The position numbers and the translations under genes were made by a program. The notes beneath the pieces were generated by a model that was not told where the DNA came from, made no database searches, and worked only from the letters and a program-made list of their open reading frames with translations. A stretch of 64,000 bases of DNA, taken from an uncultured Nitrososphaerota archaeon (GTDB taxonomy: Archaea > Asgardarchaeota > Njordarchaeia > Njordarchaeales > Njordarchaeaceae). Every line of letters starts with the position of its first letter. Position 1 is the first letter of the stretch. Of the stretch, positions 1 through 64,000 are shown in pieces. Where the stretch lies: positions 1-64,000 of the forward strand of contig CAZFGR010000009.1 in assembly GCA_964518475.1 (NCBI GenBank). The letters run 5' to 3'.

Positions 1-557
1 TCGTCAATATTCGGAGCGACAAGATATGGATAATGAGGTTGAATGAAGTGAATTATTAGTCTCTTATCCGGATATTTCTTAAGCGCTTTAAGAGCATATT
101 TATACATAGTTGAAGGGAGAACTGTACGGTATCTCTCATCCCAACCAGTTTTCCACACTGAAACTATCCTAAAAAATCTCCCCCTAAGTACTTTATCCAC
201 GAAAGGGTTCGCTGTAACGTATACTATATCCTCGTAGTAATCTTTGAGACTGAAATTCTCCAATAAAAAAGATAATGTATCCGTTCCTCTAGAAATTCTA
301 TACTCCAGCCTTCCCCTGAGTTTCCTCTTTTTGTAGATTTCTTCAAAAACATCATATCTACAAGCATCAAGTATTATCAGATTATCCCATTCCTCCTCCA
401 GAATATAAGTACCATCATTCCTAAATAATATGGGAGAAAGAATCGATTGAACAAGAAAATTTCTCCACCAATAGATGTCTCTATAGTGTTTGCGTAAACG
501 TGGAAGAAGATTATGAACTTTCTTTCCCATATTTCTCAGTAAAGAATTAATCTTCAA
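1..557 (-). CDS. Sulfatase-like (alkaline phosphatase superfamily) protein, 3' end outside window
   Basis: Not in ORF track because it runs off the edge. Manual translation from TTG 557 / ATG 530 gives ...EEEWDNLIILDACRYDVF...VYVTANP...IIHFIQPHYPY, motifs of archaeal sulfatase-like proteins found in glycosylation loci. Confidence 0.75.
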   Translation of the reverse strand, partial: MKINSLLRNMGKKVHNLLPRLRKHYRDIYWWRNFLVQSILSPILFRNDGTYILEEEWDNLIILDACRYDVFEEIYKKRKLRGRLEYRISRGTDTLSFLLENFSLKDYYEDIVYVTANPFVDKVLRGRFFRIVSVWKTGWDERYRTVLPSTMYKYALKALKKYPDKRLIIHFIQPHYPYLVAPNID

Positions 558-731
558 TTCTTATCCCTTCCCCTAGAGCTTTCGCAACATTTTGGGTAAA
601 GAATACTCGTTTTAATGCTCCTGATGTACTAGCCAGTCGTATACTGTTATTATATTCTCAGAATTGAAGAAGATAAAATAAAGAAGTGATGGGTTATTAA
701 TTCTTGGTATCTTAAATAAAATGGGTTTGCT

Positions 732-2057
732 CTAAACTGGTTTCTTTGGAAACACTTTGAAACCTAAGAAAATCGCTTCGCTACCTAGAATCTCCTCAAT
801 TCTTAATAACTGGTTATACTTTGCTGTTCTTTCTCCCCTAGCGGGAGCTCCCGTTTTTATTATTCCAGTGGCTAGACCTACTGCTAAATCTGCTATTGTT
901 GTATCTTCTGTTTCGCCGCTTCTGTGGCTCATTATCGTTCTATAACCTTCTCTTTTCGCTAGCTCTACTACCTCAATGGTTTCGCTAAGCGTGCCTATCT
1001 GGTTCGGTTTTACTAAAATAGCGTTCGCAGCACCTACGTTAATGCCTTTGAGGAGCCTCTCTTTATTCGTTACGAATAGGTCGTCTCCGACAATCAGTAT
1101 TTTCTTGCCTAATTTCTTCGTTATCTGAGAGAACCCTTCGAAGTCTTCCTCGTGTAAGGGATCTTCGATGCTTATTATGGGATACTCGTTAATAAGCTCT
1201 TCATAGAAATCGATTAGTTCTTCTCTCGTTAGTTCTTTTCCATCAATTCTGTATCTCTTCTTATCTTCATCATAAAACGAGGACGCGGCTGCATCGAGTG
1301 CAAGAGCAATACTGTCCGAGGAATAGCCAGCTTTTTCAATAGCTTTTACAAGCATGTCAAGGGCTTCTCTAGTATTTCTCATGGGGGGAGCAAATCCTCC
1401 CTCGTCCCCGACATTAATGGCTGATTTACCATACTCGGATTTAAGAAGATCTTTTAGCGCATAATAAACCTCGCAACCCATTCTCAGTGCTTCAGAGAAA
1501 CTATCTGTACCAGCTGGCACGATCATAAACTCCTGTATTGCTAGCTCATTCCCAGCATGCTTTCCGCCATTAATTATGTTCATTAAAGGCACTGGCAAAA
1601 CCCGAGCTAGTAGCCCCCCGATGTATCTAAAAAGAGGCAGCCCATATGTATCAGCAGCTGCTTTCGCAACAGCCAATGAAGTAGCAATGGTAGCATTCGC
1701 TCCTAGCCGAGACTTATTTGGTGTTCCATCGAGCTCTATTATTTTCTTATCGATCTCCCACTGTTTTCTAGAATCCATACCTATTAAAGCTTCCGCAACT
1801 TCAGTATTTACCAGTTCTACCGCTGAAAAAACACCTTTCCCTAAAAACCTTTTGTCAGAAGCGTCTCTCTTTTCGATAGCTTCGAATTTGCCTTTGGAAG
1901 CCCCCGCTGGGGCTGCGGCCCTTCCTACCCCATTTCCTTCCGTTACGACTTCCACCTCAATAGTTGGATTTCCACGCGAATCTATTATCTGGCGAGCCTT
2001 GATGAGCGCTATATCAAAATTAGCATCATTCTCGATTAGTAGCGGATAATACGCCAT
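732..2057 (-). CDS. eno: Enolase
   Basis: [30 protein letters not shown] and [16 protein letters not shown] motifs; start refined to ATG 2057 after a GGTGGTG RBS. Confidence 0.98.
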
Positions 2058-2196
2058 ATACACCACCAATTTATCCAAAAATGTTTGAGATAAATATTAA
2101 GATATAAAGATACGTTGCGATGGATTTAAAGACGAAGCACAAACCAGAATCTTGACCTGGTTATAATTAGCCATCTTTGCCAAAAAAGTAGATAAA

Positions 2197-2266
2197 AAAT
2201 GTTACAACATTTCAGCAGGGTTTCTTGCTATGAAATTCTGAGACAGTTAAAAAATGTTATAAATTT
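2197..2266. promoter_or_regulatory. Palindromic candidate operator AAATGTT-AC-AACATTT plus a degenerate second copy upstream of eno
   Basis: Inverted repeat at 2197-2212; related AAATGTTATAAATTT at 2252-2266. Confidence 0.3.
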
Positions 2267-2283
2267 CTGGGGACTGTTAACGA

Positions 2284-5200
2284 TTATACTTTTATTCTAC
2301 GCTTTCTAACTATGGTTATGGTAATTACTAGTAAGACTGCTATAACTCCTACTGAGATAAGGATGTATAGGAAATTTGTTCTACCTTTGCTCTCTGTAAC
2401 AACGTATGAGTACTCTTCACTCACTGCCCAATTACCAGCATTATCACATGCATAAATCTTGAATCTTACTTTTGTATTCGCAGGTTGTGCAGGGATAGTA
2501 CCTTCATATAGTCCTGTTGCTGAATTATATGTCAGTGTTACGTTTAGCCATGAAGTTCCATTAAAGTAACTCAATATAGCTATCTTTACCCCTATCGGAT
2601 CACTAATATTAGCGTATACAGTCACATTATCTTTCTCGGTCGGATTTTGGGGATCCCAATAAACTCCTGTAATCGTTGGAGGCTCTGAATCGATAACGTA
2701 TTGATTTTCTTCAGTTATATAGCTATTTCCATAGATATCTTCTGCATAGATCCTAATCCTTAATACTGTTCCGCTTTCTTGAGCAGGAATGACACAGTAA
2801 TAAAGATGCGTTGATAGATCATAATTCATCGCTACCTTTACGTAGTTTGAGCCATTCGAATACAGTAGCGTAACATTTTTTAATGGGCTCCAATCAGACA
2901 CTAAGCAATAGACCTTGATTTCACGCCCCTCACTCAGGTTCATTGGTTGTCCATGAGTATCTAAATAAATAATCGCGATACTCGGTGCGCGAGAATCATT
3001 TTTGTTCCAGTTACCCCACATATCCGTTATATACAGGGTCAGAATAGCGCCTCTCAACCATTCAGCATTAACTATACTCAACTTACGTGAGCCATGATAA
3101 ATATTCGTTAGTTCTTCTGGACCTAGCAAATCACCCGCTAATGGCCCGGGATACCCTAACCATGGGAACTCTAGTTCAAGATAGGGTGGATCAAGTTGTC
3201 TCAGATATGGACCAAGGAAATGATAAAAACCGAAGTATCTAAGTTGATCCTTGCCCCCACTACTTCCCAGATAACTCTCATCTACAACTGTGTAATTAAA
3301 CTCTATTCTATAATGTGTTTCATTAACCCATTCTCTCTCGAGACTGTCTATAGCTATAGACGGCCCATTCGCATCCGTTATAGCTGGTATTTCTACTGGG
3401 TTCTCTAATGGGTAATAGTCATAATAACCAGGGCAAACCTCGTAAGGAATCGTTTCCTTATCCCAATCATCCCAATAATTCCCAACCGGAGGATCACGGA
3501 ATCCGTATAAGATTTGGGAAATATTTAGGTAGAATACTCCCGATTCCCATAATCCTCCGGCGCCGCCAGGCCCCGCTAGAGCATGTTTATCGTTTCCGAT
3601 AAAGTTGTTTTCATAGATATTACATCCGGTCAAATTTACGTATATTCCAATATGGTTGAAAGATATCTCGTTTTTCTGAATCCTCATGTAATAATTTGTA
3701 TATCCCCAACCAAAATCCATATAGATTCCGTAGGTATTATTCCTTATATAGTTCCCAACAATCCTCGTATCTGCCCCTAGATTTTCGAGATGATTCCAGT
3801 GCAGTACTCCCTGTTCTGTACATTTATAGATAAGAATACCCGCGAATGAGTGATTATAGATCTTGCTATTTAGTATTGTGTTGACTGGGCACTCCTCTAG
3901 ATAAATCCCGTTATGACCGGAGTATATTGTGCAGTTGTAGATTTTTATCATGCTGCTTTCCCAGCAGAAGATATTATTTCCATTCGTGATCCCTATCTCG
4001 CTATCTTTAATTGTCACGAAGTTACTACCTATCACTATAATGTTAGTGTAAGCATTATCCAGGACTCGGCACTGAGATATGACTATTTTCGCTGCTCCTC
4101 TACTAGGAATTTTCCGGTCTCTCCACATTTTGATTAGTGACCTTAGCCTTGCTCCAGCATCATATATATCTGGCGACTCTACGCATATTCCCACATTATT
4201 ATTAATCACAGTATTATTGAAGAAATCTACGTATGAAGAATTAACAATCGCCACGCCTATATCATTATTATAGATCAAGTTATTCCCTATTATGGAGCAA
4301 TCTCCATTATATAGTAGAATCCCAAAGTGATAGTTGTCGTGAATAACACTATTTAATATTACAGCATTCCTTGTCTCTATGCAGAGACCGCCTCTATCTA
4401 GTGGTCCAAACAATCCAGCTCCAGAGATCTCTGAATTCTCGATGAATATTCTGGATCCTGCTCTAGCCACAATATAGTATTTACCAGTATCACGCATTAT
4501 TCTCGAATTTATTACATACAATGAAGCTCCGGGGAGGACTTCTATTTTTATCGGCTTAACATTACCCCTAACAATGATACTTGAGTCTTTAATAACTAGT
4601 TCCGAGTTCACTATGAGGTCTCTGTCTAAGTATATAGTCTCACCATCAAATACGGTGTATTTATCGATCGTTAGAGGCTCTTTATAATCGAAATGTGGAC
4701 GAACCTCGATACTGGTTAATATAGATACTTTCGGGATTGTTATCGATACCTTATCCCCAATAATCTCGTATGGTAGCTCGATACCATCTATGTAGTCTTC
4801 ACTGTAGAGCCATATTGATAATTCCTTTCCCTGGAGCTGTGGAGGCAAAGTAAAGTTAAATTTGACATTATATGCTCTGATAACTTTATCTTTCTCAAAA
4901 TCGTAGTCATAATTAATTATGTGAAACACTAATCTTGTCCCATCAGGGTCAAGGAACCTATAAACATGGGCTCTTGGGGATAAATCGGTCTCTATATCTC
5001 TCGACACATAATTATTGATTATGCTTCTAAACCTCTCTAAAATAGACATTGTTTGGGAATCGTGCCTAGTGCTTTTTGCTCGCTTAATTAAGTAATCTCT
5101 CAGCGAAATATCCTTTATTGATACGATTAAACCAGATCCCACACTGCGTACTTGACCATCAAAATATGTTGAGAACTCCCTATTAACCGGTTCACCGTAT

Positions 5201-6879
5201 TCATTATACTTAGCGATGTCACCGATCCCGATAATTACTCCACCGTTCTCAACGTATTGTTGAAGCAAGTTGACTTGATCGTCGGTCAAGCATAGAGTTT
5301 CTGGCAAAATAATTGCTTTGTATTTTAGTAGTTTTGACAATGAAGGAGTTGCGTTCGTCCATATGTTGTCTCCAAAGAGAATCACATCGAAGGGAATATG
5401 TGAATCCGCTAGTAAGTAAAATGTCCCCTCAAAACCATCGTCGTTTCCTCGTTGCACGCTAGAAGCTAGGTTTAGTTTATCGAGATTTATAGCAGTTGCT
5501 GTTGAGAATACTAATCCTACTTCTCCAAATGGGGTATTATTAGTGAATAATTCTGGATTCTCTTGGACAAGTCTCACAAATTGACTAAAATGTGTCCTGT
5601 TTATGCATTCGCCTTTACCGTATTCCACTTGTGGTGTTACTGGTATTTGTCCTCCAAAAACTATTACTTCGGATAATGCTAGGTATTGCTCTTCAGGATC
5701 CATCGTTTTGTTCCATCCATTACTATACCACCCAGTAAAACCTGTTGCTCCAAGCGAACTCCAAGGATATATCCATAAGTTAAAGGTTTTGTTTAAACAG
5801 CGTAGAACCCATAAATCCTTGCTCGATGTGCGATTGGGATAGTCCTGGTTACCCGAAATCCAGCAATATTCCCAATTAACACCATCAACATCCAAGAGAA
5901 CGGGGAGATCAATTGGTGTAATCCCTATTCTCGTTGATACGTAGAAGTCTCTCCCGGTTTCTTCTTCCCATTGCTTAACATTTTTCATCAATATTCTATA
6001 AAACTCTATGAGAATCATTAAATTGAATTGCCTAAACTCTTCCCAAAGTGCTTCAGCGTACTTATCACCTTTAGGTCCATCAATCCCTGGATGCGCTATA
6101 ACCGTATTACCAACAGCGACAGAATTATGGTGATATCCAAGATCTCTCAGATATTGTGTAAAATTAAATGTCGTGATATCACTGATATTGAATTTCTCCT
6201 TTAGCTCTGCGGCGCTATACTTCGAGGCTAGGTATTGATTGAACCTTTGCATAGTCTCTGGATCAAAACTACCATAATACATAAGACCGTCTCCACCGTC
6301 GAATTCTACGCCATCAAAACCAGCATCAAAGATGAACCTTAGAAACTCAATAAAGAATTCTTGCCAAGCACTTCTCCCTTCGTACCCTATGGTATATGGG
6401 AGATCCACGTAATAGGTCCCATTGAGATCCATGGGGGCTATATCCCGTATTGATAAGTTCCAGTGCTCTAGAAAGTTTTTCCTCTCACTTAAGCTACTGA
6501 AAGGCATATAGAGGACAACTTTCATCCCGACTCCGTGAAGCTCGTATAGTTTAGCTTTAGCTATTTCGAATTCTCCTTTATAATCAAGTCGGAAAAAGTC
6601 TCCAATTATCGTTACTGTGAATGGGTAATTAGTGAATTTTCCTGCTCCTCCAAACTCTAGTTGATGAAACATTGCACTATACGGTGGCTTTATAGAGTGG
6701 GTTCTTATCTGTATTTTAGGTAGTGAAGTAATGCAGGTCCGTGCATTAAGTTCCTTCCTCTTCATCGCTTCTGTAACTAAGTAGGAATTTTGTGCAAGAA
6801 GATGAGTGGGGCAACTCTGGAGAAGCAGGAGTGTAATGAGAAACGCAATTAAAGTTTTTCTCAATAATCGATTATACAT
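2284..6879 (-). CDS. Large membrane-anchored secreted protein: glycoside-hydrolase-like TIM barrel, GATase-like trimerisation domain, right-handed beta-helix (NosD/CASH), Ig-like domains, C-terminal TM
   Basis: Signal peptide; GFDGVEFDG; HIPFDVI...YKAIILP...YVENGG; many N-x-I-x-N-N-x-x-GI repeats; GNYWDDW; IYAxDxxGN Ig repeats; TM followed by KRRIKV. Confidence 0.7.
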   Translation of the reverse strand: MYNRLLRKTLIAFLITLLLLQSCPTHLLAQNSYLVTEAMKRKELNARTCITSLPKIQIRTHSIKPPYSAMFHQLEFGGAGKFTNYPFTVTIIGDFFRLDYKGEFEIAKAKLYELHGVGMKVVLYMPFSSLSERKNFLEHWNLSIRDIAPMDLNGTYYVDLPYTIGYEGRSAWQEFFIEFLRFIFDAGFDGVEFDGGDGLMYYGSFDPETMQRFNQYLASKYSAAELKEKFNISDITTFNFTQYLRDLGYHHNSVAVGNTVIAHPGIDGPKGDKYAEALWEEFRQFNLMILIEFYRILMKNVKQWEEETGRDFYVSTRIGITPIDLPVLLDVDGVNWEYCWISGNQDYPNRTSSKDLWVLRCLNKTFNLWIYPWSSLGATGFTGWYSNGWNKTMDPEEQYLALSEVIVFGGQIPVTPQVEYGKGECINRTHFSQFVRLVQENPELFTNNTPFGEVGLVFSTATAINLDKLNLASSVQRGNDDGFEGTFYLLADSHIPFDVILFGDNIWTNATPSLSKLLKYKAIILPETLCLTDDQVNLLQQYVENGGVIIGIGDIAKYNEYGEPVNREFSTYFDGQVRSVGSGLIVSIKDISLRDYLIKRAKSTRHDSQTMSILERFRSIINNYVSRDIETDLSPRAHVYRFLDPDGTRLVFHIINYDYDFEKDKVIRAYNVKFNFTLPPQLQGKELSIWLYSEDYIDGIELPYEIIGDKVSITIPKVSILTSIEVRPHFDYKEPLTIDKYTVFDGETIYLDRDLIVNSELVIKDSSIIVRGNVKPIKIEVLPGASLYVINSRIMRDTGKYYIVARAGSRIFIENSEISGAGLFGPLDRGGLCIETRNAVILNSVIHDNYHFGILLYNGDCSIIGNNLIYNNDIGVAIVNSSYVDFFNNTVINNNVGICVESPDIYDAGARLRSLIKMWRDRKIPSRGAAKIVISQCRVLDNAYTNIIVIGSNFVTIKDSEIGITNGNNIFCWESSMIKIYNCTIYSGHNGIYLEECPVNTILNSKIYNHSFAGILIYKCTEQGVLHWNHLENLGADTRIVGNYIRNNTYGIYMDFGWGYTNYYMRIQKNEISFNHIGIYVNLTGCNIYENNFIGNDKHALAGPGGAGGLWESGVFYLNISQILYGFRDPPVGNYWDDWDKETIPYEVCPGYYDYYPLENPVEIPAITDANGPSIAIDSLEREWVNETHYRIEFNYTVVDESYLGSSGGKDQLRYFGFYHFLGPYLRQLDPPYLELEFPWLGYPGPLAGDLLGPEELTNIYHGSRKLSIVNAEWLRGAILTLYITDMWGNWNKNDSRAPSIAIIYLDTHGQPMNLSEGREIKVYCLVSDWSPLKNVTLLYSNGSNYVKVAMNYDLSTHLYYCVIPAQESGTVLRIRIYAEDIYGNSYITEENQYVIDSEPPTITGVYWDPQNPTEKDNVTVYANISDPIGVKIAILSYFNGTSWLNVTLTYNSATGLYEGTIPAQPANTKVRFKIYACDNAGNWAVSEEYSYVVTESKGRTNFLYILISVGVIAVLLVITITIVRKRRIKV

Positions 6880-7030
6880 TCATTACACCGCTATATTCCT
6901 TAAATTGGTGATTCAAAAAAATACATATACACTCGTATTAAACGGGATTAATCCACAGATTTATTGTTTTCTATCTTGATGATTTGAGGAAATTCATATT
7001 AGATAGCTCTAAATGTATGATGCTTATTGT

Positions 7031-8104
7031 CTAAATCCTTTCTGCTAACGGTTTTTCACCGTAGAATTCAGCGAATGTAGTGACATTCTTCCTTAGTTTT
7101 TTAGCTAGTCTATAAACCTCTCCTAATCTCTTTCTAAATCTCCTATCCCTAGTAACGTGGTGATCAAGAAAGATAATTTTGGTCTCAGTCTCCTTGATTA
7201 TTCTAGAGATGTTTTCTAGGGATCGCCTAAAATTTATCAAGTTTAATGTATAGGGGATCATGTATGTAGCGGGACCATCAAGGAATAAAATATCGGGATT
7301 CTCAGAGATTATCCAATTCGCGTAATCCTCTATTATGGGGCCGTTTAGATCAGATGTATAGAGTATCTTCACATCTTCTTTTTCAATGATTATTGGTACG
7401 ACCCAACCCACTCTAGAGAATTCTATACCGTGAAACATTGGCTTAAGGAATCTTATAGTAGTTTTCCCAAAGCTGATCCTCTTGTTGTCAATGAATCTCC
7501 ACTCCGTAGTTCCTAGATTAATCTCTGGTATAATTTTCCAAGTATTCCACTTCACTACTAACCTTTGGAACCATTTTAGTCCTTTCTCTAAAAGTTCCTT
7601 TCTTCTAGTATTGTAGTCCCCAAAATCTTTGTCAAGAGCCACCTTTAATTCGTCGAGTGGATTGCGCGGTTCTAAGACTTTCTTGCGAGCAGTAAACTCA
7701 AGGTTCTTGTTGGTTAAGTATCTATACAAGGAGGTAAAGAATTCCTCTGCACGTTTTCTCTGGGATTCATTAATAAACTCGTTCGGGTTTTTAGCTAGGA
7801 TTAATTTACTCTTATAGATTTCCAGTAAACTAGGTTTGAAATGGTCATAGTGATAATGAGTGATCGTGATTATATCCGCTTTCTCCGCAAATCTTCGTAT
7901 TCTTTTTAGTGCTTTCTCTAGAAGGATTCCTTTCTCTCTCTCATCTAATGGAAAAGAAGGCTGCATAGCTGAGACGCCAGCATCAATGAGTACTTTGACA
8001 TCCCCAGTATTTATGAAGATACTGAACGATTTAGCTCCCATAGAATCGGACCATATTGGGATGATCTCAATATCTGAAAGAACGATCTTTCTTTCTTTTC
8101 TCAT
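7031..8104 (-). CDS. Metallo-beta-lactamase-fold hydrolase (UPF0282-like)
   Basis: DSMGAKS, LIDAG, THYHYDH, FHG, YTSD and DHH motifs. Confidence 0.85.
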   Translation of the reverse strand: MRKERKIVLSDIEIIPIWSDSMGAKSFSIFINTGDVKVLIDAGVSAMQPSFPLDEREKGILLEKALKRIRRFAEKADIITITHYHYDHFKPSLLEIYKSKLILAKNPNEFINESQRKRAEEFFTSLYRYLTNKNLEFTARKKVLEPRNPLDELKVALDKDFGDYNTRRKELLEKGLKWFQRLVVKWNTWKIIPEINLGTTEWRFIDNKRISFGKTTIRFLKPMFHGIEFSRVGWVVPIIIEKEDVKILYTSDLNGPIIEDYANWIISENPDILFLDGPATYMIPYTLNLINFRRSLENISRIIKETETKIIFLDHHVTRDRRFRKRLGEVYRLAKKLRKNVTTFAEFYGEKPLAERI

Positions 8105-8254
8105 ATATTTTCACGGAGATGTGTTAATTTCTCTAGCAAGACTTAATAACTATTAACTCGAGCATTTATCACATTATATGGTATTATTTTTTATTTTTAT
8201 TTCATTTCTTGTTTACAATTCTTATCACTTTTAGGAAAGTTTATTCTCAGGCTT

Positions 8255-11200
8255 TCATGTGGCCTCTTTTACGGGTCTCTTCTTTGATAAGTAGATCTTT
8301 ATATTAAGCGCCGCTAGCACTCCTATTAGAACTACAAGACCTATTAGATAAGGCGTTACTGATGGCTTCTGGATAATCTCCTCAGACACTATCTCGAAAT
8401 AGACTGCTGTTACACCCTTATTCCCAGCTGTGTCTATCGCCATAATTTCTAAACGATGTTTACCTTCTAATAATTCTGTCAAATCTATTATGTAGTAATT
8501 CCTACCAATTACCTGCCAGCTCCCATTATCAAGTCTTATCAATACCTTCACTACTGGGCTACGGTCACTTATCACCCATCTGATTATTACCGAATCATTA
8601 CTAAGAACGGTATTGTTTCTTAGGCCTATTATGCGAATTTCTGGTGGGGTATAGTCGATCGTAATCACTACCAATGTAGATCCGATATTACCTGCTTTAT
8701 CAATCGCTAGAAGTTCGATTATGTATCTTCCCTCAGAGAGATTACCTAATACATATTCATTACTCCCCGTTACATTAATCCAAGAACTACCGTTTATTCT
8801 CAGGAGAATTGATGATAAACTTTTGTCGTAGCATGACCATTTAATGATAATTAAGCTTTGATTTGTATACGTGTTGTTTCTGGGCGATAATATCTCAACA
8901 CGCGGAATCTCTGTGTCAATAAAGAAAATAACATGTTTAGTTACTCTATTGCCAGCTTTATCAATTGCAATAATTTCTAGAAAATGAGAACCATCAGATA
9001 ATCCGGATAAGGAAATGTTTCCATCTAGCAAGATCCATGCTTCTCCGTCTATTCTAAGCCAGACTTCCTTAAGCCCGCTTAGAGAATCTTTACATACCCA
9101 CTCTATTCTAATCGTAGACGCATTATAGTAACTACTATTTATTGGTGTTAAGATATCTAAACTCGGGGCCTTCGTATCAATATAGACTATAACCTGTGCT
9201 ATGTCTTGATTCCCAGCTCTATCATAAGCTACTAGGGTTATTTCATATATTCCATCTGAAAGCTCTATTGTGTAACTTGTTACGTTCTCATCAGTTATAG
9301 TAACTATTACAGTATCATTCATCGCAATTGTAATGTTTTTGAGATTCTGCTCTGTTAATCTCCATTCGATCTCAACTCTTGACGCGTTTAAGTAGGTTCC
9401 ATTAGCTGGCGTTACTATATCTATCTCAGGCTCCACGGTATCGATTATGAAAACTATTTTAATCTCGTTCCTATTCATGGCTTTATCGTAACCAATAATC
9501 CTTACTACGTGTTCGCCCTCGCTTAAATTCTCTAGAAGTAGACTAGTGTTCGAGCCAACGTTATATCGTGTGGTATTATCTACTATTATCTCGAAATGAT
9601 CAATATGATCCTCGCTGTAACTCCAGCTTATGTTGACCTCGCTTGTCGCTAAATAACTATTGTTAGTGGGACTTATGATCATGATTTCGGGGGGTACGTA
9701 ATCAATTATGATGTAGATACTGGAAATATTCACATTACCAGCGTGATCAATTGCTTTTACACAAATAATATGCTGACCATAAGAGAGTTTCTCCGCAGTA
9801 TATGATGTATTAGAACCTACATTAATCCATGAGCCATTATCTATACTGAGCTCGTAGTGATGAATTCCCGAATATTCATCAGTGCCACTCCACCTAATAG
9901 TTATCGACGTCTCATTAGTGATCGTGTTATTTAGTGGTTGAGTAATAGTTACTTTTGGTATCTCTTCATCAACGGTTACTAAAATCATTGTTTCTTTAGC
10001 TAGTCCTGAAACTGGTACTACTCGGATAGTTATGTACCAAGATCCATTGCTGAGAAGCAAATCGTGGTTCCTAGTACTTGCATTCAATGTACACTTTAGC
10101 AGATTGTTTAAGTATATTTCAAAGTATGATGGGACTAATCCAAAGATGTCCCAACGCAGTGTAACGAGTTTCTGCGCAAATACGGAGTTATTCTCAGGAT
10201 AAGTAACCCAAATCTCTGGAACTGGGTCAATGATTCTTAGACCATAAGAAGAGGAAACAAAGATTTCACTCACTACATCATTGTCGTTATCCATTATGGA
10301 CGCGTAGGAACTGTGTAGCGATTCCCCATACGTATTAGTTATGGTTAGATTTTCTATCAGCAAAGCTACGCTTCCTCTTTCGAAGATTATTGCTATCTGA
10401 TAATCGTTTCCTCCTTTCCAGTTAACTACGAATCCGTCGGTAATGGGGTTAGAGAAAGAGCGCTGGTTAATGATTTCGAGCGTTGATGCATTTAACAAAG
10501 AGACTCCATTACTTGAGACTACAGCAATTACGCCTGAGGCTTGGTAATGTGGGTAAATTCTTACTATTTTTCCTTGGTTAAGGCTTGTTGTTGAAACGCT
10601 GGATCTGGCATAAATAATGCTTATATCGCTTAAACTGGTACCTCCGAGAATCTCTGGATTATTATCTCCGTTAATATCTGCTAAGGAGACAGCAGTTACT
10701 TCTCCATTCCCTACCTTTAAAGATGCTTCTATGCTTCCGTCAGGAGATAACACTATTAATGAGCCATTATTAAGCCCAGCAAATATCTCGACTACACTAT
10801 CACCGTCATCATCACCAGTAACTAGTGCTGTAACATTTACCCCTATTAGTAACAATTTTTGGAAACCAGTAGAGTTTATGATCGCTATACTACTTGATGT
10901 TCCCACTATAATTTCTTTACCAGTATCTTGCAATACATCAGCGATAGTCATGACTTGGGACGGACTAGAAAGCGTGATTTGCCAAATTTTTTGACTCGGG
11001 TATCGGTAGGATAAGATAGTACCGTTGGCTAAGCCAATTAAGTATTCATAAATATTATCCCCATCAATGTCGTCTCCGAACAAGTAAGTTATTGGATTCC
11101 CTAAATGGATTAATGTGATATCAGTTAGATCGCTTTCACTTACCAATAAGTCACCGCTAGGAGCTGCAAGAACGTATTCTATTAAGCCATCGTTATCCAA

Positions 11201-12529
11201 GTCATTAATGAGATGATAGCTACTATTGAAGCCAACTAACAACGTTTTTTCAAGAGTTCCGGAACTCTCTAAGATACCCAAGTAAGGATTTCCATAATAA
11301 CTAAAAACGCATTCGTCGAGCCCGTCTGAATCATAATCAGTCGTTACAAGTTGGTTTGCGACTTGGCTAAATTGCCATAGGGTTACTAGATCTGTTTCTA
11401 GGGCTATGATTATCTCGTTAGTAGCTACTATGAATTCCTTTTGCAAATCAGTATCGAGTTGGCATGTTACTATTTTCGTGATAGGTTTGGCTAAGGAAAT
11501 ACTGTTCACTATCGAGAAATTCGAATCGAGTAGGTATACATAGCCATTCAATGTTCCGACAATAATCTCGTTTTGACCATTGTTATCTATATCGCTTACA
11601 AAGACTTGGCTGATCTCTTCATTTAGAGAAAGCCTCCTTATTAAGTGACCGTCACTACTCGCTAATACGTATAAATCCCCAAGTTGTGTACCACAAAGAA
11701 TTTCTTCTCCTGCATCACTTGTAACATTGCCAGTACTAATCTGAGAGATTGGCTCATTAATGTAGTAGCTCCATAGATCTAATCCATTTTTAACCACTAA
11801 AACTGTTCCACTCATCGAAGCCAGAACTACTTCGCTAAACCCATCGTAGTCTATATCCGAGCTGTAAAGAAGAGTTATGTTCAGTGAATACTGTTTTTTC
11901 CAGAGAACCTTATCATAGTCAAGCATGACTATGGTGTTATTAGCTAAAAGGATAGCTACTTCTAAAGCACCATCGTTATCAAGATTAGCTTCTGAAAAAG
12001 AAAGAATCTTAGTATTAAAGGTTATGTTACGTAATACTTCACCATTCGAGGCATTAATATATAATAGGTTTCCATTCAAGTCACTAGCAACAATCTCTTC
12101 GACACCATCATTATTTATGTCAAAACATCTTATCTCTTTGATTTCCCCACTGAACGTTCTCCAGAGAACCTTATTATCAAACCGCATTGCTGAGACAATT
12201 TTATCGGTTCCTAAAATAATTATATTACCAGAAGTCGCTATACTGGAAATTCTCTTTGCCGGTCCGATAAGCCAATTAACGGATATCGAGCCATTGTAGA
12301 GATCTATAGTGTTGTTCCGACCCTGTACGCTACTCAAACTAGCACTTTTTGGAATTAATTGTTGCGTGGATACATTCTCGTTGGAATAATTGGTTAAGAG
12401 TTTTTCCCTCTCAACAATCTTAAGTCCTTGTTTGCTACTCCAAGTACTGTGATCATTAGAAAAGATAGCCACGCTACTTATTAAGATAAGAGCACAGAAA
12501 AGCATAGATATGAACCATTTTCTTGACAC
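8255..12529 (-). CDS. FG-GAP/VCBS beta-propeller plus seven Ig-like repeats, C-terminally anchored adhesin-like surface protein
   Basis: About 14 DxDxDG-type repeats (DINNDG, DIDYDG, DYDSDG, DLDNDG etc.); 7 repeats, most with D..P...I..P.N.T...W...A.D.AGN; C-terminal TM and basic tail; probable GTG start at 12529 after GGAGGAGGG. Confidence 0.8.
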   Translation of the reverse strand: MSRKWFISMLFCALILISSVAIFSNDHSTWSSKQGLKIVEREKLLTNYSNENVSTQQLIPKSASLSSVQGRNNTIDLYNGSISVNWLIGPAKRISSIATSGNIIILGTDKIVSAMRFDNKVLWRTFSGEIKEIRCFDINNDGVEEIVASDLNGNLLYINASNGEVLRNITFNTKILSFSEANLDNDGALEVAILLANNTIVMLDYDKVLWKKQYSLNITLLYSSDIDYDGFSEVVLASMSGTVLVVKNGLDLWSYYINEPISQISTGNVTSDAGEEILCGTQLGDLYVLASSDGHLIRRLSLNEEISQVFVSDIDNNGQNEIIVGTLNGYVYLLDSNFSIVNSISLAKPITKIVTCQLDTDLQKEFIVATNEIIIALETDLVTLWQFSQVANQLVTTDYDSDGLDECVFSYYGNPYLGILESSGTLEKTLLVGFNSSYHLINDLDNDGLIEYVLAAPSGDLLVSESDLTDITLIHLGNPITYLFGDDIDGDNIYEYLIGLANGTILSYRYPSQKIWQITLSSPSQVMTIADVLQDTGKEIIVGTSSSIAIINSTGFQKLLLIGVNVTALVTGDDDGDSVVEIFAGLNNGSLIVLSPDGSIEASLKVGNGEVTAVSLADINGDNNPEILGGTSLSDISIIYARSSVSTTSLNQGKIVRIYPHYQASGVIAVVSSNGVSLLNASTLEIINQRSFSNPITDGFVVNWKGGNDYQIAIIFERGSVALLIENLTITNTYGESLHSSYASIMDNDNDVVSEIFVSSSYGLRIIDPVPEIWVTYPENNSVFAQKLVTLRWDIFGLVPSYFEIYLNNLLKCTLNASTRNHDLLLSNGSWYITIRVVPVSGLAKETMILVTVDEEIPKVTITQPLNNTITNETSITIRWSGTDEYSGIHHYELSIDNGSWINVGSNTSYTAEKLSYGQHIICVKAIDHAGNVNISSIYIIIDYVPPEIMIISPTNNSYLATSEVNISWSYSEDHIDHFEIIVDNTTRYNVGSNTSLLLENLSEGEHVVRIIGYDKAMNRNEIKIVFIIDTVEPEIDIVTPANGTYLNASRVEIEWRLTEQNLKNITIAMNDTVIVTITDENVTSYTIELSDGIYEITLVAYDRAGNQDIAQVIVYIDTKAPSLDILTPINSSYYNASTIRIEWVCKDSLSGLKEVWLRIDGEAWILLDGNISLSGLSDGSHFLEIIAIDKAGNRVTKHVIFFIDTEIPRVEILSPRNNTYTNQSLIIIKWSCYDKSLSSILLRINGSSWINVTGSNEYVLGNLSEGRYIIELLAIDKAGNIGSTLVVITIDYTPPEIRIIGLRNNTVLSNDSVIIRWVISDRSPVVKVLIRLDNGSWQVIGRNYYIIDLTELLEGKHRLEIMAIDTAGNKGVTAVYFEIVSEEIIQKPSVTPYLIGLVVLIGVLAALNIKIYLSKKRPVKEAT

Positions 12530-12531
12530 AA

Positions 12532-14151
12532 TTATCCCTCCTCCACTTTCCAACGCTTTAGTATGTACGTTCTAACGATCGGTATGAGAAGAATTATTGA
12601 AAACAAGGAGAGCACTCCAATAGTTAGTGCAAAAGAAGAGGCTAATCTTGGGGAGAGATACACTCTTATTTTATAGATATCTGATAAGACCCTATCTTCT
12701 TGCGTCCAAGAAACCTTGAGATCCAATGTAGCATAGCCCGTTGGGGCATTCTCAGCTATGTCTATAGAGAATGTTACCGTGAACTCCTCATTAGCAGATA
12801 CCTTACCGATATAGGTTATTACCTCTCCTTTAATTATTGTTCCTCCCATAAGTTGGAGATACACTCCCTCAGCATCGACCCTAGCTACGTTTTTCATTGT
12901 TATTTTGAGATTAACTCCTCTTGCTCCAATTCTTAATATCTGTGGATCAATACTCACCACCTTGAATCTTGCCTTTTCTTTCACAAGAATAGGTATTGCG
13001 AAGAAATTGTAACCTCCTCTAAATGTAGCGTTAAGTCCAAGATTATACATTCCAGGACTCGCTTCCTCCCGTACGTTAATGTAAAAAGTAACCTGAGTAT
13101 AGCTACCAGGCATCATCGTGCCGATCGAGAATTTCGTTGAACCCACATAACTTTCTTCTATTTCTTCGGGCAGGATCAACTCGATATTGACATCTTCCAG
13201 GAATTTAGATGTTGGGTTCGCGAGAGTGATTATTACTCTGACAAACTTGTCTCCTGGAAAAACTGTTGTAGGCGTGTATGATGATGCTACCAGAACTATA
13301 TGAGGCTTCTCCGTAGATATTACTGGAACCGCCTCGGCCACGGAATAGATTTGATTAGTTCTTTGATCCATGAAAGTCGCATTTACTACAAAGAGAATTG
13401 ATGAGACTGGTAATTCCGTGATATATAACTGAAACGTTACTGTTTCATTTTCACCCGCTTTGAGAATTCCTATATCATACCAATCATCACTCACTACGCT
13501 TACATATGGAGGATACCCGATTAGTGCCACAGTAACGTGTCTAGCAGGCGCAGTACCTATGTTTCTAACAATTACTGTGTAGTTATATATTCCCTCGTCA
13601 GATATGTAAAGCGGTGCAGCATGGATCTTTATCAATGGGTAACCAGTTACGGCTACGGGAACTATCAGTGTATACTTGACCTCGCTACCTAATGAATAAT
13701 ACTTCACTTCCATGGGTAAATCATATTCTGATAGGCTAGCATTGTCGAAGAGAGATATTCGAAAAGCGAATGCTAGGGAATAGTTTGGTGGAACTGTATC
13801 ATTGTAGTATTTCGTTGTTTCGTTACACTCTCCAATTTTCTTAATCGCCTCGAAATCTATAGTGACGTTCTCTATAAGATATTCACCCTCGTTCTTCAAA
13901 ATAACTATGAAAGCTGTTGTTCCTGCAGGGATATTGATTCCTGAGATATTAACCTCTGTAACCGCGTATACCCAGAAAGCATCATCCAGTACTAAACTCT
14001 TTTTATACCATAGCAATGATCGAGCCGAATTAGTTTTTGAATAGGCATAGACCACTTTTGGCTTACTTACGGCTATGCCAAAAAATTGTGATGCAGTCAA
14101 GATGAAAAGTATCAGAGCAACGATCCTAGTCCTTTGATTCATGAAGAACAC
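12532..14151 (-). CDS. COG1361-type S-layer family protein (CARDB/NEW3-like Ig domains)
   Basis: Signal peptide, repeated N.G...A..V...IG.L..GE...V.F modules, C-terminal TM; beside an ABC exporter. Confidence 0.75.
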   Translation of the reverse strand: MFFMNQRTRIVALILFILTASQFFGIAVSKPKVVYAYSKTNSARSLLWYKKSLVLDDAFWVYAVTEVNISGINIPAGTTAFIVILKNEGEYLIENVTIDFEAIKKIGECNETTKYYNDTVPPNYSLAFAFRISLFDNASLSEYDLPMEVKYYSLGSEVKYTLIVPVAVTGYPLIKIHAAPLYISDEGIYNYTVIVRNIGTAPARHVTVALIGYPPYVSVVSDDWYDIGILKAGENETVTFQLYITELPVSSILFVVNATFMDQRTNQIYSVAEAVPVISTEKPHIVLVASSYTPTTVFPGDKFVRVIITLANPTSKFLEDVNIELILPEEIEESYVGSTKFSIGTMMPGSYTQVTFYINVREEASPGMYNLGLNATFRGGYNFFAIPILVKEKARFKVVSIDPQILRIGARGVNLKITMKNVARVDAEGVYLQLMGGTIIKGEVITYIGKVSANEEFTVTFSIDIAENAPTGYATLDLKVSWTQEDRVLSDIYKIRVYLSPRLASSFALTIGVLSLFSIILLIPIVRTYILKRWKVEEG

Positions 14152-14158
14152 CTTAGTC

Positions 14159-15280
14159 CTATTCTATCCTCTTTGAGAGAAGTAAGAAACTAATTGCCAG
14201 AGTTACTATTGCATAAAAAACAAGTTGTAAAACGGAGAAAAGGACTTCTTTGAGCCTTGTACCCCTTAAAATAAGCCCTACAGCTCCATCATAGAAATAA
14301 TATAAAGGCATTAAATAGACTATTACTCGAACCTCCGGCCTTATACCCTCTGCCGGAAGGAGAAAACCAGAGAATAAGAAAGACATTATGAGAAAGAACG
14401 TACTGAATTGCATCGCCTGTAATTGGTTACGGGACACTATAGAGAAGATCATTCCGATTCCGAGAGAAGCCAGAGCTAATGCAAAAGTTATTATCAAAAT
14501 ATCGAACAGATTCGCGTAATTAATGGCCCCAAACCCTTCTGTCACTATATATAATTCAATAATACCTATTAGAATTCCCACCAAAGCATAGGGTATAAGT
14601 TTTCCGAAAATCAGATCTAGTTTACCAATGGGAGTAGTAAGAAGTTTTTCAAGTGTCCCTTTTTCCCTCTCACGAACTATTGAAATAGCAGCTAGGGTGA
14701 GGGGGACTTGCTGAACCATAATTCCCATTACTGCTGGCCCTACGATATCGATTATCTTGAGGTTCCCTCTAACGTATAGAGGCACAACATCTATTGAAAC
14801 CACCCTTATTTCGCCATACCTCCGATAAAGCTCCCTAGTGATATCTTCCGAAGCTTTGGCAGCTATTTCGCTTACTTCCGCTTGCACAGCGGCTGGAATA
14901 TTCATCCATGCCGGATCAAGAACTAGAACTACGCTAGCCTTACCCTCTATCATCAAACGCTTCGAGAAATCCTCTGGAATCACGATACTAGCTTTAACGA
15001 TTCCTTTTTCAACATAATATTTCGCTGTTTCAAGATTGTCTAGAACGTATTCCACCTTAAAGGTTTCAGAAGCCATTATACGCTCTACTACTATTTGAGA
15101 AAAAGGACTAGAATCTTCGATAGCCAGAGCAACAGCTACGTCCCGAGGGTTCCCACTGTACGCAACCCCAAACAATAACATAATAGAGAGGGGGAGTGCT
15201 ATGACGAGAGCAATTGTTCTTTTATCCCGTATTAGTTGTTTAAACTCTTTAACCACTACCGCTATTAGCTTCTCAAACAT
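14159..15280 (-). CDS. ABC-2 type transporter permease
   Basis: KEFKQLIRD, SIVREREKGTLEKLLTTP, FSG...P motifs; about six TMs. Confidence 0.93.
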   Translation of the reverse strand: MFEKLIAVVVKEFKQLIRDKRTIALVIALPLSIMLLFGVAYSGNPRDVAVALAIEDSSPFSQIVVERIMASETFKVEYVLDNLETAKYYVEKGIVKASIVIPEDFSKRLMIEGKASVVLVLDPAWMNIPAAVQAEVSEIAAKASEDITRELYRRYGEIRVVSIDVVPLYVRGNLKIIDIVGPAVMGIMVQQVPLTLAAISIVREREKGTLEKLLTTPIGKLDLIFGKLIPYALVGILIGIIELYIVTEGFGAINYANLFDILIITFALALASLGIGMIFSIVSRNQLQAMQFSTFFLIMSFLFSGFLLPAEGIRPEVRVIVYLMPLYYFYDGAVGLILRGTRLKEVLFSVLQLVFYAIVTLAISFLLLSKRIE

Positions 15281-16223
15281 TTTTTGCCCTCGTTGCTAAT
15301 GCTATAAATGCGTCCTCTAGAGTAACTGGGACGGGCTCTATTAGTAATGGTTCGGCACCAGAAGACTTTAGAAAATCGGTTATCTCTGGCAAGCTCGTGC
15401 CGAAGTCCTTAACCACAACTATTATTTCTTCTCTAGCCTTATCGATTACCTTGTGGTCGATAATTTTCATTACAGTGGGCAACTCTTTAATGCTCCTATA
15501 TACTGTGTCATAACTCCTGAATACTATCCTAACAACATCTCCTCCATAGACCATCCTCTTGATATCTCTCGGTGTGCCTTCAGCAACGAGTTTTCCTCTG
15601 CTTATAAGCCCTATTCTATCAGCTTTTTCCGCCTCATCCATATAATGTGTCGTAACTAAGATAGTTTTTCCTTCCTTTTTTAAATCCACAAACAGTCTCC
15701 AAAACGCTCTTCTGAGTGGAGGATCGACTCCAGCTGTCGGCTCATCTAGTATTAGGATGGGCGGATCATGAATTAATGCAGCCGCCAAGCTTAGTCTTCT
15801 CTTCATACCACCGCTCAGATTTCCTGCTAAAAAGTCTTTATATGCGGATAATTCAACAATTTCGAGCAATTCCCTAATTCGTTTTACCCTTTCTTCACGA
15901 GAAAGACCATAAATTCTACCGTAAAAGTCTAGATTTTCATATACTGTGAGATCAGCATAGAGGGAAAAAAACTGTGGCACGTATCCTATCTTCTTTTTAG
16001 CTATCTCAGGATATTTCACAACACTAATACCATCAACAAATATTTCACCAGAAGTAGGTTTCAAGAGACCCATTATCATTCGCACTGTTGTTGTTTTACC
16101 AGCCCCATTAGGACCTAATAGAGCATAGATTTCACCCTTTCTGATTCTCAAGTTTAAATGGTTGACTGCTGTGAAATCTCCGAACTTCTTGACGAGATCT
16201 CTTGTCTCTATTGCGTAACCCAT
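15273..16223 (-). CDS. ABC transporter ATP-binding protein (ABC-2/DrrA-like)
   Basis: GPNGAGKTT, LSGGM, ILDEPT, TTHYMDEA, LEDAF. Confidence 0.96.
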   Translation of the reverse strand: MGYAIETRDLVKKFGDFTAVNHLNLRIRKGEIYALLGPNGAGKTTTVRMIMGLLKPTSGEIFVDGISVVKYPEIAKKKIGYVPQFFSLYADLTVYENLDFYGRIYGLSREERVKRIRELLEIVELSAYKDFLAGNLSGGMKRRLSLAAALIHDPPILILDEPTAGVDPPLRRAFWRLFVDLKKEGKTILVTTHYMDEAEKADRIGLISRGKLVAEGTPRDIKRMVYGGDVVRIVFRSYDTVYRSIKELPTVMKIIDHKVIDKAREEIIVVVKDFGTSLPEITDFLKSSGAEPLLIEPVPVTLEDAFIALATRAKNV

Positions 16224-16270
16224 TGTAAACCCCTGCCATAAACTTTTGTTATCTAATTACTGTTTAACAC

Positions 16271-16284
16271 TAATGTTAACATTA
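16271..16284. promoter_or_regulatory. Perfect 14-bp palindrome TAATGTTAACATTA, candidate operator between divergent ABC operon and regulator
   Basis: Seen directly in the 16224-16362 intergenic region. Confidence 0.45.
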
Positions 16285-16362
16285 TTGAAAACACTAGTAT
16301 TTAAAACTTCTGATTCACAAAAAGTATTAATATAGAGCTTAGGATACGAGGAGGCTTTCCCA

Positions 16363-17022
16363 ATGTCCCGAATAAAAAACCTTGAAAAAGCGATCATAGA
16401 GCTGCTGAAGAAATCAACTATTGGTCTCACGACATCAGATATAGCTGAGAAACTAGGAGTGTCGCGACTTACTATAATGAAGTATCTACAGGCTCTAAAA
16501 GGTAGAGGTCTAATTATTGATCGAAAAGTAGGCGCATACAAATTATGGATTCTAAAGAACACTCTTGAAAGAAAACGTCGTTTAATTTCAAGACGCTTAG
16601 CTTGTGTTCTTGCAAGTGTTTTTGCGAAAATCTTTACCCAAGATACAGAGACCGTAGCTTTTAATGTTGGAAGAAACTTAGCGAAGGAATTTATTAGAAG
16701 ATATCCCGAAGACTATTCCTTAATAGAAAAAGTCCCACGCAGCCCGTTTGAGAAGATAGCATTAGTGATAGAGTTTATTAGTGAAGATCTTAGAGCAGAA
16801 GGATTTGAGATAGAAGAAAATAGGGGAATTGTACGATTGAAAGGGCTACTTTGTGAAGACAACGTCGCCAGCAATAGTCTAATGAACCTTATAGCAGGAG
16901 CAATTGTTGGGTTTTTAGAAGTGGAGACGGGCAAGGATCCAAAAATCGCTAATACAAAGGTAACGAAAAGTAATGAAGAGTTTGAGGTCTTATTCGAAAT
17001 AATCCTGAACGAGACAACATAA
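16363..17022 (+). CDS. wHTH transcriptional regulator with V4R-like C-terminal domain
   Basis: GLTTSDIAEKLGVSRLTIMKYL HTH; VGRNLAKE and LIAGAIVGFLE typical of V4R-like folds. Confidence 0.7.
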   Translation: MSRIKNLEKAIIELLKKSTIGLTTSDIAEKLGVSRLTIMKYLQALKGRGLIIDRKVGAYKLWILKNTLERKRRLISRRLACVLASVFAKIFTQDTETVAFNVGRNLAKEFIRRYPEDYSLIEKVPRSPFEKIALVIEFISEDLRAEGFEIEENRGIVRLKGLLCEDNVASNSLMNLIAGAIVGFLEVETGKDPKIANTKVTKSNEEFEVLFEIILNETT

Positions 17023-17124
17023 CTTTTCAAAGCTTCATGCTTTAGATCATTAGAGAGCTAACTTCTATGGGCTCGTACTGCGTCATCAACAATTATATTT
17101 TTAGGTTTCAAGAATATAATTTTA

Positions 17125-17193
17125 GCCCCCCGCTTCCGGGCGCCTAGAGTGGCGTAACGCTACGATGACTAGGCGTCGGCTCGGGGGGCAACA
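17125..17193 (+). ncRNA. Single-hairpin archaeal H/ACA guide sRNA
   Basis: Lower stem GCCCCCCG/CGGGGGGC; internal pocket CTTCCG/GGCT; upper stem GGCGCCTA/TAGGCGTC; K-turn (GA...GATGA) capped by GTGGCG/CGCTAC; terminal ACA at 17191-17193. GC island in AT-rich intergenic DNA with a TATA-like element about 25-30 bp upstream. Confidence 0.8.
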
Positions 17194-17208
17194 CTCTACT
17201 CTTATTCG

Positions 17209-17952
17209 GTGGTACATTTGTCTTTAGAACCTACCGTGGAAGAGCTGCTTTTTCTAGCCTCACAAGGTGAGAAAAAAAGGATTACTGCTGCAAAAATGAT
17301 ACGTCATCTTCCTCCTGATGTCAATCTGGATAAGTTATTTTCTCTCATAGATGCTCTAAGTACTGATTCAGAGTCCCTAGAATTTAGTGAGCTAGCAATA
17401 TCTTTAGCTAGCTTAATAGAAAATATGAAGCCAGAGAAAGTTATGGAACTTATGGAAAGAATGCTTGAGAAACCCACTACAAAATTGCTGCTAGGCATGA
17501 TTTTGAGCGTTTCGAAAATACACGAAATAGATATCGATTTTCTAGCTGAGATTATTCGAAGATTAATTATTGATCCTAATCCAAACATAAGAAATTCCGC
17601 ATTAGGGGCGTTAAGAAATAATTTAGATCTCCTGGGCAAGTCTTTCCTAGTAGAGATAGTATCTGACGCTTTTGGAAGCGATAATCTAGACGTGAAAGAG
17701 TTCGCATTAACGATAATGTTAGTCTTCAAAGACAAAATTCCTCAAAACGTGTTATCGGAAGTATTAATGATCGCCATAGAATCTGAAGAGAGAATCCAGC
17801 TAAAAACTCTTGAAACTCTTGAGTTTAATCTCTCAAAGCGTATTTCACGAAATGACCTCAAAACACTGTTAATGAAAGCCACTAATGAGGGATCAGAGAG
17901 GGTGAAGAAAAAAGCAATCGAGTTAGCTAATAAATTCCGAATAGAGATTTAA
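17209..17952 (+). CDS. HEAT/ARM-repeat protein
   Basis: All-helical, with DPNPNIRNSALGAL, SDNLDVKEFAL and SERVKKKAIEL HEAT-like motifs. Confidence 0.65.
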   Translation: MVHLSLEPTVEELLFLASQGEKKRITAAKMIRHLPPDVNLDKLFSLIDALSTDSESLEFSELAISLASLIENMKPEKVMELMERMLEKPTTKLLLGMILSVSKIHEIDIDFLAEIIRRLIIDPNPNIRNSALGALRNNLDLLGKSFLVEIVSDAFGSDNLDVKEFALTIMLVFKDKIPQNVLSEVLMIAIESEERIQLKTLETLEFNLSKRISRNDLKTLLMKATNEGSERVKKKAIELANKFRIEI

Positions 17953-17955
17953 AAC

Positions 17956-19284
17956 TCATTTTTCCTCTTCTTCCTCCTCTGAGCTCTCTATGGTATAATG
18001 CTCAATAATTGTTGGTTGGCTTATTCGCTTACGTATCATTCCTTCTATAATAATTGGTTGTAATGTACGTGCCAAAGCCACTGCTCTATCAAGCCTCGCT
18101 TCATTATTCGAATAAATTGTCAAAATTGTCTCACCCCTCTTCACGTATCTCCCACCCTTTTTAGGCAAATATACCCCCGCACCCTTGTCTTGAGGAGCCC
18201 CCGCGGCTCTAACTATAGCCATAATCGCTCTATTATCTATCGATACTACATATCCATCCGCCGGTGCCTCTATATCCTCCTTATATTGACCAACTGGAAT
18301 ACTATCAGATTTTACGTTCGGATCTCCTCCCTGTGCCTCTATGATCTCCTTCATCTTCTTTAAAGCTTTCCCAGAGAATAGAACCTCCTTCGCAGCATTT
18401 TCACCGCGTCCCAGGGGTACTCTCCCCGTCATCTCAAGCAATATTCCAGCTAATCCAGTGGCTTTCTCGACTAATGATGTCGATACAATGTTCCCTTCCA
18501 AAGTTGTAAGTGCTTCCTTAGCTTCTAAGGCTGGGCCAACTGCGTGACCTACTGGTTGATCTCCATAGGTAATTGCTGCTTCTATTTGTACTCCAAGTTT
18601 TCTTCCTAAGGAAACAAACATATGGGCAAGTTCAAGAGCCTTATCCATAGTCTCAGCTTTTGTTCCCTTTCCCTGAGGAATATCAACTACTAAGTACCTT
18701 ACTCCCATAGCTACCTTCTTAGCCATAATAGATGCTAGCATTTGTGAGATAGGATCTATAGATAATACACTTTCTACCTTTTTTATGAATAGGTCATCTG
18801 CTGGAGCTATATCAAGAGCCCCGCCCCATACTAGACATCCGTTAGTTTTGTTAACTACCTCTATAACTTCCTCTAATCTCAAGTCGACGGGAGCTAGAAC
18901 TTCCATTGTATCAGCGGTCCCTATGGTAGTTATGCTTCGAGAACTCGTCTTTGGAATCTTCAGCCCAGTAGCTGCTATTATTGGAACAATTAGCAAACTC
19001 ACTTTATTGCCCGGAACTCCTCCTATACTATGCTTATCCACAGTATCTGGACCGAAATCCGCTACTTTTCCAGTCTCCACCATAGCCATTGTTAAATCAG
19101 CGATCTCATCAAGAGAAAAGGGCATAAGTTCTTGTCTAACAATAAAAGCAGCTAATGCCACATCTGGTAAATTGCCTCTAAGAGCATCAATGATGATTTT
19201 TTTAAACTCGTCCTTTGTAAGCTTTTTGCCTCTTAGGCATTTCCTTATGAGATCTATTGAGTCAACATACTTCGTAGCTGACAA
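17956..19284 (-). CDS. AMP phosphorylase (thymidine phosphorylase family), lacking the usual N-terminal domain
   Basis: DKHSIGGVPGNK, KTSSR, GTADTMEVL, APADD, QPVG..VGPALEA, GAPQDKGAG. Confidence 0.9.
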   Translation of the reverse strand: MSATKYVDSIDLIRKCLRGKKLTKDEFKKIIIDALRGNLPDVALAAFIVRQELMPFSLDEIADLTMAMVETGKVADFGPDTVDKHSIGGVPGNKVSLLIVPIIAATGLKIPKTSSRSITTIGTADTMEVLAPVDLRLEEVIEVVNKTNGCLVWGGALDIAPADDLFIKKVESVLSIDPISQMLASIMAKKVAMGVRYLVVDIPQGKGTKAETMDKALELAHMFVSLGRKLGVQIEAAITYGDQPVGHAVGPALEAKEALTTLEGNIVSTSLVEKATGLAGILLEMTGRVPLGRGENAAKEVLFSGKALKKMKEIIEAQGGDPNVKSDSIPVGQYKEDIEAPADGYVVSIDNRAIMAIVRAAGAPQDKGAGVYLPKKGGRYVKRGETILTIYSNNEARLDRAVALARTLQPIIIEGMIRKRISQPTIIEHYTIESSEEEEEEK

Positions 19285-19344
19285 ATCACTTACCTCGCGT
19301 AATATAAATGACTTATAAAGCAGTTTAAAGAAAGGATTAATTGT

Positions 19345-21378
19345 TTATTTAATTGTTCTATGTTTTTTCCATCTTATTACTTGATAAGCATCTACCCCAA
19401 ATCTAGCTTTTATAAACTTCTCCAACCCCGTAACCAATTCTCTAGAATTTCGAGCTCTGCTAAGCATCTCGTCAATAGAGTCTTCAGTCACTATTTCGTA
19501 AACCCAAGCAAGCTTTCCCTTACCACCTCTCAAAACTCGTCCAACCCTTTGTATAAACTCCCGCTCCTGTTTTGATCCCCCAGCAATTATTGCTACTGAG
19601 GCATCCCCTACATCAACACCCTCCTCTGCCTTCTTGACAAGAACAATGCACCTTAAGTCCCCTCGAATAAATGCTTTTTGAATGGTTTCTTCTTTACCAG
19701 AGTCAACCTTTGATGTGAGAAGAGCTGTCGGGATTAATCCTTTTATTGCTCTCGCTATTTGTTCGGCGAATTTTATACTTCCCGAGAAGATGAATATTTT
19801 CTCATCCTTATGGAGCTTGACCAGTTCTTTTATAACATCAATTTTTACAGGATTATCTCTGGCTACTTCAATCATTTTATTAATTATTCTCCTTTTCTCT
19901 ATCTCATTACTTACTCTTTCAAGACGCTTCTCCAACTGAGCATATATCAATTTGTGCTCAACAGGCATGGGGACGAGGATTTTTCTTATCGCTACTGGAG
20001 CTAGAATCCCTCTTCTCACAAGGTCTTGGTAAAAGACTTTGTAAACTATCCCACCAGCTAGTCTAAACAAGAGAATTTCGTTACCATCTCTTCTTTTAGG
20101 TGTTGCTGAGAGAGCCATCCTATACGGTGCTCTTAGGAATAAAGCAACGTTCTTAAATGTTCTTGCTGGAATATGATGGGCCTCATCAAAAAAAACCATA
20201 GCGAACTTATCCGATAGTTTTTCAATATATTTGTAAGCTGATTGATAAGTCGCTACTGTTATCTCCCTTATCCGCTGTTCACCTCCACCAAATACTCCAA
20301 CGAACCCTCTAGGCACTCCCAAGTATTTCATGATTCTATCAACCCACTGGTTTAACAACCACTTATTAGGTACTAAAATCAAGGAAGGAAGTCTCTTCTC
20401 GGCAATAGCTGCGAGAGCAATAAATGTTTTACCTCCTCCGGTCGGCAGAACAATTGTGCCTCGTCCTCCCGCGTTAAGCCAGGCATTTAACGCCTCTTTC
20501 TGATGATCCATTAGGAATAGATTCCCAGCTTTTATATACTCAGAAAAACTGCTTTTCAGGGGAACTCCATAGTCTATTTCATAGTTTATATCATATGATC
20601 TGAGAAGCTTATCAACAACCGATAATGCGTAAGAAGGTAAGAAGATTCTTATATCTCCGGTGGGCAGTTTTTTAATTCTTCCCAGTTCTTGTCTCTTCGC
20701 TACAAGCTCTCCACTAATATCCTCAATATAATATTCGATGTTTCCAATTTCTAACAAGGAGTAGATCAAAGATTCTTTAACAAGGCTAGCGGGAATATCT
20801 ATTCTAATGAACTTTGGCGAGATAGGATATATCCTTATCTTTGGAGAGAACTCCTTAAGAATATCGGGGTTAATATACTTCTTAAGAAGTGCTGGTAATG
20901 CATCATAACTATTCCTATGAATGAACTCGACTATGTTTCTTATCGGAAAATAGATATAAACTACTTCTACTTCTCCAAAGCTTTTGAGAGTCTTCCTTTC
21001 CTTCACAATTCGAGGCTCAAAAACTTTGAAATTTTCACTCTTGATTATTTGATAAGGATCAATGTTCACGGGCAAAATTTTTAACCCATTATTCGCCATC
21101 TCCAAGCTCTTTACTTCCTTTTTTAGTTCATCTATTATCGCCTCTAATTGCTCAGCATATATAGCGTCAATATTTCTGAGATAATGAACTAATTCCTCGG
21201 CTACACTCATATTAGGGAATATTCGCCAATTAATATTCCATGTTTTCTCGTCAGGATCCCAAGAAGCAAATTTTTTGAGAAATTCTGATAGTTCCTTGAT
21301 TCTTGTCCAAGATAACTCTCTCGAAGACTGAATAACCTTGCTCCCTATGCGAATTTTCTGGACAGGCATTTTACTCAC
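19345..21378 (-). CDS. xpb: XPB/Rad25-like SF2 DNA helicase
   Basis: LPTGGGKT, TYQS, DEAHH, LSATPKRRDG, EGVD, QRVGRVLR, YEIVTEDS. Confidence 0.85.
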   Translation of the reverse strand: MSKMPVQKIRIGSKVIQSSRELSWTRIKELSEFLKKFASWDPDEKTWNINWRIFPNMSVAEELVHYLRNIDAIYAEQLEAIIDELKKEVKSLEMANNGLKILPVNIDPYQIIKSENFKVFEPRIVKERKTLKSFGEVEVVYIYFPIRNIVEFIHRNSYDALPALLKKYINPDILKEFSPKIRIYPISPKFIRIDIPASLVKESLIYSLLEIGNIEYYIEDISGELVAKRQELGRIKKLPTGDIRIFLPSYALSVVDKLLRSYDINYEIDYGVPLKSSFSEYIKAGNLFLMDHQKEALNAWLNAGGRGTIVLPTGGGKTFIALAAIAEKRLPSLILVPNKWLLNQWVDRIMKYLGVPRGFVGVFGGGEQRIREITVATYQSAYKYIEKLSDKFAMVFFDEAHHIPARTFKNVALFLRAPYRMALSATPKRRDGNEILLFRLAGGIVYKVFYQDLVRRGILAPVAIRKILVPMPVEHKLIYAQLEKRLERVSNEIEKRRIINKMIEVARDNPVKIDVIKELVKLHKDEKIFIFSGSIKFAEQIARAIKGLIPTALLTSKVDSGKEETIQKAFIRGDLRCIVLVKKAEEGVDVGDASVAIIAGGSKQEREFIQRVGRVLRGGKGKLAWVYEIVTEDSIDEMLSRARNSRELVTGLEKFIKARFGVDAYQVIRWKKHRTIK

Positions 21379-21420
21379 TTGTTACTTATTCGCGTTAATG
21401 ATAAGAGCGTATTACCAGTT

Positions 21421-22998
21421 TTAAGAAGTCTTAATAGTTTCCCTCTCTATTATTCTTGCAAACCGTTTTCTAAGAGAGACAGGCACGCTCTTAGAATCTA
21501 CTAAGTACTTCTTTAAAACATCGAGAGAATCTCTATCACTTTGCTTAGATAACTCGTACACTATGCTCTCTATAAGCATAGTTAATGATTCAATAATCTC
21601 TTTGCGGTCCCGAGAAAACTCAGCAATTCTTCCTAATATTTCCCCTAATTCCTCTATGGATAGATAATTCCAAAAAAAGCTCAATACTTCGATCAAGCTT
21701 TTCAAAATAGCTGATCTCGGATCTTTAACAGCCTTTTTCAAAATCTTCCTTACAAAATCTTTTCCCACCTCTTCTCTCTTATTAAGCAGTGATAAAAGAG
21801 CTAATCTAGCAGCATTAGCATATTTACTAGCTAATAAGGCAATCACTGATCTCTTATACTCATCACCTCTTAACTCATCTAGTATCTCTAGTATACCGGC
21901 TACTGCTAATTTTCTAACCGAACTTCTTTTATCATAACATAATCTCCACAGTATCTCTATAACTTCTCTATGATTCCTCACTATCTTAGAAGCGGCTAGA
22001 GCTGCTAATTCCCGAATCCTATAATACTTACTCCTACTCAGTTTCTTGAGAAGATCAACTCTGATGAAGCCCTCTCTCTTTAATAAGGTCTCTAATAGAT
22101 CAGAAGCTTCGACAAATACACGATCACCATGGATACGTGTAGCTCGAATTATTGATGCTAAGCAAAGATCATAGTACTTCTCTGGATTTCCCACCATTTT
22201 AATAGTCCAGAAAACAGCCGCTGCCTCCAGATGATCTACGGTCACCATAGCGCCTCTTAAGAGAATCCTTTGAAAACGTTCCTCAGAGAAGAAGCTTCTG
22301 ATTAACTGAACGATTTGAGAACGAATATCCCGACTAGTTATGTAAAGTTTATACAGCCCCGCTGCAGTAGCTAAGAGGGTTTCTGAATAACGCAATAATT
22401 TCACTTTATCAACTATTAGTACTCTCGATAACATTTCCAGAGAATTTTTGATACCAATAAAATCTGATAATTCAGCTATCGCGCGAATATACCACTTATA
22501 CGCAGATTCCGGCAAATTCTTACCTAATGTTTCTAAGATCACTATGATTTGTTTAGAGGAAAGTACAGGAGTTAAAGCGGGAATCACTTTAGCTAGAATA
22601 GGAGACATGTTCCTATTTTCCAGTAAATTCTGCACATAAGCCCATACTTCCTTCGAGTCCCTCCCATTCAACATACTCCTAATATACTCAACAGCATCAG
22701 AGAAGTCTTCGTTCTCTATTAAACAATCAGCCATTGAGAAGACTATTTGTAAAGGCATATCCCCTGATAAGGAAACAATAGCATCGATCAAATTCCTTTT
22801 TTCTGATTGCTTAGCATTTTTAAGAAGCTTACACAGGACGTTCCCAAGTTCTGAACCATACTTCCTAAAAAGCTCAGGAATTACGCGATGATCCATACTG
22901 GCTAATTCTTCGGCAATTTTAGTTAACGACTCACCTTTCTTCAAAGCCTCCAAGGCTTTTTTCTTAAAAAGCATATAATGTTGTGAAATATTTTCCAT
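21421..22998 (-). CDS. Alpha-solenoid (HEAT-repeat) protein
   Basis: Helical throughout; SKYYRIRELAA, DKRSSVRKLAV and DPRSAILK repeats. Confidence 0.65.
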   Translation of the reverse strand: MENISQHYMLFKKKALEALKKGESLTKIAEELASMDHRVIPELFRKYGSELGNVLCKLLKNAKQSEKRNLIDAIVSLSGDMPLQIVFSMADCLIENEDFSDAVEYIRSMLNGRDSKEVWAYVQNLLENRNMSPILAKVIPALTPVLSSKQIIVILETLGKNLPESAYKWYIRAIAELSDFIGIKNSLEMLSRVLIVDKVKLLRYSETLLATAAGLYKLYITSRDIRSQIVQLIRSFFSEERFQRILLRGAMVTVDHLEAAAVFWTIKMVGNPEKYYDLCLASIIRATRIHGDRVFVEASDLLETLLKREGFIRVDLLKKLSRSKYYRIRELAALAASKIVRNHREVIEILWRLCYDKRSSVRKLAVAGILEILDELRGDEYKRSVIALLASKYANAARLALLSLLNKREEVGKDFVRKILKKAVKDPRSAILKSLIEVLSFFWNYLSIEELGEILGRIAEFSRDRKEIIESLTMLIESIVYELSKQSDRDSLDVLKKYLVDSKSVPVSLRKRFARIIERETIKTS

Positions 22999-23025
22999 TA
23001 ATACAACACCAAAAAAGACCGAGAA

Positions 23026-24075
23026 CTACCTGGAATACGCGTCACGCAAAACTCGTAAATACTCCAGCACTAACTTCTTCTCTAGCTCTCCACTCTTTAG
23101 CTTATTCATAACCTTTGCAATAACGTATCTAGGGAATACGAACGTTACTGTTGGGTCAGAGAAGAGGTAATACTTATCCTCGTGCTTTTCCACTATCTCG
23201 TAAGGTCTTAATCGTTCCTCTATAATTTGATCCCACCCATGAGTACCAGCTTCGTCTTCACTAATAATACCCCTACTCCTAAACTCTGAGAGAACCTTGT
23301 AAGTATTCACATCGGCTAGGATACTTGGTAGAATATTTTTATCTTGGATCCATTCCCTATCATAATATCTCTTGACGAATTCGCTCCATCTCTCCACATA
23401 CCCAGGAATGTTTTTAGCTATTTGATCAAAGGCTTTTGGTCTTCTTCGAATAAAGGCCACATCCCTTAACAAGTAAACACGTTCGATAAGTGCTTTCTCG
23501 TCATAATGAGTTAGAAGCACATTAAGCGCTTCCAATGTATAGACATAAGAAGCGATAACATCACGACCTACTCCTGGGTGAATCCCTCTCAGTCGCCTCA
23601 CAATCTCGTCTAGAGTTAATATGCCTTCCTCAACCATTAGATCTAGTAAAGTTCTCGCCTCCTCATCCATGAAAACATCCGCCAGTCTCTGCTCCATTGT
23701 TAAGGATGGATAATTGGTGATCCAGTTCAGCGCCTCAGCCCAACTCTCTTCCGAATAGAGCATTTCTTCGCCCATTTTGAAAATTTTCAACGCTAAACGA
23801 ACAAGACCGCCTCGATAATCATTAGGATTCTCGCCAGATTTCAGAATAACACCAAAAATTTCATTGAGTTCTACTCCAGAGTAATAGGCTAAGATATTTC
23901 GCCCACCCGAGGAAATGTTATAGAACCCTTCTCTTCTTTCTTCCTCTTCCAGAAAAAGCCCACCGAAAACGTTCACTAGTTCATCAGGTGATAGACTTAA
24001 CTCTACTGGATAAGTACCTAATAGCATCGGACCTCTACGAGGATCCCACCTCATCCTAAAGATACCTTCGGGCAA
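23026..24075 (-). CDS. Longin/uDENN-like N-terminal domain plus tandem winged-helix domains (NPRL2-like architecture)
   Basis: N-terminal beta-WDPRRGP-beta-YP motif and longin-type strand/helix pattern; two wHTH-like segments (ARTLLDLMVEEGILTLDEI; TYKVLSEFRSRGII). Confidence 0.55.
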   Translation of the reverse strand: MPEGIFRMRWDPRRGPMLLGTYPVELSLSPDELVNVFGGLFLEEEERREGFYNISSGGRNILAYYSGVELNEIFGVILKSGENPNDYRGGLVRLALKIFKMGEEMLYSEESWAEALNWITNYPSLTMEQRLADVFMDEEARTLLDLMVEEGILTLDEIVRRLRGIHPGVGRDVIASYVYTLEALNVLLTHYDEKALIERVYLLRDVAFIRRRPKAFDQIAKNIPGYVERWSEFVKRYYDREWIQDKNILPSILADVNTYKVLSEFRSRGIISEDEAGTHGWDQIIEERLRPYEIVEKHEDKYYLFSDPTVTFVFPRYVIAKVMNKLKSGELEKKLVLEYLRVLRDAYSR

Positions 24076-24242
24076 GGATTACACCCACTTATTTCATCTT
24101 TCACAGTAAGCAAATAGTTTTTCCCAAAAAATCATAATCAATCATAATTAAAAATAATTATAAAAATATATAATACATCGTGTTAGGAGAGTAAGATATT
24201 CACAATATAAAAGTATCTAGTAAAAACAATTCCATAGTATCG

Positions 24243-24866
24243 GTGGCTAATTTGACGATCGAAAATGAAATCCTAAGACTACTCCGAAGTCACCCCTTAG
24301 GACTTACCACAAAAGAAATAGCGGAAAAACTCAATGTGAGTAGAAACACTATTGCAAAATACGTAGAAAAACTCAAAGAAAAGGGTATTCTAGCAGAGAA
24401 ACGCGTTGGAGCTTATAGATTATGGCTCCTAAGCGAATACTATCAGCGAAGCAAATTATTTTCCCGGAGAATACTAATAGCTTTATCCCAAGCTCTCCTA
24501 AGATTATTGGGAGAAGAAGCCTATAAACTTGCCCAAACAGTAGGTAGGATCATGGCTGAAGATCTCTACCCCGAACTAGAAATAGATCCGGACGACCCAT
24601 TCGAAAGCATCGCAGACATCTTATCAAATCTTGCCGAAGGCGTCCGCTCAGAAAGCATAAAAATAAATGAACAACGCGGCTTATTAGTGGTGAGAATAAA
24701 TGATCCAACACTCCCAGAGGAATTCCTTAACCTCTTATCGAACATTCTTAAAGGCTCCATAGAAGAAATAATCGAGAAACGCTATGGAGAGAAATACTCA
24801 GTAAGCTTAAGCACGAATAAAAAACCCGACTCATTCGAAATAGTGATGGAAATCCAGCTAGCATGA
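24243..24866 (+). CDS. wHTH-V4R-like transcriptional regulator, paralog of 16363..17022
   Basis: GLTTKEIAEKLNVSRNTIAKY...VGAYRLW, similar to the paralog along its length (PFE.IA, RG, FE....I). Confidence 0.7.
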   Translation: MANLTIENEILRLLRSHPLGLTTKEIAEKLNVSRNTIAKYVEKLKEKGILAEKRVGAYRLWLLSEYYQRSKLFSRRILIALSQALLRLLGEEAYKLAQTVGRIMAEDLYPELEIDPDDPFESIADILSNLAEGVRSESIKINEQRGLLVVRINDPTLPEEFLNLLSNILKGSIEEIIEKRYGEKYSVSLSTNKKPDSFEIVMEIQLA

Positions 24867-24997
24867 AAAATCTTTCAATCTTCACTCTTGTTGACAAATC
24901 CGTGCATTTGTCTACATTATTCCCCGGGAGAATGGTTCAGATCAGTTCATTTTAGTCTAGAAACTTTTCTCCTAAGTGATTAAGAGAGGTTGGTGAT

Positions 24998-25495
24998 GTG
25001 ACGGATAATTGTTACAGGGTAATTATTTGGCGCCGAATGAGGATAGATCTTGTTAAGATTTGGCCAATATATCGAGAGGAAAAAGGTGTCGAGAAGGATT
25101 TAGGAGAATGCATTGATGATCTTCTCAATTTTGTTCTCTCAGATCTGCGTGAAGAGCTAGAGGAAAAGCTGTGGGAGAAAATAGTTAGTGAGTATGGTAA
25201 AGGTTTTCTTGAAGATGTTCTTAAACTGCAGGAATTGTTTCTTGATGAAGGGAACTATGATTCTGACCTGGAACCCGTTATTGGGCTTCTCTATTTTTGG
25301 CGTGAAATTTTTAGTGGGATTGTCTGGGTTTTGCCAGATAATATATTTTCAATAATAAAGAATAATAAGGATTTTATAGAGAGGGGAGTTTTTGGAGATT
25401 TTCTGAGAAAAAGCTTAGTAAATGTGACTCATGATAAGTATCCGTTAAGCTTATTCTTCGGTATTGAAATCAGAGAGGTATCAGATATCTGCTAA
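24998..25495 (+). CDS. Hypothetical protein
   Basis: 165-aa ORF with GGTGA RBS and typical composition; no recognised motif. Confidence 0.6.
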   Translation: MTDNCYRVIIWRRMRIDLVKIWPIYREEKGVEKDLGECIDDLLNFVLSDLREELEEKLWEKIVSEYGKGFLEDVLKLQELFLDEGNYDSDLEPVIGLLYFWREIFSGIVWVLPDNIFSIIKNNKDFIERGVFGDFLRKSLVNVTHDKYPLSLFFGIEIREVSDIC

Positions 25496-25676
25496 AAATT
25501 GTGAAAAATTCAGCTAGAAACTTTATGTTATACCTTGTAAACTAGTAACATATGGTTCTATTTCCTTCTCCAACTTGAGGGATAAGGAACTATCTTCTAG
25601 GATTTTCCCATAGAAATAACTATGCAATCACTTTAAATTATCTATTTTAATATCATAACTCTAAGGTAACTGGAGG

Positions 25677-26306
25677 GTGTTCTGGTTGGCTCTAGACGAG
25701 TATAACATTATCATTTCTGGTGTCGGTGGACTTGGGATTTTGACTATGGCTAGGATTATTGCTGAGACAGCTCTTATAGAGGAAAAGAATGTAACCATGA
25801 GCGAGATTCACGGGTTATCTCAGAGATATGGAATGGTTGTGACTCACGTGCGTATTGGTTCGGATGTTATGGGGCCCTTAGTAAAGGAGGGTTTTGCAGA
25901 TCTCCTTATTGGTTTGGAGCCTGTAGAGGCTTTGCGACATATTGAGATGATTAAAGATGATGGTTATGTGATTCTTAATCTTAACATGATTCCGCCGCCC
26001 ACAGTTACTCTCGGTATCGATATTTATCCCCGATTGGAGGATATTCTGAATGCTCTCTCCAAAAAGACAAGTAAGATAGTAAAGATTAATGCTTTAGAGA
26101 AGGCTGAAGAGTTAGGTAATCCTCTGCTTCAAAATACAATACTTCTGGGAATAGCGCTTTCACTCCCGAACTTCCCACTATCCCCAGAGAACTGCGAGAA
26201 AGCTATTGAGAAAGTTTTCGCTGGTCGCGAAGATGTCATAAACTTAAACAAGAAGGCTTTGAGGGAAGGAATGAGTATTGCCAAGACTCTTCTAGCAAAT
26301 CTATAG
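25677..26306 (+). CDS. iorB: Indolepyruvate:ferredoxin oxidoreductase beta subunit
   Basis: GVGGLG, SEIHGLSQRYG, GLEPVEALR, NTILLG, NKKAL. Confidence 0.92.
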   Translation: MFWLALDEYNIIISGVGGLGILTMARIIAETALIEEKNVTMSEIHGLSQRYGMVVTHVRIGSDVMGPLVKEGFADLLIGLEPVEALRHIEMIKDDGYVILNLNMIPPPTVTLGIDIYPRLEDILNALSKKTSKIVKINALEKAEELGNPLLQNTILLGIALSLPNFPLSPENCEKAIEKVFAGREDVINLNKKALREGMSIAKTLLANL

Positions 26307-26353
26307 GGACGAAGACAACAATTATTATCTCATTTTTCCTTGGTGTAAATAAA

Positions 26354-27148
26354 TTGATTCTGGGGCTTTCCTCTATTATCTCTTTCAGAGAGGGTGTGAA
26401 GAAGGCTCTGGAAATCGCTAAAAAGCTGAGTGTTAGCCATTTAGACATATTCTGTGCCCCTAAACACTTCGACATATACGCTTCAGAGAATGTTCTAAGG
26501 GAGCTTCGGGATCTTGCGGATTCATTGAATATGTCACTTAGCTTAAAAGCTCCCGCTTTTACTCAGAATATTGCCAGTTTTAATGACTACGTCCGTGACC
26601 TAGCTCTTAAGCAGTATAAAAGATGCATAGACCTTTGCGCATATCTCGAATGTGCTTTCACAACTATTCGGGCGGGGATATTCTTTTACGAAGAGAGAAG
26701 AAAGATGGCTTTTGCTTTGAAACAGTTAGTTGAAAACATGAATAATATTCTTCTATACGCCTCTAAAGCCGGTGTAAATGTGTTGGTTGAGAATTATTAT
26801 CTCCCAATGGACGTGGTCAAGAGGACACGGGATCTCCAAAGATTCGTCACATTTTTCTCGCATTTCGAGAATTTCGGTATTGCTTTGAACATGGCACACT
26901 TAATAAATGTTAGAGAGAAAGTGAGTAGAGTAATGCATGATAAGAAAGTTTTAGAAAAAATTAGAGCTGTTTATTTAGGTCCTCCCCCAACTCCTTGGGA
27001 CACGGAATATGATCTATCAAAAATGGATCTCGTAGTGAAGATGACTAAACAATTATTCCCTAAGCTTAGGGATCGCACATGGATAGTAGCATCTATCGAT
27101 TCCGAAATTGCGAAAAAGTTGATCAGAATTTTGAGGGAGTTTAGATGA
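26354..27148 (+). CDS. Xylose-isomerase/AP-endonuclease-2 TIM barrel protein with degenerate metal site
   Basis: SLKAP...NIAS, VLVEN, GIALNMAH; several metal ligands substituted. Confidence 0.7.
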   Translation: MILGLSSIISFREGVKKALEIAKKLSVSHLDIFCAPKHFDIYASENVLRELRDLADSLNMSLSLKAPAFTQNIASFNDYVRDLALKQYKRCIDLCAYLECAFTTIRAGIFFYEERRKMAFALKQLVENMNNILLYASKAGVNVLVENYYLPMDVVKRTRDLQRFVTFFSHFENFGIALNMAHLINVREKVSRVMHDKKVLEKIRAVYLGPPPTPWDTEYDLSKMDLVVKMTKQLFPKLRDRTWIVASIDSEIAKKLIRILREFR

Positions 27149-27981
27149 GACCCATCTATGGAGTATCCACGGCTATTCTTGGGAAATACGATGAAAGTAT
27201 CATTAATGCTGTGGATTTTGCTGGTGAAAAAAACTTTGATGTGCTAGAAATCATCTGTGAAGCACCAGAATTCGTACCTGGAAAAGTTCCTAACGAGTAT
27301 CTTAGAGAGATAAGAAGAAAGGCAGATGATTATGGATTAAGACTGCAGCTCCATGCCCCTTTTTACAGCATAAATCTCGCAAGTTTAGATCCCGAAGTTA
27401 ATCAGATGTCTCGGTATATTCTTTTAAAAACCATTGAAGCAGCGGTAGAGTTGGAAGCAAAAATGATAACATTTCATCTAGGATTGTGTTTTCTTCCATG
27501 CAAATTGTATTATGAAGAAGCCATGAGCATATTATTAGAAAACGTGATGATGCTAGTAGACTATGCAAACGAACACTCCATAATCCTTGCTGCAGAGAAT
27601 AGAGGTGGAAGATTAGATATTGGCCGATCAGAGGATCTTTTATACGTAATTAATAAATTGGGAAAACCAAAAAACCTCGGAATCACCTTTGACGTAGTAC
27701 AAGCAAACGTGGTTAATGATCCCATAGAAGAATATCTAAAGGTAAAAGACTTCGTCGTAAATTCTCATATAAGAGATGCTCCCAAAGGCAAAGAAGCCCT
27801 CTTAGCTGTGGGAGAAGGAGAAATCGATTTTCAAAAATTAGTCAAATTGTTTATAGATAATAATTTTTACGGACCCTATGTATTTGAGGTATCTAGTAAG
27901 GAGAGAGCGTTGATTAGTCGAGGAGCTTTTGAGGAAATATTTAGCAATTTATTACTAAATGATGATAAGGCGGTTAGCTGA
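27145..27981 (+). CDS. Sugar phosphate isomerase/epimerase (AP-endonuclease-2 TIM barrel)
   Basis: LEI, QLHAPF..INLAS, TFHLG, AAEN, TFD, HIRD, GEGEIDF, FE. Confidence 0.85.
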   Translation: MRPIYGVSTAILGKYDESIINAVDFAGEKNFDVLEIICEAPEFVPGKVPNEYLREIRRKADDYGLRLQLHAPFYSINLASLDPEVNQMSRYILLKTIEAAVELEAKMITFHLGLCFLPCKLYYEEAMSILLENVMMLVDYANEHSIILAAENRGGRLDIGRSEDLLYVINKLGKPKNLGITFDVVQANVVNDPIEEYLKVKDFVVNSHIRDAPKGKEALLAVGEGEIDFQKLVKLFIDNNFYGPYVFEVSSKERALISRGAFEEIFSNLLLNDDKAVS

Positions 27982-27992
27982 ATAATGATGAC

Positions 27993-28619
27993 TCATCGCC
28001 CGGCTGATTCCTTGAATGCATTAATAGATTCTTCTATAGCTATTCTCACTCCTTTAACCATCATTTCGAAAGCCATGCTGGGTTGTGGCTTATCAACTAC
28101 TTGTTTCGGTAGGAATGGTAAATGAATAAAACCTGCTCTCGCATTCATTCCCATTTTATCAATATAGTAGAGGAAGGTGTACATTACGGTATTGCATAGA
28201 TAGGTACCCGCTGAGTTAGAGATCATTGCTGGGATACCTTCCTCCCGAAGCCTTTTCACTATCCTCTTTATAGGGATCGTGGCGAAATATGCCGCTGGAC
28301 CATCCTGGAAAATAGGTTCGTCCTCCGGTTTATAGCCTTCATTATCTGGTTTCTCAGTATCCATTACATTTATCGCAACTCTCTCAACAGTAATCACTGG
28401 TCGTCCACTGGCGAGACCCAGACTAATAATGATACTGGGATCATGGTTCCTGAGGAGCTCAGGTATTAAGTGAATTACTTTCTTAAAAGCAACTGGTAAC
28501 TTCTCAGCAACAATCTCTGCCCCGGCTATTTCTAACCCATTAAGAGTCTTCGCGACTTCCCATGATGGATTTACCTTATATTTGCCGAATGGTTCGAATC
28601 CAGTTATGAGGACTCTCAT
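27993..28619 (-). CDS. pcp: Pyroglutamyl-peptidase I
   Basis: LITGFEPFG, ERVAIN, SAGTYLCN, GFIHLP (E-C-H triad). Confidence 0.96.
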   Translation of the reverse strand: MRVLITGFEPFGKYKVNPSWEVAKTLNGLEIAGAEIVAEKLPVAFKKVIHLIPELLRNHDPSIIISLGLASGRPVITVERVAINVMDTEKPDNEGYKPEDEPIFQDGPAAYFATIPIKRIVKRLREEGIPAMISNSAGTYLCNTVMYTFLYYIDKMGMNARAGFIHLPFLPKQVVDKPQPSMAFEMMVKGVRIAIEESINAFKESAGR

Positions 28620-29446
28620 TACTCATCCTTCCCTGATTCTTTTTCACTTTTTTCCCATTGAGTAAATAAAACTTTTTTAACTTCTTCGACTGTTTTTTCT
28701 CCTATCCCCTCCACATCGATATCCCACCGATTGATCTTTAATATAGCGTTATATGGCGTGCCGTAGAATTCTAGCAATTTCTGCGCCCTGGAAATATTTA
28801 TTCCTGGAAGACCAGCTAGGAAGAAGAGCTGCTTATCACGAATTGTCTTTAGTTTAGGTTTTGCTCTTACGATACTTTTTGTTTCTCTCTTCTTAGATTT
28901 TGATAATCCCTTCGCCTCTAGATAAAGAGCCATAAGAATTGATGCCCCGTGGTAAGCGTCGTAGGATTTTATAACTTGCACACCTAAGGATTCGATGTAT
29001 CTTAATGCGCCTTCGTACTGGTTCGGATGAATCCTAATCTGCTCCTCAACAACGTTCCATAATCTCTCACTTATCTGCCTGCGATTAATTGGGATAAAAA
29101 TTGATTTCGTTGTCGGATCTAAACGTACGGCCAGTCCGCCTTCTAGGAGAAGAATAGGTTTTTCAAAATTCTCCACCAGAGCTTCAATCTGTTCTTTAAG
29201 CCTTAGTCGCCCACTTCTGTCCCCAAATAAACTATGACAGAAATCTCTAACAGTTTTCCTCTCTACCCCGATCCCTCCTGGTAAGATTATGTCAGCTACT
29301 GGTAGTTTATTTATTTGATAGTAGATACCCCTCTTATCCAACATCTTTAAGAAAATCGTTATTGATGTCTCTTTTTTCCTATTACTTACTTCATGCACGT
29401 CCACGAGCACTTCTGGTACTCTGCCGAACAGATCTACTTGAACCAC
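28619..29446 (-). CDS. xpf: Short XPF/ERCC4 structure-specific nuclease with HhH domain
   Basis: VDVHE, LPVAD, VERKT..DF, LPGI...A..LL and EGIGEK HhH motifs; no helicase domain. Confidence 0.85.
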   Translation of the reverse strand: MVQVDLFGRVPEVLVDVHEVSNRKKETSITIFLKMLDKRGIYYQINKLPVADIILPGGIGVERKTVRDFCHSLFGDRSGRLRLKEQIEALVENFEKPILLLEGGLAVRLDPTTKSIFIPINRRQISERLWNVVEEQIRIHPNQYEGALRYIESLGVQVIKSYDAYHGASILMALYLEAKGLSKSKKRETKSIVRAKPKLKTIRDKQLFFLAGLPGINISRAQKLLEFYGTPYNAILKINRWDIDVEGIGEKTVEEVKKVLFTQWEKSEKESGKDE

Positions 29447-29536
29447 GCAAACACCTTAACGAGATCATTACATTACTTTAACAACCATCTAATAAGTAAA
29501 GCAAAACTTATATACATAACTAGCTTCTTTTTTCAT

Positions 29537-29581
29537 CGGCCGTGAGGCCGGGGTCGGGGAGGAGGGGATCCTCCCCGACCC
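29537..29581 (+). promoter_or_regulatory. Structured 5' leader (two GC hairpins) upstream of ssb
   Basis: CGGCC-GTGA-GGCCG (29537-29550), then a 13-bp perfect stem GGGTCGGGGAGGA/TCCTCCCCGACCC (29551-29581); TTATATA box at about 29508-29514. Confidence 0.6.
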
Positions 29582-29602
29582 TTCGCGAGATCGAGGTCGA
29601 GA

Positions 29603-30028
29603 GTGTTGGCTAAGACTACGAGTGTTAAAATATCCGAGCTCACGCCCCAATCTAAGAACGTGGATTTAGTCGCCCGTGTATTGAGATTAGAGGGCGAGAA
29701 AGAGTTTACCTCAAATAGGACTGGCAAGCAACACAAACTAGCGGAATTTCTTATAGGAGACGAAACAGCTACCATAATAATGACTCTATGGGATGAGAAA
29801 ATAAAAAACGTTGAAGTAGGAAAAACCTACCAAATTTCTAACGCCTTCGTAACTGTATTCAGAGGTTCCATGCGGTTAAACGTTGGCAAATATGGGAAAA
29901 TAGAAGAAGCTACTGCAGATATTCCCGAGGAATCTATAAATACTTCTGTTAATAAGTCCAGCGAGAAAGTAAGCGTGCCTTCTAGAAGGTTTAGGAGACC
30001 GCAGAGAAGAAGACCGAGAAGGTTCTGA
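29603..30028 (+). CDS. ssb: Single OB-fold ssDNA-binding protein (crenarchaeal SSB-like) with Arg-rich tail
   Basis: KISELTP, IGDETA.I..TLWD, NAFV..FRG...LNVGKYG, tail RRFRRPQRRRPRRF. Confidence 0.88.
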   Translation: MLAKTTSVKISELTPQSKNVDLVARVLRLEGEKEFTSNRTGKQHKLAEFLIGDETATIIMTLWDEKIKNVEVGKTYQISNAFVTVFRGSMRLNVGKYGKIEEATADIPEESINTSVNKSSEKVSVPSRRFRRPQRRRPRRF

Positions 30029-30136
30029 AATATTTAGGGAATAATCAGAGAGTTTGAAGAAGTGGGTAAAAAAAAAGGAAAAATTTTTGCTTATTCTTCT
30101 TTTCATTCCTTATTTATTTTAGCACTTATTTTTTGG

Positions 30137-32047
30137 TTATTTCTCGTGCCTAATAATTGCTTTTACTGGGCATATCTGCATACATACACCACAACCTAAA
30201 CATAGATCTCTTCTTATGTAGGGTTTCTTTTTCTCCTCATCATACATAATCGCTGGGCAGTTGAAGTGCTTATAACATATTCCACAATTCACGCATTTTT
30301 CCTCTAGAACCTCGTAAACACCTCCTAACCCCGCTTTCCCTCGTAGTCTCCGCTCAGCTAGTGCGCACATATGCCTAAATACCGCTACCACAACTTTTCC
30401 TTCCTTGTACTTTCTCCAAGCTTCTTTGAAAGCTTCTTTTGCCTTATTCCAGTCCAATACTTGATCAACCTTGATAACGTAGTCCGCACCTAGAGCTTTC
30501 GCAACCTCCGCGATATCAATAATTTTCGTCTCTTCGCCCATAGCTGTAAAGCCTGTGCTTGGATCAGGCTGAAAACCAGTCATTGCTGTAATTTCGTTGT
30601 CAAGAACTACTAATATGAAGGGGTGTTTATTGAATACGGCATTCGCTAATCCTGGCATACCAGCATGGAAGAAAGTTGAATCTCCGATAAAAGCTATTAC
30701 TGGTTGATCAGTAACTTTGCTTAATCCTGAAGAAGTACCAGCACTAGAACCCATACATAGGAGAATATCTCCCATATTATATGGTGGTGAGATTCCGAGA
30801 GTCATACATCCTATGTCCGTGGGATAGATCACTTCCTCAAGTTTTACACCCAATTCTTGTAATGCTCTCTTTACAGCATAGTAAGTGGCTCTATGTGGGC
30901 ATCCAGGGCATAAAACTGGAGGCCTTCTCGGTAACTTAACTCCATATACCTCCGAAGCTGGTTCGGGAGAAACTGGTGGTACGGATCCTTTTTCTTGTCC
31001 CAATACTATTTTCAGCCCCTTCTCTATTATCTCCGGTCTTAATTCATACAAGCTTGGTAGAATATCCTTCCCATGTATTCTCGTACTCAACTCGTTTTTC
31101 TGGGCTATCGCTCTTATATCTCTCTCCATGACGGGATCTATTTCCTCTATAACTAGTACTACATCGTGGTTCTCTAGGAATTTCGCGATCTTATTCTCTG
31201 GTAACGGGTACGTGAAAGCGAGTTTTAGTATATCTGCTTCAATACCCATTCTTTTTACTTCCTCTATAGCGTAAAGGGCAGCTACTCCAGATGAAATAAT
31301 ACCGAATCTTCCAATTTTAGGAGAACTTCCTTCAAGGCTTATTACCTTGTTAAGATCGGATTCCTCGGCTAGTTTTCGCGCCTCCTCTAATCTCTTCAAG
31401 AGTATTGCATGGTTTCTTCTAGCGTTTGCTGGCACAACAACATATCGTCGAGGATCTTTCTCAAACTTGCCTTTTCTAATGGGTTCTTTCGCTGGACCAA
31501 AAGTTACAATTCCTCGCGCATGCGATATGCGTGTAGTGGTCCGAATCATAACTGGTAAGTTTACCCGCTCAGATATTTCATATCCCTTAACGGTAATATC
31601 CTTTGCCTCTTGTGGAGAAGAAGGCTCTAGCATTACAAAATTATATATCCTCGCCAAGTTTCTGTTGTCTTGCTCATTTTGTGAGCTATGAGCGTGTGGA
31701 TCATCCGCCGAGACAAAGACGAAGCCCGCGTTAGTGCCTATATATACTGAAGTAGCTAAGGCATCTGCGGCGACGTTTATTCCTACGTGCTTAGCTGCAA
31801 AGAAGGATCTAACCCCTGCTACGGATGCGGCAAAAGCAGCTTCATAGGCTACGATTTCGTTTGTTGAGAACTCAACATATATCCCTGCTTCCTTCGCGGC
31901 ATCTGCTAGTGCCTCAATTATTTCTGTACTTGGTGTTCCTGGATAAGCCGCAACAAAACCTACTCCTGCCTCGATAACCCCGCGAGCTATTGCTTCATTC
32001 CCTAGAAGGAGCTTCTTCTCGCCTGGTAATCCAATTATTGTAGGCAT
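30137..32047 (-). CDS. iorA: Indolepyruvate:ferredoxin oxidoreductase alpha subunit
   Basis: LLGNEAIARG, YPGTPSTE, SSQNEQD, LCPGCPH, IGDSTFFH, two C-terminal ferredoxin motifs. Confidence 0.96.
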   Translation of the reverse strand: MPTIIGLPGEKKLLLGNEAIARGVIEAGVGFVAAYPGTPSTEIIEALADAAKEAGIYVEFSTNEIVAYEAAFAASVAGVRSFFAAKHVGINVAADALATSVYIGTNAGFVFVSADDPHAHSSQNEQDNRNLARIYNFVMLEPSSPQEAKDITVKGYEISERVNLPVMIRTTTRISHARGIVTFGPAKEPIRKGKFEKDPRRYVVVPANARRNHAILLKRLEEARKLAEESDLNKVISLEGSSPKIGRFGIISSGVAALYAIEEVKRMGIEADILKLAFTYPLPENKIAKFLENHDVVLVIEEIDPVMERDIRAIAQKNELSTRIHGKDILPSLYELRPEIIEKGLKIVLGQEKGSVPPVSPEPASEVYGVKLPRRPPVLCPGCPHRATYYAVKRALQELGVKLEEVIYPTDIGCMTLGISPPYNMGDILLCMGSSAGTSSGLSKVTDQPVIAFIGDSTFFHAGMPGLANAVFNKHPFILVVLDNEITAMTGFQPDPSTGFTAMGEETKIIDIAEVAKALGADYVIKVDQVLDWNKAKEAFKEAWRKYKEGKVVVAVFRHMCALAERRLRGKAGLGGVYEVLEEKCVNCGICYKHFNCPAIMYDEEKKKPYIRRDLCLGCGVCMQICPVKAIIRHEK

Positions 32048-32083
32048 TAAAATTCACCTTAGCTCGATACCCTATCTTTAAGA

Positions 32084-33541
32084 ATGGATGACAATATTTT
32101 AACTATGGCATATTTATACACAGCATCTCTAATATTGCGAGTGGTGAGTCTTTTGCGCAAAACAAAAATTATTGCAACTTTAGGCCCGTCAAGCATGGAG
32201 GAAGATATCGTAACCCTTATGGCTAGAAGAGGTGCTGATGCTTTTAGGTTAAATTTCTCGCACGGAACACTTGAGGAAAAAGAGATAATGATAAAAATGA
32301 TTCGAAAGGCTGAGGAGAAAGTAGAGAAGTTTATACCAATTATAGCCGATCTTAGAGGACCAACTATTAGACTTGGCGTAGTTGATAATGATTACTACGT
32401 TAACAAAGGAGATAGCGTATCTCTGATTAATTCGGAAAAGGGATATTCTGGAAACAAAGAGATACCAGTTCCTTTCAAAGAAGTTTTCTCAGTTCTGGAA
32501 GAAGGTGATATTTTACTCATAGATGATGGTAAGGTTCGTATTAGAGTAGAGAAAATGGTAGGAGAAAGAGTAGTAGGTACGGTATTATCTGAGGGTAAGA
32601 TTCGCTCTAGAGTAACCTTTATTGTACAGGGTAAGGAACCACCCCTTCCAGCACTTACGGATAAAGATAAGAAAGATGTAATGTTTTGTATTAAGCATGG
32701 AGTTGAGTTCTTTGCTCTCTCCTTTGTAAGGACTCGAGAAGATGTAAAGGAACTGAGAGATTTTCTGGATGATCATGGAGCATCCTATGCTAAAATAATT
32801 TCGAAAATCGAGACAAAATCTGCAGTTAGTCATCTTGACGAGATAATTGATCAAAGCGATGGAGTAATGATAGCTAGAGGAGACCTAGGGATGCATTTTC
32901 CCTTGGAAGAAATTCCTTATATACAGGAGAGAATCGCTAAGAGGTGCTTAGAGAAAGGGAAATTATCTATCTTAGCCACACAAATTCTCGAGTCAATGAC
33001 AGAGAATCCCATGCCTACTAGGGCTGAGGTCGCGGATGTGTATACTGCTGTGCGAGAAGGCATTGGAGCTCTTATGCTTTCTGCGGAAACAGCTATAGGA
33101 AAATACCCCGTAGAAGCTGTTTCTTGGCTGGACTCTATTCTAAAACATGCAGAGGAGAGAATCTCACCTCCGAGAGTAGAGGGTATTGGAGAAACGATTT
33201 ATGATAAGTTCGCAAAGGGTCTAGTGTTGCTAGCTGAATCAATAAATGCCTATATCTTAGCATACACAAAAGGCGGCGTAACCGCGAATAGAATATCTAG
33301 GTATAGACCAAAAGTACAAGCATATATAGCTACGTCGGACAAATCCGTTGCGAGGCAAGTTAACTTGTTATGGGGCTTAACTCCAGTACTTACGCAGGAA
33401 ACCGATTTACAAAAAGCTCTTAGTGAAGTTTTTGAAGATCTTAGGGCTCGAGGAATTTTCAAGAAGGGGGACATAGTAATAATTACTGTAGGTATGAGAG
33501 AGGGAACAACCGATCTAGCCCGTATAGAAATCCTTGAATGA
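32084..33541 (+). CDS. pyk: Pyruvate kinase (true start probably about 20 codons downstream)
   Basis: RKTKIIATLGPS, RLNFSHG, KIET, MIARGDLG, ATQILESM, PTRAE, MLSAETAIGKYP. Confidence 0.97.
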   Translation: MDDNILTMAYLYTASLILRVVSLLRKTKIIATLGPSSMEEDIVTLMARRGADAFRLNFSHGTLEEKEIMIKMIRKAEEKVEKFIPIIADLRGPTIRLGVVDNDYYVNKGDSVSLINSEKGYSGNKEIPVPFKEVFSVLEEGDILLIDDGKVRIRVEKMVGERVVGTVLSEGKIRSRVTFIVQGKEPPLPALTDKDKKDVMFCIKHGVEFFALSFVRTREDVKELRDFLDDHGASYAKIISKIETKSAVSHLDEIIDQSDGVMIARGDLGMHFPLEEIPYIQERIAKRCLEKGKLSILATQILESMTENPMPTRAEVADVYTAVREGIGALMLSAETAIGKYPVEAVSWLDSILKHAEERISPPRVEGIGETIYDKFAKGLVLLAESINAYILAYTKGGVTANRISRYRPKVQAYIATSDKSVARQVNLLWGLTPVLTQETDLQKALSEVFEDLRARGIFKKGDIVIITVGMREGTTDLARIEILE

Positions 33542-33579
33542 ATTTTTTTCTACAATCTCCTCCTTTTTATTCCCAAGCC

Positions 33580-33987
33580 TCATTTCATTTTCTTAAGTAG
33601 ATGTTGAAAAGAGAGGCCCGTATTGGGATTCGCATTTACTTTTTCTGTATCTGGTAAGATTGCGTAGAAGCGCCAGACACCACCATCGAACCTGACAGAT
33701 AACCATGCCTCAGCACTGATATTTTCTTTCTGCATAGCATCAAGCCACATTATCAGGTTATCAAAATCTTTCCTGTAGTAATATGCATGGCTCTTGCAAC
33801 GCTTTACCTCAAAACCATATAGTACTCCATTGGAAACTGCTAATACGTCGGGAAGAGGTTGGGAGATACCACTAACGGGTATTCTAGTAACCCAGATACC
33901 CCTTTCGCGTAGTTTTCTAACCAATTCTCTTTCGGTCTCAAATCCTTTTCTACGTCGACTTTTAAGCGAAGACACAGACAACACCAC
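33580..33987 (-). CDS. hjc: Archaeal Holliday junction resolvase
   Basis: KG..ERELV..L, R.P.SG, PDVLA, FEVK. Confidence 0.85.
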   Translation of the reverse strand: MVLSVSSLKSRRRKGFETERELVRKLRERGIWVTRIPVSGISQPLPDVLAVSNGVLYGFEVKRCKSHAYYYRKDFDNLIMWLDAMQKENISAEAWLSVRFDGGVWRFYAILPDTEKVNANPNTGLSFQHLLKKMK

Positions 33988-34128
33988 TCTTGCCTATTAA
34001 TACTTCTCATAGTTAGTACTTTATATATCAATGGGTTATCCTTTAAAAGAGACCTTCAAAATACGCATTTTTATATGTATGAGAATGTAAGGTGATTTTG
34101 CGGTAGATTACTGGTTGAGTGAAGTATT

Positions 34129-35493
34129 ATGGAGAAAAACTATGATGTTATAATTGTGGGGGCAGGTCCTTCTGGAATATTCGCAGCATTAGAAATTATC
34201 AAAAATGCGCCAGATAAATTATCACTCCTAATCGTCGAGAAGGGTCCAGACATCGATAAACGCATCAAGGAAAAGCAGTTCCTATCTGGTTGGGGCGGTG
34301 CTGGAGCGTTTAGTGATGGTAAAATTACCTTAAGCCCAGATGTTGGGGGATGGCTAACCGATATTCTTCCCTGGCGAGAGGTGGAGAAACTTATCGATTA
34401 TGTAGATTCTATCTGGGCGGAGTTATCTCCTGAAGCAACTTATTACCCGTTCGATGAGGACGCTGTAGCAGAGTTAGAGACTCGGGCTCGTAAAGCGCAC
34501 CTTAAGTTGATACCTTATAAAATTCGGCATTTAGGATCCGATAATGCTCCTAAAGCGCTAAAGCGGGCCAAGAAAATAATAGAACGTCACGCTAAAATAC
34601 TGCTGGAGTGCGGAGCTGATAAAATTCTTGTTGAGGACAATAAAGCTAAAGGTATCGTTCTTGAGGATGGTCAAGTTGTCTATGGGAAATATATTATCAT
34701 AGCCCCTGGCCGATACGGAGCTTCTTGGTTAATGCGAGAGATGCAGCGTTTAAACGTTGGACTAAAAATAAATCCCGTGGATATAGGAGTGCGCGTGGAG
34801 ATAAATCACGAAGTAATGGATGAAATAACGCAGATTCTGTATGAGCCAAAGTTCTTGTATTATTCTCCTACGTACGATGATGTGGTCAGAACATTTTGTG
34901 TGAATCCCAGAGGCTTCGTTATTACTGAGAAATATGAGGATGTTATAACGACTAATGGTCACTCATACGAGTCTAAGAAAAGCGATAACACAAACTTTGC
35001 TCTACTAATAAGTTCACGTTTCACCGAACCGTTCAAGGATCCAATTTCTTACGGAAAGCATATTGCCAGACTTGCTAATCTCCTAAGCGGAGGTCGTGTC
35101 CTTATCCAGAGATTAGGGGACTTGAAGAGAGGCAGACGAAGCACGCCCGAGAGAATCCAAAGATCAATTGTGGAACCAACTTTAGAAATCGCTGTTCCCG
35201 GTGATATTAGTTATGTACTACCTCACAGACATCTCGTTGGAATACTAGAAGCACTTAGAGCACTTGATGCTGTTACGCCAGGGATCTTCAGCGATCACAC
35301 CCTCTTATACGTCACCGAAGTCAAGTTTTATTCTTCCAGAGTGGATATCACACCAGAAATGGAGACTAAGGCCGTGAGGAATCTATTCACCATAGGAGAT
35401 GGTGCAGGTATAAGTCGAGGCCTAGCACAGGCTAGCGCTACTGGAGTAATCGCCGCTAGAACAATATTACGTAGAGAGAGATTACTAAAATAA
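34129..35493 (+). CDS. FAD-dependent oxidoreductase (COG2509-like)
   Basis: GAGPSG, GWGGAGAFSDGK, RTFC.NP.G.V, NGHS, EVKFYS, GDGAG.SRG. Confidence 0.88.
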   Translation: MEKNYDVIIVGAGPSGIFAALEIIKNAPDKLSLLIVEKGPDIDKRIKEKQFLSGWGGAGAFSDGKITLSPDVGGWLTDILPWREVEKLIDYVDSIWAELSPEATYYPFDEDAVAELETRARKAHLKLIPYKIRHLGSDNAPKALKRAKKIIERHAKILLECGADKILVEDNKAKGIVLEDGQVVYGKYIIIAPGRYGASWLMREMQRLNVGLKINPVDIGVRVEINHEVMDEITQILYEPKFLYYSPTYDDVVRTFCVNPRGFVITEKYEDVITTNGHSYESKKSDNTNFALLISSRFTEPFKDPISYGKHIARLANLLSGGRVLIQRLGDLKRGRRSTPERIQRSIVEPTLEIAVPGDISYVLPHRHLVGILEALRALDAVTPGIFSDHTLLYVTEVKFYSSRVDITPEMETKAVRNLFTIGDGAGISRGLAQASATGVIAARTILRRERLLK

Positions 35494-36123
35494 TTATGTG
35501 AGCCTTAGGAGTTTTCTCTTTATTTTTTTAAAAACAGAATATCTTCCCCCATAAGGAATTGTTAATCCCTTTCTTATAGCGTCTAAAACATCTTCTGGGG
35601 AGGATATAGAAGCATTTATTATTGTGTATGCATATCCCATCTCTTCTACCATGTGAGCATCACTACCAGCTACCATAGGGATCCCCCGTTTCTCAGCTAA
35701 TCTCCTCGCTTTCTTGTTGAAGAAGTCAAAAATGCTTCCCGAGTTTATTACTTCTATAGCGTCGGCAGGAATATCCCAAGCTAATCTCCGAATACCGTTT
35801 CTCAAGAAATCGAAGGGGTGCGGTATTATAATTAGTGCATCTATTTCTTTTGCGTAATCAATTATCTCCCATATGTCAGAGTTCTTGGGAGGAGCCTCCT
35901 CTACATCTAGAAGAATTATGTGACCTTGTTTACTCGAAACTTCTACCCCTCTAATCACTATAAACCCATCATCAAAAACAATATTCTTTTTCACCGTGAT
36001 TATGTCGTGATCCGTCACTGCTATCCCGTTTAAACCAATCTTTCGCGCATACCTTATTATTTCTTCTAATGAATTAAAGCCGTCAGATGCTTCCGTATGC
36101 ACGTGAAAATCTATCCGAAACAT
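35494..36123 (-). CDS. PHP-family metal-dependent phosphoesterase
   Basis: DFHVHT.ASDG, TDHD, GVE, PHPF, GSDAH. Confidence 0.9.
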   Translation of the reverse strand: MFRIDFHVHTEASDGFNSLEEIIRYARKIGLNGIAVTDHDIITVKKNIVFDDGFIVIRGVEVSSKQGHIILLDVEEAPPKNSDIWEIIDYAKEIDALIIIPHPFDFLRNGIRRLAWDIPADAIEVINSGSIFDFFNKKARRLAEKRGIPMVAGSDAHMVEEMGYAYTIINASISSPEDVLDAIRKGLTIPYGGRYSVFKKIKRKLLRLT

Positions 36124-36190
36124 CTTTTTGCCTCCTTTTATCTACGAGCGAAGAATCAATTATCAAACGAGAATTCTCTAGGGACTAAGT

Positions 36191-39100
36191 ATGTATCCAA
36201 GAATTCTGAAAATATTATCAATTTTATGCCTCATCGCGCTAATCATATCCGTCCCAGGGATTAAACAATACAGCATAAACTGTAATATTCAAGCAAGCCC
36301 TACCGTAATGGATAGTAGTTGGTTAGATGGAGAAAGTATAAGCGTGTTACTGGTAAGGACTAGCTATCTTCTTCCTCAGAAATTATTAATCTCGAAAGGC
36401 ACGGTGATATCGGGATCAATTTATTCCCTTTATACCCAATCCGACTCTCTCCTCATAAAAGCTTCGAACAATGAGTGGCTCGTTTATCTAGAATTTAGCA
36501 ATTTTGAAGGTGGAGAACTAGAAGTTCTTGCCAAGATCTACATTAATGATTCATCAACAAACACTATTTATGAAACAACAGCTTTCCTTTCCATACATGT
36601 ATATGATTCATCTACAGGCCTTTTCTTTGAATTAGGGCCTGCGGATGGAAGAATATATCATCTTGATCCCTGGCTATCTACTCATGACAAAAAATTAATT
36701 ATCAAGTTTACAGGCTTAATGACTTCGTCACTACCATCTGGCATGTATTATTACGCGAACATATCCGTAGCAAGAATAAAACCAGATCTAAAAAGAACCG
36801 TTGTTCCAAGTGAGTATAGATACATAGACTCCCAAAACGTCATCCATAAGGTCTCAATTACGGTCGACGAACCAAACATGAAAATTATCTTAGAAAACAT
36901 CTCGATTTGGTGGAAATTCCTATACTCTGAGCCCAAGATAAAACTTAATTATACAGAGAGGAGCTTTGTCGCTAAAACGTCTGGAGTTTATACCTTATTC
37001 TTTGTTAGTCATAATAGATGGCAGTATCCGAGCTATATCCAGTCCCAATTAATTTTAGTAGATTCTCGAGGACGATACCTCTCGCTGGATTACTTCAGAG
37101 TTTTTTACCGATTCATTATGCAGAGTTATCAGGAGAACTCTTCTAGGCCAGCTTTTTTCCGAGTGTTGACAGTTACTAATCCGTACAGTTTTGACCTCAT
37201 AAATTATAGGTTGAGGATCGAGCTTAATCAGAGCAACTTCAACTTCTTTTCGGTGAGACCAGATCTATTAGACATGTTCTTTGTAAAAGCTTCTGAGATA
37301 CCACATTACATCGACTTATGGGATGGTGAAAAAGCAATAATCTATGTGAAAGCGAATATAACTGCGGGGAGTAATAACGTTACAATGTATTATGGAGCCA
37401 GAGGCCTGGTTACGAGTCAAGATCCATGGGCGGGAAATGACTTCATAATAATTGATGATTTCAATTATGCCTCAGAATTATTAAGCAAGAACTGGACCGT
37501 TCTCTCGGGTAGCTGGAGTACTTCAAGTAGCCAGCTGTACAATACTCAGCAAAACGATTATGCCACCATACGTACGAAACTGAGAATCCCTCCATACGTC
37601 TCAATAACGTTTGGGACATTGGAGCTGACACCGTCTTCGGCTACATCCCAATATCTCGGCTTACATGCTGTCGATTTAATAGTCTTTGGATTAAATAGTA
37701 GCACATACTTTGTTGTGGAATTCAGACAGGCAAGTTCAAGTTCCTCCCTATACAACATAAAATTGATTGAAGTCGTAAACGGCGTCAGAGTTCTCGAGAC
37801 ACAGCCAATAACTAACCAAAGAGATACTACCATATTCACAACACTCACAATAACTGCTTACATAGACTTCTCGCAAAACCTCGTGAACGTCACATTCCGA
37901 GAATTAGGAACTTCACTGACCCTCTCACCCTCAATAAACCTTAATACATCTGGATTGGGATTCGTGGGAATAAGATCTGCTAATGGGTCAATATTCCTAG
38001 ATCGCTTCACGGTTAAGTATCTCGCGCTATTAAACGTAACACTCTCTCTTGGAGAGGAGGAAATAAATCCTACGGGAATCTCCCAGACTATAATCTCGGA
38101 TTATGAGAGAGCATATAGTCCATATATAACCGTTCCAAGAGACTGCCTCTTAAACATAGTTATTCAGGACCCCTTTAACACCACTTTATTAAACAAGACT
38201 CTAATCCCAGAGGATACTATCCCGATAATCCTCCAAGTCTATAGCTTCAAAATAAAGAATAATCGAGACGATATTTTCGTGCATATCAAACTCTCGAAGT
38301 CTGGGACCCCATTCGTATGGAGTGAGTGGTTAGCTCCAGGAGAAGTAGCCGAGTATCTGTTAAGTGGGGGAGAATATTCCCTAGAGCTACAGTATCCCTC
38401 TGGGGAAACCGCCTTCTTTGACAGACTCACAGTCAGTGATGATGTGTACTTCATGATTAATGGGACGGTATTAGGGGACGTAATCGCTCAATTGACAAGG
38501 GTTAACGAGACTTTAGTCAACCAGATTTACAAGATCGATATACGACTCTCAAATCTCAACTCAACAATACAAAATCAAACCGTAGAGCTAAGCTTGCACA
38601 TAGAGAATATAAACACGACTATCTCAGAGTTTTTCACCACAATAAGGAATAATCTAACGGCAATAGAATCCAACATATCCAGTATTCTCTACAACATAAG
38701 TAACCGGATCGAGAGTGTTCAAAGCATCATAGAATTTGTCAATACTACCATACTAAACAACCTCACAGAGATAAACTCCACGATCACGGGCGTCCTTATA
38801 AACTTTAGAGAAAACGTGACAATTCTGTTAACTAATATAAGTAAAATAGAGCTCAATACTACACAGAATATCTTTCTCGTCAACTCATCAATCCACAGAT
38901 TACTAGAAATATTAAATTCAGAGATCATAGGTCTTAACTCATCAATTGATACGATATTCTTGAACTTAACTAATAAGCTCTTAGCAATAAACTCTAGTAT
39001 TGGGAGACTTTACATCAATATTAGTAGCCAGATAATCACCATGAATACAACTCTTTCAAAATTCTTGGTAAACATTCTCAATAGTATTGAGCAAGTCAAT

Positions 39101-40078
39101 GCCACGGTACTAGAGGCTATATACACACTTCTTCAACAGCTAAAGATAACCAATACCTCTATAGTCTCTGTCATTTGGAACTTGACCGACGAAATAATAA
39201 TGATAAGGAATCGTTTAGGAAACATAACACTGAAGCTCGATGATTACATTATTATGATAAACACGACCCTAAATAACTTAATCGCCGATATTCGAACGAA
39301 CACCCTCTTAATAAACAGCATAATCTATACACTCAATGAAACCGTTCTAGTAACCCTGACCGACCTACAGATGAATCTCACAAAAATCATGTGGCTAACC
39401 CTAGACGAGCTAAGAAACATAACAGAACTACTCCCAATACTCCTAAACGTCTTCAAACTCCGCTTAATAAATTACTTTACTGGCGAAATACTCCCCTTAA
39501 ACCAGTTCAAGATAGTCGTTAATTCTACCCTAATAAACGACGCTACCATACTGACAATTGGCGATAGACTTAACGTAACTGTTCTTGACTATTGGGATCG
39601 AGTATTATGGAGTAATATAACATCTGAACGCGATATCGAAGTTCTACTCAAAATTGGTCGCATAATATTTATTAATGAGAGAGAAGAAACAATTCAAATA
39701 CTTATAGCGCCAGCTAATTATTCAGATCCACTTTCTATAATTTTACCACCTTACGCATCTTATTCATTACTCGTCTACAGTGAGTCGTTCTATAACATAA
39801 CGGTAGTATCTGGCAAGAGGATAATTTCTTCTGGAACCTATGCCTTTCCCCAAACTAATAAGGAACCAGTTATTTTACTAAAAATTACTTACGAAGGAAC
39901 ATTCATGGTTGAAAGTCCCAATACTGTCAGGATTTTCATAATGTCTTTAGTAATAGGTACTGTAGCATCCACAGTATCCACAATACTATATAGGATACTA
40001 TCGCTTCGTCAAACACTCGTGGATTCAGATAAGCTAGTTAAGAAGATACTGAAAGAACTAGAGAAAGAAGAAGAATAA
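36191..40078 (+). CDS. Large surface glycoprotein: DUF2341-like and beta-sandwich head, coiled-coil stalk, C-terminal TM
   Basis: Signal peptide; L.NY...I.LN..NF.F...RPD..D..F, IPHYI..W, MYYG (DUF2341-like); about 320-aa amphipathic repeat with many NxS/T sequons; TM near the C-terminus. Confidence 0.7.
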   Translation: MYPRILKILSILCLIALIISVPGIKQYSINCNIQASPTVMDSSWLDGESISVLLVRTSYLLPQKLLISKGTVISGSIYSLYTQSDSLLIKASNNEWLVYLEFSNFEGGELEVLAKIYINDSSTNTIYETTAFLSIHVYDSSTGLFFELGPADGRIYHLDPWLSTHDKKLIIKFTGLMTSSLPSGMYYYANISVARIKPDLKRTVVPSEYRYIDSQNVIHKVSITVDEPNMKIILENISIWWKFLYSEPKIKLNYTERSFVAKTSGVYTLFFVSHNRWQYPSYIQSQLILVDSRGRYLSLDYFRVFYRFIMQSYQENSSRPAFFRVLTVTNPYSFDLINYRLRIELNQSNFNFFSVRPDLLDMFFVKASEIPHYIDLWDGEKAIIYVKANITAGSNNVTMYYGARGLVTSQDPWAGNDFIIIDDFNYASELLSKNWTVLSGSWSTSSSQLYNTQQNDYATIRTKLRIPPYVSITFGTLELTPSSATSQYLGLHAVDLIVFGLNSSTYFVVEFRQASSSSSLYNIKLIEVVNGVRVLETQPITNQRDTTIFTTLTITAYIDFSQNLVNVTFRELGTSLTLSPSINLNTSGLGFVGIRSANGSIFLDRFTVKYLALLNVTLSLGEEEINPTGISQTIISDYERAYSPYITVPRDCLLNIVIQDPFNTTLLNKTLIPEDTIPIILQVYSFKIKNNRDDIFVHIKLSKSGTPFVWSEWLAPGEVAEYLLSGGEYSLELQYPSGETAFFDRLTVSDDVYFMINGTVLGDVIAQLTRVNETLVNQIYKIDIRLSNLNSTIQNQTVELSLHIENINTTISEFFTTIRNNLTAIESNISSILYNISNRIESVQSIIEFVNTTILNNLTEINSTITGVLINFRENVTILLTNISKIELNTTQNIFLVNSSIHRLLEILNSEIIGLNSSIDTIFLNLTNKLLAINSSIGRLYINISSQIITMNTTLSKFLVNILNSIEQVNATVLEAIYTLLQQLKITNTSIVSVIWNLTDEIIMIRNRLGNITLKLDDYIIMINTTLNNLIADIRTNTLLINSIIYTLNETVLVTLTDLQMNLTKIMWLTLDELRNITELLPILLNVFKLRLINYFTGEILPLNQFKIVVNSTLINDATILTIGDRLNVTVLDYWDRVLWSNITSERDIEVLLKIGRIIFINEREETIQILIAPANYSDPLSIILPPYASYSLLVYSESFYNITVVSGKRIISSGTYAFPQTNKEPVILLKITYEGTFMVESPNTVRIFIMSLVIGTVASTVSTILYRILSLRQTLVDSDKLVKKILKELEKEEE

Positions 40079-40150
40079 AACAAACGCCTCCAAACTTTTC
40101 TACATATTTTAAATTACTTTTTTAGCTCGAATATTTCGAAAAAAATTTAC

Positions 40151-41395
40151 TTGGGGATTTTTTTGCATAAACCCGCTATACTTGGAGGAGAACCCGTATC
40201 AAAGAAGAAAATACGGTTTGCTAAAATTTTCGTGGGAGATGAGGAGAGAAAAGCTATAGAGGAAATACTTAGAGAAGGAAGCTTGGTTAGTGGCGCATAC
40301 TTAGAGAAGTTTGAGAAAGAATTTGCACGATTTATTGGAGCAAAGCACGCAATTGCTGTTTCTAATGGTACTGATGCACTATTCTTATCCTACTTAGCCC
40401 TTGACCTCACCTTTGGTTCTAGAGTCCTCACAACACCCTTCACATTTGTCGCAACAGCCTCATCCATAATACATGCGGGAAGCATCCCACTTTTCGCCGA
40501 TGTCTTAGAGGATGGTAACTTAGATCCCGCATCCGTAGAAAAAATGTTTAGCAGGGAAAAAATAGACGCTATAACAGTCGTCCATATGTATGGTAAACCC
40601 GTGGAAATGGACGAGATAAGAAGAATCGCTAGGGAAAAAGGGGCCCTTGTGATCGAAGACGCTGCCCATGCTCATGGAGCAGAATACAAGGGTACTAAAG
40701 TTGGTTTACTAGGAGACATCGCCGCATTCTCTCTTTATCCAACAAAGATAATAGCTGCTGGTGGGTGGGGAGGAGTCATTGTTACTAATGATGATGAAGT
40801 TGCTGAGAAACTAACACTACTCAGGGCTCATGGCGAGCTACGCCACAAATTAGGAGAAGCTGGAGCTTATGAATATGAGAGACTCGGATACAACATGAGA
40901 ATGAGCCACATAGAGGCGGCCGTAGCTTATTACCAATTAAAAAGGATAAATACCTATATTGAGAAGAGAAGAAAAATTGCAAAAATGCTTAATGAGCTCC
41001 TCGGAGACTTGCCAGGAATCAGGGTTCCAGAAGAACCTAATCATCTAAAGCACGTCTATTACATCTACTCGATCCTAATCGATGAAAAGGTAATAGGCTG
41101 GTCCAGAGACGAGTTTGTAAAGGCTTTGAATGCCGAGGGCGTAGAGGCTAGACGTGGATATCATAAGCCCCTTCATAAGCAAGAATTGTTCCTCAATATA
41201 AATGATCCCAGAGTAAACCATTTCGCGAAAATCCATAAATACCCAGAATATGCTAAGATGCATCTACCTAATGCGGAGAGAATATCTCAGAAAACTGTTT
41301 GGCTACCAATGCATCCGTTTCTTACAGAGGAGGAGGTAGAATCAATAGCCACAGCAGTACGTAAGCTAATCGAGTGGAAAAGTACTCATGCATAG
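40151..41395 (+). CDS. DegT/DnrJ/EryC1/StrS sugar aminotransferase
   Basis: VSNGTDAL, FTFVAT, IEDAAHAHG, FSLYPTK, GYNMRMS, LPMHP. Confidence 0.93.
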   Translation: MGIFLHKPAILGGEPVSKKKIRFAKIFVGDEERKAIEEILREGSLVSGAYLEKFEKEFARFIGAKHAIAVSNGTDALFLSYLALDLTFGSRVLTTPFTFVATASSIIHAGSIPLFADVLEDGNLDPASVEKMFSREKIDAITVVHMYGKPVEMDEIRRIAREKGALVIEDAAHAHGAEYKGTKVGLLGDIAAFSLYPTKIIAAGGWGGVIVTNDDEVAEKLTLLRAHGELRHKLGEAGAYEYERLGYNMRMSHIEAAVAYYQLKRINTYIEKRRKIAKMLNELLGDLPGIRVPEEPNHLKHVYYIYSILIDEKVIGWSRDEFVKALNAEGVEARRGYHKPLHKQELFLNINDPRVNHFAKIHKYPEYAKMHLPNAERISQKTVWLPMHPFLTEEEVESIATAVRKLIEWKSTHA

Positions 41396-41424
41396 ATAGC
41401 TTCCAAAAAATAAAACGTTATTTT

Positions 41425-41841
41425 TTAAGCCCAAGTCGAGAGATGCTTGGAAGCATATTTTTGGAAAAAAGATGTTAGAACTTTCACTATATCATCAACA
41501 AAGATTATCTCAGAATCTGTCAAGTATTTATCTAATGCATCTAGAAAAATCCTCAAAAGTCTTAATCTCCCCTTAATTTTTCTCGAAATAACAACTATTA
41601 TGTGGTTATCACTAACATAGTAAACGATGTTGTCACGCATGAAGAAACGATCCCTAATGCATCTCTTAGCAATCATGCTTAGAATTTTAGCAATTATTAT
41701 TGAGCTTTTCCAAGCCGCCTCATTGTCTAATTTAGTATTTATCCTCACTTTCCCATTTTCGAAAAATACCCTAGCCTTTAATGCTACGTGATCAAAAATT
41801 AATATTTCCATAAAGTCATCCATCAGAATGTTCATACTCAT
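41425..41841 (-). CDS. Hypothetical protein (possibly longin/roadblock-like fold)
   Basis: 138-aa ORF; strand-strand-helix-strands-helix pattern by eye. Confidence 0.5.
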   Translation of the reverse strand: MSMNILMDDFMEILIFDHVALKARVFFENGKVRINTKLDNEAAWKSSIIIAKILSMIAKRCIRDRFFMRDNIVYYVSDNHIIVVISRKIKGRLRLLRIFLDALDKYLTDSEIIFVDDIVKVLTSFFQKYASKHLSTWA

Positions 41842-41953
41842 TCCTTGTTCCTACGCCTCCTTATTCGAGAAATTTAAGTTAGGATATTTTTTAATTGCCA
41901 AAATACCTACGTGATACTTTACATACTTTAAGAGATTATGCGGTGATGAAGAC

Positions 41954-42460
41954 GTGAAAATAAAACTTATTTACCACAGCGATATTAACGGTATCGCTAA
42001 AGAAACAGTACCCAGAACAATAAAGAATACTTTTCGTAATGTTGTTGTCGAAGAGGAAGAGGGCTTAACGAATATTTCTTTTGCCTATAATAATTATAGA
42101 AAACAATATGATGCCGAAAAGATCCTATCAAAACTAATCAGCACAGAAGAACCGGTTTTTCTAGCAATCCTACCCTTCGACATATATGTGCTTGGTCTAA
42201 ATTTCGTATTTGGTGTGGCTTTTCCTGGGCAAGGATGCGTAATATCGACGTTCCGTCTAAAAATCTCAGCCGACAAGAACCTCTATATAAACAGACTAGC
42301 AAAAACTGTTCGACACGAACTCGGTCACGTATTCGGGCTTAGACACTGTGAAAATCCCTGCGTAATGCGATTTGCCAATAGCCTATACGAACTTGATTTG
42401 AAATCTTCTAACTTCTGTCCCACCTGTCGTGAGAAATTGATGAAACTAGGGCTTATGTGA
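41954..42460 (+). CDS. Archaemetzincin (peptidase M54)
   Basis: RKQYDA, NFVFG.A, HELGHVFGLRHC...CVMRF, FC..C. Confidence 0.92.
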   Translation: MKIKLIYHSDINGIAKETVPRTIKNTFRNVVVEEEEGLTNISFAYNNYRKQYDAEKILSKLISTEEPVFLAILPFDIYVLGLNFVFGVAFPGQGCVISTFRLKISADKNLYINRLAKTVRHELGHVFGLRHCENPCVMRFANSLYELDLKSSNFCPTCREKLMKLGLM

Positions 42461-42473
42461 TAGTTAAGATCCC

Positions 42474-42938
42474 TTAATAAATAGAAGATAGCACGAGATT
42501 TTTTATTATCCAGTGCAGTATTTTTGGAAGATCCTTTCGCAAATAAATTACTACGAGAAAAACTTTTTCTCCAGCAGAGCTCCTATCTTCATACTCAGTC
42601 TCATATATTTTCTTTAGAAGTCCGTGAAGTTTTGATAACGCTGGTTCATAATATTTTAGTTCCCGAAGAATAGAGCCCACATCTCTACTAATACTAAATA
42701 CGTTCATAAAACCGATAATGTTCCCCCGAGATGATTTAATCAATATTTGACGTTCAATAAAGCGATTTTCCTTACCGATTATTTCCCTATCCATAGCCGT
42801 TTTAACTACTACTTTTTCTTCATTAAGTAACTTACGGGGATAAGGTGTGTTCAGAAAAAGCTCAAGCTCCTTTAGGAATCTATTCAAATCATATACAACA
42901 GTATCGGTTACTAGTTTAAAATCCTTTTTAGCACTCAT
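42474..42938 (-). CDS. Hypothetical protein
   Basis: 154-aa ORF with GAGGA RBS, downstream of the CLC genes. Confidence 0.6.
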   Translation of the reverse strand: MSAKKDFKLVTDTVVYDLNRFLKELELFLNTPYPRKLLNEEKVVVKTAMDREIIGKENRFIERQILIKSSRGNIIGFMNVFSISRDVGSILRELKYYEPALSKLHGLLKKIYETEYEDRSSAGEKVFLVVIYLRKDLPKILHWIIKNLVLSSIY

Positions 42939-42961
42939 ACGATCCTCAACAATTAAGCTTT

Positions 42962-44728
42962 CTAGAAATGCGTGTGGAGCACCTCGTATATTCTAATTAT
43001 GTCTTCTTCGGTTAACATACCTAAGTACTCATCTTCATTATCCCTCGAAACTACTATTGCGAAATCCTTGCCTTTGTCCAGCATTTTTTCTAAAGCCTCC
43101 CACAAGCTTTCATCCGGATATACCCTGACGAAATTTCTATCCATAATCTCCTCCACCTTTGTAGACTCCCTCTTATCAATAGGAACCTTCTCAACATCAT
43201 CTATAGAAATGACTCCTAGGACCGTCGAGTTCTTCACCACCGGATAGTGGCGAAATCCATACTTAATGAAGAATTTTTCCACCTCAGCCAGCGTCGAGTC
43301 AGGATGTACAGTAATTGTCTCGCTTCTAGACCTCATAGCTGTATCAACAGGAACTCTAGCGAGTTCTGGAATACGCCACCCAATCTTTATCCCGCTCTTA
43401 GCTAGGGATACCCTATACAATCCTAAAGGTTTCACAAACAAGTGAGCGGAGATAGCACTCGTGGCTACACCAATCATTAACGGAAGAACAATAGTTTGCT
43501 CCCCAGTGATCTCCCCAACAATTACTATGGCGGTTAATGGAATACCTATCGAAGCGCCCAGGAATGCTGCCATCCCGACTAAAACATAGGGAATGACTGA
43601 TGATATGGGTATTGCAAAGAGTTGAGAGCAGACGTATGCGAAGGCAGCGCCAATGAAGCCCCCTATAAAAACTGCTGGAGCAAGATTTCCTCCAGCCCCA
43701 CCGCTCCCCAGTGTTAACGATGTGGCAATCATCTTCAGAATACCTATTGCAAAGATTACCCATACAGCTAATTCTACGGGCGAAGTAGCCACTTCTTGGA
43801 GACTATGGTACTGCATTCCTAGAACCTCTGGTCTCCAAAGCCCAATGAGCCCAACCATTAATCCACCTAACGCTGGTTTAAGATACTCTGGTACCCCCCA
43901 CCTCTCGAAGAAATCCTTTATCAGGAAATCACTCTTCACCCAAAACGCTGCTAAAATTCCTGAGATCAGTCCAAGAATAGCGAATAAGAAATACTCCATC
44001 GGATTCTTAATAGCGCCTATCGGAGGTAAATACACAGTAACCTCTTGTCCCAGAATCAAATAAGTAACAACAGTGCTTGTGAAACATGCCAGTGTTATAG
44101 GGATAAGTTGAGGAACCGAGAGTTCTCCAAAGAGGAGCTCGATACCAAACATTAATCCCCCTAGAGGAGCATTAAATGTAGCACTAATACCAGAGGCTAG
44201 CCCAGCTACGATAAGCAAAATCCGATCCTGGCCTTTTATTTTAAGAAGGCGTGAAATGCCACAACCAATTCCAGCCCCCGCAACAGCTGAAGGAGCTTCT
44301 CTTCCAGCACTACCTCCACTTCCCATCGTTATTGCTGCCCCAATAAGCCCCATCGGTATGTTTGTAATGGAGAGAATCCCCATGCGGTGCTGTATCGATT
44401 TAATTATTCCCGTTATTTCAATATCGTCACGATCCAACTTTACTGCCGAAAATAATATCCCTACAATGAGACCCCCAAGAGCTGGCAAGAAAACGATTGT
44501 GTAGGTGCCGAGAGTGTATTCTAGAGAACTATCAATAAGCTCAAAGAATATTCTATGGAAAAACTCTATCGTTAATCTAAATATGACAATTGTTAAACCC
44601 GTCAAAACACCAACAATTATAGCAGTTAAGTCAAGTAATAATGGTCGCTTATAGTATCTCAAAGTATAGCTGATTCTTTTCCAAAAGCTGCTAGTTACAC
44701 CCAATCTAGCTCCCCACTGAATTATCAA
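42962..44728 (-). CDS. CLC-family chloride transporter with CBS pair (divergent filter motifs)
   Basis: GSGGSAGREAP, FNAPLGG..FGIE, GGAGGNLAP, C-terminal CBS pair. Confidence 0.9.
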   Translation of the reverse strand: MIIQWGARLGVTSSFWKRISYTLRYYKRPLLLDLTAIIVGVLTGLTIVIFRLTIEFFHRIFFELIDSSLEYTLGTYTIVFLPALGGLIVGILFSAVKLDRDDIEITGIIKSIQHRMGILSITNIPMGLIGAAITMGSGGSAGREAPSAVAGAGIGCGISRLLKIKGQDRILLIVAGLASGISATFNAPLGGLMFGIELLFGELSVPQLIPITLACFTSTVVTYLILGQEVTVYLPPIGAIKNPMEYFLFAILGLISGILAAFWVKSDFLIKDFFERWGVPEYLKPALGGLMVGLIGLWRPEVLGMQYHSLQEVATSPVELAVWVIFAIGILKMIATSLTLGSGGAGGNLAPAVFIGGFIGAAFAYVCSQLFAIPISSVIPYVLVGMAAFLGASIGIPLTAIVIVGEITGEQTIVLPLMIGVATSAISAHLFVKPLGLYRVSLAKSGIKIGWRIPELARVPVDTAMRSRSETITVHPDSTLAEVEKFFIKYGFRHYPVVKNSTVLGVISIDDVEKVPIDKRESTKVEEIMDRNFVRVYPDESLWEALEKMLDKGKDFAIVVSRDNEDEYLGMLTEEDIIRIYEVLHTHF

Positions 44729-44819
44729 CTTAATTCGTAGGGATATCCCTATAAACTTTGTATGAAAACTGGGAAGCCTATCCTCCTATAATAAGCTTTT
44801 GAATGTTTGCCTATTCACA

Positions 44820-46580
44820 CTATTCCTTTAGTGTTCGATAGTACAGCATCTTTACAATATCCTCATAGGCAATACATCCTATCAATCTCTTCTTTTCCTC
44901 ATAATTTATCACGGGCAATCTAAATATTTTATTTTCCATCATCAGTGAAATCGCTTTCTTTATCGAGTCATTAGGGGATACGTATATTGGGTTCTGCTTT
45001 ATAATATTCCCTACTCGCGTATTACTTCTCATTTCTCTAGGAACTGACAACACATCATAGATTGATAAGAGGCCTACATAGTTTCCATTCTCATCAACTA
45101 CCGGCACTGCTGTTTGATTATACTTCCGCATAACCTCCTCTACAACGTTTAAGGAGTCATCGGTTTTGACAATGACGAGATCAGGACTCATTACTTCCTC
45201 TACCCTTATCTTCTCCATTATAGAATCTATTATCTCTGGCAAATGTATTGGAGACTCTTCTCTATACTCTAGTTGATTCTCGTAGATTGAGGCCTCTCCT
45301 GAAACAATATATGAGAGGGTCGAGGCAAGAATTGCTGGGGCCAGAATATTATAATCTCCCGTCATCTCCGCTACCATAATAATCGCGGTTAACGGTACCT
45401 TAGCGGCACCAGCAAAGAAGCTAGCCATTCCTATCAAGACAAAAATGCCGGGGTCATAGATTATCTCTGGGAAAAATCCATATAATATACGTCCGAACGC
45501 TCCCCCTATCATAGCACCAATAACTATCGAAGGAGCGAATACACCTCCGCTTCCACCTGATCCTATCGTAAATGACGTAGCTAGGATCTTCGTGAAGACT
45601 AGAAGAATCATGAGTTCGATAGCTAGTTCTCCATATATCGCTAGTTGTACCCAACCATAACCAGTGGAGAGAACTTGTGGGAAGTAAAAAGCAATTAAAC
45701 CAACTACTATTCCCCCAATTGCTGGCTTATAGTGATCTGGGATATTCATTTTTTTGAACCAATCTCTTACTCCGTAAAACACTCGTACATAGAACCGTGC
45801 AGATAAACCCGCTATGATGCCTAACATAGCGAATAATGGTAATTCAAGCGGCGAGAATCTGTACAAGGGTGTTTCAAAAATTGGTTGCCACCCAACAAAC
45901 ATTGAGAAAATAGCATAACCAATAAAAGACGCTATCAGAGCTGGTACAAATACCTCGACCTCGTAGTCTTTTTTATACGGTACCTCTACACCGAACAACG
46001 CACCTCCTACTGGGGACTTAAAGATGCTTCCAACCCCCGCAGCAGCCGCAGCCATCACTAGTATTTCTCGTTCTTTCTCAGATAAGCCTATTTTACTAGT
46101 AAGAATAGAAATAATACTCGCTGTTATCTGGGCAATAGGTCCCTCTCTTCCAGCAGATCCTCCAGATCCTATTGTTAGTCCTGAAGCAATCATTTTAACC
46201 ATTGCTACGCGTCCACGCACAATCCCTTTTAAGCTATGAACTGCTTTGATTACGGCATCTGTTCCATGGCCCTCAGCTTCAGGTGCAGTACTATAAACAG
46301 TTATTCCAGAGAACAAGCCTCCAACTGCTGGTATTATAATGAGAATCCCTGTGAACTCGCATGTTAATAATTCAAGCTCAAGCTCTATAAGAGAAGTTTC
46401 GCCATGAGCTTGAGGAATTTCTAGACCAGCGAATGTTTCTAGGAAGAGCCAGCTGAAGACATCTAGAATAAGATAAAACGCTGTTGCCGCAATACCCGCT
46501 ATTATCCCTATGAGTATTGTGAAGAGAAGAACCTTTTTTGTAATTAAGAACCTTCTAACGGCCATTGTGGGTCTGTTCAC
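44820..46580 (-). CDS. CLC-family chloride transporter with CBS pair
   Basis: EGHGTD, GSGGSAGREGP, FGVE, GGSGGVFAP, SIY, CBS pair. Confidence 0.93.
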   Translation of the reverse strand: MNRPTMAVRRFLITKKVLLFTILIGIIAGIAATAFYLILDVFSWLFLETFAGLEIPQAHGETSLIELELELLTCEFTGILIIIPAVGGLFSGITVYSTAPEAEGHGTDAVIKAVHSLKGIVRGRVAMVKMIASGLTIGSGGSAGREGPIAQITASIISILTSKIGLSEKEREILVMAAAAAGVGSIFKSPVGGALFGVEVPYKKDYEVEVFVPALIASFIGYAIFSMFVGWQPIFETPLYRFSPLELPLFAMLGIIAGLSARFYVRVFYGVRDWFKKMNIPDHYKPAIGGIVVGLIAFYFPQVLSTGYGWVQLAIYGELAIELMILLVFTKILATSFTIGSGGSGGVFAPSIVIGAMIGGAFGRILYGFFPEIIYDPGIFVLIGMASFFAGAAKVPLTAIIMVAEMTGDYNILAPAILASTLSYIVSGEASIYENQLEYREESPIHLPEIIDSIMEKIRVEEVMSPDLVIVKTDDSLNVVEEVMRKYNQTAVPVVDENGNYVGLLSIYDVLSVPREMRSNTRVGNIIKQNPIYVSPNDSIKKAISLMMENKIFRLPVINYEEKKRLIGCIAYEDIVKMLYYRTLKE

Positions 46581-46762
46581 CTGTATAATCTAATGATCAC
46601 CATTTCTAAAAATGTATATTATAACTATATAGGTGAAGATAACCTTTTTGGGACTTACTTTTTATTAGTTGCAAGGTTTTTATGAAAAGCCTTGGCGATA
46701 ATTAAAAAATCATGACATCCAGATAGTCTCTAGAATTATTTAGGGTTGTCTTGGGATGTACC

Positions 46763-47386
46763 ATGGACTTAATCATTGCTGAGGGACGCCATTCAGTAGT
46801 ACTGAGTATTCCTCACATAGGTATTGCGTTTAAAATTTTTAGGAAGGGTTATGTAAGAAATGCTGATAAGGAGTACTCTTTCCTAAAAATTCTTGAACAT
46901 CATGATTTCCCAGTCCCAAAACCGTATAATCTCCTCATAATCAATGATTACCCAATACTGGTTCGTGAGTACATACCTGGTCAACACTTTAATGAATTTC
47001 TGGATGATTCTCCTCCTGAGAAAATAGTCAAAGTCCTCAAGAGAGTAATAGAGCTATCATTCAAACTTGATGAGATCGGCATCTTTCTGGATGAGTTAAG
47101 TAACCCAACAAAAAACATCATTGTAAATTCCAGAGGTGTGTTTTTCATAGATTTTGAACGTGCACAAGAATTAAGAGGAAACAAAAGTAATGTTACCCAG
47201 TTTCTAAGCTTCTTAATAAGAGTTGGTAAATCATCAAGTCAATTAAAGAAGAAGCTGGAAAGATTCGTTAACTTTGACAAATTAGTGGAGTTGTCAAAAG
47301 AGTTTAAACAGTCTAAGGATCTAGAAAAGGTATTATCCGAAGCTTTTATTGGTCAGCCGGCCCATGCCTCATCACTTCCTCAGTAG
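46763..47386 (+). CDS. Atypical archaeal Ser/Thr kinase (RIO/Bud32-like, COG2112-like)
   Basis: EGRHSVV, AFK, REYIPG, ELSNPTKNII, FIDFE, NVTQ. Confidence 0.75.
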   Translation: MDLIIAEGRHSVVLSIPHIGIAFKIFRKGYVRNADKEYSFLKILEHHDFPVPKPYNLLIINDYPILVREYIPGQHFNEFLDDSPPEKIVKVLKRVIELSFKLDEIGIFLDELSNPTKNIIVNSRGVFFIDFERAQELRGNKSNVTQFLSFLIRVGKSSSQLKKKLERFVNFDKLVELSKEFKQSKDLEKVLSEAFIGQPAHASSLPQ

Positions 47387-47399
47387 AGGGGTTTTTTCA

Positions 47400-48596
47400 T
47401 CACCCCAAAGCACTCTCTACCTCTTTCTTAATAATATCTAAGGCTCCATACTTTTTCATCATTTTTCCATAAGCTCTAACTCTTCTATAATATTCTCCAT
47501 TCTCTGAAATAAGTTCTATAATTTCAGGCACCTCTTTCCTGAAATTCCTTATTATAAATCCCAGTTTTAGCTCAGCTACGCGTGTAGCTAGTCCTTGTTG
47601 CTCTAGCTGGTTCTTAGACATCACACCTGCAAAAACCGCGCCAGCCGCGATCGCATCAAAGACCTTATTCATTCCGTAATGACCAATGATTATGTCGGAT
47701 GCTAGGAAGTATTTGGATAATAAGCTATCAGTGATGTTGGGTATCCAATTAATAATCTCTATATTATCGCGGATGCGAATCCTTCTCTTATCCGATCTAC
47801 CTAGTTTAAAAAGCACAAATTTTATCCTTTCTTTCCGCTTGAAAAAAGGTATTAGCGCTAAAAAATTCTGTAGGAAGAACCTTTGGGAAGCCTCATGACC
47901 GCTTGGGATGAATAGTATCGTTTTTTCATACCCCTCTAATCCCAGCTCCTCCTTAGCGAAGTATTTTGCCTCACTTATGTCTCTCTCGTAGATCTCCCTC
48001 TCTATATTCTCATCGATTATGGGCCCCGTAAAAACCATATTAGAGGGTATTCTTGCTGGTAGAAAATAATAATAAATAGTCCATGGGGGAGGAAAATCTG
48101 TCATGAATATTTTGTTGCATGTTTTCGCAGCCCTCTCTATAAAGCCAGCGAGAACTCTAGCAATTGGTTTCAGGTTGTTGTCTGGTACGCGTCTCATGCT
48201 GAGAAATAGACTTATGAAAAAGCATGGAATATCAAGCATTTTTGATACAAAGACGGATGCTAGCCTCATATCGGATAACACGATGTCTGGGGCAAAATTC
48301 TTAATAATCTTGTGCTCGAGAGATAAGTGTTCAGCAACAATCTTAACCCCAGCAGGAACTTTCAGAACTGTTCTAGCTCCATCAATGCCTCCATCTTTAG
48401 TAGGTGTCCAAGAAAGTTCGGGGACTGTAACTACTCTCCATCCTACCTCTCTAAGAAATTTTTCAGCTGAAGTACCTTTATATGTAGAGAAAAGGATCTC
48501 GTACCCTTCATTCTTTAGCATCCTACCTATCCTATTCGATCTCCGAGCATGTCCGAGGCCTATACCGTTAACAGCTATATATGCTCTTTTAGCCAA
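47400..48596 (-). CDS. GT-B glycosyltransferase (GT28/MJ1255-like)
   Basis: GIGLGHARR, PDIVLSD, FTGPI, IIGHYG, QLEQ. Confidence 0.8.
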   Translation of the reverse strand: MAKRAYIAVNGIGLGHARRSNRIGRMLKNEGYEILFSTYKGTSAEKFLREVGWRVVTVPELSWTPTKDGGIDGARTVLKVPAGVKIVAEHLSLEHKIIKNFAPDIVLSDMRLASVFVSKMLDIPCFFISLFLSMRRVPDNNLKPIARVLAGFIERAAKTCNKIFMTDFPPPWTIYYYFLPARIPSNMVFTGPIIDENIEREIYERDISEAKYFAKEELGLEGYEKTILFIPSGHEASQRFFLQNFLALIPFFKRKERIKFVLFKLGRSDKRRIRIRDNIEIINWIPNITDSLLSKYFLASDIIIGHYGMNKVFDAIAAGAVFAGVMSKNQLEQQGLATRVAELKLGFIIRNFRKEVPEIIELISENGEYYRRVRAYGKMMKKYGALDIIKKEVESALG

Positions 48597-48621
48597 TTTT
48601 TCCGCCTGTTTTTCTAGTCGT

Positions 48622-50439
48622 TTATTCTACGGTTACTGATTTAGCCAAGTTTCTTGGCTTATCCGGATTATACCCTCTTTCTACAGCTGTATAGTACGCT
48701 AGTAACTGTAGGGGAATGACGTATATAAGTGGAGCTAGTATGTTTGAAAAACCAGAAGGCATGCTAAAAACGAAGTCGCTCTTAGCATATACCTTTTCAA
48801 CATTTTCATCTGCTACAGTTATTATGTATGCCCCTCTACTCTTCATCTCCTCAATAGCTATTAGCATTTTTTCTCTTAAAGCATCATCCAGAACAACACT
48901 CACTACTGGAAATCCTGGCTCTATAAGAGCTATTGGACCGTGTTTAGACTCTCCTGCAGGGTAACCCTCTGCATGTATGTACGCTATCTCCTTCATTTTC
49001 AATGCTCCCTCAAGCGCTATGGGTAATCCAATACCCCTGCCCAAATAATACGCGTTTGTCTTATCCCTCATCCACTTAGCCAATTTTTTGGCTTTCCCAT
49101 CGGTGTTCTCGAGAACCTTTGAGATTACTTCCCCAACATTGTTTAGGAGAGTCTTCTTGATTTCCTCCACATCGTGGCCATGCCGTTCTGCCCACTCTAT
49201 TGTTGCATAATTCAGAACAGAGACTTGAGCAGTAAATGTTTTTGTTGCCGCTACCCCGATTTCTGGCCCCGCTCCCATAATTATGGAGTAATCAGCCACT
49301 CTAGTAATGGCACTACCAATAACGTTAGTTACAGCAACTATCTTAGCTCCCCTACTTTTAGCAAAACGCAGTGCTAAGAGAGTATCTGCCGTCTCACCAG
49401 ATTGGGAAACACCGATCACTAAGTCGCCTTTATCTATGAAGCCACCTACCTCATCAATAAATTCTGAAGAGACGACAGCACGAGAACGGATTCCATACTT
49501 AGCAAAAGCGTACTGACCGTGCAATGATGCGTAGTAGGATGTACCAGCAGCTACTATATATACCTCATTTGCCCGTTCCAAGAATTCTATGAAACGATCA
49601 ATCTGTTTCTCCATCATCATTATTGTTCTATTAACGCTTTGAGGTTGCTCAAAGATTTCCTTAAGCATGAAGTGAGGAAATCCCCCTTTCTGTGCCATTT
49701 CCCGGCTCCATGGAACCTTTATCACTTCTCTACTCACTCGTGATTCGGTGAAGATATTCTCTATAAAGATTCCTTCTCGCGAAACGTATCCTATGTCACC
49801 ATCTTCTAATATTATGACCTTGTTGGTCCATTCTAGGAAAGCTGGTATGTCACTAGCTATGTAATATTCTTCTTCACCGAGACCTATTACAAGGGGAGAA
49901 AACACTCTAGCGAATAATATCTTTTCCGGATCCTCAAGTGAAATAACGGCTAAAGCATAGGCACCCTTAAGCTTTTTTACAGCTTTTTTAAAAGATTCAT
50001 AAAACCCTAGACCATTTTTCATAAAGTCCTCAATTAGGTGTGGGATAACTTCAGTATCTGTCTCGCTCCAGAATTTATGCCCCTTCTTAACAAGATTCTC
50101 CCTAATTTCTTGATAATTCTCAATTATTCCGTTATGTACAACAGCTATCCTCATATCACAATCAGCATGAGGATGAGCATTCTCCTTCGTAACAGCCCCA
50201 TGCGTAGCCCATCTAGTATGGCCAATTCCCACGTACCCGGCCATAGCGTCTAATTGTAGCTTGATCCTTAGCTCATCTATCTTACCAACATCCTTTCTTA
50301 AATCGATGCGATTCTCTGGAGTTATGACGGCTATTCCCGCACTATCATAGCCTCTATACTCAAGGTTTTTGAGCATTGTCAATATCTTACCGGCAACGTT
50401 TCTCTTAAGAAGTGATAGGCAAGCCCCTATCCCGCACAA
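48622..50439 (-). CDS. glmS: Glutamine-fructose-6-phosphate transaminase
   Basis: LEYRGYDSAG, GHTRWATHG, SQSGETADT, KHGPIAL, PRNLAKSVTVE. Start corrected to TTG 50439, giving the required M-C-G N-terminus. Confidence 0.97.
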   Translation of the reverse strand: MCGIGACLSLLKRNVAGKILTMLKNLEYRGYDSAGIAVITPENRIDLRKDVGKIDELRIKLQLDAMAGYVGIGHTRWATHGAVTKENAHPHADCDMRIAVVHNGIIENYQEIRENLVKKGHKFWSETDTEVIPHLIEDFMKNGLGFYESFKKAVKKLKGAYALAVISLEDPEKILFARVFSPLVIGLGEEEYYIASDIPAFLEWTNKVIILEDGDIGYVSREGIFIENIFTESRVSREVIKVPWSREMAQKGGFPHFMLKEIFEQPQSVNRTIMMMEKQIDRFIEFLERANEVYIVAAGTSYYASLHGQYAFAKYGIRSRAVVSSEFIDEVGGFIDKGDLVIGVSQSGETADTLLALRFAKSRGAKIVAVTNVIGSAITRVADYSIIMGAGPEIGVAATKTFTAQVSVLNYATIEWAERHGHDVEEIKKTLLNNVGEVISKVLENTDGKAKKLAKWMRDKTNAYYLGRGIGLPIALEGALKMKEIAYIHAEGYPAGESKHGPIALIEPGFPVVSVVLDDALREKMLIAIEEMKSRGAYIITVADENVEKVYAKSDFVFSMPSGFSNILAPLIYVIPLQLLAYYTAVERGYNPDKPRNLAKSVTVE

Positions 50440-50573
50440 GCTGTCATCCACTCCCTTAGCACATCACCAGTGAACTAATATGCGCAACCTTCTTGATTGT
50501 TTTATTTTTATCTAGATCTAAACCTAAACACTTTTCTGGTAATACCCCAAGACATAGAGGCCGTGAGAAGGTT

Positions 50574-51896
50574 ATGACTTCGACCGATTGGATTTCTATT
50601 TATTACCAGCTTATTAAATTTTTGGATAAGCATGACCCTAAAAGAACCTTTGAGCTACGAGGAGAACTTGGGAAAAGATTTGAGCACCTTAGAGATGAGC
50701 TTCGGAGAAGATTCGTTCGGAATCAAGTTGGTGACGAGTTAGAAACAGCTATTATTTGGGTAAAAATACTTAAGAAGACTTTCGAGGACGCTGAGAAGCT
50801 CCTGCGCATGAAGGGCGAGTTATTACCAAAGGAACTTAAGAGTTTTCTTGATAACCCCGAGCATCATTTAATGAAGAAGGTAATATTCTACCTCTACGAC
50901 TTATTACGGAATAAGATAGAGCCAGAGGATTTTCTAAAAACAGCGGGTGCGGCGGTTAGAACATCCCTTAAAACGAATATGCGATCCATTTACCAGACCT
51001 GGGTCTATGTCACGGTCCTCAAGCTACTAGGGGAGAAAGGAGGAAGGATAGTATATCCAGAGCTTAAATACCTGCTAATAGGTCGATCGGGTAGACAAAA
51101 AACAGGTTGGATCCCGCCGAACGCTGTTATACAATTCATCGAGAAAGGTTATTTAAGCTTCTTCATAGAGGCTCCGAGACCTATAGGCTGGGAAGACTCT
51201 ACCGATCTTAGAAAGATCTGGACACTTTACACAGCTTTGAGACCCGATTTCCTAGTTTACGAGGGTAGAGTTCTAAATATTGTTAAGCTTGATTCGAATC
51301 CCCCGATTATGAAGCCCAATATAATCATTGAGTGCAAGGAGTTAGAGGATTGGTATAAACGGGGAAGAGAAGTTAGAGGTCCCTTTGCAAAGCCTTTATC
51401 AGTGGAGGAGTGGAGGAGCAAATGGATCACGGGTCTCTGGGATGGACTATCCGATATTCTTGGTGTCAAAAGAACCGAAGTTGTTGAAGAGGTTAAAAAG
51501 AAGAAGGCCTTAAGGCTGAAAGACGTCCAAATAGTAACTCTTTACCATACTTTGTATAAGCCAGATAAAATGTTTCTAGTCTCTAGATCCTTAGTGCCTA
51601 GTGATATAAAGACTTACCTAGAAGACCGCGGTATAATCGTTTATGATAATATAGGTTTTGAGGAGCGAAAACTAAGAGAACTCGCTGATGAATTATACAA
51701 GCATGCGAAGCGGGGAGGTAGTGATAGAGAATTGATAGAGATCCCAACAGAGATAATAGATACTCTCAACCACTTACTAGAGCTTTTAGGTAGTAAGGGG
51801 AGAAATTATTCCAGAATAGATGTGCTTAGGGCCGCTCTTCGACTGGCCATTAAGAAAGTAGATGAGGTTCTAGATGAGTTAGAAAAACCTCAATGA
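50574..51896 (+). CDS. PD-(D/E)XK nuclease-like protein with C-terminal RHH-like domain
   Basis: IYQTWVY..VL, LRPDF, IIIECKE; C-terminal LIEIP...SRIDVLRAAL. Confidence 0.45.
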   Translation: MTSTDWISIYYQLIKFLDKHDPKRTFELRGELGKRFEHLRDELRRRFVRNQVGDELETAIIWVKILKKTFEDAEKLLRMKGELLPKELKSFLDNPEHHLMKKVIFYLYDLLRNKIEPEDFLKTAGAAVRTSLKTNMRSIYQTWVYVTVLKLLGEKGGRIVYPELKYLLIGRSGRQKTGWIPPNAVIQFIEKGYLSFFIEAPRPIGWEDSTDLRKIWTLYTALRPDFLVYEGRVLNIVKLDSNPPIMKPNIIIECKELEDWYKRGREVRGPFAKPLSVEEWRSKWITGLWDGLSDILGVKRTEVVEEVKKKKALRLKDVQIVTLYHTLYKPDKMFLVSRSLVPSDIKTYLEDRGIIVYDNIGFEERKLRELADELYKHAKRGGSDRELIEIPTEIIDTLNHLLELLGSKGRNYSRIDVLRAALRLAIKKVDEVLDELEKPQ

Positions 51897-51963
51897 AATA
51901 TTCTCTCAGAGAAGAGGGGATTATGTGGGGGATTATGAGAAGAGGGAATTTTTAGAAGAAAAT

Positions 51964-52167
51964 TTATTGCAATGCGGAAGGAACAACTAAAAACAGACCT
52001 GTGAGATATACTAGAAACGCTACTGTTTTCCAGAAGTCAGCCGCTTCCTTATCTCCTGCTTTAGTTAAGATCTCCCTAATCACGGCCACAATATACAAAA
52101 TTACTGATAATCCAATCCTGAGAGCCCAGTAGGCAGTAGTATAGGGCTGAATCTGCGTCGGATCAAT
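51964..52167 (-). CDS. Small two-TM membrane protein absent from the ORF track (possible ATT start)
   Basis: 67-codon open frame IDPTQIQPYTTAYWALRIGLSVILYIVAVIREILTKAGDKEAADFWKTVAFLVYLTGLFLVVPSALQ filling a 370-bp gap; GAGG 3 nt before the ATT. Confidence 0.55.
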   Translation of the reverse strand: MDPTQIQPYTTAYWALRIGLSVILYIVAVIREILTKAGDKEAADFWKTVAFLVYLTGLFLVVPSALQ

Positions 52168-52265
52168 GTGCCTCGTGGGAAATTATCATAATATAGTCAA
52201 ATTTTTATTACGATAAAAGTATATTTTAACAGAATATTGTTCAAGAGTGTTACGGAGGACTTATC

Positions 52266-52994
52266 ATGAGGCAGATGATGGCGCTCAAAACGAAGTTAAG
52301 AGCTATAGATATTCTCCGAGTTCTCAAGCGTAGGTATACGTACGAGGAACTCTCCCAATACTTCGGCTTACCAGTACCAGTTCTGAGTAGGTATATTCAA
52401 GGACATGTTCTTCCTAGAGAGGATAGAGCACGTGAAATCATAGAGGCTGCTAAAAAGCTCTTAAATCTCGAAGCTGAGATTAGGGACAGGTTATTCTTTG
52501 ACGAGTACGGATTCTTCGACAATACGAGGATTTTATTTGACATAACTCTTCTAAGACTCATAGCTAAGATAGTTGCGGAGAAGTATTCTGAGGAAAGAAT
52601 TGATAAAATATTGACGGCAGCTGTGGACGGGTTACCCTTTGCAATGCTTCTAGGTAGTGAGTTGGATGTTGATGTTATCTACACGAAGAGAGAGAAGGAG
52701 GTTGGTGTCAAGGATTACGTGGAGGAGTATTATGTTCCGGGAGGTTCTGGGATCAGATTGAGTCTTTACCTGCCTAAGAATGCGTTAAAGCCTCGAGAAT
52801 ACGTGCTTATAGTGGATGATATTATTAGAACTGGTGAGACCCAGAGAGCACTTATAAATATTGTTCACCGGAGAAGAGCTATCCCGATTGGTGTTTATAT
52901 CTTAATAGCTATTGGGGATAAATGGCGTAGTAAAATACCTGAAAACGTTTCAGTTGAGTATTTCGTGAAAATACCCGAACCAACTACTAGCTAA
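52266..52994 (+). CDS. HTH-fused phosphoribosyltransferase (adenine PRTase-like / PurR-type)
   Basis: N-terminal YTYEELS...PVLSRY.QG.VLP HTH; VLIVDDIIRTGET PRPP motif. Confidence 0.85.
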   Translation: MRQMMALKTKLRAIDILRVLKRRYTYEELSQYFGLPVPVLSRYIQGHVLPREDRAREIIEAAKKLLNLEAEIRDRLFFDEYGFFDNTRILFDITLLRLIAKIVAEKYSEERIDKILTAAVDGLPFAMLLGSELDVDVIYTKREKEVGVKDYVEEYYVPGGSGIRLSLYLPKNALKPREYVLIVDDIIRTGETQRALINIVHRRRAIPIGVYILIAIGDKWRSKIPENVSVEYFVKIPEPTTS

Positions 52995-53214
52995 TTTTAT
53001 TTTCTAGCGCGTAGCTTTTGAGTTCTAAAAGGATATTATCCATTAACTCGCCGAAGAATGCCATCGTCTCGAGTATCCTTTCGTCTATTTTATCATAGTT
53101 TTCCTCAATGAATGTAGCTATTTCTTCCCGAATGTTTAGCCAGATCGCGGAAATTACCATCAAGAGTTTCACGATAGAATAAAAAGTTCCAATACTTTTA
53201 CTTTTCATTAACAC
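52987..53214 (-). CDS. Small hypothetical protein
   Basis: 75-aa ORF with GAGGGA RBS. Confidence 0.45.
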   Translation of the reverse strand: MLMKSKSIGTFYSIVKLLMVISAIWLNIREEIATFIEENYDKIDERILETMAFFGELMDNILLELKSYALENKIS

Positions 53215-53294
53215 TCCCTCTAGTTTCCTTAAGAAAAAAGTTCCACAAAATATTTAAAGGAGCAAAAGAATGAGAATGAGTTTTTGGTTAATCT

Positions 53295-53678
53295 TTATTC
53301 TTCACTCTTCTCTTCTTTCTTCTCCTCTTCTGCCTTTTCTTCTTCTTTTTTCTCGGCTTTTTCTTCTTCCTCTTTTTCGAGTTCTTCTAATTGCTTCTCA
53401 ATCTCCTCCACATTAATCTCTTCAGGGGACGGAGTCTGTACTAGTGCCCAACCGATCCAGGTGAATATCACGCCTCCAAGGATTACCAGTAATAGGATTG
53501 GAATCAATAGGATCCAGTAGAGCGGTGGTACTGGAATACCCCACAGACTTGACCACTCCGTGAGGTTTATCTTATTGAATATTGGAGCTAAGAGACCCCA
53601 GATTATGTATAGAGCCGTCACAATTATGGATACGAGCATGAAAACTACGCCTAGGATTTTTTCACCACTCACCATCAA
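53295..53678 (-). CDS. Two-TM membrane protein resembling DPM2, with Glu/Lys-rich tail
   Basis: EKILG....VS.....LY..W.LL.P ... P..YW...IP ... WIGW....TPSP, followed by a charged tail. Confidence 0.6.
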   Translation of the reverse strand: MMVSGEKILGVVFMLVSIIVTALYIIWGLLAPIFNKINLTEWSSLWGIPVPPLYWILLIPILLLVILGGVIFTWIGWALVQTPSPEEINVEEIEKQLEELEKEEEEKAEKKEEEKAEEEKKEEKSEE

Positions 53679-53738
53679 AGATCACCTGTGAATAGTTTTA
53701 CACACAAGAATGTTAATTGCTTTTTAAATCTTAATTAT

Positions 53739-54698
53739 CTATTGCTCATAGGAAATTTTGGTAGCTTTTCCAGTATTCATAGCCTTGAGAATAGCTTCGC
53801 AAGTTCTTAAAGCGATTAACCCATCCATACCGGTTACGGCGGGTTTTTCTTCGCCCAGAATAGCCCTTACAAAATTCTTGTCCTGTTCTAATAGAGGCTC
53901 CCTATAGGTTATTTTAGGCACAAATATTCCATCTTCACTCAGGATAGTCACTTTATGAAGATCATAATCGATAATAAAGACAGCATTCGAGCCAGTGATC
54001 TCCATCCTACGTATCTTAAAGGGTGTTAACCAATTAGCCTCGATCAAGGCATGTAGAGTTTCTCTCCCTGCAGCATATTCAAGGAAAATCGCTACATGAT
54101 CCTCGTATTCATGAGAAACAGCTCCTCCTCTCGCATAAGCTATGATGGGATCTGCCTCGAAGATGTACCTTATCAAATCTATGTCATGAATCGCTAGATC
54201 TCTCACAACACCTACGTCGTGAGGCCTATTTGGCCACAAACTTGTTCTCTTAGCAGATACTACCAGGGGTTTCCCAAGTTTATCAATATTAGTTTTCACG
54301 AATTGCGTGGCTGGACTGTACCTTAATAAAAAACCAACCATTAGAATTAGTTTCTGCTCCAAAGCCGTTTTTACGAGATCAAAGGCTTGTTTCGCACTTT
54401 CGGTTAATGGCTTTTCCACTAGAACATGTTTTCCATGATCTAAGGCTTGTTTTGCTTGTTCGTAGTGAAGCTTTGTTGGAGTAGCCAGTATTACTCCATC
54501 CACTTTATCACTAACTAGTACGCTTTCGTAGTCTGTGGTCCATTCATGACCAAATCTCTTAGCTATTAGTTTAGCCCTCGATTCATTTATATCTACCACA
54601 TAGACATTATCAATCAAACCCTCAGCTCTCAAAAAACCTAGGACTCGAGCGTGGTTCTGTCCCCACCCGCCTACTCCAACGATAGCGACGCCTACCAA
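53739..54698 (-). CDS. Gfo/Idh/MocA oxidoreductase (UDP-GlcNAc(A) 3-dehydrogenase-like)
   Basis: GVGGWG.NHAR, HVLVEKP, DVGVV.DLAIHDID, ANWLTP.K.R, EPL. Confidence 0.85.
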   Translation of the reverse strand: MVGVAIVGVGGWGQNHARVLGFLRAEGLIDNVYVVDINESRAKLIAKRFGHEWTTDYESVLVSDKVDGVILATPTKLHYEQAKQALDHGKHVLVEKPLTESAKQAFDLVKTALEQKLILMVGFLLRYSPATQFVKTNIDKLGKPLVVSAKRTSLWPNRPHDVGVVRDLAIHDIDLIRYIFEADPIIAYARGGAVSHEYEDHVAIFLEYAAGRETLHALIEANWLTPFKIRRMEITGSNAVFIIDYDLHKVTILSEDGIFVPKITYREPLLEQDKNFVRAILGEEKPAVTGMDGLIALRTCEAILKAMNTGKATKISYEQ

Positions 54699-54853
54699 GA
54701 TACTGGCCTCCGAACGAATCCGTAAGGATAAAGTAAGAAAGAAACGAAAAATACTATTTGAAGATTTTCGAAACGCAGTAGCAAAAACTCATACAGCAAT
54801 AAAATGGGGAAAAATGAATTCAATGATTCTCTAGAAGATCCCTGAAGCTATAT

Positions 54854-55384
54854 TTATCTTATATATCCCAGTTCTCGTAGTTTTTCCATAATTTTCTTAG
54901 CCCCTTCCTCTGGAGACTCCTTCTCAGTATCCACTACTACTTCGGGAGAGAGAGGCTCCTCATATGGGTCATCAATTCCCGTCATGTGTTTTATTTTACC
55001 CTCTAAAGCCTTTTTATAGAGACCTTTGGGATCCCTCTTCATCGCTGTCTCGAGGGAACATTTAACATAGACCTCTATAAAGTCTCCTATTGTTTCTCTC
55101 GCGAGCTTTCTAATGGCTCGGTATGGGGAGACGAAAGCTGCGATTACGAAGACGCCGTTTCTCGCTAGTAGCTTGCTCACATAGATTACTCTCTTCAGGT
55201 GTCTTTCCCTATCCTCTTTGGTAAATCCCGCTTCTGGGCTAAGCCACTTTCTTACCTCGTCTCCATCAAGTACCTCTACTTTACAACCCATACTTCTAAG
55301 TTCTCTCTCCAAAACCCTTGCAAGAGTTGTTTTTCCAGCGGCTGGGAGACCGGTTAGCCAGATAACACAACCCTTCTCACTCAT
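54854..55384 (-). CDS. cysC: Adenylyl-sulfate (APS) kinase
   Basis: WLTGLPAAGKTT, LDGD.VR, SPYR, RDPKGLY, TGIDDPYE.P. Confidence 0.96.
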   Translation of the reverse strand: MSEKGCVIWLTGLPAAGKTTLARVLERELRSMGCKVEVLDGDEVRKWLSPEAGFTKEDRERHLKRVIYVSKLLARNGVFVIAAFVSPYRAIRKLARETIGDFIEVYVKCSLETAMKRDPKGLYKKALEGKIKHMTGIDDPYEEPLSPEVVVDTEKESPEEGAKKIMEKLRELGYIR

Positions 55385-55386
55385 AC

Positions 55387-56769
55387 CTAATCACCGAGAA
55401 GGGATCTTCCATCCATATCGTTCTCAAATTTTATACCGAAAAAGTCCAGGATAGTTGGGGCTACATCAAATATGCTTACTTCGCCAAGATTTCGCTTCCC
55501 AATGGTTTCTTGGGGATCATAAATTATTAGGATACCGTCCCAGTCATGAACAGCATCGTCGGGTCCTTTATCGTTTTCCGGAAGATAATATGTGCCGTAA
55601 CCAACGGTTCCAGCGGATCTCCAGTATAGATCATCGAAATATACGAATAGGTCCGGAGGATCGCCATTCAGAACTGGGAAGAGTTCTTGTGGACGATACA
55701 CCTTATTATCCATCTCATTACCGTTCTGGTCTCTTATCTTCTTGAAGTCATTAATTAGTTGTTCACGCATGTCCTCGAAATCCTCCTCCTTAACAACTCC
55801 ATGAGGCTCTCTACCCTTAAGATTAATGAATACCCTTGCGTAGTACCCGCCCCATCCCCAAGCAATTGTTTGGTCCCAGTTTATCTCTGCCTTCGCCAGA
55901 TCCGTCCCTGGCTCTGGCTCTTTTCTAAATTCTAGGTAGCCTTGATCAGCTAGCCACTCATTTATTACGAAGGCTCCTTTCATCCTTTTTGCTCCGTGAT
56001 CCGATGCTACGATAACTACTGTTTCGTCATCGATCAGATTGAGTATTCGTCCTATGCGTTGATCAATATACTTGTAGTAATCTGGAATCACATTCTCGAA
56101 CTCGTTTCCAGGAGTGTATAGGTGGTGTTCCTTATCGAAGAATTTCCAGAAAGCGTGTTGGACTCGATCAACCCCTATCTCAACAAACATGAAGAAATCC
56201 CATTTCTCGCGCATCAGGTACTCTACGATGTCGAAGTGTTGCTCAGTCATTTTGTAAAGATTCTTGATCAGTTCCCTCCTCTTCTCCGTTCTGAACACTA
56301 CATCGAATATGAAGGGGCCGAATTTTGACTCTATTTCCTGCTTAAGCTGCGGGGGATAAGTGTATTCTTTCTCCGGTCCTGGTGTTATGAAACAGGAGAT
56401 CCAGAAACCATTGATTTTCTTTGGGGGATAGCCCGGAGGGACGCTTATGACGACTGATCTTAAACCTTGCTCACCTATGATGTCCCAAATAGCTGGCTCC
56501 TTAACGGATAGTGAGCTGACTATGTAGAAGTCGTTATACGCGCCTTTTTTCCTGTGTCTAAAACCATACATGCCGAGTTTTCCTGGGTTTTTCCCCGTTA
56601 CCATAGCAGCCCATGCAGGAATGGTTATCGGTGGATGAGTAGATCTCATTCTAGCGTATGCTCCGTCCTGTATCAACTTAGAGATATTTGGAAGATCCTT
56701 TCTAAACTTCTCAAAAACGAGTTTCGGTGGAGCAGCGTCAAGCCCTATCAATAATACCTTCCTGCTCAT
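55387..56769 (-). CDS. Alkaline phosphatase superfamily protein (type I phosphodiesterase/NPP-like)
   Basis: IGLDAA, STHPPITIPAW (Thr nucleophile, no CxPxR), DRVQH, SDHG, HDWDG, DVAPTIL, MDGRSL. Confidence 0.88.
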   Translation of the reverse strand: MSRKVLLIGLDAAPPKLVFEKFRKDLPNISKLIQDGAYARMRSTHPPITIPAWAAMVTGKNPGKLGMYGFRHRKKGAYNDFYIVSSLSVKEPAIWDIIGEQGLRSVVISVPPGYPPKKINGFWISCFITPGPEKEYTYPPQLKQEIESKFGPFIFDVVFRTEKRRELIKNLYKMTEQHFDIVEYLMREKWDFFMFVEIGVDRVQHAFWKFFDKEHHLYTPGNEFENVIPDYYKYIDQRIGRILNLIDDETVVIVASDHGAKRMKGAFVINEWLADQGYLEFRKEPEPGTDLAKAEINWDQTIAWGWGGYYARVFINLKGREPHGVVKEEDFEDMREQLINDFKKIRDQNGNEMDNKVYRPQELFPVLNGDPPDLFVYFDDLYWRSAGTVGYGTYYLPENDKGPDDAVHDWDGILIIYDPQETIGKRNLGEVSIFDVAPTILDFFGIKFENDMDGRSLLGD

Positions 56770-56803
56770 TCCTTAACAACTCCCTTTTTCTCTATTACAT
56801 AGC

Positions 56804-57955
56804 TTATTCTACGAAGGGTTTATCCCATTTCAGTATTACCTCAGCCACCTCTGGCCTCATCATGTATTCGGGAGGTTTCTTTTTCTCCATTATCAATTTC
56901 CTGATAAGGGTACCGCTGAAACGCACCCTATCCTCCCCACCATGCGGACATGTTTTCTCATTAGCGATACCGCCACATTTGCGGCAATAGAAGAACTCTC
57001 TAAAGAAGAGCGGTGTTATTCCGAGATCAGGGAACTCTTTGAAGATTTCGTGTGCTTCGTAAGGGCCATAGTAATTACCTACTCCAGCATGGTCTCTCCC
57101 AACAACAAAGTGTGTGCAACCAAAGTTTTTCCTTATGATTGCGTGGAAAATGGCTTCTCTCGGTCCAGCATAACGCATCCACGTTCTTAGTATGGCGAGA
57201 ACAGCCACGTCCTTGGGATAATAGTGCTTCAATAGAACCTCGTAGGCTTTCAAGATTACTTCATCCTTGAAATCCCCTGGCTTCTTTTTGCCTATTAGGG
57301 GATTGATGAAGATTCCATCAGCGAATACTAGGGCTGTTTTTTGCAAGTACTCATGGCCTAGGTGTGGAGCGTTTCTTGTCTGGAATCCTACTACTGTTTC
57401 CCACCCCTTTTCCCTGAATAGAACTCGTGTCTCTGCTGGGTATAGAGTGTACCTAGCGAATGGGTTTGGAGGTTCATTTAGCAGCTCGATTTTACCCCCT
57501 ATTAACAATTCCTTCATCCTATATACTCTCGCAACCCCTGGATGCTTAGTATCCCGCGTCTTGAAAACTTTCTCTGCAAACTCGTCCTTATCGTATCCAT
57601 AGATCTCCTCAATATAGAGAACCGCTAGAGGCATATCTTGTTCGTTCTTTAAAACAATCTCGTCACCCTCCTGTAGTCCCGCGATTTCATCTGGGTCAAC
57701 ATCGAGGACTATCGGGATTGTCCAAGGAAGATCATTAGATAGACGCATATCATGTATAACACTCAGATAATCTTCTTGCACCATGAATCCCTCTAATGGA
57801 CTAAACACACCCCTAGCAATGTTGACTAGATCTACCGCGGTGTCTTCGTTAACAACTAGAGAAGGCATATCCTTGACTTCATCCAATAATCGCTCCCTTC
57901 TCCTACCAACAATAACTCTATTTACGAGTCTCCCACCATGAGGACGGGGAAGCAT
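56804..57955 (-). CDS. sat: Sulfate adenylyltransferase (ATP sulfurylase)
   Basis: PHGGRL, FSPLEGFM, FQTRNAPHLGHE, RYAGPREA, GRDHAGVG, SGT.IR, MRPEV. Confidence 0.97.
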   Translation of the reverse strand: MLPRPHGGRLVNRVIVGRRRERLLDEVKDMPSLVVNEDTAVDLVNIARGVFSPLEGFMVQEDYLSVIHDMRLSNDLPWTIPIVLDVDPDEIAGLQEGDEIVLKNEQDMPLAVLYIEEIYGYDKDEFAEKVFKTRDTKHPGVARVYRMKELLIGGKIELLNEPPNPFARYTLYPAETRVLFREKGWETVVGFQTRNAPHLGHEYLQKTALVFADGIFINPLIGKKKPGDFKDEVILKAYEVLLKHYYPKDVAVLAILRTWMRYAGPREAIFHAIIRKNFGCTHFVVGRDHAGVGNYYGPYEAHEIFKEFPDLGITPLFFREFFYCRKCGGIANEKTCPHGGEDRVRFSGTLIRKLIMEKKKPPEYMMRPEVAEVILKWDKPFVE

Positions 57956-57966
57956 ATCGTACCCTC

Positions 57967-58245
57967 CTAATCAAGATATCCCAGAGCCTTTAGTTTCTGT
58001 TTGATCCTCTCAACATCCTCGGGAGTAAATGGCTCCTCACTTCTCTCCGATTCGTGCATAGCAACTACTTCCCTGAGAACATATGTAACGTAGTCAGAGA
58101 CGGATGTGAAGCCCGTTCCCTCTATAAGCTTCTTAATCCTATTATACAGCGTTACAGGAATAGAAACAGTCGTATACTTCTTCCTAGCCATCTTCTGACT
58201 AGAACTCTCAACTTTTTGCTTTTCCTCACTAGACAAAGAACACAC
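57967..58245 (-). CDS. CopG/RHH protein with C-terminal LKALGY tail
   Basis: YTTVSIP..LY..IK....GTGFTSVSDYVTYVLRE; ends ERIKQKLKALGYLD; alternative start ATG 58191. Confidence 0.85.
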   Translation of the reverse strand: MCSLSSEEKQKVESSSQKMARKKYTTVSIPVTLYNRIKKLIEGTGFTSVSDYVTYVLREVVAMHESERSEEPFTPEDVERIKQKLKALGYLD

Positions 58246-58322
58246 CAGAGATTTTAATTAAAAATTATGGAAATTTAATGATAATTAATTAAGAAAGAGA
58301 AGTTAAAAAATTTTCTAAAAAT

Positions 58323-58532
58323 TTATAGGTAGCCCAGGCTCCTTAACCTCTCCTTGATCGCTTCCTCTTCCTCCTTAGAGTATACCGTTTCCTCCTCTTC
58401 CTCTAGTACTTGCTCTAGAACATAAGTAACGAAGTCATCGACTGTCTTAAATTCGGTATCCTTGATCTCTCTCAATATCCTATCATATAGTTTTTTAGGA
58501 ATCTTAACACTCACAAACTCTTCAGATCCCAT
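58323..58532 (-). CDS. CopG/RHH protein with C-terminal LRSLGY tail
   Basis: VSVKIPKKLYD...FKTVDDFVTYVLE; ends EEEEAIKERLRSLGYL; start refined to ATG 58532. Confidence 0.85.
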   Translation of the reverse strand: MGSEEFVSVKIPKKLYDRILREIKDTEFKTVDDFVTYVLEQVLEEEEETVYSKEEEEAIKERLRSLGYL

Positions 58533-58729
58533 ACCTACCCCCCACACAAGGAATGATGTAAAATGTTTATTGTACATTAAAGCATGCTAATCCTTAATCC
58601 CTTTAAATAAATTATCGTTTCGGAGACGATCCCAACTAACAGAAGCGGAGCTTCTAAGCTAATAAGGAAAGGTCTCGAATCTGGAAGCTTCTTTAACCCA
58701 TCTTTCTTCACGGAAAATCAGAATTATGT

Positions 58730-59260
58730 GAAGCAATATTTGTATCGAGACTTCTTAGTCAACCATCTTTTTGTTTTGTACCATTTATTAGAATTCCCCA
58801 GCGGGGCGTAGAGTACTGCAGGGAATAGGATGAACCAGAGAACTGGGAGCAGAAACACGTATTTTTCAGTTTTGCCATGCCTTGTCTTTTGAGATCATGC
58901 AATAGATCGCACCGATATAGATTAATACTCTTATTAAGCTTCTCCCCATATTCACGAGAAAACATCAGGAATCGTTCTAAACATTTTTTTCAAATCCATG
59001 CATATAGCGAGGGTATGAGTAATATTCTCATTTACAACGATTAAACCAATGACAGCGTACTGGGAAAAATTCTCAGTAGTAACACTAGATGGTACTAGGA
59101 ACGCATGGGATAAGCATAGTTATTGCTACTCTTAGACATCGCTCTCTCCTTCCACCACTAGTTGTACCTTCCCTAGTGTACCTTAGAGAATATAACAGGT
59201 AACACCAAAACAATAACAAGGAGTAGTACCTAGTTTCGTTTCCTTTATTCTGGTTATAAA
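58730..59260 (-). pseudogene. Possible decayed membrane-protein gene
   Basis: Hydrophobic fragments in different minus frames (VLLLVIVLVLPVIFS; LIRVLIYIGAIY; YVFLLPVLWFILFPAVLY) separated by stops and frameshifts, in a roughly 800-bp gap. Confidence 0.3.
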
Positions 59261-59342
59261 CATTCTGTGGAGTATTGTCACTTAATGGTCTCGTTTATAT
59301 GAAATGCATCAAATTCTGCTTTGCTTCAGAATTATTCTAAAA

Positions 59343-59792
59343 CTATTCTTCTTCATACTTATGCTCTTTTAGGTATTCTAGGGGACTGAGAACTTCTGCA
59401 TTTATTTTACCCTTAAAATGTTTTATATTCCATGTTATGAGCACCTCTACGTTGTGCTGCTCGATTACTTGTGCTATTTGAGCATCCCCATACGGGATCC
59501 CCCTCCTTATATAGGATAAAATAGATGTTACATATTGAGCCCAATCCAAGACTTCTTCTGGGAAGAGAATCAGAATTTCCTTACTCCTTAAATACCTCTC
59601 TGCAACACCATTTATTTTATGCGCTAGTCCAGCCATTGCGTATAATCCGCACAATTCTAGTAAGTTATGAATAGTCGTACATAAGCCACCCCTTTTTATA
59701 AGAATTTTGAGAACTTTTTCGTTAGTCTCGTATCTCTTATCCCAAGTGAATAAATGATGAATGGCGAGAACATCCGTGTCTAAACAAATCAA
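59343..59792 (-). CDS. vapC: PIN-domain toxin (VapC-like)
   Basis: ICLDTDVL, TT.HNLLE, GDAQIA, ITWN.KHF. Confidence 0.88.
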   Translation of the reverse strand: MICLDTDVLAIHHLFTWDKRYETNEKVLKILIKRGGLCTTIHNLLELCGLYAMAGLAHKINGVAERYLRSKEILILFPEEVLDWAQYVTSILSYIRRGIPYGDAQIAQVIEQHNVEVLITWNIKHFKGKINAEVLSPLEYLKEHKYEEE

Positions 59793-60127
59793 ACTTCTCG
59801 CCCTCTTATTTTTTCAAGAATCTTGTCTAAGTCGTCAGTACCATATCGTTCCTTAAATGCCCTCCTCACTTTGTCAACATCCTCTGCCTCACCAATATCC
59901 ATGATTGAAGAATCTCTGGGAAGCTTTTTCATAAGATACAACCTAATCAATCTCCCAACTCTATCTAGCCTATCAAATCTCTCAATTAAGTGCCTAATAG
60001 CATCCGCAATAGCCTCTGTTCTATCCCTGTAATAACCCTCCTTCAATAACCTATCAAGCTCTGCTACCAAAGTCGCGGGCAGTCTCACCTGAATAAGCAC
60101 CCGATCCTTATTCCTCATAAGCATCAC
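59789..60127 (-). CDS. vapB: RHH antitoxin (VapB-like)
   Basis: IQVRLP..LV.ELD.L...GYY.DRTEAI.DAIR; 4-nt overlap with the PIN gene. Confidence 0.82.
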   Translation of the reverse strand: MMLMRNKDRVLIQVRLPATLVAELDRLLKEGYYRDRTEAIADAIRHLIERFDRLDRVGRLIRLYLMKKLPRDSSIMDIGEAEDVDKVRRAFKERYGTDDLDKILEKIRGREV

Positions 60128-60131
60128 CTAA

Positions 60132-60149
60132 TATCATTATATAATGATA
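60132..60149. promoter_or_regulatory. Perfect 18-bp palindrome TATCATTATATAATGATA, candidate VapBC operator
   Basis: Lies immediately upstream of the antitoxin start codon. Confidence 0.6.
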
Positions 60150-60646
60150 CTATCATACATAAAAGCTTGTATAATCAAGCGATGCATCCTCTGCATCCTA
60201 ATCTATCTAAGAGACTGTTAAAATTCCTTAATAGCTGAACAGAATCTCCAAATACCTGCATAGCCTATTTGAATCCCTTCACAATACCTTTGTCTAAAGC
60301 GACGAGAATCTTTCTCCATTCACAGTAGATCCTAACGGCGTAAAATTGTAGTGCACGTTTCCTTACAGTTATAACATATGCTTCTTGGATAACCATCACG
60401 CCAAACCTTGAGAACCTTCAGGATCATTTCTTCCCTAGTATTAACTAACCACCAGCTAGTCTTCTCATTAATGATAGCATCCACATTAGAAAACACCAGA
60501 ACACTTCCTGAATTACGTGTGAATTTTCCCAATCTTTCTCTCAACCAAGAAATACCCGCCTCCCTAAACAACGATCTCCAGATTCTGTTTTTATATACCA
60601 TATGCATTATATATCATATGTAATATATACTATTTGTGTGATAGAA

Positions 60647-62137
60647 ATGATCTTCGTAGACAGAGAAGAAGAACTACGAAAACTCGAAAAACTCCTTAAT
60701 CTAAGACTGTCTGGAACACAAACATTTGTCCTCCTATATGGATTGAGACGAGTAGGAAAAACGACTCTCATCGATAAGTTCCTCAGATCAAAAAAGGGTG
60801 TCAGAATAGACTGTGGCTCAATGGTATCTGGCAGCGACTTTTTCCGAGGAATATATTCTGCCCTCTCAGATCTAGGGAAGGAAAACAATGCACTTACTCG
60901 ATATAGAGGCCTTTATGAGGCACCTCTAGATGATGATATTGAAATGATTAATCAAGCATTTGATCTCCTTAACGAATTCGTCAAATCCATGAATTATTTA
61001 GTTGTGGCATTCGACGAGTTACACGGATTCATAGAGAACTACGCAAGGCTCAGAGGTGAACGCTACCTCGTGGCGAGAGAAAGAATCTTATGGGTTCTGC
61101 GAAACAATCTCCGGGAATCAGATATCAAAATATTCTTCATAATAGTTACGAGCGCAGGATTCCTCTTCGAAGAGTATGGCCGAGCAGATAGGGCCTTCAT
61201 GGGGTTATTCCACCGAGTAAGAATCGACCCCCTAAGCATAGAGCATAGCGAAGAGCTGGCAAGGAAACTACTAGATATGGCTGGCGTAGAATACTCCAGA
61301 GAAGTAATTAGAGAAATCGCCCGACTATCTGGAGGCATTCCAAAAGTTATAGAACTGCTGGTCGGACTAATCATAGGAAAAGAAAAAGTATCCCTAAATA
61401 ATCTAATAGAGAAAGTAAGGGAGGCACTCATTAGAGGAGACTTTGACGACTTCTTTGAAGCATACATAAACTTCGTCGCCGACTACTCCAGGTGGGACAA
61501 GACGACGATTCTGAGAATACTAAGATGCTTGGCAGAGAAGAAGAAACCAAAGGAAATAAGCGCGGTGACGAGGATAAAGTACTACACAGTTCTCAACATC
61601 CTCGCAGATCTAAGAAAAAAACATGTAATCACGAAGAATAACGAGATAGCATACCCACTATTGAAAGAATGGTTACTCGCAGGGAAGCACCCACCAAGCG
61701 GGAAAAGACGAATAGATCTCCTAATGCAATCCCTAGGAATAACTTATGAAGCCTATATCAGAGAACTACTGAGAAGCATAAATAAGAGAATCGTAATAGA
61801 AGGCGAAGAACTATTCTTCGGAACAACAGACAAACTAGTAATAGAACCAATAGATAAAGTAGAGACAACAGATGAAATCGACTTCATCGCGCATCAAAAA
61901 ACATGCCAATACGTAATAGGGAAAGTAAAACTAGGAACAATGACAAAAAACGACATAGCGAAACTACTGAGAAAGAAAGAGGAATTAGGAATAGAGGCAA
62001 AAGCCGTGATCATTGCAAAGAACGCAGACCCAGTAGCAATAGCAGAAGCCACAAGAAGAAAAGTAGTAATAATAAGCCACGAAGCAATAAACCAAATAGC
62101 AAGAAAAATTGGAAAACCATCAATAAAAGTAGACTAA
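60647..62137 (+). CDS. Archaeal AAA+ ATPase (COG1672-like) with wHTH and degenerate C-terminal PD-(D/E)XK domain
   Basis: FVDREEEL, YGLRRVGKTT, AFDELH, SGGIP, EIDF...GKVK; start refined to ATG 60647. Confidence 0.85.
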   Translation: MIFVDREEELRKLEKLLNLRLSGTQTFVLLYGLRRVGKTTLIDKFLRSKKGVRIDCGSMVSGSDFFRGIYSALSDLGKENNALTRYRGLYEAPLDDDIEMINQAFDLLNEFVKSMNYLVVAFDELHGFIENYARLRGERYLVARERILWVLRNNLRESDIKIFFIIVTSAGFLFEEYGRADRAFMGLFHRVRIDPLSIEHSEELARKLLDMAGVEYSREVIREIARLSGGIPKVIELLVGLIIGKEKVSLNNLIEKVREALIRGDFDDFFEAYINFVADYSRWDKTTILRILRCLAEKKKPKEISAVTRIKYYTVLNILADLRKKHVITKNNEIAYPLLKEWLLAGKHPPSGKRRIDLLMQSLGITYEAYIRELLRSINKRIVIEGEELFFGTTDKLVIEPIDKVETTDEIDFIAHQKTCQYVIGKVKLGTMTKNDIAKLLRKKEELGIEAKAVIIAKNADPVAIAEATRRKVVIISHEAINQIARKIGKPSIKVD

Positions 62138-62422
62138 AGCACCCACAGTTCTTAGTTAGAGTCCATATAAGAAAATACACTAATACCAATAATGTATCAG
62201 GAATCTACAGTCCCCTACCTTAAGCCCCAGTCCTGCCCCTTAGTATTCTCTCCCAAAATCGGGTAGTGGTGGCCTAGCTGGCTCTACCCCGATTTACAAA
62301 AAGGCGTTTAGCTGCAAAACTAGGTTAAGGAGAAAGGGATGAATTTGAAAAAGCGATAAATAAAAATGCATATAAAGAAACAAAGCAATAAAGGAGAACA
62401 ACACTTAAGCAGTGGGGAAGAG

Positions 62423-63349
62423 ATGAGAAAGAAACCGTACATAGTCGCGGGAATTCCCGCGTACAATGAGGAGAAGACGATTGCGAAAGTTGTATTGTTG
62501 ACAAAGAAGTACGTGGACAAAGTAGTCGTGGTAGATGATGGATCAACAGACATGACGGCGGAGATCGCGGAAGCCTTGGGAGCAGAAGTAATAAGACACA
62601 AAGAGAATATGGGATATGGAGCAGCACTACAGACAATATTCCACAAAGCAAGAAGAGAAGACGCAGACATCCTCGTCATACTAGATGCTGATGGACAGCA
62701 CGATCCTTCAGAAATTCCGAAACTTATAGAACCGATAATGAAGGGTAAAGCAGATATTGTGATAGGTTCTCGATTTCTAGGAAAAACGGATGCGAAGAAA
62801 TATAGACTTATGGGAGTGAAGATGCTCACTAAGGCAACAAATATCCTAATGAAAGCCGAACTTACGGATGCGCAAAGCGGATTTAGGGCATATAACAAGA
62901 AGGCTATTCAACTAATAAGACCAACAGAGGACGGTATGGGAGCGAGCGTGGAAATACTCTCACAAGCAATAGATAATAATTTGAAAATAGTTGAGGTACC
63001 GATAACGATAAGGTATGAAGGACTAGAGACCTCAAGCGAACACCCATTAATTCACGGAGCTGGTGTAGCGGGAACATTAATAACCAAAACAATAGGACGA
63101 AAACCCCTGAGATACCTCGGGGTACCAGGGATAATGAGTATCTTTGCTGGACTCTATTTCATAAACTGGTTGGTAGCACTATATAATCAGGAACATTACT
63201 TCAGCCTACCAATGGCAATAATAGCCCTAGGATTCATATCCGTGGGAATAGTATTATTATCCTCTGCAATAATAATACACATAGTAAGAAATCTAGAGAA
63301 AAAAATAATTGCATACGAGTACACAGTTATTTCTCATAAAAAATCTTAG
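62423..63349 (+). CDS. GT2 polyprenol-phosphate glycosyltransferase (DPM1-like) with two C-terminal TMs
   Basis: IPAYNEE, VDDGSTD, GYG.A, DADGQH, GSRF, DAQSGFRAY; start refined to ATG 62423. Confidence 0.9.
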   Translation: MRKKPYIVAGIPAYNEEKTIAKVVLLTKKYVDKVVVVDDGSTDMTAEIAEALGAEVIRHKENMGYGAALQTIFHKARREDADILVILDADGQHDPSEIPKLIEPIMKGKADIVIGSRFLGKTDAKKYRLMGVKMLTKATNILMKAELTDAQSGFRAYNKKAIQLIRPTEDGMGASVEILSQAIDNNLKIVEVPITIRYEGLETSSEHPLIHGAGVAGTLITKTIGRKPLRYLGVPGIMSIFAGLYFINWLVALYNQEHYFSLPMAIIALGFISVGIVLLSSAIIIHIVRNLEKKIIAYEYTVISHKKS

Positions 63350-63518
63350 ATAAGCCACAAGTTAAAGAACCGTTACCTATCTTTTATAGTACCAGTTTTT
63401 AATTTACTCATTACTCATGATTTAGAGGTACTTAGAGAATGCACAATTGCAGTTGATTAGGATAGGAATCAAAAATATTATGCTCTAAAATTTCGAAAAA
63501 GGGCTAGGGGAGAATCCT

Positions 63519-64000
63519 ATGCATGAAAAAAAGAGTTGGTCAATAAACCTCAACGGTATCTCTTTTTCCATAACATTTCTCCTTTTCATAGCCTTAAGCT
63601 TGTCTCTTAGTCTCTTTCCCACGCTTCGTTATAGGTTGCCTCGATTATCAGATAGTTGGGTTCATCTGTTGCGCCTCTCTAGAATCTCATCTTATGGACT
63701 AACGTTTGATACGATAGTATACATATTTGAGCACCGTTATTATCCCCTCTTTTATATAGTTATGGCTCTCTTAGGCATAACAACCCCTTTTGCTGCTACC
63801 TTAGTTGCTTCTATTAACACGTTCTTAATTGCTTTAGCCACATTCTTCCTAGCAAGAGAAGCAACGAAGGATGATAAGGTATCTGTCATAGCTGGTGCTC
63901 TACTCTCCTCGTCAAACATATTTTTGCTTGCCGAAAATGTTTTCTTCCCAGAAGCATTAGCTATTCTTCTATACATTATAGAATCTCTTCTCATTATTAG
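63519..64000 (+). CDS. GT-C fold membrane glycosyltransferase, N-terminal part (runs off window)
   Basis: Not in ORF track. ATG 63519 after GGGGAG: MHEKKSW-TM-...SDSWVH...YYPLFY...ATFFLARE...VIAGALL...FFPEALA; frame open to the window end. Confidence 0.8.
   Translation, partial: MHEKKSWSINLNGISFSITFLLFIALSLSLSLFPTLRYRLPRLSDSWVHLLRLSRISSYGLTFDTIVYIFEHRYYPLFYIVMALLGITTPFAATLVASINTFLIALATFFLAREATKDDKVSVIAGALLSSSNIFLLAENVFFPEALAILLYIIESLLII

Follow-up and report, generated by a model that had tools for sequence, protein, structure and literature searches.

GATOR1, known in yeast as SEACIT, is the GTPase-activating protein (GAP) for RagA/Gtr1, and NPRL2 and NPRL3 (yeast Npr2 and Npr3) are its longin subunits. 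The winged helices of NPRL2/3, like those of ESCRT-II, are protein-binding modules. The target of C9orf72-SMCR8 is an Arf-like GTPase, and the AP and COPI coats pair small and medium longin subunits (the sigma/mu adaptins and zeta/delta-COP) with alpha-solenoid large subunits and Arf1.

NPRL2-like longin proteins have already been published from Asgard archaea (Liu et al., bioRxiv 10.1101/2020.10.19.343400), as have Asgard longins with a GP motif or arginine finger (PMC12290439). In the accessible text of these two papers, the NPRL2-like architecture comes mainly from Thor and from a few Loki MAGs. Here, we describe a protein, LwH (P0001, 349 aa), encoded at 23026..24075 on the minus strand of a window of 64,000 nucleotides, the whole stretch of DNA analysed, from a genome of the Njordarchaeales (G000). 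It shares the phylum, the longin type and the proposed link to GTPase regulation with the published NPRL2-like and GP-motif groups, and probably either belongs to them or is their sister.

Fold and family of LwH

The LwH gene was delineated from its open reading frame, translation, close homologues and an AF2 model (pLDDT 88.3, pTM 0.87). It begins with a TTG codon, and the N-terminus of its product reads (L/M)PEGIFRMRWDPRRGPMLLGTYP. Most homologues begin with MPEGIF or MPKNIF, so we favour this start over the downstream ATG of the database entry. In family-wide searches P0001 was the sole member found in G000.

P0001 consists of a longin domain, a winged helix, a helical linker, a second winged helix and C-terminal helices. 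DSSP of the model assigns the order beta-beta-alpha-beta-beta-beta-alpha to the longin domain (residues 1-124; 23704..24075, minus strand). Winged helix 1 (residues 125-213; 23437..23703, minus strand) is acidic, with a net charge of -4 and a pI of 5.1, and was delimited by DSSP and structural matching. Winged helix 2 (residues 256-314; 23134..23310, minus strand; net charge -5, pI 4.8) has the secondary structure H-E-H-H-E-E-E and gives weak profile matches to ArsR/MarR-type wHTH proteins. The model thus contains both wHTH-like segments that the first-pass annotation had proposed.

The same annotation had predicted an N-terminal longin fold of the NPRL2/GATOR1 type. The fold is upheld, with NPRL2/NPRL3 of GATOR1 as the best structural matches and the two winged helices following. 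GATOR1/SEAC chains are the top Foldseek rows for P0001, with 290-306 columns aligned and low global TM values of 0.23-0.32 against NPRL2-type chains. For the longin domain, VIA-align gave a Z of 12.0 to the GATOR1 chain 9o5a_H (rmsd 3.0 Å, 120 residues aligned), 11.6 to the VAMP7 longin, 11.3 to an AP-3 chain, 10.9 to DENND1B and 9.8 to zeta-COP; the NPRL2 score lies within one unit of those for VAMP7 and AP-3 and is to be read as a tie. A shape search of the ESM-Atlas returned three Asgard clusters (TM 0.68-0.92), after which Inturned and NPR2 (PF06218) were the nearest eukaryotic rows. Sequence models of NPR2, NPR3 and FLCN gave no match to P0001, the NPR2 model matched nowhere in G000, and an IML1/DEPDC5 match was not found in that genome. 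The domain order of P0001 is that of eukaryotic NPRL2/NPRL3.

Strands 1 and 2 of the longin are joined by the loop W10-D11-P12-R13-R14-G15-P16 (24028..24048, minus strand), defined by homologue alignment and the predicted complex described below. The first-pass annotation had called a (F/W)D-x3-GP start typical of uDENN/NPR2-type longins. In the accessible part of PMC12290439, a WD/GP motif is a feature of GAP-type longins, fitted by the W-D-x-R-x-G-P loop of P0001. There, the counterparts in C9orf72 are W33-D34 and G38-P39, and NPRL2/NPRL3 likewise have G-P where strand 2 starts. The W-D plus G-P signature before strand 2 is thus common to P0001 and the C9orf72-SMCR8 and FLCN-FNIP complexes.

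Of 41 related genomes, 32 encode full-length LwH relatives, some as many as five paralogues, and the family comprises 169 cluster representatives at 50% identity. Across the family, the loop retains W in 87%, D in 75%, G in 91%, R13 in 46% (K in a further 17%) and P16 in 25%. In the set of 14 close homologues of P0001, W10, D11, P12, R13 and G15 are invariant and P16 is nearly so. In a quick tree, all Njord copies group together on a long branch of their own (length 1.62, SH-aLRT 100), so their function may have drifted. One sign of such possible drift is Leu40 of P0001, which replaces a histidine of helix alpha-1 present in 76% of the family.

A small GTPase as candidate partner

In 11 genomes from seven families, an LwH gene directly adjoins a gene for a ~280-aa protein combining a longin with an Arf/Roc/Ras-type GTPase. 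LwH lies upstream in the same direction, with gaps of 11-44 nt, in G019, G029, G039, G028, G038, G034 and G020; the GTPase gene is upstream in G023 and G033, and the pair is convergent in G031 and divergent in G024. G000 has one full-length orthologue of this GTPase, on another contig (G000:C1:182160-183002). Its model (pLDDT 90.3) contains a longin (residues 1-93) and a G domain (residues 124-278), and the P-loop, switch-I Thr, AGQ and NKQD motifs are intact. The LwH and GTPase genes are unlinked within this order, so the neighbourhood argument for P0001 is borrowed from distant relatives.

P0001 is predicted to dock on this GTPase encoded elsewhere in the genome. Modelled with GTP and Mg, the pair gave ipSAE values of 0.82, 0.82 and 0.81, against 0.00 for the best of three controls. 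In a calibration set with neither ligands nor user alignments, 58 of 80 solved complexes scored at this level, as did 2 of 110 mismatched pairs. Agreement among the runs is 94% of contacts or better, with a partner pLDDT of 89 or more. The predicted interface involves LwH residues 12-16, 30, 34-35, 37-39, 41-42, 45 and 47 and GTPase residues 122-125, 156-162, 173-175 and 185-193. Its core is the WDPRRGP loop (residues 12-16), which together with helix 1 packs against the switch region. Longin-GTPase complexes have already been solved, and the high score may therefore reflect likeness (memory) and not true affinity. Gene neighbourhoods and the predicted complex both support the link to small GTPases raised by the first-pass annotation.

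In the mechanism that we propose, the switch I, interswitch and switch II face of the longin-fused Arf-like GTPase would be the docking site of the longin, whose WDPRRGP loop and helix alpha-1 would make the contact. LwH would then be a nucleotide-state-dependent regulator or adaptor of this GTPase, and its winged helices would act as protein-protein modules, as in NPRL2/3 or ESCRT-II, and not as DNA binders. On balance we expect the two proteins to bind. If they do, the chances of an effector or adaptor role are about even; a GAP-type role is a tentative option, and a GEF-type role is unlikely. In contrast to GATOR1 with its arginine finger, no family-wide conserved arginine was found among full-length LwH relatives; the conservation of R13 given above falls short, and R47 is Arg in only 14% of them. 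A GATOR1-like arginine-finger GAP is thus not supported.

The comparison with known longin systems is mixed. Like NPRL2/NPRL3, P0001 has an N-terminal longin and a winged-helix-containing C-terminal half, and it is likewise predicted to dock on a small GTPase. However, NPRL2 and NPRL3 form a heterodimer, whereas no second LwH paralogue was found in G000 for pairing, and Rag carries a C-terminal roadblock, whereas the candidate GTPase is Arf-like with an N-terminally fused longin. An Arf-like target is also what C9orf72-SMCR8 and LwH would have in common. Unlike the longin-DENN complexes, P0001 has no DENN module, its two winged helices making up the C-terminal half, and no longin-DENN partner was identified for it. 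The longin fold also resembles those of the AP/COPI subunits, and the candidate GTPase is Arf-like, as is Arf1. Solenoid genes adjoin both LwH (HEAT525) and the GTPase (HEAT642), recalling the alpha-solenoid subunits of these coats. Appendage domains are absent here, and nothing in the coat subunits corresponds to the LwH winged helices.

The link to alpha-solenoids does recur, beside the candidate partner of LwH: a HEAT642 gene (642 aa) precedes the GTPase gene in six of the seven genomes of the genus. Among the solenoids that its Atlas model is similar to are the gamma/beta trunks of coatomer (TM 0.47-0.56), a generic likeness, as GCN1 and importin score equally or higher.

Genes around LwH and alternative readings

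LwH is the first of four closely packed minus-strand genes, as described earlier, with spacers of 27, 42 and 60 nt. The earlier assignments of the other three also stand. P0002 (HEAT525, 525 aa; 21421..22998, minus strand) is HEAT-like by a Pfam HEAT_2 match (E 5.6e-5; 23.8 bits, under the 27.7 cut-off) and its nearest Atlas feature clusters, which are HEAT_2/HEAT families (0.93-0.94). It evolves fast, and the searches found it only within the genus, where identities are 27-38% and G004, G005 and G006 have fragments.

P0003 (677 aa; 19345..21378, minus strand) is a long XPB-family SF2 helicase with ResIII, Helicase_C and ERCC3_RAD25_C domains, scoring 186 bits against an XPB equivalog cut-off of 610. 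It shares the SF2 core and ERCC3_RAD25_C with archaeal XPB, and residues 259-644 align to Sulfolobus XPBII (6p4f; E 7.5e-63). Unlike that protein, it has an extra, unassigned N-terminal region of ~258-270 residues, the first 258 of which have no sequence match in the PDB; the stretch from motif III to helicase lobe 2 is ~24 residues shorter, and the RED-motif position reads K-R-R-D-G. P0003 is a lineage-specific long paralogue; the canonical pair, Bax1 next to a different, short XPB, is encoded at another site of the genome (G000:C28).

P0004 (442 aa; 17956..19284, minus strand) is an AMP phosphorylase, at 573.5 bits above the curated TIGR03327 cut-off of 535. It matches profile positions 85-500 and, compared with the Thermococcus-type enzyme, lacks the ~84 N-terminal residues of the profile; homologues within the order are similarly long (open frames of about 420-455 aa). 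G000 also has a RuBisCO form III gene. Convergent with P0004 is a second, small HEAT-like protein, P0005 (247 aa; 17209..17952, plus strand; weak HEAT_2/HEAT/DUF7051 matches), whose homologue in locus L001 lies away from the cluster.

A conserved functional module of these four genes is not supported. LwH-(HEAT)-helicase occurs in G000, G001, G004 and G006, and probably in G002 over a contig break, all within one genus, and HEAT525 has decayed in G004 and G006. The helicase-AMP phosphorylase junction exists only in G000 and G002; in the remaining species of the genus that were searched (G001, G004, G005, G006) AMP phosphorylase is on other contigs. In the sister genus, LwH heads a SIS-isomerase/nucleotidyltransferase pair. 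The grouping is a recent local arrangement at genus or species level, and the case for an operon is weak. HEAT525 may be a lineage-specific accessory partner; the helicase and AMP phosphorylase probably have no functional relation to LwH and are passengers.

P0001 could instead be first of all an adaptor in the cytoplasm that serves the tail of a giant surface protein, with the GTPase a second downstream partner or none. Where no GTPase gene is adjacent, most paralogues show translational coupling to an ORF of 750 to >1360 aa with Ig-like, Laminin_G, pentaxin or macroglobulin domains, including the second Njord paralogue in G005, G007, G012 and G013, and some members of the family occur as C-terminal fusions to proteins of 1300-2500 aa. 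The window encodes an FG-GAP/Ig adhesin of 1432 aa at a distance of 10.5 kb, and in locus L005 its 1433-aa homologue starts 2.6 kb from LwH. However, no giant gene adjoins P0001 itself, other operons separate it from the adhesin, and their relative orientation varies among species. Such a role is improbable as the main one, but it does not exclude the GTPase-partner explanation.

A slimmer chance goes to LwH and HEAT525 as accessory subunits of the long helicase. The three would form a complex for DNA repair or transcription that is specific to the lineage and comparable to XPB plus p52/p8 or Bax1, and the winged helices would touch DNA or the helicase N-terminal domain. The shared gene order within the genus fits, the ~260-aa N-terminal domain of P0003 could serve as a docking site, genes for Hjc, ERCC4 and SSB are found a few kb off in the window and in L001, and 5 of 51 LwH family members give weak TFIIE-alpha-type winged-helix matches. 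Yet the winged helices are acidic, and LwH spans the phylum, while searches with the long helicase gave full-length matches in this order alone. Moreover, the sister-genus helicase lies 5-11 kb from LwH with an HD-domain protein ahead of it instead, and a second copy in G000, on C7, has neither LwH nor HEAT alongside.

Equally slim is the proto-GATOR-like module envisaged by the first-pass annotation, in which the four genes are co-expressed and a longin/alpha-solenoid complex relays nutrient or energy state with the AMP-consuming enzyme. The genes are closely spaced on one strand, and a HEAT525-type gene adjoins LwH in six genomes of the genus, remnants counted. Five genomes of the order (G007, G008, G010, G011 and G013) also have AMP phosphorylase 0.4-6.6 kb from LwH; the two genes point the same way in G007 and G013, and in G008 they are adjacent and divergent. 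However, the genes between them differ in each lineage (HEAT and helicase here, SIS isomerase and NTP transferase for the sister genus, and no gene at all in G008), and their proximity is that of a shuffled ~20-kb block of unrelated genes, including an ABC ATPase, AP_endonuc_2-type TIM barrels, ERCC4 and FG-GAP proteins. The patchy junction and the decay of HEAT525 also argue against it, as do a T6 run in the 27-nt spacer behind LwH and a TATA-like TTTATA box, with GAGGT, before the AMP phosphorylase start in the 60-nt spacer. Outside the order, LwH adjoins GTPase or giant surface-protein genes, and in no examined locus is AMP phosphorylase beside it. The nutrient-sensing link to AMP is speculative.

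Least credible is a DNA-binding transcription factor with the longin as ligand or GTPase sensor: the two folds reach Z 9.0-9.1 to wHTH regulators of the ArsR/MecI/Phr type (9.0 to SrnR and MecI across residues 125-208) and a few family members weakly match HTH_20, HTH_5 or TrmB, but any weak HTH match is limited to ~10% of members, both winged helices are acidic with hydrophobic or acidic putative recognition helices, and those of NPRL2/3 and ESCRT-II bind proteins.

LwH among Asgard longin proteins

Proteins of the LwH family, cytoplasmic and ~350 aa long, with an N-terminal longin that carries a W-D-x-R-x-G(P) loop and with two acidic winged helices, occur across the Asgard archaea, and P0001 is the Njordarchaeia-type member. 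The recurrence of such genes beside a longin-fused Arf-like GTPase or giant surface proteins is not described in the accessible text of the two papers on Asgard longins. Taken together, we consider it reasonably probable that LwH is an NPRL2-like partner of a small GTPase; its present neighbours are a local arrangement.

Fold and kinship of the longin/winged-helix protein

The protein P0001, encoded on the minus strand at 23026-24075 (349 aa), is a true longin/winged-helix protein of the NPRL2-like Asgard type. We refer to it, and to the family of such proteins, as LwH. It has no match in Pfam (E ≤ 1) or NCBIfam. Its AF2 model, built from a 14-homologue alignment (pLDDT 88.3, pTM 0.87), begins with a longin domain (residues 1-124; β-β-α-β-β-β-α). 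Two winged helices (125-213 and 256-314), joined by a helical linker, come next, and two further helices close the C-terminus. The first-pass annotation had guessed a longin domain with winged helices from the sequence, and the model, Foldseek and structural re-alignment confirm both the fold and the domain order. Read from its TTG start, the N-terminus is PEGIFRMRWDPRRGPMLLGTYP. Most of 13 close homologues begin with MPEGIF or MPKNIF, which argues that the TTG start is right and that the database version starting at Met8 is short.

Foldseek places chains of GATOR1, SEAC and CPLANE at the top of the PDB matches. For the whole model, the matches to GATOR1 chains of NPRL2/NPRL3 size and to SEAC chains span 290-306 columns with a probability of 0.91-0.97, E-values of 1.7e-3 to 9e-3 and TM-scores of 0.22-0.24. 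No PDB match of the whole model reached E ≤ 1e-3, and clear scores came from per-domain re-alignment only. Here, the longin domain matches the 370-residue GATOR1 chain 9o5a_H with Z 12.0 (rmsd 3.0 Å over 120 residues). The tool does not name this subunit, which we infer to be NPRL2 from the chain length. The longin domains of VAMP7, AP-3 and DENND1B score within one Z unit of the GATOR1 match, which amounts to a tie. Whereas DENN proteins are organised as uDENN-cDENN-dDENN, the DENND1A/B matches are confined to the longin part of P0001 (1-124; Z 10.4-10.9), and residues 125-349 form two winged helices with helical linkers and no downstream DENN lobes. The winged helices align with ArsR/MecI/Phr-type regulators (Z 9.0-9.1). 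They are acidic, with a pI of about 5, and are probably protein-binding modules. A search of the ESM Atlas with the full model retrieves hypothetical proteins in three Asgard ('Promethearchaeota') clusters (TM 0.92, 0.75 and 0.68), and the nearest eukaryotic entries are Inturned (TM 0.44) and NPR2 (TM 0.32; residues 1-219 only).

A likeness to PvuII was set aside. A PDB sequence search with the 14-homologue profile aligned residues 111-155 (window ~23611-23745) to the N-terminal helices of PvuII, with E 7.2e-5 for an engineered tandem chain and 0.23 for native chains; the match vanished with a broader family profile and is probably due to chance, the duplicated chain being taken to inflate a helical match.

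P0001 shares the N-terminal longin domain of NPRL2 and NPRL3. A study of GAP-type longins describes the WD and GP motifs as specific to this group (C9orf72, SMCR8, FLCN, NPRL2) and to a subset of the Asgard longins; the signature is a G-P that closes the loop ahead of strand 2, together with a W-D as in C9orf72 (PMC12290439). P0001 carries both, as G15-P16 and W10-D11. Its close homologues all keep W10, D11 and G15, and nearly all keep P16. Family-wide, conservation is 87% for W10, 75% for D11, 91% for G15 and 96% for P23, but only 25% for P16. A histidine in helix α1, present in 76% of the family, is replaced by Leu40 in P0001.

LwH was compared with the eukaryotic proteins in further features. 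The NPR2 profile PF06218 has no match in the genome at E ≤ 1 and none among 51 LwH family members at E ≤ 0.1, which by sequence places LwH outside the NPR2 family. With regard to the arginine finger of NPRL2 (Arg78), P0001 has R13 and R47, which are invariant in 14 close homologues but not throughout the family. Across 76 full-length relatives, Arg is found at position 13 in 46% (Arg or Lys in 63%) and at position 47 in 14%, and these alignments do not support a family-wide finger of the GATOR1 type. NPRL2 and NPRL3 form a heterodimer of paralogues together with a DEPDC5/Iml1 subunit; a single LwH copy was found in the window's genome (G000), which is 91% complete. A search for PF12257 (IML1/DEPDC5) found nothing in G000 and was equally blank in every control genome.

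Both the LwH family and its resemblance to eukaryotic proteins have been published before; Liu et al. reported NPRL2-like longin proteins in Asgard archaea (bioRxiv 10.1101/2020.10.19.343400). A word-indexed search recovered 14 close relatives of P0001, one of them labelled Candidatus Njordarchaeia. A six-frame search of 41 related genomes found full-length LwH (query 1-347) in 32, with up to five paralogues per genome, and these matches cover most families of the phylum sample. An exhaustive profile search yielded 169 cluster representatives at E ≤ 1e-3, mostly of 340-400 aa. P0001 belongs to this family by full-length homology and by sharing the fold of the other members. The module also occurs in larger proteins (P0072, P0045, P0051, P0054, P0083, P0089 and P0094), either fused to SIR2 and TPR or at the C-terminus. 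In the C-terminal fusions it makes up the last ~350 residues of surface-type proteins of 1300-2500 aa with Laminin_G_3, CarboxypepD_reg and bMG3 domains.

The four-gene row and its helicase and AMP phosphorylase

LwH is followed on the minus strand by HEAT525 (P0002; 21421-22998, 525 aa), an XPB-family helicase (P0003; 19345-21378, 677 aa) and an AMP phosphorylase (P0004; 17956-19284, 442 aa), with spacers of 27, 42 and 60 nt. All four ORFs lie exactly where the first-pass annotation had described them. On its other side, P0001 is flanked by a divergent HTH-type gene. Tight spacing is the sole evidence for co-transcription of the four genes. A run of six T directly follows the LwH stop in the 27-nt spacer (22999-23025), and the 60-nt spacer before the AMP phosphorylase start (19285-19344) contains the TATA-like boxes CTTTATAAG and TTTATATT (TTTATA-type) as well as GAGGT. 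Together, these elements suggest at least partly separate transcription, and the AMP phosphorylase is probably expressed independently. On the opposite strand, a small HEAT-like protein (P0005; 17209-17952, plus strand, 247 aa) ends 3 nt from the AMP phosphorylase stop; in the related genome G001, its homologue lies elsewhere in the region.

The four genes had been read as an operon and a possible nutrient-sensing module. Across the genus, the order is broken or eroded. LwH, HEAT525 and the helicase remain in order in G001, G004 and G006 retain only shortened HEAT frames of 297 and 113 aa, respectively, and G005 has a 284-aa HEAT525-like gene convergent with LwH. In one Njordarchaeia MAG (L003), LwH stands alone with an Nre gene beside it. 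The AMP phosphorylase comes after the helicase in two genomes only, G000 and its nearest relative G002. A DDE_3 transposase and an HTH gene occupy the place of the AMP phosphorylase after the helicase in G001 (L001:14844-15926), and this transposase may lie behind the rearrangement there.

The sister genus has a different arrangement, with LwH at the head of genes for a SIS-domain isomerase and a sugar-phosphate nucleotidyltransferase. At two loci of that genus, L024:4439-9072 (G007) and L069 (G013), LwH, the SIS-domain gene (bact-PGI_C), an NTP_transferase with hexapeptide repeats and the AMP phosphorylase are co-directional. The long helicase lies 5-11 kb from LwH, behind an HD/HD_assoc_2 protein, and the AMP phosphorylase 2-7 kb from LwH. 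This looser proximity sits in a block of ~20 kb that has likewise kept several unrelated genes, in shuffled order, and we therefore give it little weight as a sign of functional coupling. In the sister genus, the gene divergent from LwH (L023:15526-16809, plus strand, P0170; also in L014 and L016) encodes a 427-aa FG-GAP/BBS7/ITFG2-like β-propeller, with no obvious N-terminal signal peptide or membrane segment. In G000, a search for this propeller gave weak matches only, the nearest one elsewhere in the genome. The four-gene row is thus a young arrangement rather than a conserved operon, and the nutrient-sensing label is not justified for it. For annotation, tight spacing should not be taken as an operon, nor should the XPB-like helicase and the AMP phosphorylase inherit that label.

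The helicase has a clear XPB-family core. Residues 259-644 of P0003 align to Sulfolobus XPBII (E 7.5e-63), and ERCC3_RAD25_C scores 34.2 bits against a cut-off of 27. The naming of the gene as XPB itself holds less well. The XPB equivalog score (186 bits) is far below its cut-off of 610, the RED position of XPB/Rad25 reads KRRDG, the thumb region is shorter, and the first ~260 residues match nothing. G000 also encodes a second long copy on contig C7 and two short XPBs, one of which, on C28, is followed by Bax1 (PF05626), which argues that P0003 is not the canonical XPB. The two long paralogues (19345-21378 and G000:C7:14018-16057) are 47% identical, and full-length matches to the long helicase were found only within this order. 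P0003 is a lineage-specific XPB paralogue.

Two other readings of the helicase were dropped. A link to the AMP pathway was considered: RuBisCO form III and AMP phosphorylase are enzymes of the same AMP-salvage route, and a form III large subunit is encoded at G000:C7:11845-13116, one gene from the second long helicase copy, the first copy adjoining the AMP phosphorylase. RuBisCO was found in one of five relatives searched, on a different contig and not beside the helicase, and its position in G000 is probably a coincidence. A Pbe/Dnd-type phosphorothioate defence role was also considered, the PbeA models matching the helicase core only (156 bits, 286-633). PADLOC had no match for P0001, P0002 or P0004 and only a weak OloA match for P0005 (E 1.7e-4), and since the hits to P0003 (PbeA, Cas3, Dpd) are generic helicase-core matches without partner genes, the defence reading was abandoned.

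P0004 is an AMP phosphorylase, with TIGR03327 at 573.5 bits against a curated cut-off of 535. The alignment begins at profile position 85, so that the N-terminal ~84 profile residues are absent. Homologues recovered from the order are of comparable length, with open frames of about 420-455 aa.

A longin-fused GTPase as predicted partner

Outside the order, the neighbours of LwH are of another kind. In 11 genomes from 7 families, it directly adjoins a small-GTPase gene of ~280 aa with an N-terminal extension, for which Arf is the best Pfam match (7e-24), followed by Roc and Ras; in 7 of the 11, the GTPase gene is co-directional and downstream of LwH, with gaps of 11-44 nt. Most other paralogues examined are translationally coupled, at about 15 loci, to very large ORFs carrying Ig-like, Laminin_G, pentaxin or macroglobulin domains, as is a second Njord paralogue in G005, G007, G012 and G013. 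P0001 lies beside neither. The GTPase gene is on contig C1, and 10.5 kb separate P0001 from the closest gene for a giant surface protein, a 1432-aa adhesin (window 8255-12553). One study of the cultured strain MK-D1 states that its GTPase genes generally lie outside operons with longin genes (PMC10933270).

In a quick maximum-likelihood tree, every Njord LwH copy falls into one long-branched clade (SH-aLRT 100), and in the rest of the tree GTPase-linked and giant-protein-linked copies are intermixed. LwH thus switches context often, and descent gives no basis for placing P0001 in a 'GTPase-linked' subfamily. The idea that P0001 is a specific orthologue of the GTPase-adjacent subfamily was rejected for this reason, the Njord copies forming a separate clade, although the best matches of P0001 outside the order are all GTPase-adjacent copies.

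The LwH-adjacent GTPase has a single full-length orthologue in G000, on C1 at 182160-183002, outside the window. In its AF2 model (pLDDT 90.3), a helix connects a longin domain (1-93) to a Ras-superfamily G domain (124-278) with intact motifs (GxGGVGKT, switch-I PT, AGQ and NKQD). Foldseek does not separate Arf from Rho and Ras, the highest identities being to Arf1. The first-pass annotation had proposed complex prediction with the genome's small GTPases, and with this one P0001 is a predicted pair. Modelled together with GTP and Mg, the two proteins gave ipSAE values of 0.82, 0.82 and 0.81, compared with 0.00 for the best of three controls. The complex has 36-37 confident contacts, at least 94% of contacts agree between runs, and partner pLDDT is at least 89. 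In the tool's calibration, 58 of 80 solved complexes attain this ipSAE mark, as do 2 of 110 mismatched pairs; this calibration is only a rough guide for the present pair because custom alignments and ligands were used. The score refers to modelled binding only, with GTP and Mg unscored. On the LwH side, the predicted interface comprises residues 12-16 (PRRGP of the motif), helix α1 and R47. On the GTPase side, it comprises the stretch just before the P-loop strand, the region after the switch-I Thr, the interswitch strands and the switch-II helix.

The model supports binding of P0001 to this GTPase. Longin-GTPase complexes have already been solved, and the result may therefore partly reflect resemblance to these known structures. 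As to whether LwH would act as a GAP, a GEF or an effector, the predicted complex is silent. The most likely role of LwH would be that of a regulator or adaptor docking on this longin-fused Arf-like GTPase.

Solenoid genes and the prospect of a larger assembly

The reading of gene 2 as a HEAT solenoid is favoured by its nearest Atlas feature clusters, which are HEAT families (0.93-0.94), but the Pfam scores of HEAT525 stay below threshold (HEAT_2 23.8 bits against 27.7, HEAT 16.3 against 23.5). A second solenoid gene, encoding the 642-aa HEAT642 (L051:4188-6116, plus strand), precedes the GTPase gene with a gap of 44 nt; the two genes span G000:C1:180187-183002 (L051:4188-7003) and are not part of the window. 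The Atlas models HEAT642 as a HEAT solenoid, with TM 0.47-0.63 to GCN1, importin-5 and the coatomer β/γ trunks. The adjacency to the GTPase is found in six of the seven genomes of the genus, across which HEAT642 is 27-30% identical, except in the closest relative G002 (53%). HEAT525 and HEAT642 have no detectable sequence similarity to each other (BLASTP E 1.3), and we therefore do not claim that they are paralogues. A solenoid gene beside each predicted partner is the one element of the 'longin plus alpha-solenoid' proposal with independent support, which is indirect. That LwH, the longin-fused Arf-like GTPase, HEAT525 and HEAT642 assemble into one complex in this genus appears improbable to us. 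If they did, prokaryotes would have a counterpart to the eukaryotic AP/COPI-type or GATOR-type assemblies.

Asgard archaea possess dozens of small GTPases and longin/roadblock proteins, whose pairings are, to our knowledge, largely unknown. New here are the Njord-specific uncoupling of LwH and GTPase, the predicted binding of the unlinked pair and the solenoid genes beside both partners. The LwH family provides one such pair as a concrete candidate: the NPRL2-like protein and the longin-fused Arf-like GTPase, whose genes are linked in numerous Asgard genomes. With its small genome and single LwH, the Njordarchaeaceae archaeon provides a convenient test of whether GAP-type longins predate eukaryotes, and of whether alpha-solenoid partners already belonged to such complexes.

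What the first reader, a model, noticed from the sequence alone, without database searches (positions are those of the whole stretch)
54854..58532. PAPS-generating cluster in which two RHH proteins and CysC share an L-x-x-L-G-Y C-terminal tail that the central hydrolase lacks: candidate non-canonical sulfation system
Seen: five co-oriented genes, RHH-RHH-sat-AP superfamily enzyme-cysC. Their C-termini are EEEEAIKERLRSLGYL, EDVERIKQKLKALGYLD and (CysC) KIMEKLRELGYIR, while the AP-superfamily protein stops at MDGRSLLGD. Known: Sat plus CysC make PAPS; many sulfatase/phosphodiesterase-like proteins continue after the DGRSL motif into an acidic 'EEEE..ERL..LGY' tail. No APS/PAPS reductase or P-loop sulfotransferase is in this window. 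Inference: PAPS is used to sulfate surface glycans or lipids. The Thr-nucleophile enzyme may act as the sulfo-transferring or PAP(S)-processing subunit, with the LGY tail supplied in trans, either as a docking peptide linking enzyme state to transcription or as a Tyr carrier (by analogy with the DltX tyrosine relay). Similar gene clusters probably occur in other archaea, so the novelty is the mechanism.
Basis: partly seen in the sequence, partly recalled or inferred. Interest (0 to 1): 0.8.

Follow-up and report, generated by a model that had tools for sequence, protein, structure and literature searches.

The report
Shared tail in sulfate-activation operon
This is a copy of an already published archaeal operon that makes the activated-sulfate donor PAPS. 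Its two small regulator proteins end in a real, apparently undescribed 22-residue tail that turns up on different proteins of the same pathway in other microbes, and nobody knows what it binds.

Summary
In detail: RHH1, RHH2, sat, an AP-superfamily (NPP-type) gene and cysC are co-oriented on the minus strand, with the quoted C-termini.

**Already known.** The cluster is published (copG-sat-[DHH]-NPP-cysC in Pyrococcus yayanosii and Thermococcus onnurineus). The Thermococcus NPP-type protein was measured as a pyrophosphatase. Earlier agents of this scan reached the same reading on other genomes.

**Apparently undescribed.** The tail is a discrete module, [FY][ST]xE[ED]ExxIxx[RK]LxxLGY[LIM](x)-COOH.
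- It is invariant in both RHH families.
- Its Tyr is never replaced, in 314 of 314 unique tails, and lies one or two residues from the C-terminus.
- It was never seen on Sat.
- It does occur on some PF01663 and PF00884 enzymes and on extended CysC. A CysD subfamily ends in a similar motif.
- All five assessable clusters without an RHH gene carry the tail on an enzyme. Only 1 of 54 clusters with RHH does.

**What does not hold.** The window's CysC end is not this module (10 bits against 47-55). It is the native terminal helix of APS kinase.

RHH2 sits directly before sat in 70 of 78 loci, behind a conserved TAATTA-N4-TAATTA site.

The most likely role of the tail is a C-terminal docking peptide. 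Its receptor is unidentified. Nothing supports the central enzyme being a sulfotransferase.

The parts
58323..58532 (-). RHH1: 69-aa CopG/ribbon-helix-helix-type protein ending in the tail module (EEEEAIKERLRSLGYL)
   Evidence: ORF. 43% identical to RHH2. Tail profile 47.5 bits. Relatives lie near sat/AP/cysC in 36 ORFs of the RHH2-centred loci.
58326..58391 (-). RHH1 tail module (last 22 codons)
   Evidence: Alignment A2. The genome-wide profile search finds only this and the RHH2 tail in the whole genome.
58276..58291 (.). Operator-like site TAATGATAATTAATTA (TAATTA-N4-TAATTA, 1 mismatch) in the RHH1-RHH2 spacer, upstream of RHH2
   Evidence: The same dyad with a 4-nt gap lies upstream of RHH2 in 68 of 77 loci, against 46 of 1520 random 200-nt segments.
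57967..58191 (-). RHH2: 74-aa CopG/RHH-type regulator, 11 nt upstream of sat, ending EDVERIKQKLKALGYLD
   Evidence: 1626 relatives, the best 120 at 71-100% identity across Asgard, Bathyarchaeia, Desulfurococcales and Caldarchaeales. L66, L69, G70 and Y71 are invariant. Sat is the next gene in 70 of 78 loci. Weak match to the NikR RHH domain.
57970..58038 (-). RHH2 tail module (last 23 codons)
   Evidence: Tail profile 55 bits.
56804..57955 (-). sat: homo-oligomeric ATP sulfurylase (PUA_2 + ATP-sulfurylase), no tail
   Evidence: Pfam 317 and 191 bits. NF003166 558 bits. 62-84% identical to 44 orthologues. No complete Sat ORF fits the tail motif (0 of 79), and none of the 64 Sat hits in the AP-centred loci passes the tail profile.
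55387..56769 (-). Cytoplasmic NPP-type alkaline-phosphatase-superfamily enzyme (PF01663). It has a Thr49 nucleophile, no signal peptide and no tail.
   Evidence: Pfam 181 bits. Invariant D11, T49, D201, H205, D257, H258 and H408. AF2 model pLDDT 96.3. Nearest solved folds are ENPP1/3 and Xanthomonas NPP, TM about 0.55. No NCBIfam family and no PDB sequence relative.
54854..55384 (-). cysC: APS kinase
   Evidence: Pfam 202 bits. TIGR00455 227 bits.
54857..54895 (-). CysC terminal helix KIMEKLRELGYIR: a look-alike of the tail's last 13 residues, native to the APS-kinase fold
   Evidence: 10 bits against the tail profile. Covered by PRK00889. Variable among orthologues.

Best explanation
The locus is a copy of the known archaeal sulfate-activation operon (CopG/RHH regulator, ATP sulfurylase, NPP-type enzyme, APS kinase), which supplies PAPS. 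RHH2, and probably RHH1, is a DNA-binding autoregulator that recognises TAATTA-N4-TAATTA in its own promoter. The central NPP-type enzyme is most likely the helper hydrolase described for Thermococcus TON_1705, which removes pyrophosphate and so pulls the unfavourable sulfurylase step. It is unlikely to be the sulfotransferase. The PAPS consumer is not in the window. The genome's seven other PF01663 paralogues are candidates, by analogy with the sulfatase-like Agl30/Agl31 sulfotransferases. The LGY tail of the two RHH proteins is a genuine, self-contained C-terminal module of about 22 residues: an aromatic-Ser/Thr pair, an acidic helix start, an amphipathic basic helix, then Gly-Tyr and one or two last residues. 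I infer that it is a C-terminal docking peptide recognised by a protein of the sulfate-activation machinery. That would let a regulator and pathway enzymes bind the same site. The receptor is not identified, and the AP-family enzyme is my first guess. CysC's LGY in this window is the ordinary cap of its last helix. Shown: gene identities, conservation, operator, distribution of the tail. Inferred: docking function, receptor, pyrophosphatase role here.
For: **Known cluster.** PMC8268124 section 2.1 and PMC4463584 describe it. TON_1705 kinetics are in PMC9653972 Table 1.

**Conservation of order.** Of 78 RHH2-centred loci, 70 have sat as the next gene, and the modal order is RHH2-sat-AP-cysC. 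Of 79 AP-centred loci, 70 hold a tail-bearing protein. The five full clusters without one all start at a contig edge.

**Operator.** 68 of 77 upstream regions against 3% of random segments. The window site is at 58276-58291.

**Tail as a module.**
- 622 cluster representatives at E<=1e-3 among 1.84 billion proteins, nearly all at the extreme C-terminus.
- Tyr follows Gly in 314 of 314 unique tails, always 1-2 residues from the end apart from one tail with four.
- Motif count: RHH2 89/89, RHH1 36/36, Sat 0/79. No Sat passes the tail profile in the second set either.
- Carriers elsewhere: PF01663, PF00884, CysC with a second appended copy, and a CysD subfamily with a similar ending.

**Complementarity.** The RHH-less clusters L004, L005, L006, L008 and L177 all carry the tail on an enzyme, against 1 of 54 clusters with RHH. 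My hypergeometric arithmetic gives about 1e-6, not corrected for phylogeny.

**Other points.**
- The AP core is 47-78% identical across phyla.
- An AF2 model of a natural AP with the tail in cis gives the tail helix pLDDT 63 rising to 91. This is weak, because no contacts are returned.
Against: No physical or modelled contact between the tail and any protein was obtained, so docking is inferred from distribution only.

Orthology of the window's enzyme to TON_1705 rests on family and gene order, not on a direct alignment.

The tabulated TON_1705 kcat (2.1 s-1) is about 10^4 times lower than that of the housekeeping pyrophosphatase Ton1914 in the same organism. Pyrophosphatase could therefore be a side activity. 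This genome also has two membrane H+-pyrophosphatases.

RHH assignment by sequence is weak: no Pfam RHH hit and NikR at E=0.15.

LxxLGY is also a generic helix-end motif, seen in helix 1 of PG_binding_1 (P0181).
Confidence: 0.55

Rival explanations
1. First reader's model. The central AP-superfamily enzyme is the sulfo-transferring or PAP(S)-processing subunit of a non-canonical sulfation system. It needs the LGY tail supplied in trans by the RHH proteins or CysC, as a docking peptide or as a Tyr carrier.
For: No P-loop sulfotransferase, sulfite reductase or clear CysH in the genome. AP-superfamily sulfatase-like proteins Agl30/Agl31 are genetically shown sulfotransferases in Halobacterium (PMC11980604). 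In one bacterium the orthologue of the central enzyme carries the tail itself (L005), and its tail helix is modelled with pLDDT up to 91. Every assessable cluster has at least one tail. Tyr is never replaced.
Against: The only experimental datum for this enzyme type is pyrophosphatase activity. Its high conservation across phyla argues for one small substrate. It also accompanies CysDN-type clusters in which no APS kinase was detected nearby, so no PAPS is made locally. Agl30/31 belong to PF00884, not PF01663. CysC here is not a true tail carrier.
Confidence: 0.15
2. The tail is only a structural or oligomerisation helix of the RHH regulators, for example tetramerising dimers on the tandem TAATTA sites as the Mnt C-terminal helix does. 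Its presence on enzymes is convergence on a common helix-capping motif.
For: The operator has two to four half-sites at 10-bp spacing, which suits cooperative binding of dimers. LxxLG[aromatic] is a common helix end, seen in PG_binding_1 helix 1 and in native CysC and CysD ends. Tandem tails occur in single proteins (P0162, P0188).
Against: Enzyme-borne tails match the whole 22-32-residue profile, not just the cap (24-40 bits). Where the RHH is missing the tail sits on an enzyme, and it almost never does when RHH is present. That is hard to explain by convergence. CysC in L004 and L006 has the module appended after its own native cap.
Confidence: 0.15
3. The tail is a membrane-targeting amphipathic helix (MinD-like) that brings the regulator and PAPS-related enzymes to the membrane, where lipid-linked glycans or the TauE transporter sit.
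For: The last 11 residues form a basic amphipathic helix after a flexible acidic linker and lie strictly at the C-terminus. TauE and dolichol-type glycosylation genes are frequent neighbours (window PIG-P/DPM2-like and GT2 genes).
Against: Membrane-targeting helices tolerate wide sequence variation. Here L, L, G and Y are invariant, Tyr is never Phe, and the distance to the C-terminus is fixed. That points to specific protein recognition. A secreted lipoprotein carries three copies (P0188).
Confidence: 0.1

Closest known systems
Archaeal sulfate-activation ('assimilation') gene cluster: P. yayanosii PYCH_17520-17560, T. onnurineus TON_1704-1707, Ferroglobus, Aciduliprofundum, Aeropyrum, Ignicoccus (PMC8268124; Lee et al. 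2009 J Bacteriol 191:3415, as cited there)
   Same: CopG-type regulator, ATP sulfurylase, type I phosphodiesterase/nucleotide pyrophosphatase and APS kinase in one operon, with no obvious reductase or sulfotransferase.
   Different: The window lacks the DHH pAp phosphatase and the TauE gene and has two RHH paralogues. The passages of these papers that I read do not mention the shared C-terminal tail or the operator. Orthology to TON_1705 was not aligned directly here.
CysK-binding C-terminal tails of CysE, CymR and the CdiA-CT toxin (PMC5562914, PMC6829319, bioRxiv 10.1101/2024.09.19.614015)
   Same: A short, strictly C-terminal peptide shared by a pathway enzyme, a transcription factor and other proteins of sulfur metabolism, proposed here to bind one common partner.
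   Different: There the receptor (the CysK active site) and the binding are proven and the motif is 4-5 residues. Here the module is about 22 residues, the receptor is unknown and no binding has been shown.
Nucleotide pyrophosphatase/phosphodiesterases (ENPP1/3, Xanthomonas NPP; Pfam PF01663)
   Same: Fold, Thr nucleophile and two-metal site.
   Different: Cytoplasmic, about 15-18% identity, TM about 0.55 with large insertions, fixed inside sulfate-activation operons.
Agl30/Agl31 of Halobacterium salinarum: AP-superfamily, sulfatase-like N-glycan sulfotransferases (PMC11980604)
   Same: AP-superfamily proteins implicated in archaeal sulfation. They are a precedent for the tail-bearing PF00884/PF01663 paralogues being PAPS users.
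   Different: They are the PF00884 type in an aglB glycosylation cluster, not the PF01663 enzyme between sat and cysC. No LGY tail is reported for them.
CysD, small subunit of heterodimeric ATP sulfurylase (PDB 1ZUN_A)
   Same: Canonical CysD also ends ...KKRQGYF. A 268-aa CysD subfamily next to RHH-tail genes ends invariantly ...MQKLRSLGYM.
   Different: Not homologous to Sat. Its ending is native to the family rather than appended, and scores lower on the tail profile (12-34 bits).

Membership tests
Published archaeal sulfate-activation cluster (copG-sat-[DHH]-NPP-cysC) | Co-oriented RHH/CopG gene, sat, PF01663 enzyme and cysC in one operon | tested here: met
   The same order holds in most of 78 RHH2-centred and 79 AP-centred loci. 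Description in PMC8268124.
Published archaeal sulfate-activation cluster (copG-sat-[DHH]-NPP-cysC) | DHH-family pAp phosphatase and TauE permease in the cluster | tested here: not met
   Neither is among the five genes or their neighbours. They are optional in related loci.
NPP / alkaline-phosphatase superfamily (PF01663) | Pfam score above cut-off, Thr nucleophile and metal ligands conserved, NPP-like fold | tested here: met
   181 bits against a cut-off of 23. D11, T49, D201, H205, D257, H258 and H408 are invariant. Their roles are assigned from knowledge of NPPs. ENPP1/3 and Xac NPP are the top structural matches.
TON_1705-type inorganic pyrophosphatase | Orthology to TON_1705 and pyrophosphatase activity | not testable with these tools
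   The TON_1705 sequence could not be fetched and Lee 2009 is not held. The link rests on the identical gene order described in PMC8268124 and on kinetics quoted in PMC9653972.
PAPS-dependent P-loop sulfotransferases | Sulfotransfer_1 or Sulfotransfer_3 domain | tested here: not met
   No match in the 91%-complete genome. None of the five proteins has such a domain.
AP-superfamily sulfotransferases (Agl30/Agl31 type) | PF00884 sulfatase-like core located in a glycosylation cluster, with genetic evidence of sulfation | tested here: inconclusive
   The window enzyme's best family is PF01663 and its PF00884 hit is only 33 bits. The genome search for PF00884 finds nothing. Function is not testable here.
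CopG/Arc/MetJ ribbon-helix-helix regulators | N-terminal beta-strand plus two helices, dimeric DNA binding to repeated sites | tested here: inconclusive
   No Pfam RHH hit. The profile matches the NikR RHH domain at E=0.15 over residues 12-54. Sources name relatives CopG/RHH. The conserved TAATTA-N4-TAATTA upstream site supports DNA binding.
LGY tail module (defined here, alignment A2) | Full-length match to the 32-position profile, ending 1-2 residues after Gly-Tyr at the C-terminus | tested here: met
   RHH2 55 bits and RHH1 47.5 bits. CysC fails at 10 bits, matching profile positions 20-32 only. Sat and AP have no hit.
HbYX proteasome-activator motif | Hydrophobic residue, then a penultimate Tyr, then any last residue | tested here: not met
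   Gly precedes Tyr in all tails. Tyr is third from the end in about half of them.
PG_binding_1 domain | Three-helix domain whose first helix ends LxxLGY | tested here: not met
   Only helix 1 is resembled (P0181). The tail ends the protein right after GY.
CysK-type C-terminal tail docking (works-like comparison) | The tail inserts into a defined receptor site | not testable with these tools
   The receptor is unknown. The one complex job gave no verdict (see Tried and rejected).

The most novel reading that the evidence does not exclude
The invariant Tyr of the tail may be a covalent acceptor rather than a mere contact residue. When sulfate is scarce, the sulfate adenylyltransferase (Sat or the unrelated CysD) would adenylylate the tail Tyr instead of sulfate. 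Alternatively the Tyr would be sulfated. The ever-present NPP-type phosphodiesterase, whose classic substrates are aryl-nucleotide diesters, would remove the group. It would explain four things at once: Tyr is never Phe; it sits at a fixed distance from the C-terminus; the tail follows two non-homologous adenylyltransferases; and an NPP enzyme is always nearby.
Probability: 0.05. Interest if true: 0.85.

Novelty: new variant of a known kind. Interest (0 to 1): 0.5.

Why it matters
The operon itself is textbook-adjacent and published. The open questions in archaeal sulfation are who consumes PAPS and how the pathway is controlled.

This work adds a concrete handle. One conserved C-terminal peptide is shared by the pathway's regulator and, in genomes without that regulator, by APS kinase and by AP-superfamily paralogues. 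A CysD subfamily ends in a similar motif. The pattern reaches DPANN archaea and CPR bacteria.

If the peptide docks onto one pathway enzyme, it would be a second example of the CysE/CymR-CysK principle, in which a regulator and an enzyme compete for one site, this time at the sulfate-activation step. It would also mark the tail-bearing AP-family paralogues as the likely missing sulfotransferases.

The peptide is short enough to synthesise, so the question is directly testable.

Tried and rejected
**Complex prediction.** One job used Sat + AP + a 32-residue RHH1 tail, each with its own alignment and the tail as partner. It scored 0.00 and 0.18 against a mark of 0.32. The verdict was 'no answer' and controls were not run. 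It counts neither for nor against binding.

**Word-based search for longer tail carriers.** One search gave only 5 hits, too insensitive. It was replaced by the profile search.

**HbYX proteasome motif.** Rejected, because Gly precedes Tyr and the position of Tyr varies.

**PG_binding_1 homology.** Rejected, because only helix 1 is resembled.

**Reading the tail-bearing 310-aa protein of L101 as PAPS reductase.** Pfam suggested this. It was corrected to a CysD subfamily by NCBIfam and PDB.

**Lee et al. 2009 and Mougous et al. 2006.** Neither could be read. The TON_1705 data are therefore second-hand, and the role of the CysD C-terminus in 1ZUN is unknown to me.

**Annotation of Haloferax Agl7.** It could not be retrieved.

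**Operator pattern as a regulon marker.** It is not enriched in the window as a whole (11 matches against 12.9 expected), so no regulon can be claimed from it.

**AF2 model of the cis-tail enzyme.** It gives only pLDDT and no contacts, so it is suggestive at most.

Full report
**What is in the window.**
Five co-oriented minus-strand genes occupy 54854-58532:
- RHH1, 58323-58532, 69 aa
- RHH2, 57967-58191, 74 aa
- sat, 56804-57955
- an alkaline-phosphatase-superfamily gene, 55387-56769
- cysC, 54854-55384

The gaps are 131, 11, 34 and 2 nt. Pfam and NCBIfam confirm ATP sulfurylase, PF01663 'Phosphodiest' (181 bits) and APS kinase. The two small proteins have no family above threshold. The quoted C-termini are exact. 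In the whole 2.33-Mb, 91%-complete genome a C-terminal hxxhGY ending occurs in 11 of 11394 crude ORFs, and the three clean cases are all in this operon. The closest relatives of the locus are Asgard MAGs labelled Njordarchaeota and Promethearchaeati.

**The cluster is already known.**
PMC8268124 describes copG - ATP sulfurylase - DHH pAp phosphatase - type I phosphodiesterase/nucleotide pyrophosphatase - APS kinase in Pyrococcus yayanosii, with equivalents in Thermococcus onnurineus, Ferroglobus, Aciduliprofundum, Aeropyrum and Ignicoccus. PMC4463584 lists TON_1704-1707 with TON_1705 as 'pyrophosphatase'. PMC9653972 tabulates TON_1705 at kcat 2.1 s-1 and Km 18.8 uM.

Earlier agents of this scan gave the same reading on other genomes, and their notes led me to these papers. 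I could not read the primary paper or align TON_1705 directly. Membership in that enzyme's orthologous group is therefore inferred from family and gene order.

**How conserved the arrangement is.**
- RHH2 has 1626 relatives. The best 120 are 71-100% identical across Asgard, Bathyarchaeia, Desulfurococcales, Caldarchaeales and others.
- In 78 RHH2-centred loci with a downstream gene, sat is the next gene in 70. The modal order is RHH2-sat-AP-cysC.
- At least 597 stretches in species-representative genomes encode relatives of the AP enzyme. In the best 79 new loci, archaeal and bacterial (Aminicenantes, Omnitrophota and others), 70 hold a tail-bearing protein. The five full clusters without one all begin at a contig edge, so their upstream gene cannot be seen.
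- Sat is 62-84% and the AP enzyme 47-78% identical to orthologues from other phyla.

**RHH2 looks like an autoregulator.**
Upstream of RHH2, 68 of 77 non-identical loci carry TAATTA-N4-TAATTA with at most one mismatch, almost always with a 4-nt gap. The median position is 61 nt before the conserved KYTT codon. The same pattern occurs in 46 of 1520 random 200-nt segments of the same loci. Arrays of two to four half-sites at 10-bp spacing are visible.

The window has the site at 58276-58291. The pattern is not enriched in the window as a whole, so I claim no regulon. The RHH fold itself is only weakly supported by sequence (NikR RHH domain at E=0.15; source names).

**The tail is a real module, but CysC here does not carry it.**
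The consensus is [FY]-[ST]-x-E-[ED]-E-x-x-[IV]-x-x-[RK]-L-x-x-L-G-Y-[LIM]-(x)-COOH. A profile of 30 tails finds 622 cluster representatives at E<=1e-3 among 1.84 billion proteins, nearly all ending at the C-terminus.

In 318 unique sequences collected for the tail, 314 end in the motif and all 314 have Tyr after Gly, never Phe. In 313 of them Tyr lies one or two residues before the end. Three more have LGY followed by a longer extension.

In the window's genome the profile finds only RHH2 (55 bits) and RHH1 (47.5 bits). CysC scores 10 bits, on the last 13 profile positions only. The CysC end is covered by the APS-kinase family model and varies among orthologues: LGYI, AGYL, LDLI or unrelated, with 16 of 66 fitting the motif. 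LxxLG-aromatic is also the end of helix 1 of PG_binding_1 (P0181). I therefore read the CysC similarity as an ordinary helix cap.

**Who else carries the full module.**
- No complete Sat ORF fits the tail motif (0 of 79), and none of 64 Sat hits in the second set passes the tail profile.
- The central AP orthologue rarely does. L005 is the one exception seen.
- Full tails occur on PF01663 paralogues, on PF00884 sulfatase-like proteins, and on CysC as a second copy appended after the native end (L004, L006, L177, L117).
- They also occur in tandem in single proteins (P0126, P0162, and the lipoprotein P0188 with three copies).
- In four bacterial genomes without an RHH-tail gene, the tails sit on CysC and on up to four AP-family paralogues.
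- All five assessable clusters lacking RHH (L004, L005, L006, L008, L177) have an enzyme-borne tail, against 1 of 54 clusters with RHH. My hypergeometric arithmetic gives about 1e-6. The loci are not phylogenetically independent, so this is only indicative.

**A second cluster type.**
The tail-bearing 'PAPS reductase' next to RHH2 in L101 is in fact a short CysD. It scores 338 bits on NF003587, and its best PDB match is 1ZUN_A. Of the 81 CysD-like ORFs found, nearly all end ...MQKLR[SA]LGYM. Canonical CysD ends ...KKRQGYF.

These loci read RHH - CysD - (232-aa AP/PglZ-like protein) - CysN - TauE or a PF01663 enzyme. In only one of the 80 was an APS kinase detected. They occur in Bathyarchaeia, DPANN archaea, CPR bacteria, Brocadiaceae and Omnitrophota. 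True RHH2 orthologues there keep the TAATTA operator. So RHH-tail proteins and AP-family enzymes accompany sulfate adenylylation whichever of the two non-homologous enzymes performs it.

**What the central enzyme is.**
Its AF2 model is confident (pLDDT 96.3). The nearest solved folds are ENPP1/3, autotaxin and Xanthomonas NPP, at TM about 0.55 and 15-18% identity. D11, T49, D201, H205, D257, H258 and H408 are invariant. It has no signal peptide.

The only experimental datum for the type is pyrophosphatase activity. Its uniform sequence across phyla suits one small substrate. Two caveats apply. The quoted kcat is about 10^4-fold below the housekeeping enzyme of the same Thermococcus. This genome lacks a family I pyrophosphatase but has two H+-pyrophosphatases. 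The true substrate therefore remains open.

**What PAPS is for.**
The genome has no NIR_SIR sulfite reductase and no Sulfotransfer_1/_3. Its PAPS_reduct hits are a PUA-fused 607-aa protein and a weak 402-aa one. The window holds GlmS, a DegT aminotransferase, a GFO/IDH/MocA oxidoreductase, a PIG-P/DPM2-like membrane protein and a GT2. Sulfation of a glycan or lipid is the likelier use.

Candidate consumers are the seven other PF01663 paralogues of this genome, by analogy with the sulfatase-like sulfotransferases Agl30/Agl31. This is inference.

**How the tail most likely works.**
Four features point to a C-terminal docking peptide:
- its strict C-terminal position
- the invariant Gly-Tyr
- its mobility between carriers of one pathway
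- the rule that every assessable cluster has at least one

The closest precedent is the CysE, CymR and CdiA-CT tails that all bind CysK.

The receptor is not identified. The AP-family enzyme is my first guess. It is common to both cluster types, and a natural cis-tail version models the tail helix with pLDDT 63 rising to 91, although no contacts are returned. Sat is the second guess, because it never carries the tail and is the constant neighbour of RHH2.

**Verdict.**
The sulfotransferase reading of the central enzyme is unsupported, and CysC is a false third member. The tail module and its distribution are a genuine, apparently undescribed feature with a testable mechanism.

Noticed in passing
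L203-L281 (for example L204:6136-6942:+ and its neighbours to 9676): A short (about 268-aa) CysD subfamily ends invariantly in ...MQKLR[SA]LGYM. It lies in clusters RHH - CysD - 232-aa AP/PglZ-like protein - CysN - TauE or PF01663 enzyme. An APS kinase was detected in only one of the 80 loci. The hosts are Bathyarchaeia, DPANN, CPR, Brocadiaceae and Omnitrophota.
   Followed up: partly
L127:1492-2139:+, L133:398-1048:+, L145:5075-5815:+, L147:3022-3663:-, and P0150: Fusion proteins of 213-246 aa: an N-terminal CopG-like RHH (DUF7557-like), an unassigned domain of about 100 aa, then an RHH2-type domain with the tail. They sit where RHH2 normally sits.
   Followed up: no
P0188, P0162, P0126: The tail occurs in tandem. 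P0188 is a 91-aa putative lipoprotein with three copies. P0162 is an RHH protein with two. P0126 is a 185-aa protein with an N-terminal RHH followed by two RHH-plus-tail units.
   Followed up: no
L010:9839-11290:-, L043, L051, L060, L081, L088, L089, L094: A second group of 480-580-aa PF01663 paralogues near these clusters ends in a different, basic C-terminal helix (for example ...YRLIKRIQSIKSV and ...FRIAKRLALRGVKR). This may be another targeting tail.
   Followed up: no
L055 (QMWW01000001.1): The gene order is a perfect palindrome (RHH1< SAT< RHH2< RHH2> SAT> RHH1>, with mirrored flanks). It is probably an assembly fold-back.
   Followed up: no
window 24135-24160: An exact TAATTAAAAATAATTA and an overlapping one-mismatch copy lie between the divergent genes 23026-24075(-) (no family) and 24243-24866(+) (HTH regulator). 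This may be chance in AT-rich spacer DNA.
   Followed up: no
window 59343-60127: A PIN-domain protein (149 aa) overlaps an upstream RHH_1/CopG protein (112 aa). This is an ordinary VapBC-type toxin-antitoxin pair, unrelated to the tail-bearing RHH genes. A 511-aa archaeal ATPase_2/STAND protein follows at 60602-62137.
   Followed up: partly
window 53295-53678 and 62366-63349: A small membrane protein with weak PIG-P/DPM2 similarity and an acidic Glu/Lys-rich tail, and a GT2 glycosyltransferase (Dpm1-like size). These are eukaryote-like dolichol-sugar components, which fits an Asgard origin.
   Followed up: no
window 42962-46580: Two adjacent paralogous CLC chloride-channel genes, each with CBS pairs.
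   Followed up: no
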